Source: an uncultured Acidimicrobiia bacterium
GTDB lineage: Bacteria; Actinomycetota; Acidimicrobiia; Spongiisociales; UBA5794
Length of the DNA: 64,000 nt
Reading direction: 5' to 3'
NCBI GenBank assembly: GCA_963753185.1
Contig: CAVWBO010000007.1
Location: forward strand, 1,360,312 to 1,424,311
In this document: piece after piece, positions 1 to 64,000 of the stretch
How positions within the stretch are numbered: position 1 is the stretch's first letter
How the letters are laid out: each line of letters starts with the position of its first letter
Notes under the pieces: generated by a model
What the model was told of the DNA's origin: nothing
Databases searched by the model: none
What the model saw: the letters and a program-made list of their open reading frames with translations, nothing else
Made by a program: the position numbers and the translations under genes

Positions 1-945
1 CCGGCGACGATTCCCGGTTACGAGATCGACGGCTCACGGATCGTCACCTCTGACGACGCCCTCGACTGGGAACAGCAACCCGCGAGCGTGGCGATCATCG
101 GAGGCGGCGTCATCGGTTGCGAATTCGCCTCGTTCCTCGGCGAGGTCGGGACGAAGGTCCACCTGTTCGAGATGGAGGATCAGCTGGTACCTGGGATGGA
201 GCCGGAGGCGGCGAAGGTCCTCCAACGCGCATTCCGAAAGCGATCGATCGATGTGCACCTCGGAGTCCGCGTGGGTCCCGCGACGGTCGGGGATGCCTCG
301 GTGACGGTTCCGTTCGGCGATGACTCGGTCGACGTCGACGTGGTGCTGATGGCAGTGGGTCGTGCCCCCGTGACGAAGGACGTCGGTCTCGACAGCGTCG
401 GAATCACCACGGACCGCGGATTCATCCCCGTCGACGCCGCGACCATGGCGACGAGTGCTCCCAGCATCTACGCCGTCGGGGACATCGTTGCGGGCACGCC
501 CCAGCTCGCACATGTGGGCTTCGCCGAGGGGATCGCCGCCGTGACGCACATTGCGACGGGCGAGCACGCATCCGTCGACTACAACGCGATTCCGATGGTC
601 GTCTACACCCATCCCGAGATCGGATGGGTGGGAAGGACCGAAGCCGTCGCCGTGGCAGACGGCATGGATGTCCGAGCGGTCGAGCACGGAATGCGCGGAA
701 ACGGCAGGGCCATCATCCAGGGCACCGTCGACGGCACGGTGAAGGTGGTGTCACAGGTCGACGGGCCGATCGTGGGTGCCACGGTCGTTGGCGACGGCGC
801 AGGGGAGATGGTCCACGAATTGATGTACGCGGTCGGCTGGGAGGCGCTTCCTTCCGAGGCTGCAGCATTCATCCACGCTCACCCAACGATCTCCGAGGCA
901 GTGGGTGAGACGTTCCTCGCTGCGGCGGGGCGGCCACTCCATTGA
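1..945 (+). CDS. lpdA: dihydrolipoamide dehydrogenase (E3), 5'-truncated by window edge
   Basis: Open from base 1 (PATIPGYEIDGSRIVTSDDAL). NAD-binding GGGVIGCE, IYAVGD and C-terminal HPTISE His-Glu motif. Directly upstream of E2. Confidence 0.93.
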   Translation, partial: PATIPGYEIDGSRIVTSDDALDWEQQPASVAIIGGGVIGCEFASFLGEVGTKVHLFEMEDQLVPGMEPEAAKVLQRAFRKRSIDVHLGVRVGPATVGDASVTVPFGDDSVDVDVVLMAVGRAPVTKDVGLDSVGITTDRGFIPVDAATMATSAPSIYAVGDIVAGTPQLAHVGFAEGIAAVTHIATGEHASVDYNAIPMVVYTHPEIGWVGRTEAVAVADGMDVRAVEHGMRGNGRAIIQGTVDGTVKVVSQVDGPIVGATVVGDGAGEMVHELMYAVGWEALPSEAAAFIHAHPTISEAVGETFLAAAGRPLH

Positions 946-995
946 AGGACGATGACGTTTCCCCAACCGCACCGCGTGCAAGGAGCTGAAGGCAA

Positions 996-2384
996 ATGCC
1001 GGTAACGATTTCGATGCCCCAACTCGGCGAGACCGTCACCGAGGGAACGATCCTCGAATGGGTCAAGCAGGTCGGAGATCACGTTGCAGAAGACGAGGTC
1101 ATCGTCGAGATCTCGACGGACAAGGTCGACACGGAGGTTCCCTCGCCCGCGTCAGGCATCCTGACGGAGATCCTCGTTGCCGCAGGTGAGACCGTTGCCG
1201 TGGGCACCGCACTCGCCGTCCTCGGCGACGCCGATGATGCCCCCTCAGGGGACGAGCCGGGTTCCGTCGACGAGGCCTCGGCCAGTGCGCCGACCGTAGA
1301 CGAGCCAGGAGAGGGATCAGTCGTCGAGGTCGCCGTCACCGAAGTGAGGACCGAATCGACCCGACAGGACACCTCGACGCAGGCGGTGCCCGTGCCCACG
1401 GATCGGCCCGCCGCCAGCGAGGACGCCCCGCGCAGGAGTGTCCTGTCACCCGTGGTGCGCAAGCTCGCGTCCGAACACGGCATCGACCTCGAAAGGGTCA
1501 GGGGCACCGGTGACGGTGGCCGTATCACCAGGAAGGACGTTGAGGCCTTCGCGGCAGGCGCGACAACCGCCGGTTCGCCGACCGCAGCCGACCAGTCCCC
1601 CTCCCGGGCTACTTCCGCTCCCGAGGCTGCCAGGGTGCCCCATGCTGCCGTTTCCGGGGGTCAGGCGTCCGAGGTCAGGGAGATCCCCAGGATGCGGCAG
1701 CGAATCGCCGCGAACCTCCGAAATGCGAAGGACACGGCGGCACACGTCTGGACGAGCGTCGAGGTCGACTTCGAGAACGTCGAGCGGGTTCGCCAGCGTC
1801 ACGGCTCGGGGTTCAAGGCAGCCGAGGGGTACTCGCTGACGTACCTCCCGTTCATCGCACGGGCGACCATGGATGCCCTGTCGGCATTCCCCGTCGTGAA
1901 CTCCCGATTCGAGCTCGACGCGGGAACCTGGACGTTCAACCGCTCCGTGAACCTCGGCATCGCGGTCGACCTCAACCAGGATGGGCTCGTCGTCGTGAAC
2001 ATCAGGGACGCCGACGCCATGACGCTCAAGGGCCTTGCACGATCGATCCGTGCCATGGCCGTCGCGGCGAGGGACGGCAACGTCGTCCCGGATGATCTCG
2101 CAGGCTTCTCCTTCTCGATCACGAACCCTGGTCCCTTCGGCTCGTTCATGTCGGCCCCGATCATCCCCGTTCCGAACGCCGCGATCCTGAGCACCGACAC
2201 CGTGACCAAGAAGCCGGTCGTGGTCGAGCTCCCCGATGGATCAGATGCGATTGCGATCAGGCACATCGGGTACCTCGGCCTGAGTTGGGATCATCGTGTG
2301 TTCGACGGATCGACCGCTGTCCTGTTCCTCGACCGAATCAAGAAGAATCTCCAGGAATGGGACTGGGAACAAGAGCTGTCGTGA
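996..2384 (+). CDS. 2-oxoacid dehydrogenase E2 dihydrolipoamide acyltransferase (SucB/DlaT-like)
   Basis: Lipoyl domain (EISTDKVDTEVPSP), E3-binding domain (LSPVVRKLA...GTGDGGRITRKDV), catalytic DHRVFDG. Confidence 0.93.
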   Translation: MPVTISMPQLGETVTEGTILEWVKQVGDHVAEDEVIVEISTDKVDTEVPSPASGILTEILVAAGETVAVGTALAVLGDADDAPSGDEPGSVDEASASAPTVDEPGEGSVVEVAVTEVRTESTRQDTSTQAVPVPTDRPAASEDAPRRSVLSPVVRKLASEHGIDLERVRGTGDGGRITRKDVEAFAAGATTAGSPTAADQSPSRATSAPEAARVPHAAVSGGQASEVREIPRMRQRIAANLRNAKDTAAHVWTSVEVDFENVERVRQRHGSGFKAAEGYSLTYLPFIARATMDALSAFPVVNSRFELDAGTWTFNRSVNLGIAVDLNQDGLVVVNIRDADAMTLKGLARSIRAMAVAARDGNVVPDDLAGFSFSITNPGPFGSFMSAPIIPVPNAAILSTDTVTKKPVVVELPDGSDAIAIRHIGYLGLSWDHRVFDGSTAVLFLDRIKKNLQEWDWEQELS

Positions 2385-4039
2385 CGTTTGCGACGGATCC
2401 CACATTGCGCGTCCGTTGGCTCGGTCGCGTCGAGTACGAGGAGGCGTGGGATCTCCAGCGGGCGATCTGGGAGGGGAAGACGACGGGTCGCTCAGGCGAC
2501 GACTACGTGCTGCTCCTCGAACACCCCCACACCTACACGATCGGACGGAATGGCAACGCGTCGAACCTGACCATCCCGAGGGAGGCACTCGCAGGTCTCG
2601 GAGCGTCCCTCCACGATGTCGACCGCGGTGGCGACATCACGTACCACGGCCCGGGTCAGCTCGTCGGGTATCCGATCGTCGACGTTCCGCGCCTCTCCGG
2701 AGGCTTCGATGCGGTCGGGCATGTTCGCAGGATCGAGGCCGCCCTCATCGACACCTGCGCGGATTTCGGTGTCGACGCGTGGTCAGAGGACGGGTACACG
2801 GGCGTCTGGACCGAGCGGGGAAAGGTCGCTGCCATCGGCGTGCGCGTGTCCAGAGGGGTGTCGATGCACGGATTCGCCGTCAACGTGGATCCCGATGTCT
2901 CCTACTTCGGGCACATCGTGCCATGTGGGATAGCCGACCGACCCGTCACGTCGCTCAGCGAGCTCACGGGCAGGCGGATCTCCATCGAGGAGGTCGTCTC
3001 CGCGATCGTGCCGCGCCTGACAGGACTTTCCAACCGCAAGGACGTCGAGACCCAGCTCGGAGCCTTCTCGAGGGGCGCGGGCTCGAGGGCGTTCGAGATC
3101 GACAGGCTCGTCGATGCCGGCGTCTTCACGCCACAGGGTCGAGGCGTCGTGCCGCTGATGATCCGCGGGGTCATCGAAGGAGAGCCGGAGAAGCCCTCCT
3201 GGATGAAGGTGAAGGTGGACCTCACCGATGCCAGGTTCAAGGAGCTCAAGGCACTCAACAGCGAGCTCGCGCTCAACACGGTGTGTGAGGAAGCGGGCTG
3301 CCCCAACATCTACGAGTGCTGGTCGAGCGGAACGTCGACCCTCATGCTCCTCGGAAGCGTCTGCACGCGCGCATGCTCATTCTGCAACGTCGATACCGGT
3401 CGGCCAGGAGAGGTCGATTGGGACGAACCGGCCCGCGCTGCGGACGCGATCGCGGCGATGGGCCTCGCCCACGCCGTGCTCACCTCCGTGAACCGCGACG
3501 ACCTGCCAGACGGAGGCGCAACCGTCTTCCACCGAACCATCAACGCGATCCGCGACCGGATCCCCTCCTGCGATGTCGAGGTCCTCATCCCCGACTTCAA
3601 GGGCGACCGGGAAGCCCTCGACATCGTGATGTCGGCGAAACCCGACGTCCTCAACCACAACACCGAGACCGTGCTGAGGCTCCAGCGCGAGGTCAGGACG
3701 GCCGCGAACTATGCCCGATCGCTCGCACTCCTCGCACGGGCGAAGTGGGCACTGCCGTCCGTCGCCGTGAAGTCGGGCCTCATCGTCGGCATGGGGGAGA
3801 CGGACGACGAGATCGTCGGAGCCCTCGCCGATCTCAACGCGGTAGGGGTCGACGTCGTGACCATCGGCCAGTACCTGAGACCGACGGCGCGCCACAGGCT
3901 GGTCTCGCGGTACGTCGAGCCCTCGGTCTTCGAGGCGTACAAGCAGACCGGGGAGGCATTCGGGATCCCCCATGTCGAGTCAGGGCCCCTCGTACGCAGT
4001 TCCTATCACGCCAGGGAAGCCCTCGAGGCAGCGGTATGA
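2381..4039 (+). CDS. lipA: fused octanoyltransferase LipB (N-terminal) - lipoyl synthase LipA (C-terminal)
   Basis: LipB motifs LLLEHPHTYTIGR, DRGGDITYHGPGQLVGYP, KVAAIG, HGFAVN. LipA motifs CEEAGCPNIYEC, CTRACSFC, RSSYH. One uninterrupted frame. GTG start overlaps the E2 stop (GTGA). Confidence 0.93.
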   Translation: MTFATDPTLRVRWLGRVEYEEAWDLQRAIWEGKTTGRSGDDYVLLLEHPHTYTIGRNGNASNLTIPREALAGLGASLHDVDRGGDITYHGPGQLVGYPIVDVPRLSGGFDAVGHVRRIEAALIDTCADFGVDAWSEDGYTGVWTERGKVAAIGVRVSRGVSMHGFAVNVDPDVSYFGHIVPCGIADRPVTSLSELTGRRISIEEVVSAIVPRLTGLSNRKDVETQLGAFSRGAGSRAFEIDRLVDAGVFTPQGRGVVPLMIRGVIEGEPEKPSWMKVKVDLTDARFKELKALNSELALNTVCEEAGCPNIYECWSSGTSTLMLLGSVCTRACSFCNVDTGRPGEVDWDEPARAADAIAAMGLAHAVLTSVNRDDLPDGGATVFHRTINAIRDRIPSCDVEVLIPDFKGDREALDIVMSAKPDVLNHNTETVLRLQREVRTAANYARSLALLARAKWALPSVAVKSGLIVGMGETDDEIVGALADLNAVGVDVVTIGQYLRPTARHRLVSRYVEPSVFEAYKQTGEAFGIPHVESGPLVRSSYHAREALEAAV

Positions 4040-5124
4040 GCGACCTTGCTTGGCGGCTCGACCGTGCTCGGGCGGCCATGGACGCCGGCGGGATCGATGC
4101 GCTGTGCCTCTCCGTCGGGTCCGACCTCCCGTATCTCACGGGATACCGCGCGATGCCCCTCGAGAGGCTCACCATGTTCGTCGCCGTCGGCGCTGGCCGT
4201 CCCGTGCTGGTGGTCCCCGAGCTCGAGGCACCTCGTGTCGACACGGCTCCCGATACCTTCGATGTACACCCGTGGTCCGAGGGGGAGGATCCGATCGCCA
4301 TCGTGGATCGGATCCTCGGGAGGGCACGTCGGGTCGCGATCGGCGACGAGACGTGGACCAGGTTCTCGCTCGCACTCCAGAACGTCGGTGAGGGGCGGGC
4401 GTGGGTCCCTGCCGGTGACCTCATGGCTCGGCTGAGGGTCATAAAGTCGATCGACGAGATCGCAGCCTTGAGGGTTGCCGCACGCTCGGTCGATGGTGTC
4501 GTCGACGCAATGGCGACCGTTGGGTGGTCAGGGCGCACGGAACGGGACCTGTCGAGGGAGTTCACCGATCGCACGATCTCGGCCGGACACGAATCGGTCG
4601 ACTTCGCGATCATCGCATCCGGTCCGAACGGTGCATCGCCCCACCACGAACCGGGTGGCCGCACGATCCGCCATGGGGACGTCGTCGTCGCCGACTTCGG
4701 CGGGCACCAGGACGGTTACTCGTCCGATACGACGCGGATGTTCGTCGTCGGTGAACCGCCGGACGGGTTCGACCCGGTGTTCGACGTCGTGCGCAACGCC
4801 CAGGAATCCGCCGTTGCGGCTGTTCGGCCCGGCGTCGCCGCCTCCTCCATCGACGCGACCGCACGGGGGATCATCGAGGACGCGGGATACGGGGACAGGT
4901 TCATCCACCGGACCGGCCACGGCATCGGACTCGACGTCCACGAGCACCCCTATGTCATCGAGGGCAACGACCAGGTGCTCGAGCCCGGCATGGCGTTCTC
5001 GATCGAGCCGGGTATCTACCTCCCGGGAAGGTGGGGGATCCGGATCGAGGACATCGTGGTGGTCACGGACACGGGCGTCGAGCCGCTCAACCGGTCCGAC
5101 CACGCCTACCGCCTCGTGTCGTGA
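4036..5124 (+). CDS. Xaa-Pro dipeptidase / M24 family aminopeptidase
   Basis: DFGG..DGYSSDTTR, HRTGHGIGLDVHE, FSIEPGIY, GIRIED. ATGA overlap with the lipA stop. Confidence 0.92.
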   Translation: MSDLAWRLDRARAAMDAGGIDALCLSVGSDLPYLTGYRAMPLERLTMFVAVGAGRPVLVVPELEAPRVDTAPDTFDVHPWSEGEDPIAIVDRILGRARRVAIGDETWTRFSLALQNVGEGRAWVPAGDLMARLRVIKSIDEIAALRVAARSVDGVVDAMATVGWSGRTERDLSREFTDRTISAGHESVDFAIIASGPNGASPHHEPGGRTIRHGDVVVADFGGHQDGYSSDTTRMFVVGEPPDGFDPVFDVVRNAQESAVAAVRPGVAASSIDATARGIIEDAGYGDRFIHRTGHGIGLDVHEHPYVIEGNDQVLEPGMAFSIEPGIYLPGRWGIRIEDIVVVTDTGVEPLNRSDHAYRLVS

Positions 5125-5175
5125 CGTCGCCCGGCACGGGTTGCGAGCGCATCGGACTCGGGTAGCGTGCGCACC

Positions 5176-5829
5176 ATGGATGTGACGATCACCAAACTCG
5201 TCCACTCGTGTGTACTCATCGAGGCTGCAGGTCGCAAGACGCTCGTGGATCCCGGCTCCTTCACATGGAACGACGACCGTTTCGACCTCTCGGCCGTCGA
5301 GGGCATCGACAGCATCCTCATCACGCACGAGCACGCCGACCACGTCAACATCGATTTCGTCAGGGGTGCGCTCGAGCGCTCGAACGGTGCCACCATCGAA
5401 ACGACGGCATCGCTCGCCGCGATCCTCGGGGAGCACGGAATCCGAGCGACGTCCGATGGATCCTCGCGGTTCGTGGCGCCCCATGAACGGATCCCGAGCG
5501 GTCCCGGACCCGAGAACGTCGGCTTCCACATCGCCGGATCGGTCAGCCACCCCGGCGACAGCCACAGCTTCGCCGAGACGATGCCGATCCTGCTCATGCC
5601 GTTCGTTGCGCCGTGGGGTTCGCTGGTCGGTGGGGTGGACCGAACGCGTGCCGTGTCCCCGCGACTCGTGGTCCCCATCCACGACTGGTTCGCGAGTCCG
5701 GACGGGCGCGGCTTCCTGTATGGGCTTGCACGGACCGCCCTGGCAAACGACGACATCGAGCTCATCGTCGTGGACGACTTCACATCGGTGACGTTGGAGG
5801 TCGAGGGCCACGGGGCACGAACCCGCTGA
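5176..5829 (+). CDS. MBL-fold metallo-hydrolase (UlaG-like)
   Basis: HSCVLIE, LVDPG, THEHADH, HPGDS, PIHD. Confidence 0.85.
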   Translation: MDVTITKLVHSCVLIEAAGRKTLVDPGSFTWNDDRFDLSAVEGIDSILITHEHADHVNIDFVRGALERSNGATIETTASLAAILGEHGIRATSDGSSRFVAPHERIPSGPGPENVGFHIAGSVSHPGDSHSFAETMPILLMPFVAPWGSLVGGVDRTRAVSPRLVVPIHDWFASPDGRGFLYGLARTALANDDIELIVVDDFTSVTLEVEGHGARTR

Positions 5830-5857
5830 GGGTTACTCTCCCGTCCGAGGAGGTTGC

Positions 5858-7831
5858 ATGACCAGATCGATCGAGCAGCGCGCCGCGGACACCATCCGCG
5901 CCCTTTCCATGGATGCGGTCCAGAAGGCAAACTCTGGCCATCCGGGCATGCCGATGGGAATGGCGGACATCGCCGTCGTCCTGTGGTCCCGGTACCTGAC
6001 CGTCGATCCTGACGCACCGACATGGTGGGACCGCGATCGCTTCGTCCTGTCGAACGGCCACGGCTCCATGCTGCTCTACAGCCTCCTCCACCTGAGCGGG
6101 TTCCCCCTCGCCATGGACGAGATCGAGAACTTCCGCCAGTGGGGATACGAGACGGCGGGCCATCCCGAGTACCACCCAGGCATCGGCATCGAGACGACAA
6201 CCGGTCCTCTCGGCCAGGGCTTCGGGACGGCGGTCGGCATGGCGATCGCAGAGGAGCACCTGCGCTCCATCCACGGCGAGGAACTCGTCGACCATCGCAC
6301 GTTCGTCTTCTGCGGTGACGGCGACCTGATGGAGGGTGTCTCCTCGGAGGCGGCATCGCTCGCCGGTCACCTCGGCCTCGGTCGGCTCATGGTCTTCTAT
6401 GACGACAACTCGATCACGATCGACGGGTCGACCGACATCGCCTTCACGGAGGACGTCCCCGCACGGTTCGCTGCGTACGGATGGCACACGGTCACCGTCG
6501 ACGGCCACGACAGGAAGGCGATCGCATCTGGGATCGACGAGGCGTTGGCGACCACCGATCGGCCAACACTCATCTCGTGCAAGACGCACATCGGTTTCGG
6601 AGCACCGAACAAGGTCGACTCGGCATCTGCTCACGGGTCGCCGCTGGGCGACGAAGAGATCGCGCTCGCCAAGGATGCGATGGACTGGGATCTCCCCCCA
6701 TTCCGGGTGCCGGACGATGTGTATTCCTTCTTTCGCGAAGCGATGGACCGTGGCCGACGTGCACGCTCGGCGTGGGAGGACCGACGTGCGGCGGTGCGGG
6801 CTGTCGAGCCTGTGCGATCGGCGGCATTCGAGGCATGGTGGGAGCCCGCGGAGGTCGCGCTGGATCCGCCGGACACGGGGACCGCTTCCACGATGGCGAC
6901 CCGGAGCCTGTCAGAGGCCGTCATCCAGGACCTCGCATCGGCGAGACCCGACCTTGTCGGCGGTTCGGCAGACCTCGCAGGATCCAACAACACGCTCATC
7001 GCGACGTCGGGGTACTTCTCACGCGACGACAGGGCGGGAAGGAACCTCGCATTCGGCATTCGCGAGCACGCGATGGGTACGGTCGTCAACGGCATCAACC
7101 TGCACGGCGGCCTCCGGGCCTTCGGTGGGACGTTCCTGACGTTCTCGGACTACATGCGTCCAGCCGTGCGGCTCGCGGCACTCATGGGTGTGCCTTCGAT
7201 CTACGTGTGGACACATGATTCGGTGTTCCTGGGTGAGGACGGTCCGACCCATCAGGCGATCGAACACCTCCCGTCCCTGCGGGCGATCCCGAACCTCGAT
7301 GTCGTCCGCCCTGCCGATCCCGTCGAGACGGCAATGGCGTGGCAACACGCAATGAACCGCTCCTCGGGCCCGACCTGCCTCGTGCTCACCAGGCAAGGCC
7401 TCCCGATCCCCGCAGCGAGTGCCGATCCCTCGCTCGTGGCGCGGGGCGGCTACATCCGAAGGGACGGCACGGATGTCGTGCTGGTCGCTACGGGCTCGGA
7501 GGTGCCGCTCGCAGAAGCCGCAGCCGAGGTGCTCTCCGGGGACGTCTCCGTTCGCGTGGTGTCGGTGCCGTGTGTGGAGGAGTTCGAGCGCCAGGACGAG
7601 GATTACCGCATCCACGTCCTCGGTGTGGACATGCCCGTCTTCACACTGGAGGCGGCAGCGACGTTCGGATGGTGTTCGTACGCTGCGCGAGGCGGCAGCG
7701 CGATCGGCATCGACCGATTCGGTGTGTCGGCTCCCGCAGCCGTACTCGCGAAGGAGCTTGGCTTCACACCGGACGCGGTCGCCGAGGTCATCCGAGCTGG
7801 ACACTCACGACGACAGATGGGAAGCACATGA
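5858..7831 (+). CDS. tkt: transketolase
   Basis: SGHPGMPMG, RDRFVLSNGH, GDGDLMEG (ThDP), GIREHAM, GEDGPTHQ. SD GAGGAGG upstream. Confidence 0.97.
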   Translation: MTRSIEQRAADTIRALSMDAVQKANSGHPGMPMGMADIAVVLWSRYLTVDPDAPTWWDRDRFVLSNGHGSMLLYSLLHLSGFPLAMDEIENFRQWGYETAGHPEYHPGIGIETTTGPLGQGFGTAVGMAIAEEHLRSIHGEELVDHRTFVFCGDGDLMEGVSSEAASLAGHLGLGRLMVFYDDNSITIDGSTDIAFTEDVPARFAAYGWHTVTVDGHDRKAIASGIDEALATTDRPTLISCKTHIGFGAPNKVDSASAHGSPLGDEEIALAKDAMDWDLPPFRVPDDVYSFFREAMDRGRRARSAWEDRRAAVRAVEPVRSAAFEAWWEPAEVALDPPDTGTASTMATRSLSEAVIQDLASARPDLVGGSADLAGSNNTLIATSGYFSRDDRAGRNLAFGIREHAMGTVVNGINLHGGLRAFGGTFLTFSDYMRPAVRLAALMGVPSIYVWTHDSVFLGEDGPTHQAIEHLPSLRAIPNLDVVRPADPVETAMAWQHAMNRSSGPTCLVLTRQGLPIPAASADPSLVARGGYIRRDGTDVVLVATGSEVPLAEAAAEVLSGDVSVRVVSVPCVEEFERQDEDYRIHVLGVDMPVFTLEAAATFGWCSYAARGGSAIGIDRFGVSAPAAVLAKELGFTPDAVAEVIRAGHSRRQMGST

Positions 7832-9252
7832 TCGAGATCCTCTGCGGGGAACCTGCCGACGCCGGCTTGCTGGTGGTACCCGTGCTCACGAACCGGACCC
7901 TGGCGACGGGGTCCGCACTCGCCCCGAACCTCGACGAGCTCTCAGCGGCACTCGACGCCAAGGAGTTCACCGGCGAGTTCGGACAGGTGGCGTTCGTCGC
8001 CAACCCTGACCCGACCGTGGCAGAGGTGCTCCTCGTGGGTCTCGGTGACGAGATCGACAGCGAACGGCTTCGGCGCGCGGCGGGGTCCGTGGCACGGGCC
8101 GTACGCGGGTATCGGACCGTGGCGACGCTGCTTCACGACGTCGGCATCGACGGGGCAGATGAGGCGGTCGCGCTCGGGACGCAGCTTGGTGCCTATGCAT
8201 TCGAGGAGTACCGATCCGCGTCCAAACAGCGAGCGTTCCAGGAGCTGATCCTCGTGGGTGGCAATGCAACGGATCAGGCCGTCGAACGGGCGAACACGAT
8301 CTCTCGCGGCGTCACGCTCGCCCGAGACCTCGTGAACCGCCCGGCATTGGACAAGCCTCCCGCTGCCATCGCCGACATCGCATCCGGTCTGCACCGCGAT
8401 ATCTCGGTCACCGTCTATGACGAGCGCCAGATCGTCGAGAAGGGCTTCGGCGGCCTCGTGGCCGTGAACCTCGGATCGGACCGTCCTGCCCGGATGGTCG
8501 TCATGGAGTATCGGCCACCTGGCGCATCCAGGACGGTGGCCTTCGTCGGCAAGGGAATCGTGTTCGATTCAGGCGGACTGTCGATCAAGCCGGTGGAGGC
8601 GATGGAGACGATGAAGACGGACATGGCGGGAGCCGCCGCCGTCATGGGGGCCATCCAGGCCATTGCTGAACTCGGGACGCCCGTCAACGTCATCGGCATC
8701 ACCCCCCTCACGGAGAACCTGACAGGAGGGTCTGCACAGCGCCCAGGCGACGTGATGCGCGCCTACAACGGCAAGACGATCGAGGTGCTCAACACCGATG
8801 CCGAGGGCCGCCTCGTCCTCGCGGACGCGCTCGCGCTGGCGTGTGAGTTCACACCGGACCTGATCGTGGACATCGCCACCCTGACAGGAGCGTGCAAGGT
8901 GGCGCTCGGCACCGGCATCGGTGGCCTGTTCTCGCCAGACGACGAGGCTGCGGGCATCGTCGAATCTGCTGCCCGTGGCACCGGAGAGAAGTTCTGGCGC
9001 CTCCCGATGGATCCCGACTACCGGACCCTCGTCGACTCCGACATCGCCGACATGAAGAACACCGGGGGGAGGTGGGGAGGCGCCATCACGGCTTCGCTGA
9101 TCCTCGCAGAGTTCGTCGACGACGTTCCGTGGGTGCACCTCGACGTGGCCGGACCCGCCAGGGCCGAGTCGACGGAGCACTATGTGGTCAAGGGCGGTTC
9201 CGGATTCGGGACCAGGACCCTCGTCGCCGTCGCCGAGGCGCTCGCCGACTGA
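7828..9252 (+). CDS. pepA: leucyl aminopeptidase (M17)
   Basis: GKGIVFDSGG, MKTDMAGAA, NTDAEGRL, DIATLTGA. ATGA overlap with tkt. Confidence 0.95.
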   Translation: MIEILCGEPADAGLLVVPVLTNRTLATGSALAPNLDELSAALDAKEFTGEFGQVAFVANPDPTVAEVLLVGLGDEIDSERLRRAAGSVARAVRGYRTVATLLHDVGIDGADEAVALGTQLGAYAFEEYRSASKQRAFQELILVGGNATDQAVERANTISRGVTLARDLVNRPALDKPPAAIADIASGLHRDISVTVYDERQIVEKGFGGLVAVNLGSDRPARMVVMEYRPPGASRTVAFVGKGIVFDSGGLSIKPVEAMETMKTDMAGAAAVMGAIQAIAELGTPVNVIGITPLTENLTGGSAQRPGDVMRAYNGKTIEVLNTDAEGRLVLADALALACEFTPDLIVDIATLTGACKVALGTGIGGLFSPDDEAAGIVESAARGTGEKFWRLPMDPDYRTLVDSDIADMKNTGGRWGGAITASLILAEFVDDVPWVHLDVAGPARAESTEHYVVKGGSGFGTRTLVAVAEALAD

Positions 9253-9342
9253 TCGGGCGCCTGCCGATCGTTCGACCGCCCAGGACACGCCTCGAACAAA
9301 GCCAACAGGTGTCGCTGGACGCACCCGTAGCGGACGCATCCC

Positions 9343-9370
9343 TCAACCACACGCGTCGCCCTACCGATAC
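9343..9370 (+). promoter_or_regulatory. candidate sigma28/WhiG-family promoter (TCAA-N16-ACCGATAC)
   Basis: Same spacing as the motifs at 41201-41226 and 57013-57038. Lies upstream of the CAP gene. Confidence 0.45.
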
Positions 9371-9411
9371 GGAGAGAAGTGGATTGACCACACTCCGTGG
9401 GAGGTACTGGG

Positions 9412-10107
9412 ATGCGAACGTCAAGCAGGGTTCTGGTGCTGTGTGCGGCTGTCGCCGTCATGGTCGCCGCTTTCGCCGTTCCCGCCCTCGCTGGCCCCGA
9501 AGGAACGCTCCTCTCGCGCATCAACTCTTCGCGGGCCAACGCCGGCAAGGCCCCCGTCGAGGTCTATTGGGATCTCGCGGACGATGCCAGGAATCACGCC
9601 GCCAACATGATGTCGGCGGGATCGATCTACCACAATCCCGGCCTCAGTGGCGTAACGGGCGTCTGGCAGGCGCTCGGTGAGAACGTCGGAGTCGGTACAG
9701 ACGCGAACTCCCTCCACGACGCCTTCATGAGCTCATCATCACATCGCGGGAACATCCTCGGGGACTACAACTACGTGGGGATCGGATCCAGCACGGGACC
9801 AGACGGCGTCCTGTGGGTTGCCGTGATCTTCATGAGGGCGGAGCCGGGTCTCAACGGCGGCAGCGAGACGACGACGACGACGCAGGCCCCCGCTCCGACG
9901 ACGACCATCCCCGAGGAACCAGCCACGACGACGACGGAGGCCGTTCCCCAACCCGAACCCGTTGCTCAGGCGCCCCTGACGGCGTTGGCGACATCCGCAT
10001 CGGCGTCGCCGGACACCAGGGTCCTGGCCTCGACGTCACGGCCACCCGAATTCACGCCCGTGCAGGGATGGGCCCGTCCTCAGGGCCTCCCGGCGTTCGC
10101 CATCTGA
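9412..10107 (+). CDS. secreted CAP (SCP/PR-1) domain protein with Thr/Pro-rich tail
   Basis: Signal peptide ending ALA. HAANM, GENVG, FMSSSSHRGNIL, YVGIG. Tail ETTTTTQAPAPTTTIP. Confidence 0.88.
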   Translation: MRTSSRVLVLCAAVAVMVAAFAVPALAGPEGTLLSRINSSRANAGKAPVEVYWDLADDARNHAANMMSAGSIYHNPGLSGVTGVWQALGENVGVGTDANSLHDAFMSSSSHRGNILGDYNYVGIGSSTGPDGVLWVAVIFMRAEPGLNGGSETTTTTQAPAPTTTIPEEPATTTTEAVPQPEPVAQAPLTALATSASASPDTRVLASTSRPPEFTPVQGWARPQGLPAFAI

Positions 10108-10142
10108 CAGCCGATACGGCTGGACAGGCCCCTACGCAGCGA

Positions 10143-11192
10143 TCACCGGACGCACCCCGTGCAATCCGCGCGCCTCGAGACGGAAACGGCCCGTGACTCG
10201 TGGTTCCTGCCGTCGTAGAGGACGAGCCTTCCCTCCAACATCGATCCGACACCTGCTGCGATCCTGAGGGCTTCCGTGGCCTGCATGGCGCCGAGGGTTC
10301 CGACGACCGATCCCACGACGCCCGTGATGGAGCACTCGAGTGCGGCGCCGTCGGCTGGCGTCGGGAAGATGCACCGGTAGCAGGGTCCACCGGGGACGAG
10401 GACGCTGAGTTGTCCCTCCCATCGGTACACGGCTGCCGTGACGACGGGAATCCCAAGTCGCTGGGCCGAGTCGCTGATCGCATAGGTCGCCTCGAACCGA
10501 TCCGTCGCGTCGATCACGACATCGGAGCCCTTGAGGACCCGGTCAGCGGTGTCCGGCGTGATGGTCTCCTTCATCGGTTCCACGACGACCCCTTCGTTCA
10601 GGCCCGCCACGAACGCTGCAGCAGCGATGACCTTGTCGGAGCCGACCTCATCGAAGCGATAGATCGGCTGTCGGTGGAGATTCGAGACCTCCACGACATC
10701 CGGGTCGACGATGCGGAGCCGACCGACTCCCGCCCCTGCCAGATACTCGATCGCCGGTGCTGCAAGCCCGCCTGCGCCCACGATCGTGATCCGGCTCGCA
10801 CGGACGCGGACCTGGCCATCGACACCGATCTCGGGGAGCTTGATATGGCGGTCATACCGGGCCAGGTCGTCGGGATCGAGTGATGAGCCTCCTTCGAGTT
10901 CCAGGCCCACCACGGCCCATGCCTCGATGCCCCCGGCGAGCGAGGTCACGTTGGTGTAGCCAGCCTCCGTGAGCTGGTTGGCGACGAGACGCGACCGGAC
11001 GCCCATGTCGCAAACGACGAGGACCGATCCGTCCCTGTCGGGAACGTGGGCGTCGGGTTCAGCGAGGAGGAGGTCGATGGGAACATTCGTCGACCCGGGT
11101 ATCGAGCGAGCCCTGATCGTCGGCGGCCGCACGTCGAGGATCACGGCGTACCGACTCAGGTCGACATCTGCGGGGAGGACCTCGATGGACAC
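10143..11192 (-). CDS. moeB: MoeB/ThiF-family E1-like adenylyltransferase with N-terminal rhodanese domain
   Basis: Rhodanese LDVR..IPGS..VCDMGVRS. RYDRHI, GAGGL, VEVSNLHRQ, DATDRF, CYRC and CTGC Zn sites. Confidence 0.88.
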   Translation of the reverse strand: MSIEVLPADVDLSRYAVILDVRPPTIRARSIPGSTNVPIDLLLAEPDAHVPDRDGSVLVVCDMGVRSRLVANQLTEAGYTNVTSLAGGIEAWAVVGLELEGGSSLDPDDLARYDRHIKLPEIGVDGQVRVRASRITIVGAGGLAAPAIEYLAGAGVGRLRIVDPDVVEVSNLHRQPIYRFDEVGSDKVIAAAAFVAGLNEGVVVEPMKETITPDTADRVLKGSDVVIDATDRFEATYAISDSAQRLGIPVVTAAVYRWEGQLSVLVPGGPCYRCIFPTPADGAALECSITGVVGSVVGTLGAMQATEALRIAAGVGSMLEGRLVLYDGRNHESRAVSVSRRADCTGCVR

Positions 11193-11674
11193 CAGCGGAG
11201 GCTAGGGGGATGACCGAGGTCGCGGGACAGTATCACCTGCTGGGCCTGATGCTCGATCCGCAGACGCGGCGGGAGTCTGAGGACTTCTTGGCGTGTGAGG
11301 GGTCTCACCGTCGCTGCGACGGAGACCTCCCCGTGGGTTCCGAATGCGACGAGGCCGCGGTGGGCGAGCTCGACGAGGTGGACGGGGCGCCTGAGGGGAC
11401 GGCCGCGTTGCGCGGCGGTGGCGAGTCGGCACAGGTCAGCGACCGCCCCCGGACCGAGGATGGGTATCCAGAACCGCCTGACGTAGGGATGGGTGACGGG
11501 GAAGCCAGGCGTCGTGCCGGGCAGGAGCCGCGGCGTGATCGTGGGGCGAGCGATCACGGTCGGTCTGAGGCTGCGTTCCGTCGCGCCCGATCCGGGCGAG
11601 GGCTCACCGGGACAGGGAGGACCGACCTTCCCGTGAGTCGGATCGGGCGTCGACGGAGCAGATGCGCGATGCAT
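11156..11674 (-). CDS. conserved hypothetical protein (YVRRFWIPILGP motif, possible winged-helix DNA-binding protein)
   Basis: Protein-like core HPYVRRFWIPILGPGAVADLCRL...LVELAHRGLV...LPPRLRIEH. ATG at 11674 lies 6 nt after an extended -10-like element. Confidence 0.65.
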   Translation of the reverse strand: MHRASAPSTPDPTHGKVGPPCPGEPSPGSGATERSLRPTVIARPTITPRLLPGTTPGFPVTHPYVRRFWIPILGPGAVADLCRLATAAQRGRPLRRPVHLVELAHRGLVAFGTHGEVSVAATVRPLTRQEVLRLPPRLRIEHQAQQVILSRDLGHPPSLRWCPSRSSPQMST

Positions 11675-11767
11675 GGCAAAGAAGTACCATATATCATCAT
11701 CTGACATCAATAGGCTTGCCCGAGTTCGCGAAACGTCTGCGTGGCATGCCTGTCGTGCCGAACAGGG

Positions 11768-13549
11768 TCAGTGGACCGCCTCGCCGGTCTGGACGGTCCA
11801 CAGGGTCCGGTAGATGCCCTCGTGGTCTATCAACTGTTCGTGCGTGCCGGATTCCGCGACCCGTCCCCCGTCGATGACGTGGATGCGGTCGGCGTGCCGG
11901 ATCGTCGAGAGCCGGTGCGCGATGACCACCATCGTTCGGTTGTGGCTGACCCTGGCCAAGGATCGCTGGATCGCGGCCTCCGTCTCGTTGTCGACGGCCG
12001 ATGTCGCCTCGTCGAGGATGAGGACGGGCGACTCTGTCAGGAGTGCCCTCGCGATCGAGAGGCGCTGGCGTTGACCTCCCGAGAGCTTCTGCCCGCGCTC
12101 ACCGACGATGGTGGAGTAGCCGAGGGGAAGCGCCTCGATGAACTCGTGGGCCTCGGCCAGCAGCGCCGACGCCACGATGTCGTCCATGGACGCGTCCGGC
12201 CTTCCGTAGGCGATGTTGTCGGCCACCGTCCCGTGGAAGAGGAACACGTCCTGGGAGACGAGGGCCATTGCCGTGCGGAGGTCCGACTGGGCCATGTCCC
12301 TGAGATCGACGCCGTCGAGCGTGATGGACCCTTCATCGCAGTCGTAGAAGCGCAGGAGCAGCTTGACGAGCGTCGTCTTTCCCGATCCCGTCGAGCCGAC
12401 GAACGCCGTGGTCTCCGAGGGCTCGATGACGAGATCCACGCCGTGCAGGACGGGGAACCCCCTGTCATACGCAAAGCCGACGTTCGTGAATACGATGCGC
12501 CCCCTCGTCGCCGCGTGCTCGATCGGGCGCGGACCATCGTGGATGGTCCGCTTCGAATCGAGCACATCGAGGATCCGGTTCGTCGATGCCATCGCCCGCT
12601 GGTAGAGGTCGACGGTCTGTCCGAGCCTCGTGAGCGGCCAGAGCAGGCGCTGGGTGAGGAAGACCATGACCGAGTACAGCCCGATGTTCAGGGTTCCCTC
12701 GATCGCGAGGAATCCGCCCCAGACCAGCGTCGCGGTGAACCCGATCAGGATCGCGACGCGGATGAGGGGTGTGAAGGCCGAGGAGAGCTTGATGGCCGCC
12801 CGGTTCGCCTCCCGGTACGCAGACGATGCTTCGGTGATGCGCTCCACCTCGCGGTCCTCCGCCGTGAAGGCCTTGATCGTCGAGATCCCCCCGATGTTGT
12901 TCGCCAGCTGGGAGTTGATCGATGCGGCCTCTTCGCGTACGAGTGCGTACCGCGGCTCGATCCGACGTTGGAAGAGCAGCGATCCCCACAGGATGGCCGG
13001 CACCGGGAGGAAGGCCAGCCACGCGACCGATGGCGCGATGAGGAAGAACGCTGCACCGATGAGGACCACGGTCGTCAGCAGCTGGATGACCTCGTTTGCT
13101 CCGATGTCGAGGAACCGCTCGAGCTGGTTCACGTCGTCGTTGAGGACGGCCATCAGATCGCCGCTCGTGCGTTCCTCGAAGAACGCGACGTCGAGACCTT
13201 GGACATGGTCGTAGGTGTCGATTCTGAGGTCGTGCTGGATCGACTGTGCGAGGTTGCGCCACTCGACACCCATGAGGTACTCGAAGATCGACTCGAGGCT
13301 CCAGATGACGAAGGTCAATGCGGCGATCACGAGGATCTGGGTCTTGGGGTCCTCGATGCCGAGGGATCCGAGCAGTGAATCGCTCCCGTTCGCGACGACG
13401 TCGACCGCCATGCCGATGAGGAACGGCGGGGCGAGGTCCACCGCCTTGTTGAGGAACGACCAGACCGAGGCCAGGACGATGCGCCTGCGGTACCCGGCTG
13501 CATAGATCCACAGCCGGCTCAGCGGTGCTCGGTCCTGTGGGTCAGGCAT
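11768..13549 (-). CDS. ABC exporter, fused permease/ATP-binding subunit
   Basis: N-terminal TM domain, Walker [31 protein letters not shown]. Confidence 0.95.
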
Positions 13550-13620
13550 GAGGCGAGGCTAGCGAGGAGCAGCACCCTGGCTGCGACGATGCGCGTTCGG
13601 CGCGCACGCTGAACCGCCCG

Positions 13621-16122
13621 CTACGGGGCGCGCCCGATCCTGACCTCGACGGCCTGGTTCTCGCCTACCGGGGCTCCTGGCGCCGGTGTCGACGTCACGA
13701 CTCTTCCATGTTGGGCGGGATTGGTCGTGACGATGTCGACGAACGACCATGTGATCGTGAGCCCCTGCTCGTCGGAGAACAGGGCGAGGCGTTCGTTCAC
13801 GGCTGCGGGGGTCAGCCCACGGAGGTCGATCATCGCGACCTCGGGTGCGATGCCGCTCGACACCTGGATCAGCACCGTCGATCCCTGCCTGATCGGCGTG
13901 CCGGGGAGTGGAACGGTGCCGACGAGCGAGCCAGCCGGAAGGGTGCTCGGGACCTCCGTCACCTCGCCGTACAGTCCGGCGCGGAAGACGGCCTCGACGG
14001 CTTCACTCGTCGATGGGGCGAGGGGCGGAACGGTCGCGAACGGTGTCTGGCGGTACACGTCGGTACCGGGAGGGTCAGCAGGGAAATCGAGCGCAGGTTG
14101 GCCCGCCAGCGCGTACTGCATGAACTGCTTCCAGATCGGTGCAGGCAGGGTGCCACCGAACGCACGTCGGTAGTACTGCTCAGCCCCTTCGAGGTCGTTC
14201 CACACCGTGAAGTCCTCGAGCGGGTCCTGACGGTCCGCGTAGCCGACCCAGACACTCGTCGTGAGCTGGGGCACGAAGCCCACGTACCACACGTCCCGGT
14301 AGTTCGTCGCCGTTCCGGTCTTACCCGCCTGCGGCCGCCCTATGTCCGCTCTTCGGCCGGTTCCGCTCGTCACCACCTTCTCCATGGCGCCGACCACGGA
14401 TGCGGCGATCTGCGATGACAGGACCTCTCGTGGCTCGTGTTGATGTTCGAACAGGACCGTCCCGTCCTGGTCGACGATGCGCTCGATCAGGTACGGCTCG
14501 ACCCTCGTGCCGAAGTTCGCCAGGGTCGAGTACGCCGCTGCCATTTCGAGCGGCGACACACCCTGCGCCCCGAGTGTGATCGAGAGGTACGGCTCGAGCT
14601 GTGACCGAATGCCGAGCCGGTTCGCCATCTCGACGACGACCTCTGGGCCGATGTCGTTGATCAGACGGGCGTACACGGTGTTCGTGGAGTTGAAGGTCGC
14701 AGATTCGAGTGTGCGGAGGGCCTTGCCAGACGATCCGCCCGCGTTGTTCACGGTCCAGGTCGCTCCGTCCGGCGGGCACGGGGTGGCGCACTCGATGACC
14801 GCCGGGCTCGAGTCATCCCAGTACGAGCCGAGCGTGACGGGGTTGCCATCACGATCACCGGACTCGAGAGCAGCCGCGAGGGTGAACGGCTTGAACGCGG
14901 AACCGGGTTGGCGAGCGCCCTGACCTGCGAGGTCGTATGGGCGCTGACCCGCCTCGATGTCGTCCCCGTACTCCACGCCGGATGCGAGCACCCTGATCGC
15001 TCCCGTTCGATTCTCGACGGTCGCGATCGCCCCCGTCGGCCCGTCGGAGCCCGGTCGGAACCACGCACGGAGGATGCGATTCGCCTCCTCCTGGAGGCCG
15101 TTGTCGAGGGTGATCTCGATCGTCAATCCGCCGCCGCCCTCGCAGGTCGTATCCGCCGCGGGGCATCCGAAGATGGCGACCTTGCGCTCCTCCCTGGTGT
15201 CGCCGAGTACCGAGAACTCCGCCGACTCGATCAGCTGGCGACGAACGGCGATCATGACCTGGGGAGCGGTCGTCTCGAAGCGTTGCTGCTCGATCACGCC
15301 GAGCGGCTGTGCCTTGGCAGCTCGGCCGTCCGCGGGAAGGATGAATCCGTTTGCGACCATCCGGTCGATCGTTCGGTTCCTGGCAGCGAGCGCGTTCTGT
15401 GGGTTGAATCGGGGGTGGTAGAACGTTGGATTGCGGATCGGCACAGGAAGAAGGGCGGCCTCGCCGATCGTCAGCTGGTCGAGTTCCTTTCCGAAGTACT
15501 CGAGGGAGGCTGCCCTGACCCCGTATGCGTTCGATCCGAAGAACACCGAGTTCGCCCAGAACTCGAGGATCTGGTCCTTCGTGTAGCGCCGCTCCACCTC
15601 GGCTGCCACGATCGCCTCGCAGACCTTCCGCTCGATCGTCACGTCGGAGGTGAGGAAGTTCTGCTTGACCACCTGCTGTGTGATCGTCGAGCCACCACCC
15701 GCAGGATTATTCGTCAACCGCCCGAGGACGGCGCGACCGATCGACGTGAAGTCGATGCCCTCGTGCTCGTAGAAGTCCTTGTCCTCGGCCGACAGGAGCG
15801 CAGATCGCACGATGTCCGGCATGTCCCCGAGCGCTATGGGGAGCGAGTTTCGCTCGGTGAGCTGTCCGAGCCGTACGCCGTCCGAGCTGTACACGTTCGA
15901 GAGGGTCGACAGGTCTGGGAAAGCGAGGTCGATCCCCCCGATGTCGCACAGGTAGGCATCCTCGATCTCCTGGACCGTTCCATAGGCGGTGTTGACGGAC
16001 AGGAATCCGAACAGCCCGAACCAGGTCGCCCCGATCACGACGACGACCGCGAGCCCGATCATCGCGGGGAGGCGGCGACGGGTGCGCTCGGTGCGCTCGA
16101 CCTGTCGAATCAGAGGTTCCAT
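13621..16122 (-). CDS. class A penicillin-binding protein (transglycosylase/transpeptidase, C-terminal PASTA-like)
   Basis: [26 protein letters not shown]. Transpeptidase motifs SAFK, STN, KTG. N-terminal TM anchor. Confidence 0.93.
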
Positions 16123-16222
16123 GGAGTCCGTGGGTTGCGATCCGCGCCGTACCCGTCCTACCGGTACCATCGGCACGCGAAATCAGCATAGGAATCGACT
16201 TCGAATAGCGGATGGACTTGGC

Positions 16223-17773
<1,551 letters not shown>

Positions 17774-17792
17774 GGACCGAGGGGAGCGTCGC

Positions 17793-19160
17793 GTGTCCAC
17801 GGGTTCCGAATCCAAGAGGCTGCTCGTCATCGGAGGCGGGCCGGCAGGCCACTCCGCCGCAACCCAGGCTGCGACGTTCGGTCTCGAGGTCACGCTGGTC
17901 GAGGCAGAGATCGTCGGCGGGGCGGCGCACCTGTGGGACTGCATCCCTTCGAAGGCGATGGTCGCGAGTTCGATGCGACTGCGCGCCATCCGGCACGCAG
18001 CCAAGCTCGGGATCCTCGAACCGCCGCCCGCATCGCTCGACATGGAGAACCTCTCGTCACACGTCCATGGAATAGCCGAAACCATCGCCCGGTCGGTGAC
18101 CGACATGCTCGATTCCCAGGGTGTCGAAATCATTCGCGGGAGGGCACACTTCACAGGGTCGAGGTCGGCGGTCGCGGTGACGGTCGACGGAGAGGTGCCT
18201 CTCGAGTTCGACTACGCGCTGATCTCGACAGGCTCCCGACCGCGGGTACCCGATTGGGTCGCCATCGACGGCGAGCGGATCATGACGACCCGGGATGCGT
18301 ATCACGTCGCGGAGCTGCCGGAGAGGATCGTCATCGTCGGATCCGGCGTGACAGGTGTCGAGATGGTGCACATCTTCTCGTCCCTGGGTTCCCGGGTTGC
18401 GCTCCTCGTGAGCCGCCACCACGTCCTCCCACACCGGGACGCTGAGGTTGCCGCTGTCCTCGAGGAGGACTTCCTCGGCCGAGGCGTCGAGCTCCTCAAG
18501 GGCTCCCGGGCGACCGCCATCGAACGAGAGGGCGACGTCGTGACGGTCCGCACCGCGGATGGCCGGTCCGTGACCGGTTCGCATGCGCTGCTCGCCGTGG
18601 GTTCCGTTCCGAATTCCGAGGACCTCGGGCTCGATGCGGCGGGGGTCGAGCTTGACGGCGGATACGTCGTCGTGGATGAGCTCCAGCGCACGAGCGTTCC
18701 CCACATCTACGCCGCAGGAGATGTGACAGGGCAGATGCCGCTTTCGTCCGTCGCCACCATGCAGGGCCGCAAGATCGGACACCACATCGTGGGTCGCAAG
18801 GTGGCGCCAATCGACTACCGCAAGGTGAGCCAGGCCATCTTCACCGAGCCGGAGATCGCCTCCGTCGGTCTCGAGGAGGTCGACGCCGCAGCCGAGGGTC
18901 GCAAGGTCAGGATCACCAAGGTTCCGCTCGCCTCGAATCCGAGGGCGATCATCGCAGGCGACACGGCGGGGTTCATCAAGGTCGTCTCGGACCCTGCGAC
19001 GCACATCGTCCTCGGGGGCACCGTCGTCGGTCATCACGCCTCGGAGCTGATCGCCCCCATCGCGCTGGCAACGCAGGGCCGAATACGCGTTGATGTGCTC
19101 GTGGAGACCTTGATGGTCCATCCGAGCCTCGTCGAGAGCATCAGCGAGGCCGCCGAATAG
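17793..19160 (+). CDS. flavoprotein disulfide reductase, NAD(P)H-quinone dehydrogenase type (mycobacterial LpdA-like)
   Basis: GGGPAG FAD motif, single-Cys AAHLWDCIPSK, GSGVTGVE, IYAAGD. Confidence 0.85.
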   Translation: MSTGSESKRLLVIGGGPAGHSAATQAATFGLEVTLVEAEIVGGAAHLWDCIPSKAMVASSMRLRAIRHAAKLGILEPPPASLDMENLSSHVHGIAETIARSVTDMLDSQGVEIIRGRAHFTGSRSAVAVTVDGEVPLEFDYALISTGSRPRVPDWVAIDGERIMTTRDAYHVAELPERIVIVGSGVTGVEMVHIFSSLGSRVALLVSRHHVLPHRDAEVAAVLEEDFLGRGVELLKGSRATAIEREGDVVTVRTADGRSVTGSHALLAVGSVPNSEDLGLDAAGVELDGGYVVVDELQRTSVPHIYAAGDVTGQMPLSSVATMQGRKIGHHIVGRKVAPIDYRKVSQAIFTEPEIASVGLEEVDAAAEGRKVRITKVPLASNPRAIIAGDTAGFIKVVSDPATHIVLGGTVVGHHASELIAPIALATQGRIRVDVLVETLMVHPSLVESISEAAE

Positions 19161-19170
19161 CGGAGGCTCG

Positions 19171-20916
19171 TCAGCGGATCACCATGATCAGTTGGCCTGA
19201 CGAAACGGTGTCACCCACCTTGACCCGCACGTCGATGATGTCCCCCGTCACCGGCGCCTTGATCTCGTTCTCCATCTTCATGGCCTCGAGGACGCACACC
19301 GGCTCACCCTCGTGAACGGTGTCGCCTGCCTTGTGGTTGATCTTGACGATCGTTCCCTGCATCGGTGATGTGACCTCGCCTGCGCCGCTTCCTGCTTCCG
19401 AGGCCTTCGTGAGCTTCGGGGCCTTGCGCCTCGGGGCGACTCGTTTCCCGGAGCCCGGAGCCGTCAGCACCTCGGCCCAATAGGTGACCTCGAAGCGCCT
19501 GCCGCCAACCTCGACGGTGATGGTCCGCTGGCTCCGTTCCTCGTCCTCGGGAAGGCTCGGCGATGTCGGACGCTCGATTCCTGAGAAGTCCATCGACGAC
19601 TCCACGAGCCGAGTGCTCACATCGCCACTCAGGAACGATTCGTGCTCGAGGATCGCGAGGTGTGCGGGAATCGTCGTGTCGACCCCGCCGATCTGGTACT
19701 CGCGCAGCGCCCTGCGCGCGCGGACGATGGCTTCGTCGCGTGTCCGTCCCGAGACGATCAGCTTCGCGATCATGTTGTCGTAGTACTGGCTGATCGTGCT
19801 TCCCTGCACGACGCCCGAGTCGATCCGGATGCCCGGACCCGCCGGCTCGCGGTACTTCACGAGGGTCCCCGGTGTCGGAACGAAGCCTCGTGATGGATCC
19901 TCTGCGTTGATCCTGAACTCGATCGTGTGTCCCGTCGGCTGCGGGGTCTCGGACACCGACAGCGGCTCTCCCCTCGCCACCCGCAACTGTTCGGTGACGA
20001 GGTCGACCCCGAAGACCTCCTCCGTCACGGTGTGTTCGACCTGGATCCGTGTGTTCATCTCGAGGAAGTAGAACTCACCGTCCGAGAAGAGGAATTCCAC
20101 GGTTCCCGCCGACTCGTATCCCGCGGCGGTGCCAAGTGCGAGGGCGAGCTCACCCAGCCTGGCCCGATTGGCCGGCGTGAAGTTCGGGGCGGGGGATTCC
20201 TCGACGAGTTTCTGGTGACGACGCTGGAGGGAGCAGTCGCGCTCGCCGAAGAACACGCCGTTGCCGTGTTTGTCGAACATGACCTGCGCTTCGATGTGCC
20301 GAGCGTTCTCGAGGTATCGCTCCACGTACACCGCTGGATTGGCGAACCACGATTCAGCCTCTCGACCAGCGGATTCGAAGGCCTCGACCAGGCCGGACTC
20401 GTCGTGAACGACCTTGAGGCCCCGGCCTCCTCCACCGGCGGCCGCCTTGATCGCGACGGGGAAGCCATGGCTTGCGGCGAATGCTGCCACCTGGTCGACG
20501 GACGTGAGCGGTTCGAGGGTGCCGGGCACGCCAGCGACGCCAGCAGCCTCGGCGGCGATTCGGGACTCGATCTTGTCGCCCATCATGGCGATCGCAGAGG
20601 CGGGTGGCCCGATCCAGATGTGGCCGGCCTTGGCAACCTCCCTGGCGAAACCTGCGTTCTCGGCGAGGAACCCGTACCCGGGATGGATGGATGCCGCTTC
20701 GGACTCGCGGGCGATCTCGAGGATGCGGGACACGTTCAGGTACGACTCGGCTGCCGGGGCAGGGCCCACGTTCCACGCCTCATCCGCCATCGAGGTATGG
20801 ACGGCGTCGCGGTCGAGCTCCGAGTACACGGCGATGGTCCGCATGCCGAGGTCGCGCGCGGCGCGGATGATCCGTACGGCGATCTCGCCACGATTCGCGA
20901 TGAGGACTGATTCCAC
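19171..20916 (-). CDS. acyl-CoA carboxylase alpha subunit (biotin carboxylase + BCCP)
   Basis: VLIANRGEIA, HPGYGFLAEN, GGGGRG, RDCSLQRRHQK, EMNTRIQVEH, biotin site EAMKM. Confidence 0.96.
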   Translation of the reverse strand: MESVLIANRGEIAVRIIRAARDLGMRTIAVYSELDRDAVHTSMADEAWNVGPAPAAESYLNVSRILEIARESEAASIHPGYGFLAENAGFAREVAKAGHIWIGPPASAIAMMGDKIESRIAAEAAGVAGVPGTLEPLTSVDQVAAFAASHGFPVAIKAAAGGGGRGLKVVHDESGLVEAFESAGREAESWFANPAVYVERYLENARHIEAQVMFDKHGNGVFFGERDCSLQRRHQKLVEESPAPNFTPANRARLGELALALGTAAGYESAGTVEFLFSDGEFYFLEMNTRIQVEHTVTEEVFGVDLVTEQLRVARGEPLSVSETPQPTGHTIEFRINAEDPSRGFVPTPGTLVKYREPAGPGIRIDSGVVQGSTISQYYDNMIAKLIVSGRTRDEAIVRARRALREYQIGGVDTTIPAHLAILEHESFLSGDVSTRLVESSMDFSGIERPTSPSLPEDEERSQRTITVEVGGRRFEVTYWAEVLTAPGSGKRVAPRRKAPKLTKASEAGSGAGEVTSPMQGTIVKINHKAGDTVHEGEPVCVLEAMKMENEIKAPVTGDIIDVRVKVGDTVSSGQLIMVIR

Positions 20917-21013
20917 GGGCGCAATCCTAGGTGGAGACGTGCTGGCGAGGGGAACCAGCGGGCTCGTCCTCAGGGGTACGACCCTGTTCGGTGCATGTTC
21001 GTTACGGCCGGTG

Positions 21014-22216
21014 TCAGCGAACGTCCGGCAGGAGCACCGTGCCGGCATCGGTGAGGTAGGCGACGAATCGCTCCCCCGAGGAGAGTTCGCCCGAGACGAG
21101 GTCCGGCACGCGTGTGTGGATCGGCATGCGGTCGACGAATGTCCACGAGTCGGCGGCAACGTCGTAGAACCCCATGGTGGCCTGTTCATTCGGTCTGTCG
21201 GGGAAGTAGACCGCGAGAGAGCGACCGTGCCCGACGGCGGCCAGGGAACCGGGAACCGCATCGAGGGTCAGCGTCGAGTGTCGGGGCGGCGCGATCTGGC
21301 GCCACGCATCCGTGGTCGGTGAGTAGGCGAACCCGATGGTCGTGGGTCGCGCCTCCCCGTCGACGCCCACGACGATCAGCTCGTCGTCAACGAAGCCTCC
21401 TACGGCTCCGGACAGTTCCTGCTCGCCTGGCAGGGGAGGGAGCGATCGCCATCGATCCGTACTCCGTTCGTAGGCCGCACCGTCCTGTGACCAGGTCTTC
21501 CCCTCCATGTCGAAGACGTGTCCCCCGACGACGTACATCTCCGAGCCCGACCACGCGACGACGGGGTCGATCACGGGTTCCAGCGGTGTCGGCGCGATGT
21601 TCCTCCACGTGTTGCTCTCGGGGTCGTACGCGGTGCCTGAAGCGCTCAGCGTGTCGCTCGATCCGTAGAAGATCACCTCGGATCCCGTCCACGTCCCGAT
21701 CGGGGACCGCCCGAGTTCAGGCGCAGGGATGGCGGTTCGCCACTCGACGCTGAACGGATCGTACGCGGTCGTGATGCCGCGAACCACGACGAAGTCCTCT
21801 CCGGTCCACACGGCTGTCCGGCCCCGCTTGCCAGGGTCGAAGTCGAGCAGTCGCCGTTGGAGCTCCGAGTTCGGGTCGTACGCCCACCCGCCGATGCAGT
21901 CGACGCCCACGCCGTCGAGGCACACGTACAGCAGCTCGGTTCCGTTCCAGACCATCGTGGTTCCCGCGAGCGATGGATCGAGCACGGGGTTCGGGATGAG
22001 GAGCCACGGCACGTCCACCCTGTCCTCGGACGACGCCATCGGCGGAGGCTCCGTCGTGGCCGTCCGCGGGCCAAAGGCCGTGGTGCCCGTTCCCGAGTCG
22101 AGCCCAGGACCCCCACCTGCAGACGTCGACAGGATCGCGATGACGGCGAACAGCGCGAGCACCGAGACGAGGCCGATGGCGGCGCCACCGGGGGACGGTC
22201 GTCGTGGTGTCGTCAC
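21014..22216 (-). CDS. membrane-anchored Kelch-repeat beta-propeller protein
   Basis: N-terminal TM helix. Repeated W(N/T/S)G.E...YDP....WR blades. Confidence 0.75.
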   Translation of the reverse strand: MTTPRRPSPGGAAIGLVSVLALFAVIAILSTSAGGGPGLDSGTGTTAFGPRTATTEPPPMASSEDRVDVPWLLIPNPVLDPSLAGTTMVWNGTELLYVCLDGVGVDCIGGWAYDPNSELQRRLLDFDPGKRGRTAVWTGEDFVVVRGITTAYDPFSVEWRTAIPAPELGRSPIGTWTGSEVIFYGSSDTLSASGTAYDPESNTWRNIAPTPLEPVIDPVVAWSGSEMYVVGGHVFDMEGKTWSQDGAAYERSTDRWRSLPPLPGEQELSGAVGGFVDDELIVVGVDGEARPTTIGFAYSPTTDAWRQIAPPRHSTLTLDAVPGSLAAVGHGRSLAVYFPDRPNEQATMGFYDVAADSWTFVDRMPIHTRVPDLVSGELSSGERFVAYLTDAGTVLLPDVR

Positions 22217-22270
22217 GGGGAAACTGTATCGGGCACCCCGCGGCGATCCGGCGCGTCTGGTGCGGCGACC

Positions 22271-23821
22271 TCAGAGCGGGATGTTGCCGTGTTTCTTGGG
22301 CGGAAGCGTCTCTCGCTTGTTGCGAAGCATCTCGAAGGACCTGATCAACCTCGGTCTGGTTTCGCGCGGTTCGATCACATCGTCGACGAGACCGTACTCG
22401 GCTGCGACGTACGGATTGTTGAAGCGCTCCTCGTAGTCCGAGACCAACGCCGCGCGTGTCGCATCCGGGTCTTCTGCCTCGGCGAGCGTCCTGCGATGGA
22501 TGACGTTGACCGCGCCCTGGGCGCCCATGACGGCGATTTCGGCGGATGGCCAGGCGAACACGACGTCCGCTCGCACCGCACGCGAGTTCATGACGAGGAA
22601 GGCTCCGCCGTATGCCTTCCTCAGGATGACCGTCACCCTGGGGACCGTCGCCTCAGAGAACGCATAGAGGAGCTTCGCACCGTGGCGGATGATGCCGTCG
22701 TGCTCCTGGTCGACACCGGGCAGGAACCCCGGGACGTCGACGAGGGTCACCAGGGGGATGTTGAACGCATCGCAGAATCGGACGAAGCGCGCGGCTTTGA
22801 CCGAAGCGTTGATGTCCAGGGTGCCGGCGAGCACGGCTGGCTGGTTCGCGACGATGCCCACCGTGTAGCCATCGAGGCGGCCGAGGCCCACGACGATGTT
22901 GCCCGCGTAGTGCTCGTGCACCTCATAGAACTCGCCGTCGTCGATGATGCACTCGATGACGCTGCGAACGTCATACGGCTGGTTCGCCGAGTCCGGGATG
23001 ATCGTCGTGAGATCCTCGTCCATGCGGTCGACCGCATCGATGGGGGTGAAGAACGGTGGAACCTCCATGTTGTTCGACGGCAGGAACGACAGGAGGAACC
23101 GGATCTCCTCGAGCGCCTCGCGGTCATCTGCGACGACGAAGTGGGTGACGCCGCTGATGCTGGCGTGCGCATGGGCACCGCCGAGGTCGTCCATCGAGAC
23201 CTCTTCTCCGGTGACGGTCTTGATGACGTCCGGACCGGTGATGAACAGGTGCGACGTCCCCTCCACCTGGTAGATGAAGTCCGTCAGTGCCGGGGAGTAG
23301 ACGGCTCCTCCCGCGCACGGGCCCATGATGATGGAGATCTGGGGTATCACACCCGATGCTCGGACATTCCGTTCGAAGATCCTGCCGTATCCGTTCAGGC
23401 CGAGCACACCCTCCTGGATCCTCGCTCCGCCAGAGTCCTTGAGCCCGATGATGGGGGTGCCGGTATCCATCGCGAGGTCCATCACCTTGCAGATCTTGTC
23501 AGCAACCACCTCGCCGAGGCTGCCCCCGAATCGGGTGAAGTCCTCCGCGAACACGAACACACTCCGTCCGTCGATCGTCCCCCACCCTGTCACGACGGCG
23601 TCGCCGAGAGGGCGCTTCTCACCGATTCCGAACGCCGTCTCCTGATGCCGCACGAAAGGGTCGATCTCCTGGAAGGAACCCTTGTCGAGCAGCACCTCGA
23701 CACGCTCACGTGCAGTCAGCTTGCCAGCGTCGTGTTGGCGTTCGACGGCCCTCTGGTTCTCGGGCTCGAGGGACTTGGCCCTGAGCTCGCGGAGCCGCTC
23801 GATGTTCTTCTCTGTGCTCAC
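22271..23821 (-). CDS. pccB: acyl-CoA (propionyl-CoA) carboxylase carboxyltransferase beta subunit
   Basis: GKLTARER, DSGGARIQEG, GPCAGGAVYSP, DVPGFLPG, RKAYGGA, KKHGNIPL. Confidence 0.95.
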   Translation of the reverse strand: MSTEKNIERLRELRAKSLEPENQRAVERQHDAGKLTARERVEVLLDKGSFQEIDPFVRHQETAFGIGEKRPLGDAVVTGWGTIDGRSVFVFAEDFTRFGGSLGEVVADKICKVMDLAMDTGTPIIGLKDSGGARIQEGVLGLNGYGRIFERNVRASGVIPQISIIMGPCAGGAVYSPALTDFIYQVEGTSHLFITGPDVIKTVTGEEVSMDDLGGAHAHASISGVTHFVVADDREALEEIRFLLSFLPSNNMEVPPFFTPIDAVDRMDEDLTTIIPDSANQPYDVRSVIECIIDDGEFYEVHEHYAGNIVVGLGRLDGYTVGIVANQPAVLAGTLDINASVKAARFVRFCDAFNIPLVTLVDVPGFLPGVDQEHDGIIRHGAKLLYAFSEATVPRVTVILRKAYGGAFLVMNSRAVRADVVFAWPSAEIAVMGAQGAVNVIHRRTLAEAEDPDATRAALVSDYEERFNNPYVAAEYGLVDDVIEPRETRPRLIRSFEMLRNKRETLPPKKHGNIPL

Positions 23822-23876
23822 CGGTCCTCCCGGTAGGCTCTCCGGATACGGTCACTTCGACTCGTGGGGAGACCCA

Positions 23877-24566
23877 ATGGCTACACCATACGACATCGTC
23901 AGGGTCGCGGGCGTCGGTTCGACCCAAGACGAAGCGAGACGCCTCATCGGGACCGGGATCGACACCGTACTGGTCGTCGCGGACACGCAGGTCGCCGGCC
24001 GTGGTCGACAGGGGAGGACGTGGCTCGCACCTGACCAGGGGGTCTTCGCCTCGCTCTCGTTTTCGTGCGGGTGGCCTCCCGATCGGTTCCCTCTCGTCCC
24101 GTTGTGCGCAGGTGTCGCGGCACGGGACGTGGTCGAGTCCCTCGCGGGTGTTGCGGTTGGATGCAAGTGGCCGAACGACCTCGTGGTCGACGGACGCAAG
24201 GTCGGGGGCCTCCTCGCAGAAGCCAGCGGCGACAGGATCACGATCGGCTGGGGTCTCAACCTGTGGTGGGCAGAGCCTCCTCCCTACGCAACAACACTCT
24301 TTCCAGCTCGACGGGAGGATGACCTCGCTGTGGACCTCGCGGGTGCGTGGGTCGATGCCCTCCTCGGCATGGTCGAACGGGGGCCTGACGCCTGGCCGGT
24401 CGATGCGTACCGGTCCGCGTGCGTCACCCTCGGTGCGCAGGTGCGCTGGGACGGCGGCACCGGGATCGCTGCTGATGTGGACCACCGCGGGAGGCTCGTG
24501 GTCGACGGTCCAGACGGCATCCACGTTCTCGTCTCGGGTGACGTACACCTGCTCGAGCACGGCTAG
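23877..24566 (+). CDS. birA: biotin--[acetyl-CoA carboxylase] ligase (no HTH)
   Basis: GSTQD, QVAGRGRQGRTW, KWPND, KVGGLL. Divergent from pccB. Confidence 0.92.
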   Translation: MATPYDIVRVAGVGSTQDEARRLIGTGIDTVLVVADTQVAGRGRQGRTWLAPDQGVFASLSFSCGWPPDRFPLVPLCAGVAARDVVESLAGVAVGCKWPNDLVVDGRKVGGLLAEASGDRITIGWGLNLWWAEPPPYATTLFPARREDDLAVDLAGAWVDALLGMVERGPDAWPVDAYRSACVTLGAQVRWDGGTGIAADVDHRGRLVVDGPDGIHVLVSGDVHLLEHG

Positions 24567-24598
24567 CCTGCGACGACGCGTCACCGCGGGAGACGATC

Positions 24599-25270
24599 GT
24601 GGCTGTTCAGGCCGGCGAAGGCACAGAAGACATCATCTACGGTTCGACGAGCGTTCCCGCAGGGCCACGTGTGTTCGGTGGATACCTCGCACGGCCCGAC
24701 GGCCAGTACGAGTGGCCGACCGTGCTCGTATACGGCCCCGCCGCCTCCCCGACGTCGAGCATCAAGAACATCTGTCGCGTCCTCGCACGCCATGGGATCG
24801 CCGCGATGTCGCCCGATCTCGCCGGTGGTCCGGAGCCCGATCGGAGGATCGGGAGGGCCATCGCCAACTTCATCGGCGCACCGAACGGTGACTGGTCGAA
24901 TGCCGAGTACGGGTTCGGCGTCGTCGCGTTCGGTTCGGGCGCGTCGGCTGCTGCCCGCCTCGCAGCAACCGACGCACGTGTCGTAGCGGTCGCAATCGTG
25001 GGGTCATCGCTCGACGACTCCGTCGTCGAGGACCTCGCCGTCGCTGCCACGCCTGTGCTCTTCATCGGAAGCCGCGGTGACGAAGAGGCGGACGTCGACA
25101 GCTCACTCGCACAGAGGGAGAGGATTCCGCAGGCGACGTTCGTGGTCTACGCGGACGGCGAGCACGGCTTCTGGAACGACGATGCCCCTGGCTTCAGGCC
25201 CGACCGGTTCGACGACGTCGTGGCGCGGCTGGTGGAGTTCCTGGCGTCCGAGCTCCCTGTGCGCATATGA
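24599..25270 (+). CDS. dienelactone hydrolase-like alpha/beta hydrolase (nucleophile apparently absent)
   Basis: GYLARP, LARHG..AMSPDL, PVLFIG...D, YADGEHGF. Confidence 0.7.
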   Translation: MAVQAGEGTEDIIYGSTSVPAGPRVFGGYLARPDGQYEWPTVLVYGPAASPTSSIKNICRVLARHGIAAMSPDLAGGPEPDRRIGRAIANFIGAPNGDWSNAEYGFGVVAFGSGASAAARLAATDARVVAVAIVGSSLDDSVVEDLAVAATPVLFIGSRGDEEADVDSSLAQRERIPQATFVVYADGEHGFWNDDAPGFRPDRFDDVVARLVEFLASELPVRI

Positions 25271-26214
25271 CCTCACAGCGCGCCGTTGTCACCGGAGGCG
25301 CAGGGTTCATCGGATCCAACCTCGTCGACAGGTTGGTCGACGAGGGCATCGACGTCCTGGTCATCGACGATCTCAGCTCCGGGTCGCTCGCGAACCTGAA
25401 GGATTCCCGGTCACGAGGAAACGTGACGATCCACCAGATCGACGTCACGGATGATCGGGTCGTCGGCCTCGTGCGCGACTTCCGCCCGAACTCGATCCAC
25501 CATCTCGCGGCACAGATCGATGTTCGGCTCTCCGTGAGCGATCCTGTCCGTGACGCCCGCATCAACATCCTCGGAACCCTGAACATGCTCGAGGCCGCCA
25601 GGCACTGCGATGCCGAACGTTTCGTGTTCGCCTCCTCCGGAGGTGCGACGTTCGGTGACACCTTCAACATCCCGACACCCGAGACGCAGAAGCGACGCCC
25701 GGCGTCTCCGTACGGCGTCTCCAAGTACGTCGTCGAGGAGTACTTCCGCTACTACAGCGACACCTATGGGCTCGATTACGTGTCCCTCGGGTTTGCCAAC
25801 GTCTACGGGCCGCGACAGGACCCGCACGGGGAGGCCGGAGTGGTCGCGATCTTCATCGGTGACCTCGTCGGTGGTCGACGTCCCACGATCTACGGGGACG
25901 GCAGCCAGACGAGGGACTTCGTCTACGTCGAGGATGTCACCGATGCGATGCTGCGAGCATCGAGGATCGGTGGATCGAGGTACCTCAACATCGGTACGGG
26001 CGTCGAGACGTCCATCGCCAAACTCTTCGAAGTCGTGGTGGATGCGACGGGATCCGACATCGAACCCATCATGGCGGCGGGACGTCGTGGCGAGCAGCTC
26101 CGCTCATGCCTCGACGCAACGGCCGCGAGGGCGCACCTCGGTTGGGAGGCCTGGACCCCGATGCACGAAGGGATCGCCGAGACCGTCCGTTGGTGGAGGG
26201 GTGTGGCCCGCTGA
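25267..26214 (+). CDS. NAD-dependent epimerase/dehydratase (UDP-glucose 4-epimerase-like)
   Basis: TGGAGFIG, HLAAQ, YGVSK, NVYGPRQ, QTRDFVYV. Confidence 0.93.
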   Translation: MTSQRAVVTGGAGFIGSNLVDRLVDEGIDVLVIDDLSSGSLANLKDSRSRGNVTIHQIDVTDDRVVGLVRDFRPNSIHHLAAQIDVRLSVSDPVRDARINILGTLNMLEAARHCDAERFVFASSGGATFGDTFNIPTPETQKRRPASPYGVSKYVVEEYFRYYSDTYGLDYVSLGFANVYGPRQDPHGEAGVVAIFIGDLVGGRRPTIYGDGSQTRDFVYVEDVTDAMLRASRIGGSRYLNIGTGVETSIAKLFEVVVDATGSDIEPIMAAGRRGEQLRSCLDATAARAHLGWEAWTPMHEGIAETVRWWRGVAR

Positions 26215-26232
26215 CACAGAACGCAGCAGAGG

Positions 26233-27111
26233 TCACAACTCGTCGACGTGCCTTGGCCAGTCGTCCTTGAGCAGCCTCGACATGCTCCGATCGGCGAGGA
26301 TCCTTCCGTTCGTCTGGCATCCGGGGCAGTAGTTCGTCTCTCGCTCCGATGCCACGATGCGTTGGATCGGTGCGCCGCACACCGGGCACGGTTGGCCGAA
26401 CTTCCCGTGAACGGCCATGTCCGGATGGAACGCGGTCACCTTCGTCGGGAACCCATCCCCGGTCTCCTCGATCCGAATCCTGGTCCAGCGGTCGAGCTCC
26501 GCCCTCGTTGCCTCCCACAGCCGCGCGATCTCATCGCTGGTGAGGTTCGTGTTCATCTGCGTCGGCGACAACCTGGCTGCATGCAGGATCTCATCGGCGA
26601 ACGCCCCTCCGATGCCCGAGATGTTTCGGGCGTCCGTCAGGGCGCGCTTGAGGGTGTGCCTTCCCGTGAGGAGTGCCTCGGTGAAGCGATCGAGGTCCGC
26701 CTCCGCCACCTCGATACCTCCGGGATCCACGGAAGGGAGGTCGGTCGTTGTGAGAACGGACAAGGATGCACGCCGCTTCGTTCCCGCTTCGGTAAGCACG
26801 AGGGAGCCCGACGAGAAGTCGAATGCCGCGAGGCCACCGCGACGAGATATCGGTTTGGGTTCGTCGCTCCACTGGAACCTGCCGGCGACCATCAGATGAA
26901 TGACCAGGTGGAGGTCACCGGACAGGTCGATGCTCACCCGTTTCCCGATGCGATGCACACCCTCCACGACTCGACCCCTCGCAGCGTCGACGGGAGGATC
27001 GACCGTCCTCAGGAGCGAGAACGATGCGATCCGCACATCCTCGACAGCTCGTCCGACGATGCGTGGACGCAGGGCGTGGAGGTAGGCCTCGATCTCGGGC
27101 AGCTCAGGCAT
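26233..27111 (-). CDS. Fpg/Nei family DNA glycosylase
   Basis: MPELPE, HLMVAG, H2TH GIG, Zn finger CPVC...CPGCQ. Confidence 0.93.
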   Translation of the reverse strand: MPELPEIEAYLHALRPRIVGRAVEDVRIASFSLLRTVDPPVDAARGRVVEGVHRIGKRVSIDLSGDLHLVIHLMVAGRFQWSDEPKPISRRGGLAAFDFSSGSLVLTEAGTKRRASLSVLTTTDLPSVDPGGIEVAEADLDRFTEALLTGRHTLKRALTDARNISGIGGAFADEILHAARLSPTQMNTNLTSDEIARLWEATRAELDRWTRIRIEETGDGFPTKVTAFHPDMAVHGKFGQPCPVCGAPIQRIVASERETNYCPGCQTNGRILADRSMSRLLKDDWPRHVDEL

Positions 27112-27129
27112 TGTGTCGACCGCGCCGAC

Positions 27130-27828
27130 TCATCGGAACAGATCCTCCTCGGCAGGGCGGATGAGGTCCGTCGCACGTCCATCCCCGCCGATGTGGAGGC
27201 CGCGCACGATCGCGACGGGAATGCCAGACGCCTTGCCCATGACGAGGTCGGCCGCGCCCGCCACCTCATCGACGACAGCGACCTCGGTGACGTGGAGTTC
27301 GTTCCCGTGGGTGTCGCGTGTTCCTCGTAGGTCGTCGATGGCCTTGACGCCGCTCACGCCGATTGCGACATCGACGAGGCCCCTGCGCCATGGCCGTCCG
27401 AATGTGTCCGTGATGATCACCCCGATCCTCGAGCCCGAAGCACGCTCGAGGATCATGCGCAGCCGGTGGGCGGAGCGATCCGGATCCACGGGCAGCAGGA
27501 CGGCCATGCCCTCGGCCACATTCGATCGATCGACAGCGGCGTTTGCGCAGATGAACCCGTGGCTGGTCTGTGCGATGACCAGATCGCCACGGCGCCGCAC
27601 GATGCGGACCGCCTCGGAGAGGACCAGTGTGCGGTACGCCTCCTCGTCCAGGATCTCGACGACCCTTCCTTCCTGCTTGGAGACGACCTTGTGCGTGACG
27701 ACGACGACATCATCGTGCTCGAAGTGCTCACCTCGGCGTTCGAGCGCCGCCACGATCATCCCTGCCAGATCATCGCCGGCACGGACCTCCCCGATGCCGT
27801 GAACGCCGAAGACACGCAGCTCGGTCAT
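27130..27828 (-). CDS. cofE: coenzyme F420-0:L-glutamate ligase
   Basis: THKVVSKQEGR, CANAAVDRSN, LLPVDPD, ITDTFGRPWRRG, DEVAGAADL. Confidence 0.93.
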   Translation of the reverse strand: MTELRVFGVHGIGEVRAGDDLAGMIVAALERRGEHFEHDDVVVVTHKVVSKQEGRVVEILDEEAYRTLVLSEAVRIVRRRGDLVIAQTSHGFICANAAVDRSNVAEGMAVLLPVDPDRSAHRLRMILERASGSRIGVIITDTFGRPWRRGLVDVAIGVSGVKAIDDLRGTRDTHGNELHVTEVAVVDEVAGAADLVMGKASGIPVAIVRGLHIGGDGRATDLIRPAEEDLFR

Positions 27829-28745
27829 CGCATCCACCCGAGTATCCGAGCGACGAGGGCGGCCCCACCGTCCGTTCTGTCGATGCGCGTGGGTGCTGTG
27901 ATCACGTCGACGCCGAAGGGTTCTCCCAGACCGATGTCGGATGCGTCGGACTCGTCGACGACGAGGGCGTCGATCCGGCCACGGTAGGCCTGGAGGACAC
28001 CTGCCGTGCCCGGCGGCAGGCCCACGCCGCGCATGACGGTGTCCGCTGGTCCCTTGAGGGGTAGGCCTCCGAACAGTGGGCTCACCGCGATCCTCCGCGG
28101 ATGGTTGGCGACGGCCTCGTCGATGCCGTCGACCGCCAGGATCGGCCAGATCGACAGCGGGGGATTGGATGGGGCGATGACGAGGACGTCCGCGGACTCG
28201 ATCGCCTCGACGACACCTGGTGCGGGCCGAGCACTCGCCGAACCGTGATACGCCACCGCTCGAACGGCATCCGAGTGACCCCTGTCCACGAAGTAGGACT
28301 GGAAGTCGATCCAGCTCCCGTCGGCGACCTGGACCCACGTCCGGAGTTCATCGTCGGATGCGGGGATGATGCGGACGTCGGTCAGCCCGAGTGATGCGCA
28401 GAGACGGTCCGTGACGACGGACAGCGGTGTGCCGGAACTGAGCATGATGGTGCGTGCGAGGCAGAGGCCGAAGTCGATGTCGCCGAGCGTGAACGGGGTT
28501 TCGATTCCGTGCCGTGCGAGTTCGGTCATCACGACTGCCGTGTCCCCTGCGCGACCCCAGCCATGGGGGCCGACCACTCCTGCAAGGGTGTAGAGGACCG
28601 TATCAGGGTCGGCAGACACGTGAACGCCGTATCGTTCGGTGTCGTCGCCGACGTTGACGACGACGGTCAGCGAGCCGGGATCGAGGACGCCGCGAAGGGC
28701 AAGCGCCATCTTCGCACCACCGACACCCCCCGCCAGCAGCGTCAC
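27825..28745 (-). CDS. cofD: 2-phospho-L-lactate transferase (start approximate)
   Basis: LAGGVGGAK, NVGDD, DPDTVLYTLAG, LGDID, FQSYFV, APSNP, LKGPAD. Confidence 0.93.
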   Translation of the reverse strand: MTLLAGGVGGAKMALALRGVLDPGSLTVVVNVGDDTERYGVHVSADPDTVLYTLAGVVGPHGWGRAGDTAVVMTELARHGIETPFTLGDIDFGLCLARTIMLSSGTPLSVVTDRLCASLGLTDVRIIPASDDELRTWVQVADGSWIDFQSYFVDRGHSDAVRAVAYHGSASARPAPGVVEAIESADVLVIAPSNPPLSIWPILAVDGIDEAVANHPRRIAVSPLFGGLPLKGPADTVMRGVGLPPGTAGVLQAYRGRIDALVVDESDASDIGLGEPFGVDVITAPTRIDRTDGGAALVARILGWMR

Positions 28746-28790
28746 CCGATGATTGCCGTGCGGCGGATACGACTCCAGAATGCACCTCAC

Positions 28791-31550
28791 ATGCCAATGA
28801 CCAACATCCGGCACGCCACCGTTGCTGGCGTCGTCGTCGCCGAAGGCACCGGTGGCCTCGATGCCACGATGGCGGCCATCGGCTCGCAAGTGTACGAGAT
28901 GGTCGACGTCGTGACCGTCGGTCCGGGTGTCCAAGGCGCCCTCCCCACGATCGGGGACGCGGTACGCGCCACCCCTGCGACGACCGACTACATCTGGATC
29001 GTCAGGGAAGGTGCGGTCCCCATCCCCGATTCGCTCGACGCCCTCGTTCGAGATGCCGGACGGACCGATGCTGGCATCGTCGGATCAAAGGTCGTCGGCG
29101 ACGATGGGGCACTCCTTTCCGTCGGGCTCATCACGGATGTCTTCGGGGTGCCATACACGGGCCTCGATCGGTCAGAGCGCGACCAGGGCCAGTACGACGT
29201 CGTGAGGGACGTCGCCGCTGTCGAGGCGATGTCAATGCTGATTCGGCGCGATCTGATGATCGGCCTCGACGGTCTCGACCCGACGATGTCGGCTGACCTC
29301 GCCGCAATCGATCTCGCCCAGCGCGCGCGGCTCAAGGGTGCTCGCGTGATCGTGTCCCCGGCCGCTGAGGTGTGGTTCCCGAAGTCACCACCAGCGACCC
29401 CGAGATGGCGCGATGAGGCGAGCCGGATCCGGTCATCGCTCAAGGTGTATGGATGGCTGACCCTCGCGTGGGTACTGCCCCTTGCGTTCCTGATCGGCCT
29501 CATCGAAGTCATCGTCTCGCTGTTCTTCGGCAGATGGCTGGGCTTCGATCTCGCCAGGTCGTGGGGCTGGAACATCGCAAAGCTCCCGGGGACCCTCCGC
29601 CTGAGGACGGCTGCCCGCCGCAACAGGGTCGTCGGGGACGCCGAGCTCTTCCGTTTCCAGCGAAGGGGGAGCGTCACCATCGGGAGGCTCACCTCGAGGT
29701 CGCTCGCACGCCTCAGGAGCAGACTCCCCGGGGACGACACCGTGTCGATCGAGTCGATCGGTCGTGACGTGCGCCAACCCGCTTTCATCATCGGACTCCT
29801 CGCGGCTGCCTTCGTGCTCCTCGCCGCGAGGCAGGTGTGGTCGAAGGGGCTTCCCGCGGTCGGGTATTCCCTGCCGTTCCCCGTCAATGGGTGGGACGCC
29901 GTGGCCGCATACGCCGGAGGCTGGAATCCCGCGGGATTCGGGAGTGACATCGCGATCCGTCCCCTCGTTGCGATCGCCGGCCTCGCACAGGTCGCCACAT
30001 TCGGCGTCGGAAACGTCTCGGAGTACCTCCTCGGCGCCGGTGCGATGATCCTCGGCATCTGGGGGATCACGCGTCTCCTCCGGACGTGGTCCATCGGCGC
30101 GGCACCTGCCCTCCTGGCGGGCATCGTCTATGTGGCGGGACCGACAGCGCAGGGAATCGCGGGGAACACGCACCTCGGCACGATGATCGGCCTCGGGATC
30201 CTCCCGTGGGCACTTCGCCTCTCACTGGCTCCCCTGAGAGGGGGATTCCGTCCCGCGTTGGGGCGAATCTGCGGCACCATCGTGGTCTTCGGGTTCCTCG
30301 GCGCCGCGTCGCCGCTGCTCATCCTCGCCCCCGTTCCGATGCTTGTCCTCTATGCGGTCGTGCGATTGTCCGACGGCATCGCCTGGCGAGCCGTCATCAT
30401 CGCCCTTGCTGGAACAGCCGGCGGCGGCCTCCTCCTGAGTCCCTGGATCTGGGATCACACGTTCGAGGCGATTGCGCGCGCCGGGTACGCCTATTGGAAC
30501 GTCTCATCGGTCGTTGTCGGCGCTGCGGCAGTGGTTGCGATAGCCGCCGTCGTCGGCGCAGATCGTGCGAGGGGTCTCGTTGCAGGATGGGGTGTCGTCA
30601 TTCTCGGTTCGGGCGTGTACCTGTCGCGGTCGGGGAGCATCGGCTTGGGAACAGAGGCCGAATCGGCAGGTCTTGCGATCGCCGGCCTCGGGCTCGCTGT
30701 CGCGGTCGGCATCGTGGCGGACGTGATCGGGGCGTATGACGCCACACGGTGGCGCCGCTTCGCCGCAGGCGTGGGCGGAGTCGGCGTGGTCGTCCTGCTC
30801 GTCGCCTCGTCCGTGATCCTCCTCGGCGGGCGTATCGGCCTTCCCGGCGACCGCTACAAGGACCTCTTGGCGTTCACGCTCGCGACCGAGGGTGAGGCGC
30901 AGCGGAGTCGGGTGCTCCTCGTCGGCCCGTCCCATCTCATGCCTGGTGACAGTCGCAGCTTCGAGGGAGGTTCCTACCGTGTCGTCTCACCCCCGGTTCC
31001 CGATCTCGGAGAGGCGAGGCTCGATGACCGTGGCGACCTCGATCTCTTCCTCGAGGAGCGTCTCGGGGTGATCGTATCCGGCGAGACGCGCAGGGCCGGA
31101 GGGGAGCTCGCCCCGTTCGGCATCCGGTGGATCGTGATCCTCGGTGACAGTGAGGGATCCGATGCGGACGACGAGAGCCTCGCGTGGAGACAGGTCTTCG
31201 CGGGACAACTCGACCTGCTCCCGCTCAGTGCAGGTGTGAACGAGGCTGTGTTCGTCACCGACATCGAGCCGGTGTCGCGTGCCCTGACCTCCACTGCGAC
31301 GGAGTGGTCGCGTGACGGATGGGTCTATCGCGGCGCGGCTGAACCCGGCCGGGTCTTCGTGGCGGAGAATCCGGATCCGCGATTCGGACCCGGTCCATGG
31401 ACGGAGACGGGATTCTCGAACGAGGTCGCCGCCGGAGAGGGTGTCGTCACGTACTCCGCGGATGGCTCTGAACGGTCACAGGCGATCGCGGTAGCAGTCC
31501 TCGTCGTCGCCCTCATCGGTGTCGCCGTGTGGGGGAGGCGTTCGGCGTGA
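28791..31550 (+). CDS. large membrane protein with degenerate N-terminal GT2-like domain
   Basis: ERDQGQYD..RDV.AV, DLAQRARLKGARV. Many TM helices. Upstream of DUF5719, as in the actinobacterial cofD-GT2-DUF5719 locus. Confidence 0.8.
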   Translation: MPMTNIRHATVAGVVVAEGTGGLDATMAAIGSQVYEMVDVVTVGPGVQGALPTIGDAVRATPATTDYIWIVREGAVPIPDSLDALVRDAGRTDAGIVGSKVVGDDGALLSVGLITDVFGVPYTGLDRSERDQGQYDVVRDVAAVEAMSMLIRRDLMIGLDGLDPTMSADLAAIDLAQRARLKGARVIVSPAAEVWFPKSPPATPRWRDEASRIRSSLKVYGWLTLAWVLPLAFLIGLIEVIVSLFFGRWLGFDLARSWGWNIAKLPGTLRLRTAARRNRVVGDAELFRFQRRGSVTIGRLTSRSLARLRSRLPGDDTVSIESIGRDVRQPAFIIGLLAAAFVLLAARQVWSKGLPAVGYSLPFPVNGWDAVAAYAGGWNPAGFGSDIAIRPLVAIAGLAQVATFGVGNVSEYLLGAGAMILGIWGITRLLRTWSIGAAPALLAGIVYVAGPTAQGIAGNTHLGTMIGLGILPWALRLSLAPLRGGFRPALGRICGTIVVFGFLGAASPLLILAPVPMLVLYAVVRLSDGIAWRAVIIALAGTAGGGLLLSPWIWDHTFEAIARAGYAYWNVSSVVVGAAAVVAIAAVVGADRARGLVAGWGVVILGSGVYLSRSGSIGLGTEAESAGLAIAGLGLAVAVGIVADVIGAYDATRWRRFAAGVGGVGVVVLLVASSVILLGGRIGLPGDRYKDLLAFTLATEGEAQRSRVLLVGPSHLMPGDSRSFEGGSYRVVSPPVPDLGEARLDDRGDLDLFLEERLGVIVSGETRRAGGELAPFGIRWIVILGDSEGSDADDESLAWRQVFAGQLDLLPLSAGVNEAVFVTDIEPVSRALTSTATEWSRDGWVYRGAAEPGRVFVAENPDPRFGPGPWTETGFSNEVAAGEGVVTYSADGSERSQAIAVAVLVVALIGVAVWGRRSA

Positions 31551-32980
31551 GACGCATCCTGCTTCTCCTGCTCGCGGGGATCCTCGGCACTGTGGGCCTC
31601 ATGGCGGTCGAGCCTCCCCAGGCGAGCGCACCGGACTTCGGCTCCGCGAACACGGATGATCCCGGCGGTGGCGCCGTCGCGTCGCCAAGTGCTTGGTATT
31701 GCCCATGGGTCGAAGCAGGCGACGTCGTCGATTCCGATGTCATCGTGGCGAGCGAGCCCACGGTCGACATCGGGCTCACGTTGCTGCATCCGATTTCGAA
31801 TGAGGTTCCGGAGTTCTTCGAGACGGAGCTCGTCGGTCCGGGCGCAATCGCCATCTCGACGGGCAGCGTGCTCAGGGTCGGAGAGTCGCCTGCGGTCGTG
31901 GAGATCTCGAATGGTCCCGCCGCTGCCGCATCGATGCAGTATGCGGACAAGTTCATCTCCGCCGACCAGTGCATCGTCTCCGTACCGAAGATCTGGTACC
32001 TCCCTGGCGGATCGACCAGGACAGGGACCATCACGCAACTCCGGCTGTTCAACCCGTTCGCCGACGACGCAGAGGTGACCATCACGGCCTACTCCGAGTT
32101 CGGTATCGACCTCGTGGCGGAACTCGACGGCTTCGACGTGGCAGGCCGATCGTGGACGACGATCGACCTCGATCCGTATCTTCCGTTCAGGGACGAACTC
32201 GCCCTCACCGTGACTGCCACGCAGGGACTCGTCATTCCCGCGCTCATCCGCTCAGACGATCGGGGGGAGGCGATGTGGCCGGGAACGGGCCCCGCCGAGA
32301 CCTGGGACTTCCCCATCGTGACTGCGGGGGGCCTGGATCCCTTCATCGCGGTGATGTCGGCTGGAGGTGACGACATCGTCGTGACCGTCGACATCATCAC
32401 TCCAGAGGGAGCCATCCGCAACGCCCGCGAGATCACCATCGAGTCCTCCGTTCCCGGCGTCATCCCCCTCTCCGACCTCGCAGCACCACCGTTCGGCGTG
32501 AGGGTGAGGGCGAGCGCGCCGATCGGGGCGTCGGTGGTCGCTGTGGCACCGACGGTCGACCCTGAGGAAGTGGGTGGCGAGGTTCCGCCTGACGAGGAAA
32601 CCACGACGACGCTCGATGGCACGACGACGTCCGTTCCCGATGGGGCCTTCGTCACAGGCCTCGCGGGGACCGTCGGCCTCGCCAGATCGGCGTCGGAGTG
32701 GTTCGTGCCACTCGACACGCTCCCCGACGCCGAGACGACGATGTGGATCCTCAACACCGGCCTGGAGCCCGTGTCGGTCGTGTACGAACCGCTCGGTGAG
32801 CTCGAGTACGTCCAGGGTGAGCCCGTCGTCGTCGCCGCCGAATCGATCCTCGGTGTCCCCGTGGAGGTCGGTATCGGATACTTCGGATACCGGGTCGTCG
32901 CCGACGGTCCCGTCACGGTCGCATGGACCATCCAGGGTCAGAGGGGTGTCGCCCTCGCGTCTGGGATCGCCGTGCAGTGA
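31547..32980 (+). CDS. exported DUF5719-like protein
   Basis: N-terminal hydrophobic segment, WYCP, WYLPGGST, LRLFNPFADDAEV. GTGA overlap with the previous gene. Confidence 0.72.
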   Translation: MRRILLLLLAGILGTVGLMAVEPPQASAPDFGSANTDDPGGGAVASPSAWYCPWVEAGDVVDSDVIVASEPTVDIGLTLLHPISNEVPEFFETELVGPGAIAISTGSVLRVGESPAVVEISNGPAAAASMQYADKFISADQCIVSVPKIWYLPGGSTRTGTITQLRLFNPFADDAEVTITAYSEFGIDLVAELDGFDVAGRSWTTIDLDPYLPFRDELALTVTATQGLVIPALIRSDDRGEAMWPGTGPAETWDFPIVTAGGLDPFIAVMSAGGDDIVVTVDIITPEGAIRNAREITIESSVPGVIPLSDLAAPPFGVRVRASAPIGASVVAVAPTVDPEEVGGEVPPDEETTTTLDGTTTSVPDGAFVTGLAGTVGLARSASEWFVPLDTLPDAETTMWILNTGLEPVSVVYEPLGELEYVQGEPVVVAAESILGVPVEVGIGYFGYRVVADGPVTVAWTIQGQRGVALASGIAVQ

Positions 32981-33372
32981 GCGACGTCGTCGTCCGGCTC
33001 GGAGTCGTTGTCGCCGTCATCGTCCTCGCCTCCGCAGTTGCATTCGTGATCGGAAGGCTCTCCCGTCCGACACATCCCGGGATTTCGGTCGGTGATCTCG
33101 GCGATCGCCCCGGCGTCATCCTCTTCACATCCACGACCTGCTCGACCTGCAAGGAGACAATCGCTCTGTACGAGAACCTGGGTGTCCCGTTCAGGGAGGT
33201 CACCAACGAACTCGAACCTCGACGATTCGACGAGTGGGGAATCGTCGCCGTCCCTGTCACCGTCGTGGTCGACGCCGAGGGCACGGCGATCAGGACATTC
33301 TCGGGCTCCCCGAGGAAGCGTCCGCTTCTCGCCGCGCTCTCCGCTGCGGGGATCGAGCGCCAGCGGCATTGA
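32977..33372 (+). CDS. membrane-anchored thioredoxin/glutaredoxin-like protein
   Basis: N-terminal TM helix, FTSTTCSTC, AVPVTVVVD (cis-Pro motif). GTGA overlap. Confidence 0.8.
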   Translation: MSDVVVRLGVVVAVIVLASAVAFVIGRLSRPTHPGISVGDLGDRPGVILFTSTTCSTCKETIALYENLGVPFREVTNELEPRRFDEWGIVAVPVTVVVDAEGTAIRTFSGSPRKRPLLAALSAAGIERQRH

Positions 33373-33435
33373 GGAGCGGCCGATCGATCCGCGATCCTTG
33401 GTTTGGCGTTCGGACTCGCCTAGCTTGGTGTGTCC

Positions 33436-33660
33436 ATGGTCGCTTCCTGCATACGGTGTTCGTCCCGCGCGTCGAGCCTTCTCACCTACGACCACCGTGG
33501 TGCAGAGGCCTACCTCGACGATGCCAAGGGCACCGAGCAGAACTACGAGGGACTCCGCCTGTGCGCTGCCCACGCCGGCCGATTCGTGCCGCCGCGAGGC
33601 TGGTCCCTGATCGACAGGCGCTCGTCGTGCGCGCTACCGGGCGTGTCGGGCGAGGGCTGA
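33436..33660 (+). CDS. DUF3499-like small Zn-binding protein
   Basis: CIRC...LLTYD...LCAAHA.RFVPPRGW. Confidence 0.8.
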   Translation: MVASCIRCSSRASSLLTYDHRGAEAYLDDAKGTEQNYEGLRLCAAHAGRFVPPRGWSLIDRRSSCALPGVSGEG

Positions 33661-33661
33661 G

Positions 33662-33952
33662 ATGTCGATCGACCGGGACGTGATCGAGGCCGTCAGGGAG
33701 ATGGATGAACCCGAGCTTCGTCGACTGTTCATGCTCACGCGGGCACGCCTCGAGCGTCGTGGTCATTCGTTCCCCGAACTCGGTCCCGATGTCAAGGTTC
33801 GCAAGCAGCTGATCAGGTGCGGGAAGGACTCGTGCACGACATGTCCACACGGGCCGTACGTGTACGCATACTGGAGTGAGGACGGCCGGCAGAGGTCGAA
33901 GTATCTCGGAAGATACGACGACCTCCCCGAGGACGACGATCAAGTCACGTAG
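33662..33952 (+). CDS. DUF6788-like small protein
   Basis: RCGKDSCTTCPHGPYVYAYWSEDGRQRSKYLG. Confidence 0.78.
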   Translation: MSIDRDVIEAVREMDEPELRRLFMLTRARLERRGHSFPELGPDVKVRKQLIRCGKDSCTTCPHGPYVYAYWSEDGRQRSKYLGRYDDLPEDDDQVT

Positions 33953-34011
33953 AGCGCGACAGTCAATACTCTAAGCGGTCGCCTGGGCGGCGCCCGCCCG
34001 AGGAGGGGACC

Positions 34012-34203
34012 ATGAGGAAGGCACCAGACGCGGGACTCACCTGTACGTCGTGTGGTCAGACGTCGGTGATCCGGATCGACATGACGCTCCCTGACGGCAC
34101 GGAGGTCTACTTCAATTCGTGTCACGTCTGTGAGGCGAAGTGGTGGGACCGTGAGGGTGAGGCGATCCCCGTCGATGCGATCATCGACATCGTCGGCGAC
34201 TAG
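34012..34203 (+). CDS. small Zn-ribbon protein (CxxC...CxxC)
   Basis: CTSC...LPDGTEVYFNSCHVCEAKWW. SD AGGAGG at 34001-34006 and -10-like TACTCT at 33967. Confidence 0.8.
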   Translation: MRKAPDAGLTCTSCGQTSVIRIDMTLPDGTEVYFNSCHVCEAKWWDREGEAIPVDAIIDIVGD

Positions 34204-34257
34204 CAGCACGACGAGGCCGACAGACGGGACAGACAGTCGGGCCTGCCAGCTGGGGGG

Positions 34258-34905
34258 TCACGGCTTCGTACCGACGACGCTCTCGAAGAGCACGGGCCCT
34301 CCCCGCCATGGTCGGAGGGTGGTGTGCGTGTCGACCGTGAAGCCTGCATCCCGCAGGTAGACGTCGAGGTCCATGACCGGCACGAAGGGCGTGATGCCCT
34401 GGATCCACGTTGTCGCATACGCGACTCCGTGATACGCGTACCAGGAGATCCGCCCGATGCGCGAGCCGCGAGGGCGACCGGTGTCAGCGACGAGCGCCGT
34501 CCCTCCCGGGCGGAGGAACTGGTGCATTCGCTCAACCACCTGCGGGCGTCGTCGCGCGTCGAAGCAGTCGAGCAGGAAGTTTGCGACGACGACGTCGTAC
34601 GGATGACGCGGCTCGAAGGTGAACAGGTCACATGCCTGGAGATCGACCGCTCGCCCCGCAGCTTCGAAGCGCCGCATTGCCACGTCGATCATCCGCGGCG
34701 AAAGGTCCACGCCGGTGACTACTGCCCCCTTCGCGGCGGCATCGAGGGCGTCGCTCCCTGGCCCGATGCCGAGGTACAGGACGCGCGCTCCGGGGTCGAT
34801 GTATGTGAGCTGTCGCCGTTTCGCTCGTGGCACGCACCCGAGTGAGTAGGCATCGGTGAGCCGCTGATAGATCGGACCCATCCGATCGTAGGTATGGACT
34901 CCCAT
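34258..34905 (-). CDS. class I SAM-dependent methyltransferase
   Basis: VLYLGIGPG, GVDLSPRM, YDVVVANFLL, LRPGG. Confidence 0.88.
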   Translation of the reverse strand: MGVHTYDRMGPIYQRLTDAYSLGCVPRAKRRQLTYIDPGARVLYLGIGPGSDALDAAAKGAVVTGVDLSPRMIDVAMRRFEAAGRAVDLQACDLFTFEPRHPYDVVVANFLLDCFDARRRPQVVERMHQFLRPGGTALVADTGRPRGSRIGRISWYAYHGVAYATTWIQGITPFVPVMDLDVYLRDAGFTVDTHTTLRPWRGGPVLFESVVGTKP

Positions 34906-35048
34906 AGGCTCCCCCTCCCACTGGCACACTAGCTCCGCACTGGCGTGCGGCCCCGGGAGACCGGCCGCACGTGGCCACACCTGGGGAGGCCGGACTCTCG
35001 CCGGAATCGAGAACCCCGATGGACGCCGCAGCGCTAGCCTCCCGGCCC

Positions 35049-37316
35049 GTGACGATCGCAGCCCCTCCCGAAGCACCGGTGCAGTCCGGTGCGACGCCGT
35101 TGCCCCAACCACCCCCTGGAGGGCGCGAACCGGTGTCGAAGTGGGTCGTCGCCGGTCTCATCGCGATTCCGACCGTCCTGATCCTCCTGACGATGTCCGG
35201 CGTGCTCGGCCCGATCCTGAGGGATGGCCAGTCCCTGTGGCGTCTGCCGTATCTCCTCATCGCCAACACGCCGACGGGTGGCGACATGGGGGCGCACGTC
35301 CTCCTCCCCAAGGTCCTCCTGGAGAACGTCCTTCCATCCGGACGGATCCTGGGGTGGAGCATGGATTGGTACGCAGGCTTCCCCGTGCTGTACTTCTACT
35401 TCCCGCTTCCTGCGCTCGTGACGGTCGGCCTCGACCTGGTCCTGCCATACGGTGTCGCCTTCAAGCTCACGACGATCGCCGGCCTCGTCGCACTGCCGAC
35501 CTGCTCGTACCTCTTCGTGCGGTTCCTTGGATTCACGAGGATCGTTTCCGTCGTCGCTGGCGTGGCGGGGTCGCTCTTCGTCTTCATGGAGAGCTACTCG
35601 ATCTTCGGTGCGAACATCAAGTCGACGCTTGCCGGCGAGTTCGCGTTCTCGTGGTCGTTCGCACTGTCGCTTGTGTACGTCGGCCTGTCCGTGCGCAACT
35701 ACCGCCGCGGCACCCGATTCGACCCGTGGGCGGCCATCGTCCTTGCCTTCACCGCCCTTGCGCACATCATCACCACGATCGTGGCGATCGTGGCGGTGCT
35801 TCCGCTCGTCCTTGCTCCGCTCGTCGCACTTGTCGGCGTGCGAGACCGTGAGCGGTTTGCGCGCTCTCGCGATGGCGCCATCGGTGTGGCGATGTCATGG
35901 GTCGTCGGCTTCGCGCTTTCCGCGTTCTGGTCACTCGCGCTCGGCGTTCGCGTGCTCGAGGGGATGACGACGGACATGGGATGGTCGCCCGTGCGCACCG
36001 TGGTCGGCAACTACCAGAATCCGGGATCGCCGATCCCAGGTGAACTCGTACCCGTGCTCGCGGTAGCCGTGGTCGGCATCGTGTGGACGCTGTTGAGGAG
36101 GGATCGGATCCTGATCGCCCTGTGGATGACGCTCTTTCCCCTGGCAGGGTATTTCCTCATCGCCCGCTTCGAGTTCACGCTCCTCTACAACGCCAGGCTG
36201 TTGCCCTACTGGTTCTTCGGCGTCCATGTCTTCGCAGGCCTGGCGATCGGCCTCGGCATGGTCGCGCTCGGAAGGCGCTTCGCCGATCGACGACGTGCAA
36301 CCCTCATCGCAACGTCGACCGCCGTCGTCCTCCTGGTCGGGACGGTTGCCGTGTCCATGCACGACCTCCCCGGATGGGTGAAGTGGAACTTCGAGGGGTA
36401 CGAGGGCAAGCAGACGTGGAGCGAGTACGAGAACCTCCTCAAGACGGTCGATGCCCTCCCGGACGGCCGGGTGATGTGGGAGGTCAACTCGGATCAGAAC
36501 GCATACGGAACGCCGATGGCGCTGATGTTGCTGCCCTTCTGGACCGATGACCACCCGTCGATGGAAGGCGTCTTCTTCGAGAGCTCACTGACGACGCCGT
36601 TCCACTTCCTCAACGCATCCGAGGTCAGCCACCGCCCATCGAACCCTGTCCGTGGACTGACATACCGGTCGATGGACTTCGCAAGGGCAGCAAAGCACCT
36701 CCCGGTGTACGACATCGAGTACTACATCTCGTTCACGCCGGAGGCTCGCGACGCCGCCACCGACTTCGGCCTCGAGGTCCTCGCCGAACCCTCGCCATGG
36801 ACGGTGTTCGCCGTGCCGGAGGCCGATCGCATCGAGGTCGCATCATACGAGCCGGTCGTGTGGGCAGGCGACGGGGACTTCGTCGACGCTGCGCTCGAGT
36901 GGTACGACGACGTCGAGAACCTGGACAAGTGGCTCGTCGAGGATGGGCCGCCCGAGTGGCGACGCGTGACGGAGGTGGGCCAACGCCTCGATGACCCTCG
37001 CCCATACTCGACGACGGGCACGGCGGTCGTGACAGGCTTCGAGGACCACTCGCTCTCGTTCACGACGGATGCCGTCGGCGTGCCGCACCTCGTCAAGGTC
37101 TCGTACTTCCCCAACTGGCAGGTAGATGGCGCAGAGGGTGTGTACCGCGTCGCTCCGTCGCTCATGCTCGTGATCCCCACCGAGTCGGACGTTTCACTTC
37201 AGTTCGGGATCACATGGGTCGAAATCGTTGGTACAGCCCTCACGGTGACGGCTGTGCTCGGATTGGTCGCGTACGCGTTCGTCCGGGTGCGGAGACGACG
37301 AAGAGCCACGGTGTGA
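35049..37316 (+). CDS. polytopic GT-C-like membrane protein (PTPS-related family), start could be 34971, 35019 or 35049
   Basis: TPTGGDMGAH, GWSMDWYAGFP..YFYFPLP, NIKSTLAGEF. Many TM helices followed by an extracytoplasmic domain (KVSYFPNW). Confidence 0.78.
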   Translation: MTIAAPPEAPVQSGATPLPQPPPGGREPVSKWVVAGLIAIPTVLILLTMSGVLGPILRDGQSLWRLPYLLIANTPTGGDMGAHVLLPKVLLENVLPSGRILGWSMDWYAGFPVLYFYFPLPALVTVGLDLVLPYGVAFKLTTIAGLVALPTCSYLFVRFLGFTRIVSVVAGVAGSLFVFMESYSIFGANIKSTLAGEFAFSWSFALSLVYVGLSVRNYRRGTRFDPWAAIVLAFTALAHIITTIVAIVAVLPLVLAPLVALVGVRDRERFARSRDGAIGVAMSWVVGFALSAFWSLALGVRVLEGMTTDMGWSPVRTVVGNYQNPGSPIPGELVPVLAVAVVGIVWTLLRRDRILIALWMTLFPLAGYFLIARFEFTLLYNARLLPYWFFGVHVFAGLAIGLGMVALGRRFADRRRATLIATSTAVVLLVGTVAVSMHDLPGWVKWNFEGYEGKQTWSEYENLLKTVDALPDGRVMWEVNSDQNAYGTPMALMLLPFWTDDHPSMEGVFFESSLTTPFHFLNASEVSHRPSNPVRGLTYRSMDFARAAKHLPVYDIEYYISFTPEARDAATDFGLEVLAEPSPWTVFAVPEADRIEVASYEPVVWAGDGDFVDAALEWYDDVENLDKWLVEDGPPEWRRVTEVGQRLDDPRPYSTTGTAVVTGFEDHSLSFTTDAVGVPHLVKVSYFPNWQVDGAEGVYRVAPSLMLVIPTESDVSLQFGITWVEIVGTALTVTAVLGLVAYAFVRVRRRRRATV

Positions 37317-37789
37317 CGCGCTACCTCCAGACCTTCGCCAATCGGGCGACAGCGGTCCAAGCGATCAAGGTCGCATTCGTGGGCGTCGTGAACACCGTGG
37401 TCTCGATCGCCCTGTTCAATGTCTTCCTCGTGTCCGGGCTGTCATGGTTCGTCTCCGTGTCGACGGCGTTCGTCCTCACGACGTTCGTGTCGTACGTCGT
37501 GAATCGCCGCTGGACCTTCGATCTCACGGACGGTCGGGTCTCGACGTCTGAGACGGCCTCGTTCTTCGCCGTGAACGGGTTCGCCTACGTCGCAACCATC
37601 GGGATCATGTGGCTTGCCGAGACGCTGTTGGGACCCCTCGACACGCTCGGATACAACGCGGCCCTCGTCGGCGCGGCAGGCCTTCTCATCCTCCCGAAGC
37701 TCGCCGGATACCGCGACGTCGTGTTCTCCCGAGCGCTCCACGAGCGAGCGACGGGATCGGTTCCTGCCCCCGCAACTGTCGACGGCTGA
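37313..37789 (+). CDS. GtrA family polyprenyl-P-sugar translocase
   Basis: FVGVVNTVV, SYVVNRRWTF, four TM segments. GTGA overlap. Confidence 0.85.
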   Translation: MTRYLQTFANRATAVQAIKVAFVGVVNTVVSIALFNVFLVSGLSWFVSVSTAFVLTTFVSYVVNRRWTFDLTDGRVSTSETASFFAVNGFAYVATIGIMWLAETLLGPLDTLGYNAALVGAAGLLILPKLAGYRDVVFSRALHERATGSVPAPATVDG

Positions 37790-37795
37790 CCCTGG

Positions 37796-38542
37796 TCAGG
37801 CCGCCCTGGATCGGCTGCGAGCCTGCGCCCGACGCCACCTGCTCACACGGTACAGGTCGCGCACCGCTGCGGCACCGGTCGATACCTTGACGGTGGACGC
37901 GAAGTCGTAGTTCAGGATCACGGGCGCCTCGACGATCGTCGCGCCGCGGTCGTTGAGCCGGCACAGCAACTCGAGGTCGAACGCGAAGCCCTCCGAGACG
38001 CACTCCCGTGCAACGTCTGCCATCCCAGTGCGGCGGAATGCCTTCAGGCCCGTCTGCGTATCGCCGAGGTCGAGGCCCACGAGGATCCTGGTGAGGAGCC
38101 GGAACGCTCGAGACAGTACTCGCCGTGACCACGGATAGTCGACGACAGATTCCGGATGGGCCTTGGAACCCACGACCACGTCTGCCACGCCCGCGTCGAT
38201 GAGGTCGAGGTATCGGGGGAGCACGGATGGGTCGAGATCGAGGTCACCATCCATGAAGACCACGAGCGGGTTGTGCGTGCGCTCCACGCCCAACGCAAGG
38301 GCGTGGCCCTTGCCGCGGTTTGGCATGTACTCGATCACGGTCACGTGGGGATCTCCGACGCCACGAGCCCTGGCCGCCGTGTCGTCTGTGCTCCCATCAG
38401 ACACCACGAGGACCTCGTATTCGCGACCCATCGCCCCGAGTCCTCGAAGCAGCCGCTCGAGGGCCTCGGCGATTCCGGAGGCCTCCTGGTACGCGGGGAT
38501 GATCACCGACACAGCGGTGAGGTCGTCGTTGGCTGGGGACAC
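37796..38542 (-). CDS. GT2 polyprenol-phosphate glycosyltransferase (DPM/DPG synthase-like)
   Basis: SVIIPAYQE, DGSTD, NRGKG, FMDGDL, DTQTGLK, FAFDLE. Confidence 0.9.
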   Translation of the reverse strand: MSPANDDLTAVSVIIPAYQEASGIAEALERLLRGLGAMGREYEVLVVSDGSTDDTAARARGVGDPHVTVIEYMPNRGKGHALALGVERTHNPLVVFMDGDLDLDPSVLPRYLDLIDAGVADVVVGSKAHPESVVDYPWSRRVLSRAFRLLTRILVGLDLGDTQTGLKAFRRTGMADVARECVSEGFAFDLELLCRLNDRGATIVEAPVILNYDFASTVKVSTGAAAVRDLYRVSRWRRAQARSRSRAA

Positions 38543-38620
38543 AGGGCGCGAGTGTAGGGATGGCGGCGGATAGGGACCGAAGGTCAGGGATCGTCCTGCC
38601 GGCGCGTAGACTCGCTCGTC

Positions 38621-39955
38621 ATGGACCTCTCCAACATCATCAAGGCATACGACGTGCGCGGAATCGTGCCAGAGGAACTCGACGAGGACATCGCGATGCG
38701 GATCGGCGCGGCTTTCGCGGAGTTCGTTGACGCCGACGAGGTGATCGTCGGCCACGACTGCCGGTTGTCATCCCCGTCGATTCGGGAAGCCCTCATCGAC
38801 GGGATCACGGGGCAGGGCGTCGACGTGCGCCTGATCGGCGAGATCCCGACGGATCTCCTCTACTACGCATCGGGCGCCCTGTCACTCCCCGGTGTCGTCA
38901 TCACGGCTTCGCACAACCCACCCCAGTACAACGGGCTGAAGTTCTGTCAGCCAGCAGCCGCGCCGATCGGCCAGGACACGGGCCTGCTCGAGATCAGGGC
39001 GATGGCCGAACGAGGAGTGGCGCCTTCGGCGATCAGGGGAACCGTTCGCACCGAGGACCTCAGACCGGGGTACGTCGACCACGTGATCTCCGTGACCGGA
39101 GCCGAGGGCATCTCGGGCAAGAGGGTCGCCGCTGACGGGGGGAACGGCATGGCAGGCGCCGTGCTTCCCCAGGTGTTCGAGAGGATCGACGCGGAGCTGA
39201 TCCCCCTGTACCTGGATCCGGACGGCACATTCCCGAATCATCCGGCCGATCCGTTGCGGCCCGAGAACCTCGTGGACCTCCTGGCCATCGTGGTCGATCG
39301 TCGCCCCGATATCGGTGTTGCCTTCGACGGGGACGCGGATCGGGCCTTCTTCGTCGACGACTTGGGCGTTGCACTTCCCGGCAGCACCACGACCGCCATC
39401 ATCGCAGACTGGTTCCTCGCGAGGCACCCGGGGAGCGCGATCGTCCACAACCTGATCTGTTCACGAGCGGTCCCCGAGACCGTCGAAGCCGCGGGTGGCA
39501 TCGCGGTGCGCACGAAGGTCGGACATTCGTACATCAAGCAGGTGATGGCCGAGACCGGTGCCATCTTCGGTGGGGAGCACTCCGGCCACTACTACTTCAG
39601 GGACAACTACCGAGCGGACAGCGGCATCATGGCGATGCTCGTCCTCCTGAGGGTCCTCACGGATGCGGGCGTCCCGCTGTCGGAGCTCCGCACCCGATAC
39701 GAGCCGTACGCGCAGTCGGGCGAGATCAACTTCACGGTACGCGACAAGGCTGCGGCGGACTCGGCGGTCGAGCGTGCGTTCGCGGACCACGGATCGGATC
39801 GCATGGACGGCCTCACTGTGGATCTCGGGGACCGGTGGTTCAATCTCCGACCCTCGAACACGGAGCCGGTCCTCCGTCTGAACGTCGAGGGACCAGACGA
39901 CGAGGCAGTCGACGAGCTCGTGGCAACGGTGTCGGCGATCGTCAGGGAGTCGTGA
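38621..39955 (+). CDS. manB: phosphomannomutase/phosphoglucomutase
   Basis: KAYDVRG, TASHNP, FDGDADR, GEHSGHYY, RPSNTEP. Confidence 0.95.
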   Translation: MDLSNIIKAYDVRGIVPEELDEDIAMRIGAAFAEFVDADEVIVGHDCRLSSPSIREALIDGITGQGVDVRLIGEIPTDLLYYASGALSLPGVVITASHNPPQYNGLKFCQPAAAPIGQDTGLLEIRAMAERGVAPSAIRGTVRTEDLRPGYVDHVISVTGAEGISGKRVAADGGNGMAGAVLPQVFERIDAELIPLYLDPDGTFPNHPADPLRPENLVDLLAIVVDRRPDIGVAFDGDADRAFFVDDLGVALPGSTTTAIIADWFLARHPGSAIVHNLICSRAVPETVEAAGGIAVRTKVGHSYIKQVMAETGAIFGGEHSGHYYFRDNYRADSGIMAMLVLLRVLTDAGVPLSELRTRYEPYAQSGEINFTVRDKAAADSAVERAFADHGSDRMDGLTVDLGDRWFNLRPSNTEPVLRLNVEGPDDEAVDELVATVSAIVRES

Positions 39956-40146
39956 TGACGGAGCAGGGAAGACTGATACCAGCCGACCTCCTGGCGATCA
40001 TGCAGTGCCCCGCCTGTGAAGGGACACTCCACGAACGCCCGGAGCCGCCTGCCCTCGTGTGCTCCGCGTGCGGTCGGGGATATCGGGTCGTCGACGGCAT
40101 TCCGATCATGCTGACCTCGGAGGCAGAACCACCGAGCCGCGGTTAG
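39955..40146 (+). CDS. Trm112 family protein
   Basis: LLAIMQCPAC...LVCSAC.R.YRVVDGIPIML. TGATG overlap with manB. Confidence 0.9.
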   Translation: MTEQGRLIPADLLAIMQCPACEGTLHERPEPPALVCSACGRGYRVVDGIPIMLTSEAEPPSRG

Positions 40147-40171
40147 GGGCGGGTCCGGTCGTCTGTGGCCA

Positions 40172-41179
40172 TCATGCGTCGAACGATGACTCGTCGAACC
40201 CGAAGCCCATGTCGAGATCCTCGATTGGGGTGACCTGTGACGCTGGCGGTGCGGTGATCGAAACCGGCTCGTTGAGGTCATGGAGGTCATATCGGATCGT
40301 CATCGAGTCGAAGGATTCGCCGGAAGGTGACTCGATCGACGTCCCGTCGAGTTCGAGCAGCAGCGCGACGAGGTGCCCCTCATCGGAGATCCAGAGATCC
40401 ATCGGTACGAGGCCGACAGCGAAGATGCCTGACTCCTCGAGCTCAGCCCGTTCCTCCGCCGAGAGTTTCCCCGCGAGCTTCTCGGTGTCGAAGGTGACCC
40501 GGTAATGGGTCGCATCGATACCGTTGACCACTTCGCGGCCGAGGTCCTCGACCGTCGCCTCTGCTCCGTCGTAGGCACCGACCACGTCCCTGGGATGCGA
40601 AGGAACGGTCTCGAACCCTGACGTGAACTCGCCGCGGTCCTCAGCGGGAGCCGAGACCCACTCGGTCGGCGCCCCGAACATGAGGTTGAAGATCGCGACC
40701 TTCATGTAGACGCGGTCGCCGACCTGGCGGAACTCCATGGGACCGATGAATGCGTCAGCGAACCCGGCGAACGAATCCTCGGGTTCCGACTCCATCGCCC
40801 CGGCCATCGACGAGAGGTCGACGACGAATGCACTGGTGCCCGCGGCGGTGTCGAACAAGGTGGAGAATGCGATCGACCCATCGATCGGTGGTGCGGCACC
40901 GGTATCGATCCCCGTGAGGCTGACCGACCCCTCGATCCGTGCCGAGCGGATCTCGGGGGCACCGTCGAGCCTGGAAAGGAGCACATCGAGGGTCGCGGCT
41001 CCCGATTGGATGGACGCCGTCGTGGTGGACGCGTCGGTGAGCGTGGTGGTCGTCTCGGTCGAAGGACCCTCGGGGATCGTCGTCCCTTCGTCGTAGCTTC
41101 CGTCATCTGCGCAGGCGGAGATGACGAGCACCAGCGCACAACAGATGAGGGACAGGGACTTGCTCACGATCACTCCCAT
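40172..41179 (-). CDS. lipoprotein, LppX/LprAFG (LolA-like) type
   Basis: Lipobox ISAC, Thr-rich linker, GREVVNGIDATHY, DLWISDEG, NEPVSITAPP. Confidence 0.75.
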   Translation of the reverse strand: MGVIVSKSLSLICCALVLVISACADDGSYDEGTTIPEGPSTETTTTLTDASTTTASIQSGAATLDVLLSRLDGAPEIRSARIEGSVSLTGIDTGAAPPIDGSIAFSTLFDTAAGTSAFVVDLSSMAGAMESEPEDSFAGFADAFIGPMEFRQVGDRVYMKVAIFNLMFGAPTEWVSAPAEDRGEFTSGFETVPSHPRDVVGAYDGAEATVEDLGREVVNGIDATHYRVTFDTEKLAGKLSAEERAELEESGIFAVGLVPMDLWISDEGHLVALLLELDGTSIESPSGESFDSMTIRYDLHDLNEPVSITAPPASQVTPIEDLDMGFGFDESSFDA

Positions 41180-41200
41180 CGATCGGGTCGACCTCACTTC

Positions 41201-41226
41201 ATCGGCAGGTTCGCCCCGTCGATTGA
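41201..41226 (-). promoter_or_regulatory. candidate sigma28/WhiG-family promoter (TCAA-N16-GCCGAT)
   Basis: Minus strand TCAA (41226-41223), 16 nt spacer, GCCGATGA. Upstream of the lipoprotein gene. Confidence 0.5.
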
Positions 41227-41277
41227 ACCGCTTCTCGACATTCGTGGGACAGGCCGGACCTCGTACCCGATGACTGG

Positions 41278-41625
41278 TCAGGCACGGTCGTAATCGTCGG
41301 CGAGCCGTACGACGTCGTCGAGCTGGGGAGTCGAGACCTCGATCAGGTCGACGGGTGAATCCTGTGGAGCCTCGAACCGGTGCACCGTCCCCGCTGGGAT
41401 GTCGATTGACTCGCCTTCCGCCAGTTCCACGACCCGCTCCTGCCCGTCGGTCCCGAGTGTGAGGACGAGACGTCCGCTGACGACGAGGATCGACTCGTGC
41501 TTGTGGTCGTGGTACTGGAGGCTCAACCTGTGACCCGGCTCGATATGGAGGACCTTGCCCGCATAGTGCTCGGTGTGGGACCACAGCAGCTCGTGTCCCC
41601 AGGGTTTTTCTGTGCGCGATGCCAT
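41278..41625 (-). CDS. stand-alone cupin, type II mannose-6-phosphate isomerase-like
   Basis: EKPWG, LSLQYH..KHE, IPAGTVHR, LIEVST, DDVVRL.DDY.R. Confidence 0.85.
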   Translation of the reverse strand: MASRTEKPWGHELLWSHTEHYAGKVLHIEPGHRLSLQYHDHKHESILVVSGRLVLTLGTDGQERVVELAEGESIDIPAGTVHRFEAPQDSPVDLIEVSTPQLDDVVRLADDYDRA

Positions 41626-41718
41626 GGGCATGAGCGTAGTCCCACGGTGCTGCGATCCGATCAGGCAGGTGGAGGTGCCGGCGTGCCTAGCATCGGGAGC
41701 TCCGGACAAGGACGGCAC

Positions 41719-42966
41719 ATGAACCATGACATCGCGCACATTGGGCTCTCCGAACAGGGCCACCTCCGGGTGGAGTGGGCAGCGCGCCGGATGCCGGTCC
41801 TCGCGGCCATCCGGGAGCGTTTCGAGCGGGACAAGCCGCTGGCTGGATACCGCATCGGAGCGTGCATGCACGTCACCTCCGAGACGGCGAACCTGATGCT
41901 CACGCTCGTTGCGGGAGGCGCCCAGGTCGCGCTGTGCGCCTCGAACCCGTTGTCGACGCAGGATGACGTCGCGGCCGCCCTCGTCGACGCTGGTATCCCC
42001 GTGTTCGCCATTCGCGGCGAGGACGCGACGAGCTTCTACGACCACATCAACGCGGTGCTCGACACCGATCCCCACCTCATCTTCGACGATGGTGCGGACA
42101 TGACGACGGTGCTCCACCGCCAGCGGGTGGATCAGGCGATCATCGCAGGCATGGAGGAGACGACGACGGGCGTCATCCGACTCAAGGCCATGGCCGACGA
42201 CGGGGTATTGCGGTTCCCGGTCGTGGCCGTGAACGACTCCGACACCAAGCACCTGTTCGACAACCGCCACGGCACCGGGCAGTCCTCCCTCGACGGCATC
42301 CTGAGGGCGACGAACATCCTCTTCGCCGGCCGCCGGGTCGTCGTTGCGGGGTACGGGGACTGTGGTTGGGGGATCGCGACGAGGGCGAAGGGTCTCGGAG
42401 CGGACGTCATCGTCGTGGAGAGCAATCCGGTGCGCGCCGTTGCCGCGGCCATGGAGGGCCATCGTGTGCTCTCGAGCCACGAAGCGGCGCGCGTCGGTGA
42501 TGTGTTCATCACGGCGACCGGCAACATCCATGTGTTCCGTGCCGAGCACTTCGTGGCGATGCCAGACAACGCGATCATCGCCAATGCGGGACACTTCGAC
42601 GTCGAACTCGACCTGAACGCGCTCGACTCGCTGTCGGTTTCGCGGCGCATCATCCGCGACAACCTCGAGGAGTACACGCTCCCGAGCGGCAAGCGGATTC
42701 TCGTCGTCGCCGAGGGCCGCCTCGTCAACCTCGGTGCGGCGGAAGGACATCCCGCAGACGTCATGGACATGTCGTTCTCGGATCAGGCAATTGCAGCCGA
42801 GTGGATCGTCCAGAACGCAGATGAGCTCGAACCGAGGGTGTATCGGCTTCCCGATGCCCTCGACGCCGAGGTCGCGAGGCTCAAGCTCGAGGCCCTCGGA
42901 GGTTCGCTCGAGGTTCTCACCGATGAGCAGGAGAGCTACCTGGCATCCTGGGAGCACGGCACCTGA
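41719..42966 (+). CDS. ahcY: adenosylhomocysteinase
   Basis: CMHVTSETA, SNPLSTQD, EETTTG, KHLFDNRHGTG, GYGDCG, NAGHF, GRLVNL. Confidence 0.96.
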   Translation: MNHDIAHIGLSEQGHLRVEWAARRMPVLAAIRERFERDKPLAGYRIGACMHVTSETANLMLTLVAGGAQVALCASNPLSTQDDVAAALVDAGIPVFAIRGEDATSFYDHINAVLDTDPHLIFDDGADMTTVLHRQRVDQAIIAGMEETTTGVIRLKAMADDGVLRFPVVAVNDSDTKHLFDNRHGTGQSSLDGILRATNILFAGRRVVVAGYGDCGWGIATRAKGLGADVIVVESNPVRAVAAAMEGHRVLSSHEAARVGDVFITATGNIHVFRAEHFVAMPDNAIIANAGHFDVELDLNALDSLSVSRRIIRDNLEEYTLPSGKRILVVAEGRLVNLGAAEGHPADVMDMSFSDQAIAAEWIVQNADELEPRVYRLPDALDAEVARLKLEALGGSLEVLTDEQESYLASWEHGT

Positions 42967-43019
42967 TCGAGTAGCGGTATGAATGCCGCCGTGTCGGGCC
43001 CGGCCGATACGGTGTCGCC

Positions 43020-43757
43020 ATGGTGTGCCCTGCGTGTTCCATGCCGTCCCGTGGCCTCTGCCGGACGTGTAAGCGATCGCTGAGACCAGCTCCGCCGAGG
43101 ATGATCGACGGAGTCGAGGCGTTCTCGGCGTACGCCCACGTCGGTGCGGCGGTCCGGCTCGTGCACAACCTCAAGTATCGACGATGCCGAGCATCGGGCC
43201 TCCTGCTCGTCGATGCCATGGCCAGGCTCTCGCCCTCAGAGGTGACCTGTGTGGTTCCCGTGCGCCGGTCGCTCGTGCGGAGGATTCGATACGGCATCGA
43301 TCCATCCACGGTGCTCGCCATCGAATTGGCGCGAAGATGGTCCGTTCCCGTGGTCGATGCCGTGTCGGCACCGCCCTGGTGGCGTCGGCGCGCCGGGATG
43401 GATCGCGCGCGTCGGGGGAGGGTCCCGTTCCGGTTGCGAATACCAGTCCCGATCGGCGCCGTGCTCGTCGACGATGTACTCACCTCCGGTTCGACCGTCG
43501 CCAGTGTCATCGCACTGGTTCCCCACCGCAGGTTGTCCGTGGTCTCTGGTACATCTGCGGGTACTATTGGGTCGAGGGCGGGAATCGATCCCGTACCGGG
43601 AGGTGACGTGTCGAGCGACCGACCAGCTGCTGCTCAGCACCTGGGGATCGCCTCCGTCGTGCGCTGGCTCCCGCCCCGAATCCCGACGCCACGTCATGTC
43701 GATGTGGCTCGCCATGTCCACGGAAGGAGTACGGGTGACCGTTCGCGTTCACGGTAG
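43020..43757 (+). CDS. ComF family protein (Zn finger + phosphoribosyltransferase), with probably non-conserved C-terminal extension
   Basis: CPAC..LCRTC, LKY, LVDDVLTSGST. Upstream of hpf, as is typical. Confidence 0.75.
   Translation: MVCPACSMPSRGLCRTCKRSLRPAPPRMIDGVEAFSAYAHVGAAVRLVHNLKYRRCRASGLLLVDAMARLSPSEVTCVVPVRRSLVRRIRYGIDPSTVLAIELARRWSVPVVDAVSAPPWWRRRAGMDRARRGRVPFRLRIPVPIGAVLVDDVLTSGSTVASVIALVPHRRLSVVSGTSAGTIGSRAGIDPVPGGDVSSDRPAAAQHLGIASVVRWLPPRIPTPRHVDVARHVHGRSTGDRSRSR
43572..43710 (+). ncRNA. candidate structured 5' leader of hpf
   Basis: -10 TACTAT at 43562. Stems 43576-83/43669-76, 43599-606/43648-55, 43623-26/43641-44 and 43688-95/43701-08. Confidence 0.45.
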
Positions 43758-44277
43758 GAACATGCAGGTACCCGAGGAGATCCGGTCCTTCGCCGAGGAG
43801 CGATTCACGCATGCCGGGCGCATCTTCGACGATGGAGGCGCCGTCGATGTCGAGTTCTCGGAACGGAACAACCCGCGCATCGATGACCGGTTCGCCGTCG
43901 AGATCACCTCGACCGTCGCTGGACACATCGTGCGAATCGAGGCAGATGCGCCGGACGAGAAGTCTGCTCTCGACATCGCCGCCGACAGGTACGAGCGCCA
44001 GCTCCGGCGTCTGAAGGAACGCCTCATCCAACGGAATCGGGGAACGAACAAAGGTCTCAACCACGTCGGGGGACCCTCCGATGTAGATGAAGACCGTGGC
44101 GCAGGGATCGTCCGAACCAAGAGGTTCACGATGAAACCGATGACCGCTGAGGAAGCTGTATTGCAGATGGAGATGCTCGGACACGACTTCTTCTTCTTCC
44201 TCAACGCAGACTCGGATACACACTGTGTGGTGTATCACCGGCACGACGGCGACGTAGGACTTATCGAACCGGAATGA
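43735..44277 (+). CDS. hpf: ribosome hibernation promoting factor (long HPF/RaiA)
   Basis: VHGRNMQV, ERQLRRLKER, IVRTKRF.MKPMT.EEA.LQME.LGHDFF. SD AAGGAG. Confidence 0.93.
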   Translation: MTVRVHGRNMQVPEEIRSFAEERFTHAGRIFDDGGAVDVEFSERNNPRIDDRFAVEITSTVAGHIVRIEADAPDEKSALDIAADRYERQLRRLKERLIQRNRGTNKGLNHVGGPSDVDEDRGAGIVRTKRFTMKPMTAEEAVLQMEMLGHDFFFFLNADSDTHCVVYHRHDGDVGLIEPE

Positions 44278-44289
44278 GCCGGAGCGGAC

Positions 44290-44940
44290 ATGAAGAGACT
44301 GCTGGTTGTCGACGATGTGCCCCTGTTCAGGGCAGGCCTCACGGCCGCTCTCAGGGGTGCTGGGTACCTGGTCGTCGGTGAAGCAGCCGACGGCGAGGGT
44401 GCGGTCGCGCTCGCCGAGACCGAGCAGCCGGACATCATCCTCCTCGACGTCCTCATGCCGGGTGTTTCCGGCATCGACGTGCTGGAGAAGATCCACACGA
44501 TCGCCCCGACGTCCGCGGTCGTGCTCCTCACGGGAAGCGAATCCGAGGAGGACATGGTCGCCTCGATACGGGGTGGGGCACGCGGCTACATCCTCAAGGA
44601 CATGCCGTTCGACGAGTTGGTCCGATCCATCGACAACATCGCCCGTGGCGGCGCTGCGATCTCCGCCGGCATGGCAGGCAAGCTCTTCGATGTCACACGC
44701 CAGCTGCTCCGCCATCACGAACTCGTCGGAGCGCGCAAGCCGAGCCTCACAGGTCGCGAGATCGAGGTCCTCGAGCTCGTTGCGGATGGAAAGACGAGTC
44801 GGGACATCGGTGATCTCCTGTACATCTCGGAGAACACGGTCAAGAACCACATTCGCAACATCCTGGACAAGCTCGGACTGCACTCTCGCAACGAGGCCGT
44901 GCTCTACGCCATTCGGGAGAACCTCATCCGGATGCCCTAG
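44290..44940 (+). CDS. NarL/FixJ family response regulator
   Basis: VVDD, LLDVLMP, GYILK, LuxR HTH LTGREIEVL..ISENTVKNH. Confidence 0.94.
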   Translation: MKRLLVVDDVPLFRAGLTAALRGAGYLVVGEAADGEGAVALAETEQPDIILLDVLMPGVSGIDVLEKIHTIAPTSAVVLLTGSESEEDMVASIRGGARGYILKDMPFDELVRSIDNIARGGAAISAGMAGKLFDVTRQLLRHHELVGARKPSLTGREIEVLELVADGKTSRDIGDLLYISENTVKNHIRNILDKLGLHSRNEAVLYAIRENLIRMP

Positions 44941-45014
44941 CGCCCTGACCGACCTTGCTGTCGGGGGCACGAGCAGGGTTCACAACCATGGGTCCGTCGT
45001 AGTATCAATGGCCT

Positions 45015-47669
<2,655 letters not shown>

Positions 47670-47689
47670 GCGTCGCTACGCTCACCCGA

Positions 47690-48802
47690 ATGGAACCCGT
47701 CGAACTCAGATCGCTCGTCGCTGAGCTCACCGGACGCCTCAACGATGCACGTGCGTTCCTCGACGTCGCAGGCAAGGAGACCGAACTCGTCGATCTCCGC
47801 CTCGAGGCATCCGCCCCCGGACTGTGGGACGACCAGGAGCATGCACGAAAGGTCACGAGTCGGCTTGCACGCCACGAGCAGACGATCCGGCAGGTCACCG
47901 AGCTCGCATCGAGCATCGAGGACGTCGAGATCCTCCTCGAGATGGCGCTCGAGGAGGGCGACGCGGCCTCGCTGGCGGAGGTGCAATCGGAGCTGATGCG
48001 GATCTCGCGGGAACTCTCGATCCTCGAGCGTGAGTCGCTGTTCTTCGGGGAGTACGACGACAGTCCGGCGATCGTGTCGATCAACGCCGGTGCCGGCGGC
48101 GTCGATGCTCAGGACTGGGCGGAAATGCTGTTGCGGATGTACGTCCGGTACCTGGAGCGGTCGTCGTTCTCATTCGTCGTCGACGAGGTCTCAGAGGGTG
48201 AGGAGGCCGGCATCAAATCAGCCACCATCACCATCAGGGGCGACAACGCATACGGCACGTTCGAATCAGAGCGCGGGACACACCGGCTCGTTCGCATCAG
48301 CCCATTCGACTCGCAGTCGCGTCGACATACCGCGTTCGCAGGCGTTGATGTGATTCCCGAGGTGGATGTTGCCGAGGTCGATATCGATCCGGAGGATCTC
48401 CGCATCGACACCTACAGGGCATCCGGTGCCGGGGGCCAACACGTGAACAAGACGGATTCGGCGGTGCGGATCACCCACATCCCGACAGGTGTCGTCGTGT
48501 CGTGCCAGGCCGAGCGGTCCCAGATGCAGAACAGGGCGAGGGCCATGCAGTTGCTCGCCGCCCGCCTCGCCGAGAAGGCCCGTCAGGACCAGGCGACGAC
48601 CGTTGCTGCGATCCGGGGCGAGCAGACAGAGGCCGGTTGGGGAAGGCAGATCAGGAGCTACGTCCTCCAGCCCTACCAGATGGTCAAGGACCTCCGCACC
48701 GACTTCGAGGTCGGCAACATCCAGGGGGTCCTCGCAGGCGACATCGATGGGTTCATCGACTCATACCTCCACTGGCGACGCTCGGAGCAGGACGAGTCGT
48801 AG
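47690..48802 (+). CDS. prfB: peptide chain release factor 2 (no programmed frameshift)
   Basis: SPF anticodon-mimic motif, GGQ, RSYVLQPY. Single open frame. Confidence 0.97.
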   Translation: MEPVELRSLVAELTGRLNDARAFLDVAGKETELVDLRLEASAPGLWDDQEHARKVTSRLARHEQTIRQVTELASSIEDVEILLEMALEEGDAASLAEVQSELMRISRELSILERESLFFGEYDDSPAIVSINAGAGGVDAQDWAEMLLRMYVRYLERSSFSFVVDEVSEGEEAGIKSATITIRGDNAYGTFESERGTHRLVRISPFDSQSRRHTAFAGVDVIPEVDVAEVDIDPEDLRIDTYRASGAGGQHVNKTDSAVRITHIPTGVVVSCQAERSQMQNRARAMQLLAARLAEKARQDQATTVAAIRGEQTEAGWGRQIRSYVLQPYQMVKDLRTDFEVGNIQGVLAGDIDGFIDSYLHWRRSEQDES

Positions 48803-48948
48803 GTCCCTGTCCGTGCGGTGGTCGGCACGGTCATTCGTGCCGACCGCCGTACCGCTCGCCAATGCCGAGAGTTCCCGGAATGCGGCGGTAACCTCGCGGG
48901 ACGGTCGGCGACAGGCCAGAGTGTCCGACCACCCCCTGAGTCAATCCC

Positions 48949-49923
48949 ATGATCAAACTCGAAAACGTCACCAAGGTCTATCCGGGCGGCACGGTTGCCG
49001 TCAAGGACATCGATCTCGACATCGCAAAGGGCGAGTTCGTCTTCCTCGTCGGTGCATCCGGCTCCGGCAAGTCGACGCTCATCCGGCTGATGATGCGCGA
49101 GGAGGCCCCCACGAACGGCGACCTGTGGGTCGCCGGCAAGCACGCGTCGGATCTCGCCAATTGGAAGGTCCCACACCTGCGGCGCTCCATCGGCACGGTG
49201 TTCCAGGACTTCAAGCTGCTCCCGACGAAGACGGTGTACGAGAATGTGGCGTTCGCGATGGAGGTCACAGGAAAACACCGGTCCGTGGTGCGCAACCAGG
49301 TCCCCCAGGTGCTCAAGCTCGTCGGGCTCTCGGCCAAGGCCGACAGCCTCCCTCGCCAGCTCTCAGGGGGAGAGCAGCAGCGCGTGGCCGTTGCACGTGC
49401 CTTCGTGAACAGACCCCTCATCCTGCTCGCAGACGAGCCGACCGGGAACCTCGACCCCGGCACGTCTGTCGGCATCATGAGGATCCTCGACCGCATCAAC
49501 AGGACGGGTACAACGGTCGTCATGGCAACACACGACCACGCGATCGTCGATGCGATGCGCAGGAGGGTCGTGCAGCTCGACCGCGGGCGCATCGCTCGGG
49601 ACGAGTCGCGGGGCATTTACGAGACCCGTGAGATCACGGCGGTGACGACCGAATCCGGTGACGTCGAGATCGTCGCCGTCGCGACCCAGGACGGATCGCC
49701 GCCGCCGCTCGTAGTGGACGCCGCACAGCTATCGGATTCCGCGGTCATGGACCCGTCGCCCGAACCATCGGAACCGACCATGACTGCGACCGGAGGCGTT
49801 GAGGCGGTGTTCGAGGCGGATGAGACGGAGATCGTCGAGACGGACGACCGATCCGCGACAACCGAGACGCCTGATGCCCCCGAGGGCACCGATGACACGG
49901 ATGAGATCGAGGTGATCTCGTGA
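48949..49923 (+). CDS. ftsE: cell division ATP-binding protein FtsE with acidic C-terminal extension
   Basis: [39 protein letters not shown]. Confidence 0.94.
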
Positions 49924-50810
49924 CCCAGATCTCGTACCTGTTCAAGGAGGCGTTCAACAACCTCGGCAGGAACATCCTGGTTGTTCTCGGTGCGATCCTC
50001 GCCGTGTTCATCTCACTGACGCTCACCTTCGGCACCGTCGTCTTCGGCGAGATCGTGCGCGTCAACACGCTCCAATGGGCCGAGGACGTTCGTGTCATCG
50101 CCTTCCTCCAGGACGACGTGACCACCGAAGACACGGTCGCGCTCCAGGCGGAGGTCCTCTCCTGGCCCCAGGTGCAGGACGTCTTCTACGTGTCGAAACA
50201 GGACGCGTTGGAGGAAGCGAAGGTGCTGCTCGCGGATGACGAAGGAATGCTCAGGGTCCTCGATGAGAACCCTGATCTGCTTCCGGCGTCACTGCGTGTC
50301 CAGCCCGTGGATCCAGAGGACTACGGCCTCATCGTCACGCGGTTGGGTGCGACGGCAGGAGTCCAGGAGGTGAAGTCCGCAGGTGAAGCCATCGACGCGA
50401 TGATTGCGCTTCGCGACGGTCTGCAGATCATGTTCTGGCTGTTGGCCGTGGCGCTCGGAGTCGCCGCGGTCGCTTTGATCGCCAATACCATCCACATGGC
50501 GATCTATGCTCGCCGCGAGGAGATCGAGATCATGCGACTCGTCGGAGCGAGCAACTGGTTCGTACGGACGCCTTTCCTCATCGAAGGGGCTTTGGAAGGG
50601 CTGCTTGGCGGCGCGCTCGCCGTCACGTTCATCGTCGTCGCACAGCAGCTGGCTGTCGACAGGCTCGCGGACCTCCCAGAGTGGATCAACCTCGCGATCC
50701 AGAACGATTTCCTCCTCAGGCAGGGTGCGCTGGTCCTGCTGTTCGGGGTTGCTGCCGGTCTCATCGGTAGCTCCTTGAGCCTTGCAGTCCACCGTACCTT
50801 GCGCTCGTGA
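49920..50810 (+). CDS. ftsX: cell division permease FtsX
   Basis: [36 protein letters not shown], four TM segments. Confidence 0.95.
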
Positions 50811-52009
50811 CCAGGCGACTGCTCCTCCTCGCGCTCGTTGTCACCCTCCTCGGTGCTTCCGCGTATCCCGCCGTGGGAGCCGACCTCGACTCGGATCTCG
50901 ACCGCGTCCGGGAGCAGATGGCCGAGGTCAGGTCCAGGATCTCTGTCGTCGCGTCTGAGCGCTCCGCCCTCGCCAGGGAACTGATCTCGTCGGGTGAGGC
51001 GCTCGAGCAAGCAGAACGCGAGGTACTCGCCGCGTCCAACGAGGTCAGCATCATCGATGTCGCCCTCGCCGCGAAAATGGAGTCGCTCGCTGCGATCAGA
51101 GTTGAGCTCGGTGAGCAGCTCGCATCCCTCGCCGAGACACGGGGCCTCAGGGACGACGCACGCGGTGAGGCCGAGACGTGGGTGCTCCAGGCGTACATGG
51201 GTGGCGGGACGGCGCAGCCGTCCATCGCGTTCAGCGCAACGGCCGTCAACGACATCTCTGTCGGCGTTGCGTACCTCGACGTTCTCACTGTGCACAGCTC
51301 GAGTGCTGCCGATCGCTACGGTGCCCTCGTTTCGGAGGAGGAGCGCCAGGAGGCGGAGATCCGTCGTGTCGAGGAATCGATGGAGGAGGAGGTGCGCGAC
51401 CTCGAGGACCTCGGATCCGAGCTCGACCGTTTGGAGGAGGACCTCCGCCAGCGGCGCGAGCACCTTGCGACCGCGTATGCGGAGCAGGTCGAGCTCCTCG
51501 ACCGCCTCGACGGCGAGATCGCCCACTTCGAGGGTGAGCTGGCAGCCCTTGCGCGGGAGGAGTCCTCGATCCGATCGGACATCGCCGCCGCATCCGCGTC
51601 GACCAACGCTCCGGTCGCGAGTTCATCGTCAGGTTTCGTCAGGCCGGTTCCGGGAGCCGTGTCATCGGGGTTTGGTATGCGAATCCATCCGATCACGGGG
51701 CAGAACCGCATGCACAACGGAGTCGACATGAATGCGGCACAGGGTGACCCGATTCGCTCGGCACGATCGGGTCGGGTGATCTTCGCAGGTGCCAAGGGCG
51801 GGTATGGGAACACCGTCATGGTCGACCACGGTGGAGGAATGGTGACGCTCTACGCGCATCAGTCCAGGCTCGGGGCGTCGGTCGGAGCCGAGGTCGCGGC
51901 CGGTCAGGTCATCGGCTACATCGGGTCGACCGGTCAGTCGACCGGACCGCACCTTCACTTCGAGGTTCGCATCAACGGGGTTCCCGTGAACCCGACGAAC
52001 TACTTCTAG
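50807..52009 (+). CDS. coiled-coil M23 peptidoglycan hydrolase/activator (EnvC-like)
   Basis: Signal peptide, long coiled coil, [17 protein letters not shown]. Confidence 0.92.
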
Positions 52010-52031
52010 GGCGGCTTGTAGCCTCCGCGCC

Positions 52032-52487
52032 ATGTCTGGACGCAAGGTCGTCGCAACGAACCGTCAGGCGCGGTTCAACTATGAGATCCTCGACACGTTC
52101 GAAGCGGGTATCGCTCTTCGCGGGTCTGAGGTCAAGTCGTTGCGTGCGGGCCATGTCCAGCTCAAGGACTCGTACGCCGACATCCGCAACGGGGAGGTGT
52201 GGCTCGTGAACGCCCACATCTCGCCGTACTCGTTCGCCGAGAACGGAGGGCACGATCCCGAACGCCAGCGAAAGCTCCTCCTCCATCGCCGCGAGATCGA
52301 CAGGCTGTTCGGTCGTATCCGGGAGGAGGGCCTCACCCTCGTCCCGATCCTGATCTACTTCTCCGAAGGCAAGGCGAAGGTGGAACTCGGACTCGGCAAG
52401 GGCAAGCGTCGCCATGACAAGCGCCAGACGATCGTCGAGCGCCAACAGCAACGCGAGATGGCCAGGGCGCGGAGCCACCGGCGATGA
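52032..52487 (+). CDS. smpB: SsrA-binding protein
   Basis: NRQARFNY, EAGIAL.GSEVKSLR, RKLLLHRREI, GKGK..HDKR. Confidence 0.97.
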   Translation: MSGRKVVATNRQARFNYEILDTFEAGIALRGSEVKSLRAGHVQLKDSYADIRNGEVWLVNAHISPYSFAENGGHDPERQRKLLLHRREIDRLFGRIREEGLTLVPILIYFSEGKAKVELGLGKGKRRHDKRQTIVERQQQREMARARSHRR

Positions 52488-52503
52488 TCGGAAGGCCCAG
52501 ACA

Positions 52504-52932
52504 GTGCGCGTGACGGTTGTCGTCGACATCGATGCCCCGGTCGAGGAGGTGTGGGCCGATGTGGCGAACATGGCATCCCACAGCGAGTGGATGGCAGACG
52601 CCGAACGCATCACCTTCGCGGGAGACCTTCGGTCGGGCGTCGGGACCGTCCTGATCGTGCCGACCCGGATCGGGCCGTTCACGACCGAGGATTGGATCAT
52701 CGTCACCGAATGGGAGGACCGTTCGAGGATCGGCGTCATCCACGTTGGGATCGTCTCGGGTGTGGGCGCGTTCACGCTCGAGGACCTCGACGGGCGAACC
52801 AGGTTCGTGTGGGACGAGGACATCACGCTGCCGATGGCCTTCGGCGGTCGCCTCGGTGAGATCGTCGCGAAACCCATCATGAGCGCGATATGGCGGTCGA
52901 ACCTCAGGCGGCTCTCCAGCCGATTCGGCTGA
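52504..52932 (+). CDS. SRPBCC (START-like) family protein
   Basis: IDAPVEEVW...HSEWMADA, GVGT, TRFVW.E. Confidence 0.82.
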   Translation: MRVTVVVDIDAPVEEVWADVANMASHSEWMADAERITFAGDLRSGVGTVLIVPTRIGPFTTEDWIIVTEWEDRSRIGVIHVGIVSGVGAFTLEDLDGRTRFVWDEDITLPMAFGGRLGEIVAKPIMSAIWRSNLRRLSSRFG

Positions 52933-52942
52933 GGCGCAGCCG

Positions 52943-53797
52943 TCAGGTCCCGAACTCGTCGAGGCCCGCCACCAGATCGATGAGCCGTTGATCCTCGAGG
53001 TAGCCCGTCATTCGCAGCAGCACCGTCCCATCGCCGTCGGTGACCACCCAGAACGGGAACGCGTTCACACCGAGCTGGCTTGCGAGTCTCAGGTCGTCGT
53101 CGACGAGGACGGTGAACGGGAACTGCTGATCCGCGAGGTACTCATCGAGCGGGTTGCCGCGGGTCGGATCGATCGACGAGGTGACCGTCGCGATCTCGAT
53201 CCCTGGGTACGTTTCGCGAAAGCCCGGGTAGAGGGCGGACAGTGACGGGAGCTCCTGCTGGCAGTACGGGCACCAGTGCGCCCAGACCATCCACACGCGC
53301 TTCGTGCCGTCTGCCGGGTCGATCGAAACGGCGTCGCCCGTGTACGCGTCCGGGCCTTCGACGACACCCAGGCGCATACCGAGGGCCGTGTCCTGCTGGC
53401 CCTGCTCGAGGCGCGGGAGCACGCCCGCGGGGAGGACAGGGGCGGCAGGGTTACCCGTCGACGGTGCTCCGGCGGAGGCGGTCGCTGACGCCAGCGCATC
53501 GACCGAATCCGTCGCCTCACCGACCTGCCTGGTAAGTGTTGCGACATCGCCTCGGGTCTCGGAGAGCTCGTTGCGGGTGTCGTTGAGCGTCGAGATGAGA
53601 TACAGCTGACTCACGAGCAACAGCCCGACGACGAGGACGACGGACCCGACGATCACATAGCGACCCGATGACCGCTTCGGCGTGGGGGATGGGGCCTGCT
53701 CTGTCGTTTCCGACGTCGGCTCGGTGTACTGGGCTGTCGTTGCCGGCTCTGCCGAGTCCACAGGTGTGTCCTCTGGCGACCCAGGGTTGATGGTCAT
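52943..53797 (-). CDS. membrane-anchored TlpA-family thiol-disulfide oxidoreductase
   Basis: TM helix, coiled coil, WAHWCPYCQQELP, GVNAFP. Confidence 0.88.
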   Translation of the reverse strand: MTINPGSPEDTPVDSAEPATTAQYTEPTSETTEQAPSPTPKRSSGRYVIVGSVVLVVGLLLVSQLYLISTLNDTRNELSETRGDVATLTRQVGEATDSVDALASATASAGAPSTGNPAAPVLPAGVLPRLEQGQQDTALGMRLGVVEGPDAYTGDAVSIDPADGTKRVWMVWAHWCPYCQQELPSLSALYPGFRETYPGIEIATVTSSIDPTRGNPLDEYLADQQFPFTVLVDDDLRLASQLGVNAFPFWVVTDGDGTVLLRMTGYLEDQRLIDLVAGLDEFGT

Positions 53798-53926
53798 GGC
53801 TCTTCAGGCTACCGGTGTTCCCGCCATGGCGAACATGGTCACCGGCGGCTGGTGAACCTGTGTGCGAAGTCTGGGCGGACCGGTACGCTTTGCAGGTGGA
53901 CGTGCTTCACGCGTTCCCGCACATGC

Positions 53927-54277
53927 GGGGGTGACATGGTTTCGACCGTGAGAGTTGAGGCGCCGGAAGCGAGCCGAGGTCGCCGGAGTCCTCGTAAAAG
54001 AGCCGGTACACACATAAGTGCAGACGAAAGTTACGCACTGGCAGCGTAGTTAAACGCTCCTGTCCTCCTGTTGGGCACCCACCTCGGCAGGTCAGGGCAA
54101 CGCAATGTGGGATGCTCCCGCCGGGATTCCGGGACCGGCGGGTCAAGCCAACTCCGGATAGGGCATGAGGGTGCTTGCCGACAGAGTCCTCGTGATCCGA
54201 AAGCTCGCTGTTGGCTGCGCTCGGAGATGCCGACGCTGATGTCTCTCGGGACGGGGGTTCGATTCCCCCCACCTCCA
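53927..54277 (+). ncRNA. ssrA: tmRNA, tag (A)ADESYALAA* at 54020-54049
   Basis: 5' GGGGGTGACATGGTTTCGAC. 3' T-arm GGGGGTTCGATTCCCCC, acceptor CACCTCC-A with G3:U pair. Resume context ATAAGT-GCA. smpB nearby. CCA not encoded. Confidence 0.97.
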
Positions 54278-54310
54278 CGAAGGGTGCAGACACGCCTGCA
54301 CCGCATCGAA

Positions 54311-54351
54311 GACAGAACCCGCCCACCTACACCGGTGCGGCGGGTTCTGTC
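54311..54351. terminator. hairpin between convergent ssrA and SIP genes
   Basis: 13-bp perfect stem GACAGAACCCGCC/GGCGGGTTCTGTC. Confidence 0.65.
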
Positions 54352-54377
54352 ACGTCGAGACGGGTTTGGTGACCCGT

Positions 54378-55118
54378 TCAGGAGGTGGTTCCTGGTCGCG
54401 TGCGACGAGGGTCCGTTGGTTTGAGCCGCCAATGGGCGTTGAGGCTCAACCGCTCGCGAGACACACCACGGTCGACCACCACGTCGCGCATCGCCCTGAT
54501 CGCCTCGCGTTCTCCTGCGATCCACCAGTGTGCGTCCTCGCTCACGGACAGGTCCTCGAGCAGGCCGAGCGTGGCTTTGCCAGCCTGGTTCGGGTCGTCG
54601 CCACGGTGGACCCAGATCGGGTGCACGATCCGCTGGTCCGAGACGGGTCGTTCGTCGAGTCCATCGATGACCTCGATCACCGCGGTGATGTGCACGCTGT
54701 CGTGCGACGCCTCGACGATCGCACCGATCGCCGGTATGGCGGTGTCGTCCCCGACCAGCACCAGGTGTGAGCCCGGAGGTGGCACCGAGTACCCGCCACT
54801 CGTCTCACCGGCCCATATCCGGTCGCCGGGTGTCGCGGAAGCTGCCCACATTGCCGCTGGTCCTGACCCGTGGAGGACGAAGTCGACCGTGATCGTTCCG
54901 CCTTCCACATCGAGCCACCGTGCCGTGAATGTTCGCTTGTCGCTTCGACCGGCTCGATTGCCGCCGCGTTCGGTTGGTTCCGAGAACCACAGGGAGAGGT
55001 ACGCGGCGGGAAGCGTGCTCGACGCAGTGAGGTCGCCGCGAAACCGGACGCGCCGTGCCCTCGGGGCCAGATCTCGGCACGACGTCACGTCCAGGGGCAG
55101 GGGTGTGGATCTCGCCAC
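54378..55118 (-). CDS. siderophore-interacting protein (FAD-binding ferric reductase)
   Basis: RTFTAR, VDFVLHGSGPA..WA, LVGDDTAIPAI, WIAGE. Confidence 0.9.
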   Translation of the reverse strand: MARSTPLPLDVTSCRDLAPRARRVRFRGDLTASSTLPAAYLSLWFSEPTERGGNRAGRSDKRTFTARWLDVEGGTITVDFVLHGSGPAAMWAASATPGDRIWAGETSGGYSVPPPGSHLVLVGDDTAIPAIGAIVEASHDSVHITAVIEVIDGLDERPVSDQRIVHPIWVHRGDDPNQAGKATLGLLEDLSVSEDAHWWIAGEREAIRAMRDVVVDRGVSRERLSLNAHWRLKPTDPRRTRPGTTS

Positions 55119-55184
55119 GCCTCCATTGTGCCACCTGTTGTATGTCGTGACAGCGGGGACGCGCCGGCACCGCCCTCGTGGCGT

Positions 55185-55607
55185 TCATTGCGCCTCGAGG
55201 TAGGCGAGTGCGGCTTCCACGAGATGCACGGTGGGCGTGTCCGGCAGGTCCTCGAGGGGTACCCATGCCGCTGCGTCGACGGATCCGCCCACCTCCGTTA
55301 CGCGTGGCATGCCGTTCACCTCGGCGCGATAGAGGATCCTGATCGCATGGACGCCGTCGTGATCGCCGCCCGGAGCATGGACCTTCGAGTCGATACCCAG
55401 GAATGAGACTTCTCCGAGGTCGAAGCCAGCTTCCTCGAAGACCTCCCGCCTCAGCGTCTGTTCCGGGTGCTCACCCCATTCCATTCCGCCGCCGGGGAGC
55501 GTCCACGATCCTGCTCCCGGAAATCCTGGTGCGATCCTCGACAGCAGGATGGCACCTCGGTCGACGGCGACGAGGTACGAAGCTATGCGGATCCTGCCTG
55601 TTGGCAT
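55185..55607 (-). CDS. NUDIX hydrolase
   Basis: Nudix box GGGMEWGEHPEQTLRREVFEEAG. Confidence 0.92.
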   Translation of the reverse strand: MPTGRIRIASYLVAVDRGAILLSRIAPGFPGAGSWTLPGGGMEWGEHPEQTLRREVFEEAGFDLGEVSFLGIDSKVHAPGGDHDGVHAIRILYRAEVNGMPRVTEVGGSVDAAAWVPLEDLPDTPTVHLVEAALAYLEAQ

Positions 55608-55679
55608 GGGCCGAATGTACCCCCAACGCGAGGTGGGCGCCGAACTTGGCGCCCATCTCGCTTCCCCACGCCCGCTGGA

Positions 55680-56909
55680 TCAGCCGGGAATCTGTATGCC
55701 GTCGATCACCAGGGGCTCGCCGAGGGCGATGTAGTGCCGAAGGAGTGCAAGACGGAAGTCCCTGAGCGAGTCGTTGAGATCGGCCCAACGAGCGTCGAGT
55801 CCCTTGCCCGATTCAGCGACTGCGGACACCCGATCGACCTGCTCCAGCACGGTCCGCTTGGCGTCGACGAGGGCGTCGAATGTCTCGGGTGACCTCTCCC
55901 GTGTAGGTGCAGCCGCCTCGACTGTGGTCGTGACATACACGACCACCCGGTCGAGGTACTCCTTGAGCGTGTCCTCGGGGCCTGACACCGAGCCGTCCCG
56001 CACCGCCATGGCCGCCTCCTTCGCTGACTCGTAGATGTCCATGACCTGGGACCTGATCGAGTCCAGTTCCTTCACGGATGAAGCCTTGTTCGCTGCGTCG
56101 CGAAGGGTCTCGATGTCATTGGCGGCGGCGGTGTATATGTCGACGACCGCGGGGATCTTCTCCGCTTCGGCCGCTGAGGTGAGCGTCGCAGACTTGGCCG
56201 TGATCAGATCGAGGGTCGAGCGCCTCGCCTTGGCGAGTGCCTCGGCTGCCTTCTCGGCCTCGGTCTTTGCCTCTTCCTGATTCGTCTCATCGACCTTGGC
56301 GCCCTCCGCGGCGTCCATCGTCCTCTTGTAGATCGCGTGGGCCTCGTCCTTGAGTGCGTAGGCGGCTTCGGGTGTCTGTGCCGCGTCGACCTTCGGCAGC
56401 AGGGCCCTGAGCTCGCCGATCCCAGCCTCGACGATTGCGATTGCCGCTGGATCGTCGCAACCCTCGATCCACTTCGTGAGCGCACCGATCTTGCCCTCGA
56501 TGGTGCCGGCCGCCTTGTTCTTGGCTCTTGCCAACTCTTCGGCCGGCGTCAGCGCGACCTTCTCGGCGGCGGCGACCGTCGCGTGGTAGATGTCGTGGGC
56601 ACGCTGGTCGAGGGCCCAGAGGGCATCCACACTCGTTGCCGCTGCCACCTCGGTGTCGCGAACCGAGGCGAGCTCGGCGATGCCTGCCGCGTAGACGGCC
56701 TTTCGGTCTGCGTTGTCCGTCTGTGATTCGAGGTCGCTGAGGAGGTTGATCTTGTAGGTGAACGTGGAGGTGACCCCTGCGCGGACGGACTCGATGTCAT
56801 CTCCGCCCGACGTCGCACGTGCAGGGAAGACGGTGACCGTCGCCAGCATCAGAAGCGCCGTGATCAGGACCACGAGGATCCTCGATCGGCTCGTCGTATC
56901 TCCACCCAT
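55680..56909 (-). CDS. secreted alpha-helical repeat protein of unknown function
   Basis: Signal peptide ending ARA. Three approximately 80-aa Ala-rich repeats ending in (H/M)xIY. Confidence 0.8.
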   Translation of the reverse strand: MGGDTTSRSRILVVLITALLMLATVTVFPARATSGGDDIESVRAGVTSTFTYKINLLSDLESQTDNADRKAVYAAGIAELASVRDTEVAAATSVDALWALDQRAHDIYHATVAAAEKVALTPAEELARAKNKAAGTIEGKIGALTKWIEGCDDPAAIAIVEAGIGELRALLPKVDAAQTPEAAYALKDEAHAIYKRTMDAAEGAKVDETNQEEAKTEAEKAAEALAKARRSTLDLITAKSATLTSAAEAEKIPAVVDIYTAAANDIETLRDAANKASSVKELDSIRSQVMDIYESAKEAAMAVRDGSVSGPEDTLKEYLDRVVVYVTTTVEAAAPTRERSPETFDALVDAKRTVLEQVDRVSAVAESGKGLDARWADLNDSLRDFRLALLRHYIALGEPLVIDGIQIPG

Positions 56910-57012
56910 GTTCGTCCCCGCTCTCGTTCAGGCGCCAGGTGTTTCCCATCGCGGCGGCATGGCCGCGACCAGCTCGGGAAGGAGCCTGATGCTTTCGATC
57001 TTCCGTGCAACC

Positions 57013-57038
57013 ATCGGCATCCGCGTCGAATCACTGGA
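57013..57038 (-). promoter_or_regulatory. candidate sigma28/WhiG-family promoter (TCCA-N16-GCCGAT)
   Basis: Minus strand, upstream of the secreted repeat protein. Same spacing as at 41201 and 9343. Confidence 0.4.
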
Positions 57039-57113
57039 TGGGCCGAGCGTCCCATTGCCAAGCACGTGATCCCCCGAATCACTCCGGGCGCCCCCAAGAT
57101 CTAGGCTTGCTGC

Positions 57114-57629
57114 GTGATCGCCGGAGACCTCGAGATTCGAAGGATCGCCTCCTCGGACTGGCGGATGCTGAAGGCGATTCGCCTCGAAGCGTTGGCGGAT
57201 TCCCCGACGGCTTTCATCACGACCTTCGACGAGGCGAACGGGTATCCGGACGCCGTGTGGCTGGAGAGATCATCCGAACCGCCAGACGGTGGCCAGGCGA
57301 CGTTCCTTGCGGTGCGCAGGGACCGCTGTCGTGGAATGGCCATCGGGCTCGACAGGTCGTCGGCCGGGCGTGCGGTCGTTGCGATCGTGTCGGTGTACGT
57401 TGCGCCAGGGGTGCGTCGCAGCGGTGTCGGGAATGCGCTGATGGATGCCGTGGAGGCATGGGCGCGGGTGCGTGGTGCAGCGGCGACTTCACTGTGGGTG
57501 GTTGACGGCAACGATGGCGCGAGGGGCTTCTATGAGGCGCGCGGGTACAGGGAGACCCTCGATCGGCAGAAGATCTCCGTTCCGCCGGTGCGGTGGGAGA
57601 CGAGGCTCGAACTCCGGCTCAACGATTGA
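57114..57629 (+). CDS. GNAT N-acetyltransferase
   Basis: RLEALADSPTAF, VYVAPGVRRSGVG, N..ARGFYEARGY. Confidence 0.92.
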   Translation: MIAGDLEIRRIASSDWRMLKAIRLEALADSPTAFITTFDEANGYPDAVWLERSSEPPDGGQATFLAVRRDRCRGMAIGLDRSSAGRAVVAIVSVYVAPGVRRSGVGNALMDAVEAWARVRGAAATSLWVVDGNDGARGFYEARGYRETLDRQKISVPPVRWETRLELRLND

Positions 57630-58407
57630 TCAGCTGGATCTGACGGCTCATCGCGACGAGGCTCCCGTCCTCGTCCCAGAGCGTGCCGCTCGATTCGAAG
57701 AACGTTCCCCCGATGAGGTCCGTGCGGAACGACACGGCGAGCCGTTGCGTTGCCGGTCGTCGACGCACGTGCAGGGTCAGCTCGATCGTGGGCGTCCACG
57801 GGGCGAATGAGCCGACCGAGAAGACGGGTGGGGGCAGTGCGTCCGCGAACATCGGAAGTGACAATGTGTCGATCGGGCGTCCGTCGGCGAACGAGACCCA
57901 TCCCTCCATGACAGCGTCGTCCAGGGTCCTGCCCTGTGTCCACGCGGTCGAAGCCGGCGTGAGGCGGAGGTCGAGGTTGCGAACCATCGTCGGCACGAGC
58001 GGGTTGGCGCGGGGATCAGCGGCGAGGCAGTCCTGCGGTGGCGGCAGCTGGGGCATGGATACCGATCGATATCCGATGTCACCGGCGTTCGTGAGGTCTC
58101 CGAACGTCGTGAGTGTCGCAACCGCGACCGATCCGTCCTGGACGACGTCGGACCGGACGGTGCTCAGCGAACGTCCCGCCTTGACGAGTTGGCGGTCGAG
58201 CGATGCGGTGCCGACCTTGCCGGGACGCACGAAGTGGGCGCTCATCGTGATCGGGTCCGGATGGCTCGCCAACTCCCGTGCGCCCGCCAGGGCAACCGAC
58301 ATCAGGTACCCGCCGTGTGCAAAGCCAGGTCCCATCGTCCACCGCTCGGGGAAGGCGACGGATCCCGAGGCCTGATCGACCGCGATCGCCTCGTCGAATT
58401 CGTACAT
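57619..58407 (-). CDS. acyl-CoA thioesterase (double hotdog)
   Basis: HGGYL, SAHFVRP, GRSLS, ADALPP, PTIELT, LWDEDG.LVAMSRQ. Confidence 0.88.
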   Translation of the reverse strand: MYEFDEAIAVDQASGSVAFPERWTMGPGFAHGGYLMSVALAGARELASHPDPITMSAHFVRPGKVGTASLDRQLVKAGRSLSTVRSDVVQDGSVAVATLTTFGDLTNAGDIGYRSVSMPQLPPPQDCLAADPRANPLVPTMVRNLDLRLTPASTAWTQGRTLDDAVMEGWVSFADGRPIDTLSLPMFADALPPPVFSVGSFAPWTPTIELTLHVRRRPATQRLAVSFRTDLIGGTFFESSGTLWDEDGSLVAMSRQIQLINR

Positions 58408-58904
58408 CACGGCTCCAGGGCTGACGCGAGCCCATCGACGACGGCGGCGGAAGGCATCCGAGTGAAGACCTCAGGATCGACTTTGATCTTCATGTCGCGT
58501 GATCCTCCTCCGACGATCACCCATGGTTGCTCGAGGACTGCCGCGTCGACGAACAGGGGCATGTCTGGGGGAAGGCCGAACGGGGTGACTCCGCCGATCT
58601 CCATACCTGTCACCTCTGCGGTCAGTTCCTGCGGTGCGAACGACACCTTCCTGACATCCATGAGCTGGCGGCCCATTCGATTGACGTCGAGGCGCGTGGT
58701 GGCGAGAACAAGGAACATGGCATGGACGCCCTCGGGACGGCGCGACGCGAGCATGATCGCGTTCGCCGATTGCTCGGGCGGGATCCCGTAGTGAGCGCAG
58801 AACGCAGCAGTGTCTGCAAGGGCGGGATCGCACTCCATCGTCTCGTACGATGCGTCCACCGCGTCGAGGGCCGCGATCACCTTCATCCGAAGGACTTCGC
58901 TCAC
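58407..58904 (-). CDS. YbaK/EbsC aminoacyl-tRNA editing domain protein
   Basis: [29 protein letters not shown]. Confidence 0.88.
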
Positions 58905-60022
58905 TCGGTGTCGCCCATGCAGACGCCAAGGGACCGCGCAGCCCCGATCCACGGATGATCGATGGGGATCGTCTTGCGCCTGCCCGCGACCTCCTCGAGG
59001 GGGATCGTGCGTGCCCCCTCACCGTCGCTCGCCACCATCACCCCGAACTCTCCCGCCGCGATCCGATCCGTGCAGGCGGTGCCGAGGGTGGTCGCCAGGA
59101 TCCGGTCGACAGGTGAGGGTGATCCGCCACGCTGGACGTGACCGAGTATGGTCACACGCGCATCGAGCCCGGTTCGGGCCTCGAGTTCGGCGGCGATGTC
59201 GATCGTCCGTCGCCGTTCCGCTTCGAGTCGTAGCACCTCCTCCTTCAGAGCGGTCGCCTCCGACTCGCCGGCTTCCTTCGCACGAGCGCGCAGGTCCGCG
59301 ATCTTCTGCATGCGCTCGGCGCTCATCGCTCCCTCTGCCACGGCGACGATGGAGAACCGACTTCCTGCGGTCCGCCTGTTGAGGATGGACTGCGCGATGT
59401 CGTCGAGCGAGTAGCCGATCTCGGGGATCAGGATCACATCGGCGCCGCCGCCGAGACCCGCCCCGACCGTGAGCCACCCGGCGTTGTGTCCCATGATCTC
59501 GACGACGATGATTCGGTGGTGGCTGTGAGCCGTGCTGTGGAGCCTGTCGACGGCCTCGGTCGCGATGTTGAGAGCCGTATCGAACCCGAACGAGCGGTCC
59601 GTTCCCCACACGTCGTTGTCGATGGTCTTGGGGAGGGCGATGACCGGCATGCCGTGTTCGGCCAACTTGAGTGCGTTCTTCATGGTTCCGCCTCCGCCGA
59701 GGCACACCAGCGCTTCCAGGTTGTGCTCGGTGAAGGTTGCGAGCATCGCGTCGCGCATGTCGAGGATCGTGCCTCCGACATCCATCTTGTGCACCTTGTC
59801 GCGACCCGTGCCAAGCACGGTCCCGCCCTGGGTGAGGATGCCGGACAAGGTCTCGGAGTCCAGCCGGATCGTCCGGTCCTGCATCAGACCACGGAATCCG
59901 TCCCGGAATCCGATGACGTTCCAGCCGTGTTGGCGGATGGCGGACTTGCCGAGCGCCCTGATCGCCGCGTTGAGACCGGGCGCATCGCCCCCCGCCGTCA
60001 GTACTCCGATGCCCTTCGCCAC
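58901..60022 (-). CDS. pfkA: 6-phosphofructokinase (PfkA family)
   Basis: [42 protein letters not shown]. Confidence 0.94.
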
Positions 60023-60098
60023 GCAACCTCCCTATCGAACCGCACGATACCCCGTCCCGGTTCCCAGGACGGAGTGGTCATCGGTGTGCGAAAAATGC

Positions 60099-60127
60099 GT
60101 GACAGATCGGGTCGACCGTGGCATGAT
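60099..60127 (+). promoter_or_regulatory. housekeeping sigma promoter for the structured RNA
   Basis: A-tract 60091-95, -35 GTGACA (60099-104), 17-nt spacer, extended -10 TG-G-CATGAT (60119-127). Confidence 0.6.
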
Positions 60128-60132
60128 CGCGG

Positions 60133-60340
60133 TCCGGTGAAAGGAGGTGGTCCAGACAATGTCTGAAAGTTCTTCAAGGACCCCGGAGGTGGTCGAGCGC
60201 TAGCGCGACGATCATTCCATGAGGCCGCGCTCCTCTCATGAGGCAGGTGGCGACTTCAACTCGGACCACCGGAACCCGGAGCTCCGCACGACCAAGGTCC
60301 CGTGCGGCGGTGCATGCGCCGAAAGCGCTCCGGGTTCTCA
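60133..60340 (+). ncRNA. unclassified structured RNA with extended anti-16S-3'-end sequence and 14-codon ORF
   Basis: See findings. Multiple nested stems in the 340-nt pfkA/MDMPI intergenic region. Confidence 0.6.
60159..60203 (+). CDS. candidate 14-aa micro-ORF MSESSSRTPEVVER
   Basis: ATG 11 nt after AAGGAGG (60141-60147). Stop codon lies inside a hairpin. Confidence 0.5.
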   Translation: MSESSSRTPEVVER

Positions 60341-60362
60341 CGCGCTGGTAGTGTCGCCATCC

Positions 60363-61133
60363 ATGGACACCCATGCCTACCTGACCTCCGTCGAGCGTGA
60401 TGCTGCATCCATGATGGCGATCGCCGCCGACCTCCCGCTCGATACACCCGTTCCGACATGCCCGGGTTGGACACTGAGGGACCTCATGGAGCACACGGGC
60501 ATCGTCCATCGACACAAGACCGAGACGGTACGCGGTGGTTGGCTCGACGAGTCTCCACCCGAGCCTCCCGGTCCCGATGGTGACCTCCTCGAGTGGTTCG
60601 GCAGCGGCGTCGAAGAGATGCTCGACGTGTTCCGTACGTCCGATCTGTCGCAGCCTACGTGGACGTGGTGTGCGCATGAACACAGAGCGGATTGGTGGGT
60701 TCGGCGAATGGCCCACGAGACCGTCATCCACGGCGCCGACTCGCTCATCGCCGCTGGTGGGACGGGGCGAGTCGATCAGGAGCTCGCGATCGACGGCGTT
60801 GACGAGATCCTCGACGAGATGATGATCGGCGGGCCCGATTGGGGAACACTCACCGCCGGGGAGGGCGTGATCGCCCTCGAGGCGGGAGGCCGCCGGTGGG
60901 TCGTCCGTCGGGCCTCGTTCTCGGGAACCTCGCCGATCAGCGGGAACACGTACGAGGACCTTCCGGCGCTCGTGTACGCAGAGGGCAGCGAACCCGATGC
61001 GGTGATCGCAACAGACCCCGAGACCCTCGATCTCTGGCTCTGGGGCCGCGGCAATCTTCCGAGCGGCTCCGTCGGCGGCGACAAGTCACTCGTCGACTAC
61101 GTTCGTCTCGTCGCTGCAGAAGCGACCTCGTGA
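60363..61133 (+). CDS. mycothiol-dependent maleylpyruvate isomerase family (MDMPI/DinB superfamily) protein
   Basis: VPTCPGWTLRDLMEH, RRMAHETVIH..D, AIDGVDE, LWLWGR. Confidence 0.9.
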   Translation: MDTHAYLTSVERDAASMMAIAADLPLDTPVPTCPGWTLRDLMEHTGIVHRHKTETVRGGWLDESPPEPPGPDGDLLEWFGSGVEEMLDVFRTSDLSQPTWTWCAHEHRADWWVRRMAHETVIHGADSLIAAGGTGRVDQELAIDGVDEILDEMMIGGPDWGTLTAGEGVIALEAGGRRWVVRRASFSGTSPISGNTYEDLPALVYAEGSEPDAVIATDPETLDLWLWGRGNLPSGSVGGDKSLVDYVRLVAAEATS

Positions 61134-61738
61134 CCGATCAGGTCACGGTCACAACCTATCCGTATCGGTCGGACGCTGTCATCGCCGCCGCGAGGCTCTC
61201 CTCCGATGGCATTACCTCGAACATCGTGGTGGACGACGAGGGAGGCCTCAATCCCGGGTTCTACCGGGACTATGGGGTTCGCCTGGTGGTCGCGGCACAC
61301 GATGCGGAGGACGCGTTCGTCAGCCTCGGAATCGAGCGATTGGTGTTGCCGGAGCTCCTTGCGCGAGCCATGACGGCGCATGCAGCGTTCGCCTATCCGG
61401 AGGAGGCCTGTGGTCTCGTGCTGTTCGAGAACGGGCTTCCCGTCTTCGTCTGCTGTCTCGACAATGCCGATCGATCCGAGCTGCGGTTCACGATCGCGCC
61501 GTCCGACCACCACGGTGTGATCAGGTTTGCCGAGAGGAACGGCTGGGAGGTGGGCGGGGTCTTCCACAGCCACCCCCGTTCGCCTGCCCACCCGTCGGGC
61601 GCCGACATCGCGGGCGGTGGTGATCCCGCGTGGGTCCACTTCATCGCAGGACCGGTCGCCGGCAGGTCCGGTGAGCTCCGCGCCTTTCGGATCGTCGATG
61701 GAACGGTCGACGAGGTCTCCCTCGTCGTCGGCGCATAG
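61130..61738 (+). CDS. JAMM/MPN+ (M67, Mec-like) metalloprotease with N-terminal DUF2007-like domain
   Basis: YPEEACG, FHSHP.....PSGAD. N-terminal AVIAAARLSSDGI...GVRLVV...DAEDA. GTGA overlap. Confidence 0.85.
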   Translation: MTDQVTVTTYPYRSDAVIAAARLSSDGITSNIVVDDEGGLNPGFYRDYGVRLVVAAHDAEDAFVSLGIERLVLPELLARAMTAHAAFAYPEEACGLVLFENGLPVFVCCLDNADRSELRFTIAPSDHHGVIRFAERNGWEVGGVFHSHPRSPAHPSGADIAGGGDPAWVHFIAGPVAGRSGELRAFRIVDGTVDEVSLVVGA

Positions 61739-61749
61739 ACTCGCCTGCG

Positions 61750-62031
61750 ATGGCGCGATCTGAGCACAACCGTGAGGCGTATCGCGCCTTGTTCGGATAC
61801 GTTGGAGCGGGACTCCAGGCCTTTGCCATCCTGATGATCGTGGCGTCGTTCCCGATCGCCCCGACGGTTGTCGTGGTCGTGCTGTTGATACTCACCGTCA
61901 TCGGATCCGCGTGGTCGTGGCGAAAGTACCGCACGAACTTCATGATGCCCACCCTCGTCGGGACCGCGGCCGCCGTGGGATGGATGTTGGTCGTCGGGCT
62001 CGGGGCGATGTTGGGGTGGTGGGGGCCATGA
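61750..62031 (+). CDS. small integral membrane protein (3 TM)
   Basis: Three hydrophobic segments. ATGA coupling to the next gene. Confidence 0.75.
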   Translation: MARSEHNREAYRALFGYVGAGLQAFAILMIVASFPIAPTVVVVVLLILTVIGSAWSWRKYRTNFMMPTLVGTAAAVGWMLVVGLGAMLGWWGP

Positions 62032-62789
62032 GGGTGACCGTGCTCGGCTCCAACGCGGGAGGACCGTCTCGCACGAACCCGGCGTCGGGCTATCTCGTGG
62101 AAGCCGACGGCCACCGGATGTGGCTGGACGCGGGACCCGGGACCTTCATGCCCTTGGCATCGATCATGGATCCTCGCGACCTGGAGTGCGTGGTGCTGTC
62201 CCACACCCACGTCGACCACTGTGCCGACCTGTTCGCCCTCTTCGCATACCTCGCATACGGGGCCCCTCCGCGCGACCCCGTTCCCGTTCTCGCTCCTCCC
62301 GGAACCCGCGAGAAATACGGTTCCTTCATCGGCGCGGGGGAGGGCCATCCGTTCCACGCCGTGTTCACGTTCGTTGAGCAGGAGCCCGGTTCGGAGGGTT
62401 CGTGCGGTCCGTTCGCCATGCGGTTCGGCGCGGCGGTTCACCCGGTCCCTGCCGTGGTGGCGCGAATCGAGGCCCGAGGTGCGGTGCTCGCGTACTCAGG
62501 GGATACGGGGCCCGGAGGCGATCTGGTCGAGCTCGCGACGGGAGCGGCGACGCTGCTGTGCGAGGCTGGCATCCAGGGTCTCCGTGACGCCCAGACCTAC
62601 CCGTACCATCTCACGGCATTCGAAGCTGGCGAGGCAGCGGCGATCGCGGGCGTGTTCGATCTCGTGCTCACACATGTGCCTGCGAGGCTCGACCCACAAA
62701 TCAGTGTCGATGAGGCCTCCGGTGCCTTCGTCGGACCCATCACCCATGCAGCACCGGGGACGTCGTTCACGGTTCGGACAACGGAGTAG
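62028..62789 (+). CDS. MBL-fold metallo-hydrolase (RNase Z / cyclic-nucleotide phosphodiesterase-like)
   Basis: ASGYLV, LDAGPG, SHTHVDH, HPVP, YSGDTG, LTHV. Conserved position before rph. Confidence 0.9.
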   Translation: MRVTVLGSNAGGPSRTNPASGYLVEADGHRMWLDAGPGTFMPLASIMDPRDLECVVLSHTHVDHCADLFALFAYLAYGAPPRDPVPVLAPPGTREKYGSFIGAGEGHPFHAVFTFVEQEPGSEGSCGPFAMRFGAAVHPVPAVVARIEARGAVLAYSGDTGPGGDLVELATGAATLLCEAGIQGLRDAQTYPYHLTAFEAGEAAAIAGVFDLVLTHVPARLDPQISVDEASGAFVGPITHAAPGTSFTVRTTE

Positions 62790-62791
62790 CA

Positions 62792-63493
62792 ATGCGAAGT
62801 GACAGAGCAAGGAACGCCTTGAGGCCCGTGCGCATCACGCGCGGCTACACGGAGATGACGCCGGGATCGGTCCTCATCGAGATGGGCAGGACGAGGGTGC
62901 TGTGCACCGTGTCCCTGAGCGACGACGTGCCGCCATGGCTGCGCGGCTCGGGGACGGGGTGGGTGACGGCCGAGTACTCGATGCTGCCAGGGTCGAGCGC
63001 CGATCGGATCAAGAGATCGTCGATCGACGGTGGCCGGACGAAGGAGATCCAGCGGCTGATCGGGAGGTCGCTGAGGGCAGCCGTCGACGTGCATGCGATG
63101 GGACCGATGACCGCCCAGGTCGACTGCGACGTCCTCCAGGCCGACGGAGGGACACGGACGGCCTCGATCACAGGGGCCTGGATCGCGCTCGCCGACGCGT
63201 TCGATGCCTGGGTGGCGGCAGGACGGATCGAGGCGAGCCCCATGATTCGCAACGTCGCAGCGGTGTCCGTGGGTGTCCTCGATGGTGTCGCCCTCCTCGA
63301 CCTCGACTATGTCGAGGACGTAGCCGTCGATGTCGACGCCAACGTCGTCATGACAGGGGACGGCGACCTGATCGAGGTCCAGGGAACCGCCGAGGGTGCG
63401 CCGTTCAGCAGGGGACTCCTCGACCAGATGCTCGACTACGCAGCGTCGGGGATCGGCGAGCTCGTCTCGATCCAGAACGGGTCCCGCTCGTGA
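62792..63493 (+). CDS. rph: ribonuclease PH
   Basis: GWVTAEYSMLP, GRTKEIQRLIGRSLR, DCDVLQADGGTRTASITG, EVQGTAEG. Confidence 0.97.
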   Translation: MRSDRARNALRPVRITRGYTEMTPGSVLIEMGRTRVLCTVSLSDDVPPWLRGSGTGWVTAEYSMLPGSSADRIKRSSIDGGRTKEIQRLIGRSLRAAVDVHAMGPMTAQVDCDVLQADGGTRTASITGAWIALADAFDAWVAAGRIEASPMIRNVAAVSVGVLDGVALLDLDYVEDVAVDVDANVVMTGDGDLIEVQGTAEGAPFSRGLLDQMLDYAASGIGELVSIQNGSRS

Positions 63494-64000
63494 GGCGCCC
63501 CCACGGCGTCGTGATCGCCTCGAAGAACCCGGACAAGATCAGCGAGATCGAAGCGGTCCTCGCCGGCCTCGATCCGCCCGTCGTGGTCATCCCCGGCCAC
63601 CTGTGGGAGGACGTCGCCGAGACCGAGGAGACGCTCGAGGCGAACGCGCTCTTGAAGGCGCGAGCCGTCGCTGCAGCGACCGGCCATGCGGCACTGGCGG
63701 ACGACACGGGTCTCGAGGTGGATGCGCTCGGGGGAGCGCCGGGTGTCCGGTCAGCCCGCTATGCCGGCGAGGATGCCACCTACGGCGACAACGTCGCTCT
63801 GCTCCTGTCGAACCTCGAAGGGATTCCTGATCGATCGGCGAGATTCCGCACGGCGATCGCCCTCGCCTCGCCGGGAGGGGAAAGCCTCGTGGTCGAGGGT
63901 GCGATCCAAGGTCACATAACGGAGTCGCCAAGGGGTGACGGTGGCTTCGGGTACGACCCCGTGTTCGAGGTCGCAGGCCGCACCTTCGCAGAGATGGGAC
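63490..64000 (+). CDS. rdgB: RdgB/HAM1 non-canonical purine NTP pyrophosphatase, 3'-truncated
   Basis: ASKNPDKISE, NALLKA, ADDTGLEVDALGGAPGVRSARYAG, GFGYDPVF. GTGA overlap with rph. Confidence 0.93.
   Translation, partial: MRRPHGVVIASKNPDKISEIEAVLAGLDPPVVVIPGHLWEDVAETEETLEANALLKARAVAAATGHAALADDTGLEVDALGGAPGVRSARYAGEDATYGDNVALLLSNLEGIPDRSARFRTAIALASPGGESLVVEGAIQGHITESPRGDGGFGYDPVFEVAGRTFAEMG

What the first reader, a model, noticed from the sequence alone, without database searches (positions are those of the whole stretch)
60091..60340. Promoter-driven structured RNA with a 17-nt complement to the 16S rRNA 3' end and a 14-codon ORF
Seen: the 340-nt gap between the divergent pfkA and MDMPI genes holds a good sigma70-type promoter (GTGACA-17-CATGAT with extended TG), implying a start near 60133. 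The MDMPI gene has its own leaderless -10 at 60349, so this transcript looks independent of it. Positions 60139-60155, GAAAGGAGGTGGTCCAG, complement the typical actinobacterial 16S tail (CUGGAUCACCUCCUUUC) at all 17 positions, one as a G:U wobble. That is far longer than a normal SD and would reach into helix 45. ATG 60159 opens MSESSSRTPEVVER*, which contains a second copy (GGAGGTGGTC, 60185-94) just before a hairpin over the stop codon (GTCG 60192-95/CGAC 60206-09). GGACCACCGGA (60263-73) can pair in two ways. It can pair with TCCGGT (60133-38) plus GGTCC (60149-53), looping out GAAAGGAGGT. Alternatively it can pair with GGTGGTCC (60146-53), masking the site. Further stems are CATGAG/CTCATG (60218-40) and an 11-bp GAACCCGGAGC/GCTCCGGGTTC (60272-337) enclosing two hairpins. 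Inference: a 30S-binding or ribosome-sequestering sRNA, or a switchable micropeptide mRNA. It matches no RNA family I recognise.
Basis: partly seen in the sequence, partly recalled or inferred. Interest (0 to 1): 0.85.

Follow-up and report, generated by a model that had tools for sequence, protein, structure and literature searches.

The report
Known actinobacterial sRNA with perfect ribosome-docking site
This is a divergent copy of a known but uncharacterised bacterial small RNA (Rfam Ms_IGR-5), which carries a docking site matching the whole free tail of 16S rRNA and a tiny translated reading frame buried in a conserved RNA fold.

Summary
The claim of "no known family" is wrong. Window 60133-60341 (+) is a full-length but sub-threshold match to Rfam RF02471, Ms_IGR-5 (23.4 bits against a gathering score of 45). 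A covariance model built from its relatives hits bona fide Ms_IGR-5 genes at identical coordinates.

The RNA is an independent, single-copy gene with its own conserved extended -10 promoter (27 of 30 relatives). Its neighbouring genes vary.

The 5' site pairs with the complete single-stranded 16S tail. In 50 of 50 homologues, all variation at 15 contiguous positions preserves that pairing. It is the longest such complement in the genome.

A 10-19 codon ORF follows. Its stop codon lies exactly 15 nt after an internal GAGGUGG in 94 of 95 homologues. The variable amino-acid positions coincide with covarying base pairs, so the RNA and the act of translation are conserved rather than the peptide.

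The fold is strongly supported: 36 of 46 pairs show compensatory changes, and a pseudoknot links the ORF to a 3' hairpin loop.

Function is unknown. I infer that the RNA works through ribosome engagement. It is a new, divergent member of a known family.

The parts
60099..60127 (+). Promoter: -35 GTGACA, 17-nt spacer, extended -10 TGgCATGAT.
   Evidence: One search found it as the only match in the region. An extended -10 (TGnNAnnnT) ends 4-7 nt before model position 1 in 27 of 30 relatives, and a NAnnnT hexamer is present in 30 of 30.
60133..60341 (+). The small RNA, a divergent member of Rfam RF02471 (Ms_IGR-5). The predicted 5' end is near 60131-60134. The 3' end was not determined.
   Evidence: model positions 1-184 of 184, 23.4 bits, E 0.002. 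Homologues were found.
60139..60155 (+). SD1, a 17-nt complement to the 16S rRNA 3' tail. The family-wide conserved part is 60139-60153.
   Evidence: In 50 of 50 homologues, all variation at 15 positions is A/G opposite U or C/U opposite G. The predicted duplex energy is -32.9 kcal/mol.
60159..60203 (+). A 14-codon ORF encoding MSESSSRTPEVVER, plus the TAG stop codon.
   Evidence: An in-frame start is present in 89 of 95 homologues, and 4 more have CTG at that position. The stop lies at +15 from GAGGUGG in 94 of 95, as TAG 63, TAA 16, TGA 15 and never TGG.
60134..60137 (+). P1a, 5' strand. It pairs with 60183-60186.
   Evidence: The helix is 100% paired in 30 sequences. Column pair 5/53 shows AU 16, GC 11, CG 2 and UA 1. 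All 4 pairs show compensatory changes in the 95-sequence set.
60183..60186 (+). P1a, 3' strand. It lies inside the ORF, in the variable 'x' codon of RTxEV.
60178..60181 (+). Pseudoknot strand GGAC within the ORF (the Arg and Thr codons). It pairs with GUCC at 60297-60300.
   Evidence: All four pairs are standard in 100 of 104 homologues. Changes at ORF position 1 to C, A or U are compensated in the loop in 7 of 9 cases, while SD1's GGUCC stays unchanged.
60185..60194 (+). SD2, the second GGAGGUGGUC copy. It lies inside the ORF, with GGAGG ending 8 nt before the last sense codon.
   Evidence: GAGGTG is invariant in all 50 sequences not chosen by pattern.
60188..60202 (+). P2a and P2b, 5' strand (GGUGGUCGAG and CGCUA). 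It includes the first two bases of the stop codon.
   Evidence: 99.7% and 100% paired. In the 95-sequence set, 5 of 10 and 5 of 5 pairs show compensatory changes.
60248..60270 (+). P2b and P2a, 3' strand: UGGCG, the internal loop ACUUCAA, then CUCGGaCCACC. The last segment resembles the 16S tail sequence GGAUCACC.
60204..60247 (+). Variable insert (P3 hairpins).
   Evidence: Length and sequence vary among relatives.
60272..60337 (+). 3' domain, a three-way junction. P4 is 60272-82/60327-37, P5 is 60284-90/60301-07 and P6 is 60308-11/60318-21.
   Evidence: In the 95-sequence set, compensatory changes occur in 11 of 11 (P4), 7 of 7 (P5) and 4 of 4 (P6) pairs.
60297..60300 (+). Pseudoknot strand GUCC in the P5 loop.
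58901..60022 (-). Divergent neighbour, a phosphofructokinase gene. It is not part of the element.
   Evidence: It is syntenic in 13 of the 30 loci, all from the window's taxonomic family.
60363..61133 (+). Downstream neighbour, an MDMPI-family gene. It is not part of the element.
   Evidence: It is syntenic in 11 loci only.

Best explanation
Window 60133-60341 (+) is the local copy of the Ms_IGR-5 small RNA (Rfam RF02471). It is an independently transcribed, single-copy, roughly 200-nt structured RNA that appears built to be engaged by the ribosome.

**Shown**
- Its 5' part carries a site that pairs with the entire single-stranded 3' tail of 16S rRNA.
- A start codon lies 5-13 nt after GGAGG and opens a 10-19 codon ORF.
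- The second half of the ORF and the stop codon are locked in RNA structure. This comprises a 4-bp helix with the 5' end, a pseudoknot with a hairpin loop of the 3' domain, and a 15-bp long-range helix. In that helix a second GGAGGUGG pairs with a sequence resembling the 16S tail.
- SD1, the start codon and the first codons lie in the open loop between these structures.

**Inferred**
- A 30S subunit docks on the folded RNA.
- Translating the mini-ORF must melt the pseudoknot, P1a and P2, and so remodels the RNA.
- The conserved function is exerted through ribosome binding and translation-coupled refolding, not through the peptide sequence.

What that achieves for the cell is not known. Titration or sensing of free 30S subunits is my guess.
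For: **Family identity**
- The match to RF02471 is full length.
- Hits occur in 36 of 41 genomes of the order, almost always one per genome.
- Model R1, built from those relatives, hits named Mycobacterium, Mycolicibacterium, Micromonospora, Nocardioides and Kineococcus records at 57-82 bits. RF02471 hits the same records at the same coordinates at 85-179 bits.

**Independent gene**
- The promoter is conserved.
- The downstream gene is usually on the opposite strand.
- The 10 neighbouring proteins sampled (9 with a Pfam match) fall in unrelated Pfam families.

**Pairing with the 16S tail**
- Fifty sequences were examined that had not been chosen by motif pattern. At 15 contiguous positions they vary only as A/G opposite a U, or C/U opposite a G, of the 16S tail.
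- GGUCC stays invariant even where its candidate partner inside the RNA changes.
- The site is unique in the genome.

**Translation**
- The stop codon is at a fixed position in 94 of 95 homologues, using all three stop codons and never TGG. An in-frame start is present in 89 of 95, plus 4 with CTG.
- A published passage reports ribosome footprints on MS_IGR-5 homologues in M. abscessus and M. smegmatis (PMC4974804; passage seen).

**RNA rather than peptide**
- The variable residues sit in covarying pairs, at columns 5/53, 65/163 and 66/162.
- The codons GAG and GTG never vary synonymously in 50 sequences.
- In one homologue (L170) the ORF is kept, but in a different frame relative to GGAGGUGG.

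**Structure**
- 96.9% of cells are paired, against 32-44% for slid controls.
- 36 of 46 pairs show compensatory changes across 95 sequences.
- The pseudoknot is supported.

**Expression elsewhere**
- The family was RNA-seq validated in S. lividans (PMC8079986; passage seen).
- It was mapped as an sRNA transcription unit in S. avermitilis (PMC8780764; passage seen).
Against: - The window's own score against RF02471 is below Rfam's gathering threshold (23.4 against 45).
- There is no direct evidence of transcript ends, translation or 30S binding in this organism. Metatranscriptome contigs from 3 of 4 runs cover 60109-60392, but contigs cannot show ends or exclude DNA. Two of them extend beyond the predicted element.
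- Nearest-neighbour energies favour an alternative fold, SD1 GGUGGUCC with GGACCACC, by 2.3-14.2 kcal/mol in 34 of 34 testable sequences. That energy model ignores the pseudoknot.
- SD1 sits 9-12 nt from the start codon in this order (5 nt in two relatives), which is long. Very long Shine-Dalgarno sites are generally thought to slow ribosome escape (recalled, not tested here).
- The invariant Glu-Val codons could still reflect a peptide requirement.
- The RNA was not found in 84 of 151 sampled genomes of the phylum, so it is dispensable in many lineages.
- The sequences analysed were found with covariance models or a motif pattern, which biases them towards the conserved features.
Confidence: 0.65

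Rival explanations
1. The functional product is the 12-14 residue peptide (xxxxRTxEVAxR), and the RNA structure only tunes its expression.
For: The ORF, its start and its stop are conserved. The C-terminal motif RT.EV.. recurs across the phylum. Ribosome footprints are reported in a passage of PMC4974804.
Against: The N-terminal half is not conserved, and ORF length ranges from 10 to 19 codons. Residue changes at the x, A/V and E/G positions track compensatory or wobble changes in base-paired partners. The Glu and Val codons show no synonymous variation in 50 sequences. L170 keeps an ORF in a different frame, giving an unrelated peptide.
Confidence: 0.15
2. It is a conventional trans-acting, base-pairing sRNA whose G-rich motifs target C-rich RNAs. 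The ORF and the 16S complementarity are by-products.
For: Rfam lists the family as an sRNA gene. From a review passage (PMC4109619), the discovery study used co-immunoprecipitation with heterologous Hfq in M. smegmatis. The original paper could not be read.
Against: A by-product would not keep a stop codon at one fixed position in 94 of 95 sequences using all three stop codons, nor an in-frame start in 89-93 of 95. The variation pattern of SD1 matches pairing to the 16S tail position by position.
Confidence: 0.1
3. It is a 5' leader or attenuator that controls the downstream MDMPI gene through translation of a leader peptide.
For: In the window, the MDMPI start codon lies 22 nt after the last stem, on the same strand. 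That arrangement recurs in 11 loci of the same taxonomic family. Two RNA-library contigs run from the element into the gene start.
Against: Outside that taxonomic family the neighbours differ, and the next gene is usually convergent. The element is mapped as a separate sRNA unit in Streptomyces (passage of PMC8780764).
Confidence: 0.05
4. It is a chance arrangement of Shine-Dalgarno-like sequence in an intergenic gap.
For: None remains after the tests run here.
Against: Conservation across an order and a phylum, the covariation, and uniqueness in the genome all argue against chance.
Confidence: 0.01

Closest known systems
Rfam RF02471, Ms_IGR-5 (Actinobacteria sRNA, first found in Mycobacterium smegmatis)
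   Same: It gives a full-length alignment. It shares the 5' GGAAGGAGGUGGUCC motif, the internal GAGGUGG...GCUAG, the terminal GC-rich stem and its standing as an independent sRNA gene.
   Different: The window's copy is divergent and scores below the gathering threshold. The searches listed under Tried and rejected found no paper describing the full-tail 16S complement, the conserved mini-ORF or the pseudoknot. The Rfam structure line shown has no pseudoknot and a different first helix. The family also reaches Acidobacteriota records above Rfam's own threshold, despite the name "Actinobacteria sRNA".
6S RNA and mycobacterial Ms1 (RNAs that dock RNA polymerase; 6S is released by synthesis of a short product RNA). 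Properties are recalled, except that the abstract of PMC4191392, seen in the listing, states that Ms1 binds the RNA polymerase core.
   Same: The similarity is in logic only: an abundant small RNA that imitates the ideal substrate of a central machine, from which the machine could escape by making a short product.
   Different: The machine here would be the ribosome rather than RNA polymerase. There is no sequence or structural relationship. Sequestration is not shown.
Dual-function sRNAs that carry small ORFs, such as SgrS/SgrT, SR1/SR1P and RNAIII/hld (recalled)
   Same: It is a structured small RNA that is also translated.
   Different: In those cases the peptide is itself conserved and functional, and lies apart from the base-pairing part. 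Here the ORF is interwoven with the fold and the peptide sequence looks secondary.
Leader-peptide attenuators and upstream ORF sensors (recalled)
   Same: It has a short ORF whose translation must remodel downstream RNA structure.
   Different: There is no conserved downstream gene to regulate.
Rfam RF01867, the CC2171 sRNA of Caulobacter
   Same: Its consensus begins with GAAAGGAGGUGAUCCAG, the same complement to the full 16S tail (alignment shown).
   Different: The match is weak (14.9 bits, E 0.66) and rests on that motif. No internal GAGGUGG or comparable ORF is evident in the consensus shown. Homology was not established.

Membership tests
Rfam RF02471 Ms_IGR-5 | The covariance-model score reaches the curated gathering threshold of 45 bits. 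| tested here: not met
   The window scores 23.4 bits, E 0.002, and nothing is found at this locus with the gathering threshold. Two relatives in the same order reach 48.7 and 46.5 bits. Both are unpublished genomes, G038 and G027.
Rfam RF02471 Ms_IGR-5 | The alignment covers the whole model, end to end. | tested here: met
   Model positions 1-184 of 184 align to window 60133-60341. The same holds for all listed relatives.
Rfam RF02471 Ms_IGR-5 | Homology to accepted members, shown through intermediate sequences. | tested here: met
   Model R1, built from the window and 29 relatives, hits M. colombiense, Mycolicibacterium, Mycobacterium sp., Micromonospora, Nocardioides and Kineococcus records at 57-82 bits. 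RF02471 hits the same coordinates at 85-179 bits.
Rfam RF02471 Ms_IGR-5 | The signature motifs are shared: GGAGGUGGUCC near the 5' end, an internal GAGGUGG followed by a stop codon, and a terminal stem. | tested here: met
   These were compared with the Rfam consensus line and with the alignments.
Rfam RF02471 Ms_IGR-5 | It is a stand-alone sRNA gene with its own promoter. | tested here: met
   The promoter is conserved in 27-30 of 30 relatives and the neighbours vary. The transcript itself was not shown in this organism; one search gives only a weak hint.
Leader-peptide attenuator | A conserved regulated gene lies downstream on the same strand. | tested here: not met
   Of 36 diverse loci, most have the next high-GC3 ORF on the opposite strand. 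The 10 neighbouring proteins sampled (9 with a Pfam match) fall in unrelated Pfam families.
Peptide-coding small gene | Purifying selection acts on the amino-acid sequence, so synonymous changes are tolerated and non-synonymous changes avoided. | tested here: not met
   The Glu and Val codons show no synonymous change in 50 sequences, while non-synonymous changes are frequent and compensated in RNA pairs.
Ribosome-sequestering RNA (functional analogue of 6S RNA) | It binds 30S or 70S particles stably, at an abundance comparable to its target. | not testable with these tools
   Only the predicted duplex energy of -32.9 kcal/mol and a literature passage on ribosome footprints bear on this.

The most novel reading that the evidence does not exclude
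Ms_IGR-5 is a ribosome-directed counterpart of 6S RNA. It would be a decoy initiation site that captures 30S subunits by pairing with the whole 16S tail while folded. The ribosome would escape only by translating a throw-away mini-ORF, which unzips the pseudoknot and the long-range helix. A second tail-complementary site is placed so that its GGAGG ends 8 nt before the last sense codon, which could hold the terminating ribosome. On this reading the RNA titrates or reports free 30S subunits. It would be a global translation regulator conserved across Actinomycetota and at least Acidobacteriota.
Probability: 0.15. Interest if true: 0.9.

Novelty: new member of a known kind. Interest (0 to 1): 0.58.

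Why it matters
Ms_IGR-5 has been catalogued since 2013 and is routinely annotated in mycobacteria and streptomycetes. In the papers I could search, it has no assigned function. This analysis gives it a concrete and testable anatomy:

- the strongest possible Shine-Dalgarno site, selected position by position to pair with the 16S tail;
- a translated mini-ORF whose peptide looks incidental;
- a covariation-supported pseudoknotted fold that the ribosome must unfold.

It also shows that the family extends into Acidimicrobiia, below Rfam's threshold, and beyond the phylum.

If the ribosome-engagement reading holds, this would be a widespread RNA acting on the translation machinery itself, in a phylum where leaderless translation is common (abstract of PMC4633059, seen in the listing).

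Tried and rejected
**Rfam searches.** The gathering-threshold search found only tmRNA in the window. The family appeared only in the E-value search. A second weak RF02471 hit in the genome (C7:200596-200773, 17.7 bits) lacks the motifs and lies in coding-like sequence, so I treat it as spurious.

**Conserved neighbours.** I looked for them and found none. pfkA and MDMPI synteny is limited to the window's taxonomic family, and other neighbours are unrelated.

**Helix P1b (SD1 GGUCC with ORF GGACC).** RNAalifold proposed it. I rejected it as the conserved pairing, because the ORF strand covaries with the P5 loop and not with SD1.

The TCCGGT/ACCGGA pairing was rejected. The hairpin over the stop codon is only clade-level.

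**Fold A against fold B.** Energies were computed. They do not settle which fold is the ground state.

**Link to tmRNA.** tmRNA lies 2.4-20 kb from the element, on the same strand, in 11 genomes of the window's taxonomic family. In one genome of the same order it is 1.8 Mb away, and in the rest it is on other contigs. I read this as synteny, not a functional link.

**RNA libraries.** Stretches of 59600-60900 outside 60109-60392 had little or no cover in runs X1, X2 and X4. X3 gave only short low-identity pieces. No conclusion is drawn from uncovered parts.

**Literature.**
- Searches for Ms_IGR-5 and RF02471 found 3 papers and 1 paper. These give only listings, expression or ribosome-footprint remarks.
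- Searches combining sRNA, anti-Shine-Dalgarno, Actinobacteria and small ORF, candidate M. tuberculosis sRNA names, and small ORF with Ribo-RET and M. smegmatis found no description of these features.
- In PMC4633059 and PMC9094748 I ran term searches only and found no mention.
- The original description (Li et al. 2013, PMC3527728) is not held. It may contain details that I could not see.
- Supplementary tables of the Ribo-seq papers, which may list this ORF, are closed.

**Unpublished genomes.**
- G038 and G027 supply the only two above-threshold RF02471 hits, and 2 rows each of alignments A1 and A3.
- G041, G057, G086, G120, G126 and G157 enter only the tallies.
- No conclusion depends on them alone.
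Full report
**Observation.**
- The promoter GTGACA-17-CATGAT, with TG before the -10, is the only sigma70-like site in 59800-60700. Shuffles give a mean of 0.1.
- The genome's single detected 16S gene ends ...GCGGCTGGATCACCTCCTTTCT.
- GAAAGGAGGTGGTCCAG at 60139-60155 therefore pairs with it at 17 of 17 positions, one of them a G:U wobble.
- I laid the whole 2.87-Mb genome and scored all 13,253 in-register GGAGG sites on both strands. This site has the longest tail complement after the antisense of the 16S gene itself. The next best are six sites of 14 nt.
- The ORF MSESSSRTPEVVER, the second GGAGGTGGTC copy 42 nt downstream, the 11-bp inverted repeat 60272-82/60327-37 and the 8-nt GGTGGTCC/GGACCACC complement are all present.
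- The flanking genes are a phosphofructokinase and an MDMPI-family protein.

**Identity.**
- With curated thresholds, Rfam reports only a tmRNA at 53927-54280 in the window.
- An E-value search of 59950-60450 gives an end-to-end match (model positions 1-184) of 60133-60341 to RF02471, Ms_IGR-5, "Actinobacteria sRNA". The score is 23.4 bits against a gathering score of 45, with E 0.002.
- Searching RF02471 in 40 relatives plus the window's own genome gave a full-length hit in 36 of 41 genomes, almost always one per genome. Two hits are above the gathering score; both are in unpublished genomes, G038 and G027.
- I aligned the window with 29 of these hits (A1) and built a covariance model, R1.
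- R1 finds full-length matches in named records of Mycobacterium, Mycolicibacterium, Micromonospora, Nocardioides, Kineococcus, Nonomuraea and others. The Rfam model hits the same records at the same coordinates at 56-179 bits.
- The window's RNA is therefore a divergent member of a known family, not a new one.
- The best R1 matches among named records are Acidimicrobiia MAGs (L065, L067, L066). The host is probably a member of the Acidimicrobiia.

**An independent gene.**
- An extended -10 (TGnNAnnnT) ends 4-7 nt before model position 1 in 27 of 30 loci. A NAnnnT hexamer is present in 30 of 30.
- pfkA lies divergently upstream in 13 of the 30 loci, all from the window's taxonomic family. An MDMPI-like gene lies downstream in 11.
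- In 36 diverse loci from across the phylum and beyond, the next gene is mostly on the opposite strand.
- The 10 neighbouring proteins sampled are mutually unrelated: nine match different Pfam families, including an aminotransferase IV, a THAP4-like haem-binding protein, an alpha-amylase, an ABC transporter, an FMN reductase, a PLP enzyme, a TetR regulator, a beta-eliminating lyase and an MlaD protein, and one has no match.
- This rules out a conserved cis-regulatory role.
- In a 151-genome sample of the phylum, R1 hits 67 genomes, nearly always once. The pattern per taxonomic family is all-or-none, for example 10/10, 9/10 and 10/10 against 0/10, 0/9 and 0/7.

**The 16S-tail site.**
- I took the 50 sequences that were not selected with a motif pattern. 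Thirty came from the RF02471 search and twenty were fetched from the phylum sample.
- I tabulated the 16 positions facing the last 16 nt of the 16S rRNA.
- Positions 2-16 are pair-competent in 50 of 50 sequences.
- The only variation is A/G at the four positions that face a U, and C/U at one position that faces a G.
- Position 1, which faces the terminal U, is A or G in 43 of 50.
- This is the signature expected for selection on pairing to an invariant partner.
- I verified the tail sequence only for this genome. Its conservation in the other hosts is assumed from general knowledge.
- The 3' part of the site, GGUCC, stays unchanged even where its possible intramolecular partner changes. That points the same way.
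- The predicted duplex with the tail is -32.9 kcal/mol, against -10.7 for a plain AGGAGG site.

**The mini-ORF.**
- Of the 30 order-level loci, 28 have an ATG, GTG or TTG 5-11 nt (9-11 nt in all but two) after GGAGG. It opens a 13-14 codon frame ending ...RT[LPQR]EV[AV][EG]R.
- In the 95-sequence set (A3), the codon 15 nt after the internal GAGGUGG is a stop in 94 of 95: TAG 63, TAA 16, TGA 15 and never TGG.
- An in-frame start with no intervening stop exists in 89 of 95. Four of the six exceptions share CTG at the start position, with the frame kept open.
- The two control frames have starts in 61 and 17 of 95, but no conserved stop.
- A published passage reports ribosome-protected reads on MS_IGR-5 homologues in M. 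abscessus and M. smegmatis (PMC4974804). I therefore consider translation likely.

**Why the peptide looks secondary.**
- The N-terminal half is not conserved.
- ORF length runs from 10 to 19 codons.
- GAG-GTG never changes synonymously in the 50 unbiased sequences.
- The residues that do change (the x, A/V and E/G positions, and the Arg codon) are exactly the nucleotides that covary with distant partners.
- In one homologue (L170) an ORF is kept in a different frame relative to GGAGGUGG.

**Structure.** On A1, my 46-pair model is 96.9% paired. Controls with the partner slid by 1-3 columns give 32-44%. Twenty-two pairs show compensatory changes, and 0 of 500 shuffles reach the observed values. 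On 95 sequences aligned to the model, which leans towards the model, the figures are 94.6% paired and 36 of 46 compensatory. The helices, in window coordinates, are:
- **P1a:** 60134-37 with 60183-86. The central pair shows AU 16, GC 11, CG 2 and UA 1.
- **P2a:** GGUGGUCGAG at 60188-97 with CUCGGaCCACC at 60260-70.
- **P2b:** CGCUA at 60198-202 with UGGCG at 60248-52. The stop codon therefore sits inside a helix.
- **P3:** a variable insert at 60204-47.
- **3' domain:** a three-way junction of P4 (60272-82/60327-37), P5 (60284-90/60301-07) and P6.

RNAalifold also proposed SD1's GGUCC pairing with GGACC in the ORF. The broader data show instead that the ORF's NGAC pairs with GUCN' in the P5 loop, which is a pseudoknot.
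- All four pairs are standard in 100 of 104 sequences.
- When the first ORF base is C, A or U, the loop compensates in 7 of 9 cases.
- SD1 does not change in those cases.

In this fold, SD1, the start codon and the first codons lie in the open loop between P1a and the pseudoknot. The rest of the ORF is base-paired.

**Alternative fold.**
- The single-sequence MFE is -97.1 kcal/mol, with a z-score of -3.6.
- It pairs SD1's GGUGGUCC with GGACCACC.
- With that pairing enforced, the RNA is 2.3-14.2 kcal/mol more stable than with P1 and P2 enforced, in 34 of 34 sequences that carry the full GGA[CU]CAC[CU] motif.
- Both arms are invariant, so covariation cannot test this fold, and the energy model ignores the pseudoknot.
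- A switch in which the 16S tail displaces the mimic from SD1 is possible but unproven. The predicted energies are -32.9 kcal/mol for the tail against -17.6 for the mimic.

**Mechanism.**
- *Shown:* a conserved promoter; a tail-complementary site under pairing selection; a conserved translatable frame; and a fold that buries the second half of that frame and its stop codon.
- *Inferred:* the 30S subunit docks on the folded RNA, and translation must melt the pseudoknot, P1a and P2. When the stop codon is in the A site, the second GGAGG ends 8 nt before the P-site codon, which is a normal Shine-Dalgarno spacing, so the terminating ribosome could be held there.
- *Conclusion:* the RNA acts through ribosome engagement and translation-coupled refolding.
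- *Speculation:* the cellular purpose may be titration or sensing of free 30S subunits, by analogy with 6S RNA and RNA polymerase.

**Expression in this organism.**
- Contigs from three metatranscriptomic runs of three studies lie on 60109-60392, 60142-60281 and 60143-60371.
- Within 60109-60392, those three runs gave two long contigs with 0-1 differences and two with 4-6, plus two short pieces.
- Those runs show little or nothing on the flanking genes.
- Contigs cannot show transcript ends or exclude DNA, and two of them extend beyond the element. I count this only as a weak hint.

**Range.**
- The pattern scan also returned long contigs labelled Acidobacteriota, plus Sumerlaeota, Eisenbacteria, Syntrophobacter, Leptospira and Rokubacteria records.
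- R1 matches these at 16-52 bits (Rokubacteria weakest, 15.9 bits). In the nine of these records tabulated other than Leptospira, P1a is 4 of 4 pairs and P2 12-15 of 15 pairs; P4 is 9-11 of 11 pairs in the five best.
- RF02471 itself exceeds its gathering score on three Acidobacteriota records, at 47.7-52.3 bits.
- These loci were pre-selected by the motif pattern and come from MAGs. The extension beyond Actinomycetota is therefore likely but not secure.

**Novelty.** The object belongs to a family catalogued in Rfam. It is known to be expressed in Streptomyces (passages of PMC8079986 and PMC8780764) and in mycobacteria. In the papers I could search, I found no description of the full-tail complementarity, the conserved mini-ORF, the pseudoknot or any function. 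The original paper and all supplements were not available to me. I classify the finding as a new, divergent member of a known kind, with an anatomy that makes a functional hypothesis testable.

Noticed in passing
window 53927-54280 (+): A tmRNA gene (155.6 bits) lies 6.2 kb upstream of the element. In 11 genomes of the same taxonomic family, tmRNA lies 2.4-20 kb from the element on the same strand. A Terriglobales record (L107) has tmRNA about 3 kb away. Elsewhere it is far off or on other contigs. This is probably synteny only.
   Followed up: partly
window 60131-60286 (+), Rfam RF01867: The consensus of the Caulobacter sRNA family CC2171 starts with GAAAGGAGGUGAUCCAG, the same full 16S-tail complement (14.9 bits, E 0.66). 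With RF02471, the named control genomes of Caulobacter vibrioides and Thermus thermophilus also gave weak matches at E up to 1. Small RNAs with a complement to the full 16S tail may therefore exist in other phyla.
   Followed up: no
L092, L069, L052 (Acidobacteriota records): RF02471 scores above its own gathering threshold (47.7-52.3 bits) on records labelled Blastocatellia and Acidobacteria. The family name "Actinobacteria sRNA" is therefore too narrow. These copies have longer ORFs (12-19 codons) and a different P5/P6 region.
   Followed up: partly
L042, L049, L063, L106 (Acidimicrobiales records) and L158: A sub-clade has CTG where the others have ATG, GTG or TTG, and the frame is kept open to the conserved stop. 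This suggests initiation at CTG on this RNA.
   Followed up: partly
L052 2260-2435 (-) and L107 4832-4903 (+): In two Acidobacteriota records, tRNA genes follow directly downstream of the element on the same strand.
   Followed up: no
G000 C7:200596-200773 (locus L003 1501-1678): A second weak RF02471 match in the same genome (17.7 bits, E 0.09) lacks the motifs and lies in coding-like sequence. It is probably noise.
   Followed up: yes
window 60349-60365 (+): TAGTGT lies 8 nt before the MDMPI ATG at 60363 and is conserved in the closest relatives. It was not tested.
   Followed up: no
window 60253-60259 and homologues: The internal loop between P2b and P2a keeps a GA(A/C)UyCC-like sequence across the family. 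No pairing partner for it was identified.
   Followed up: no
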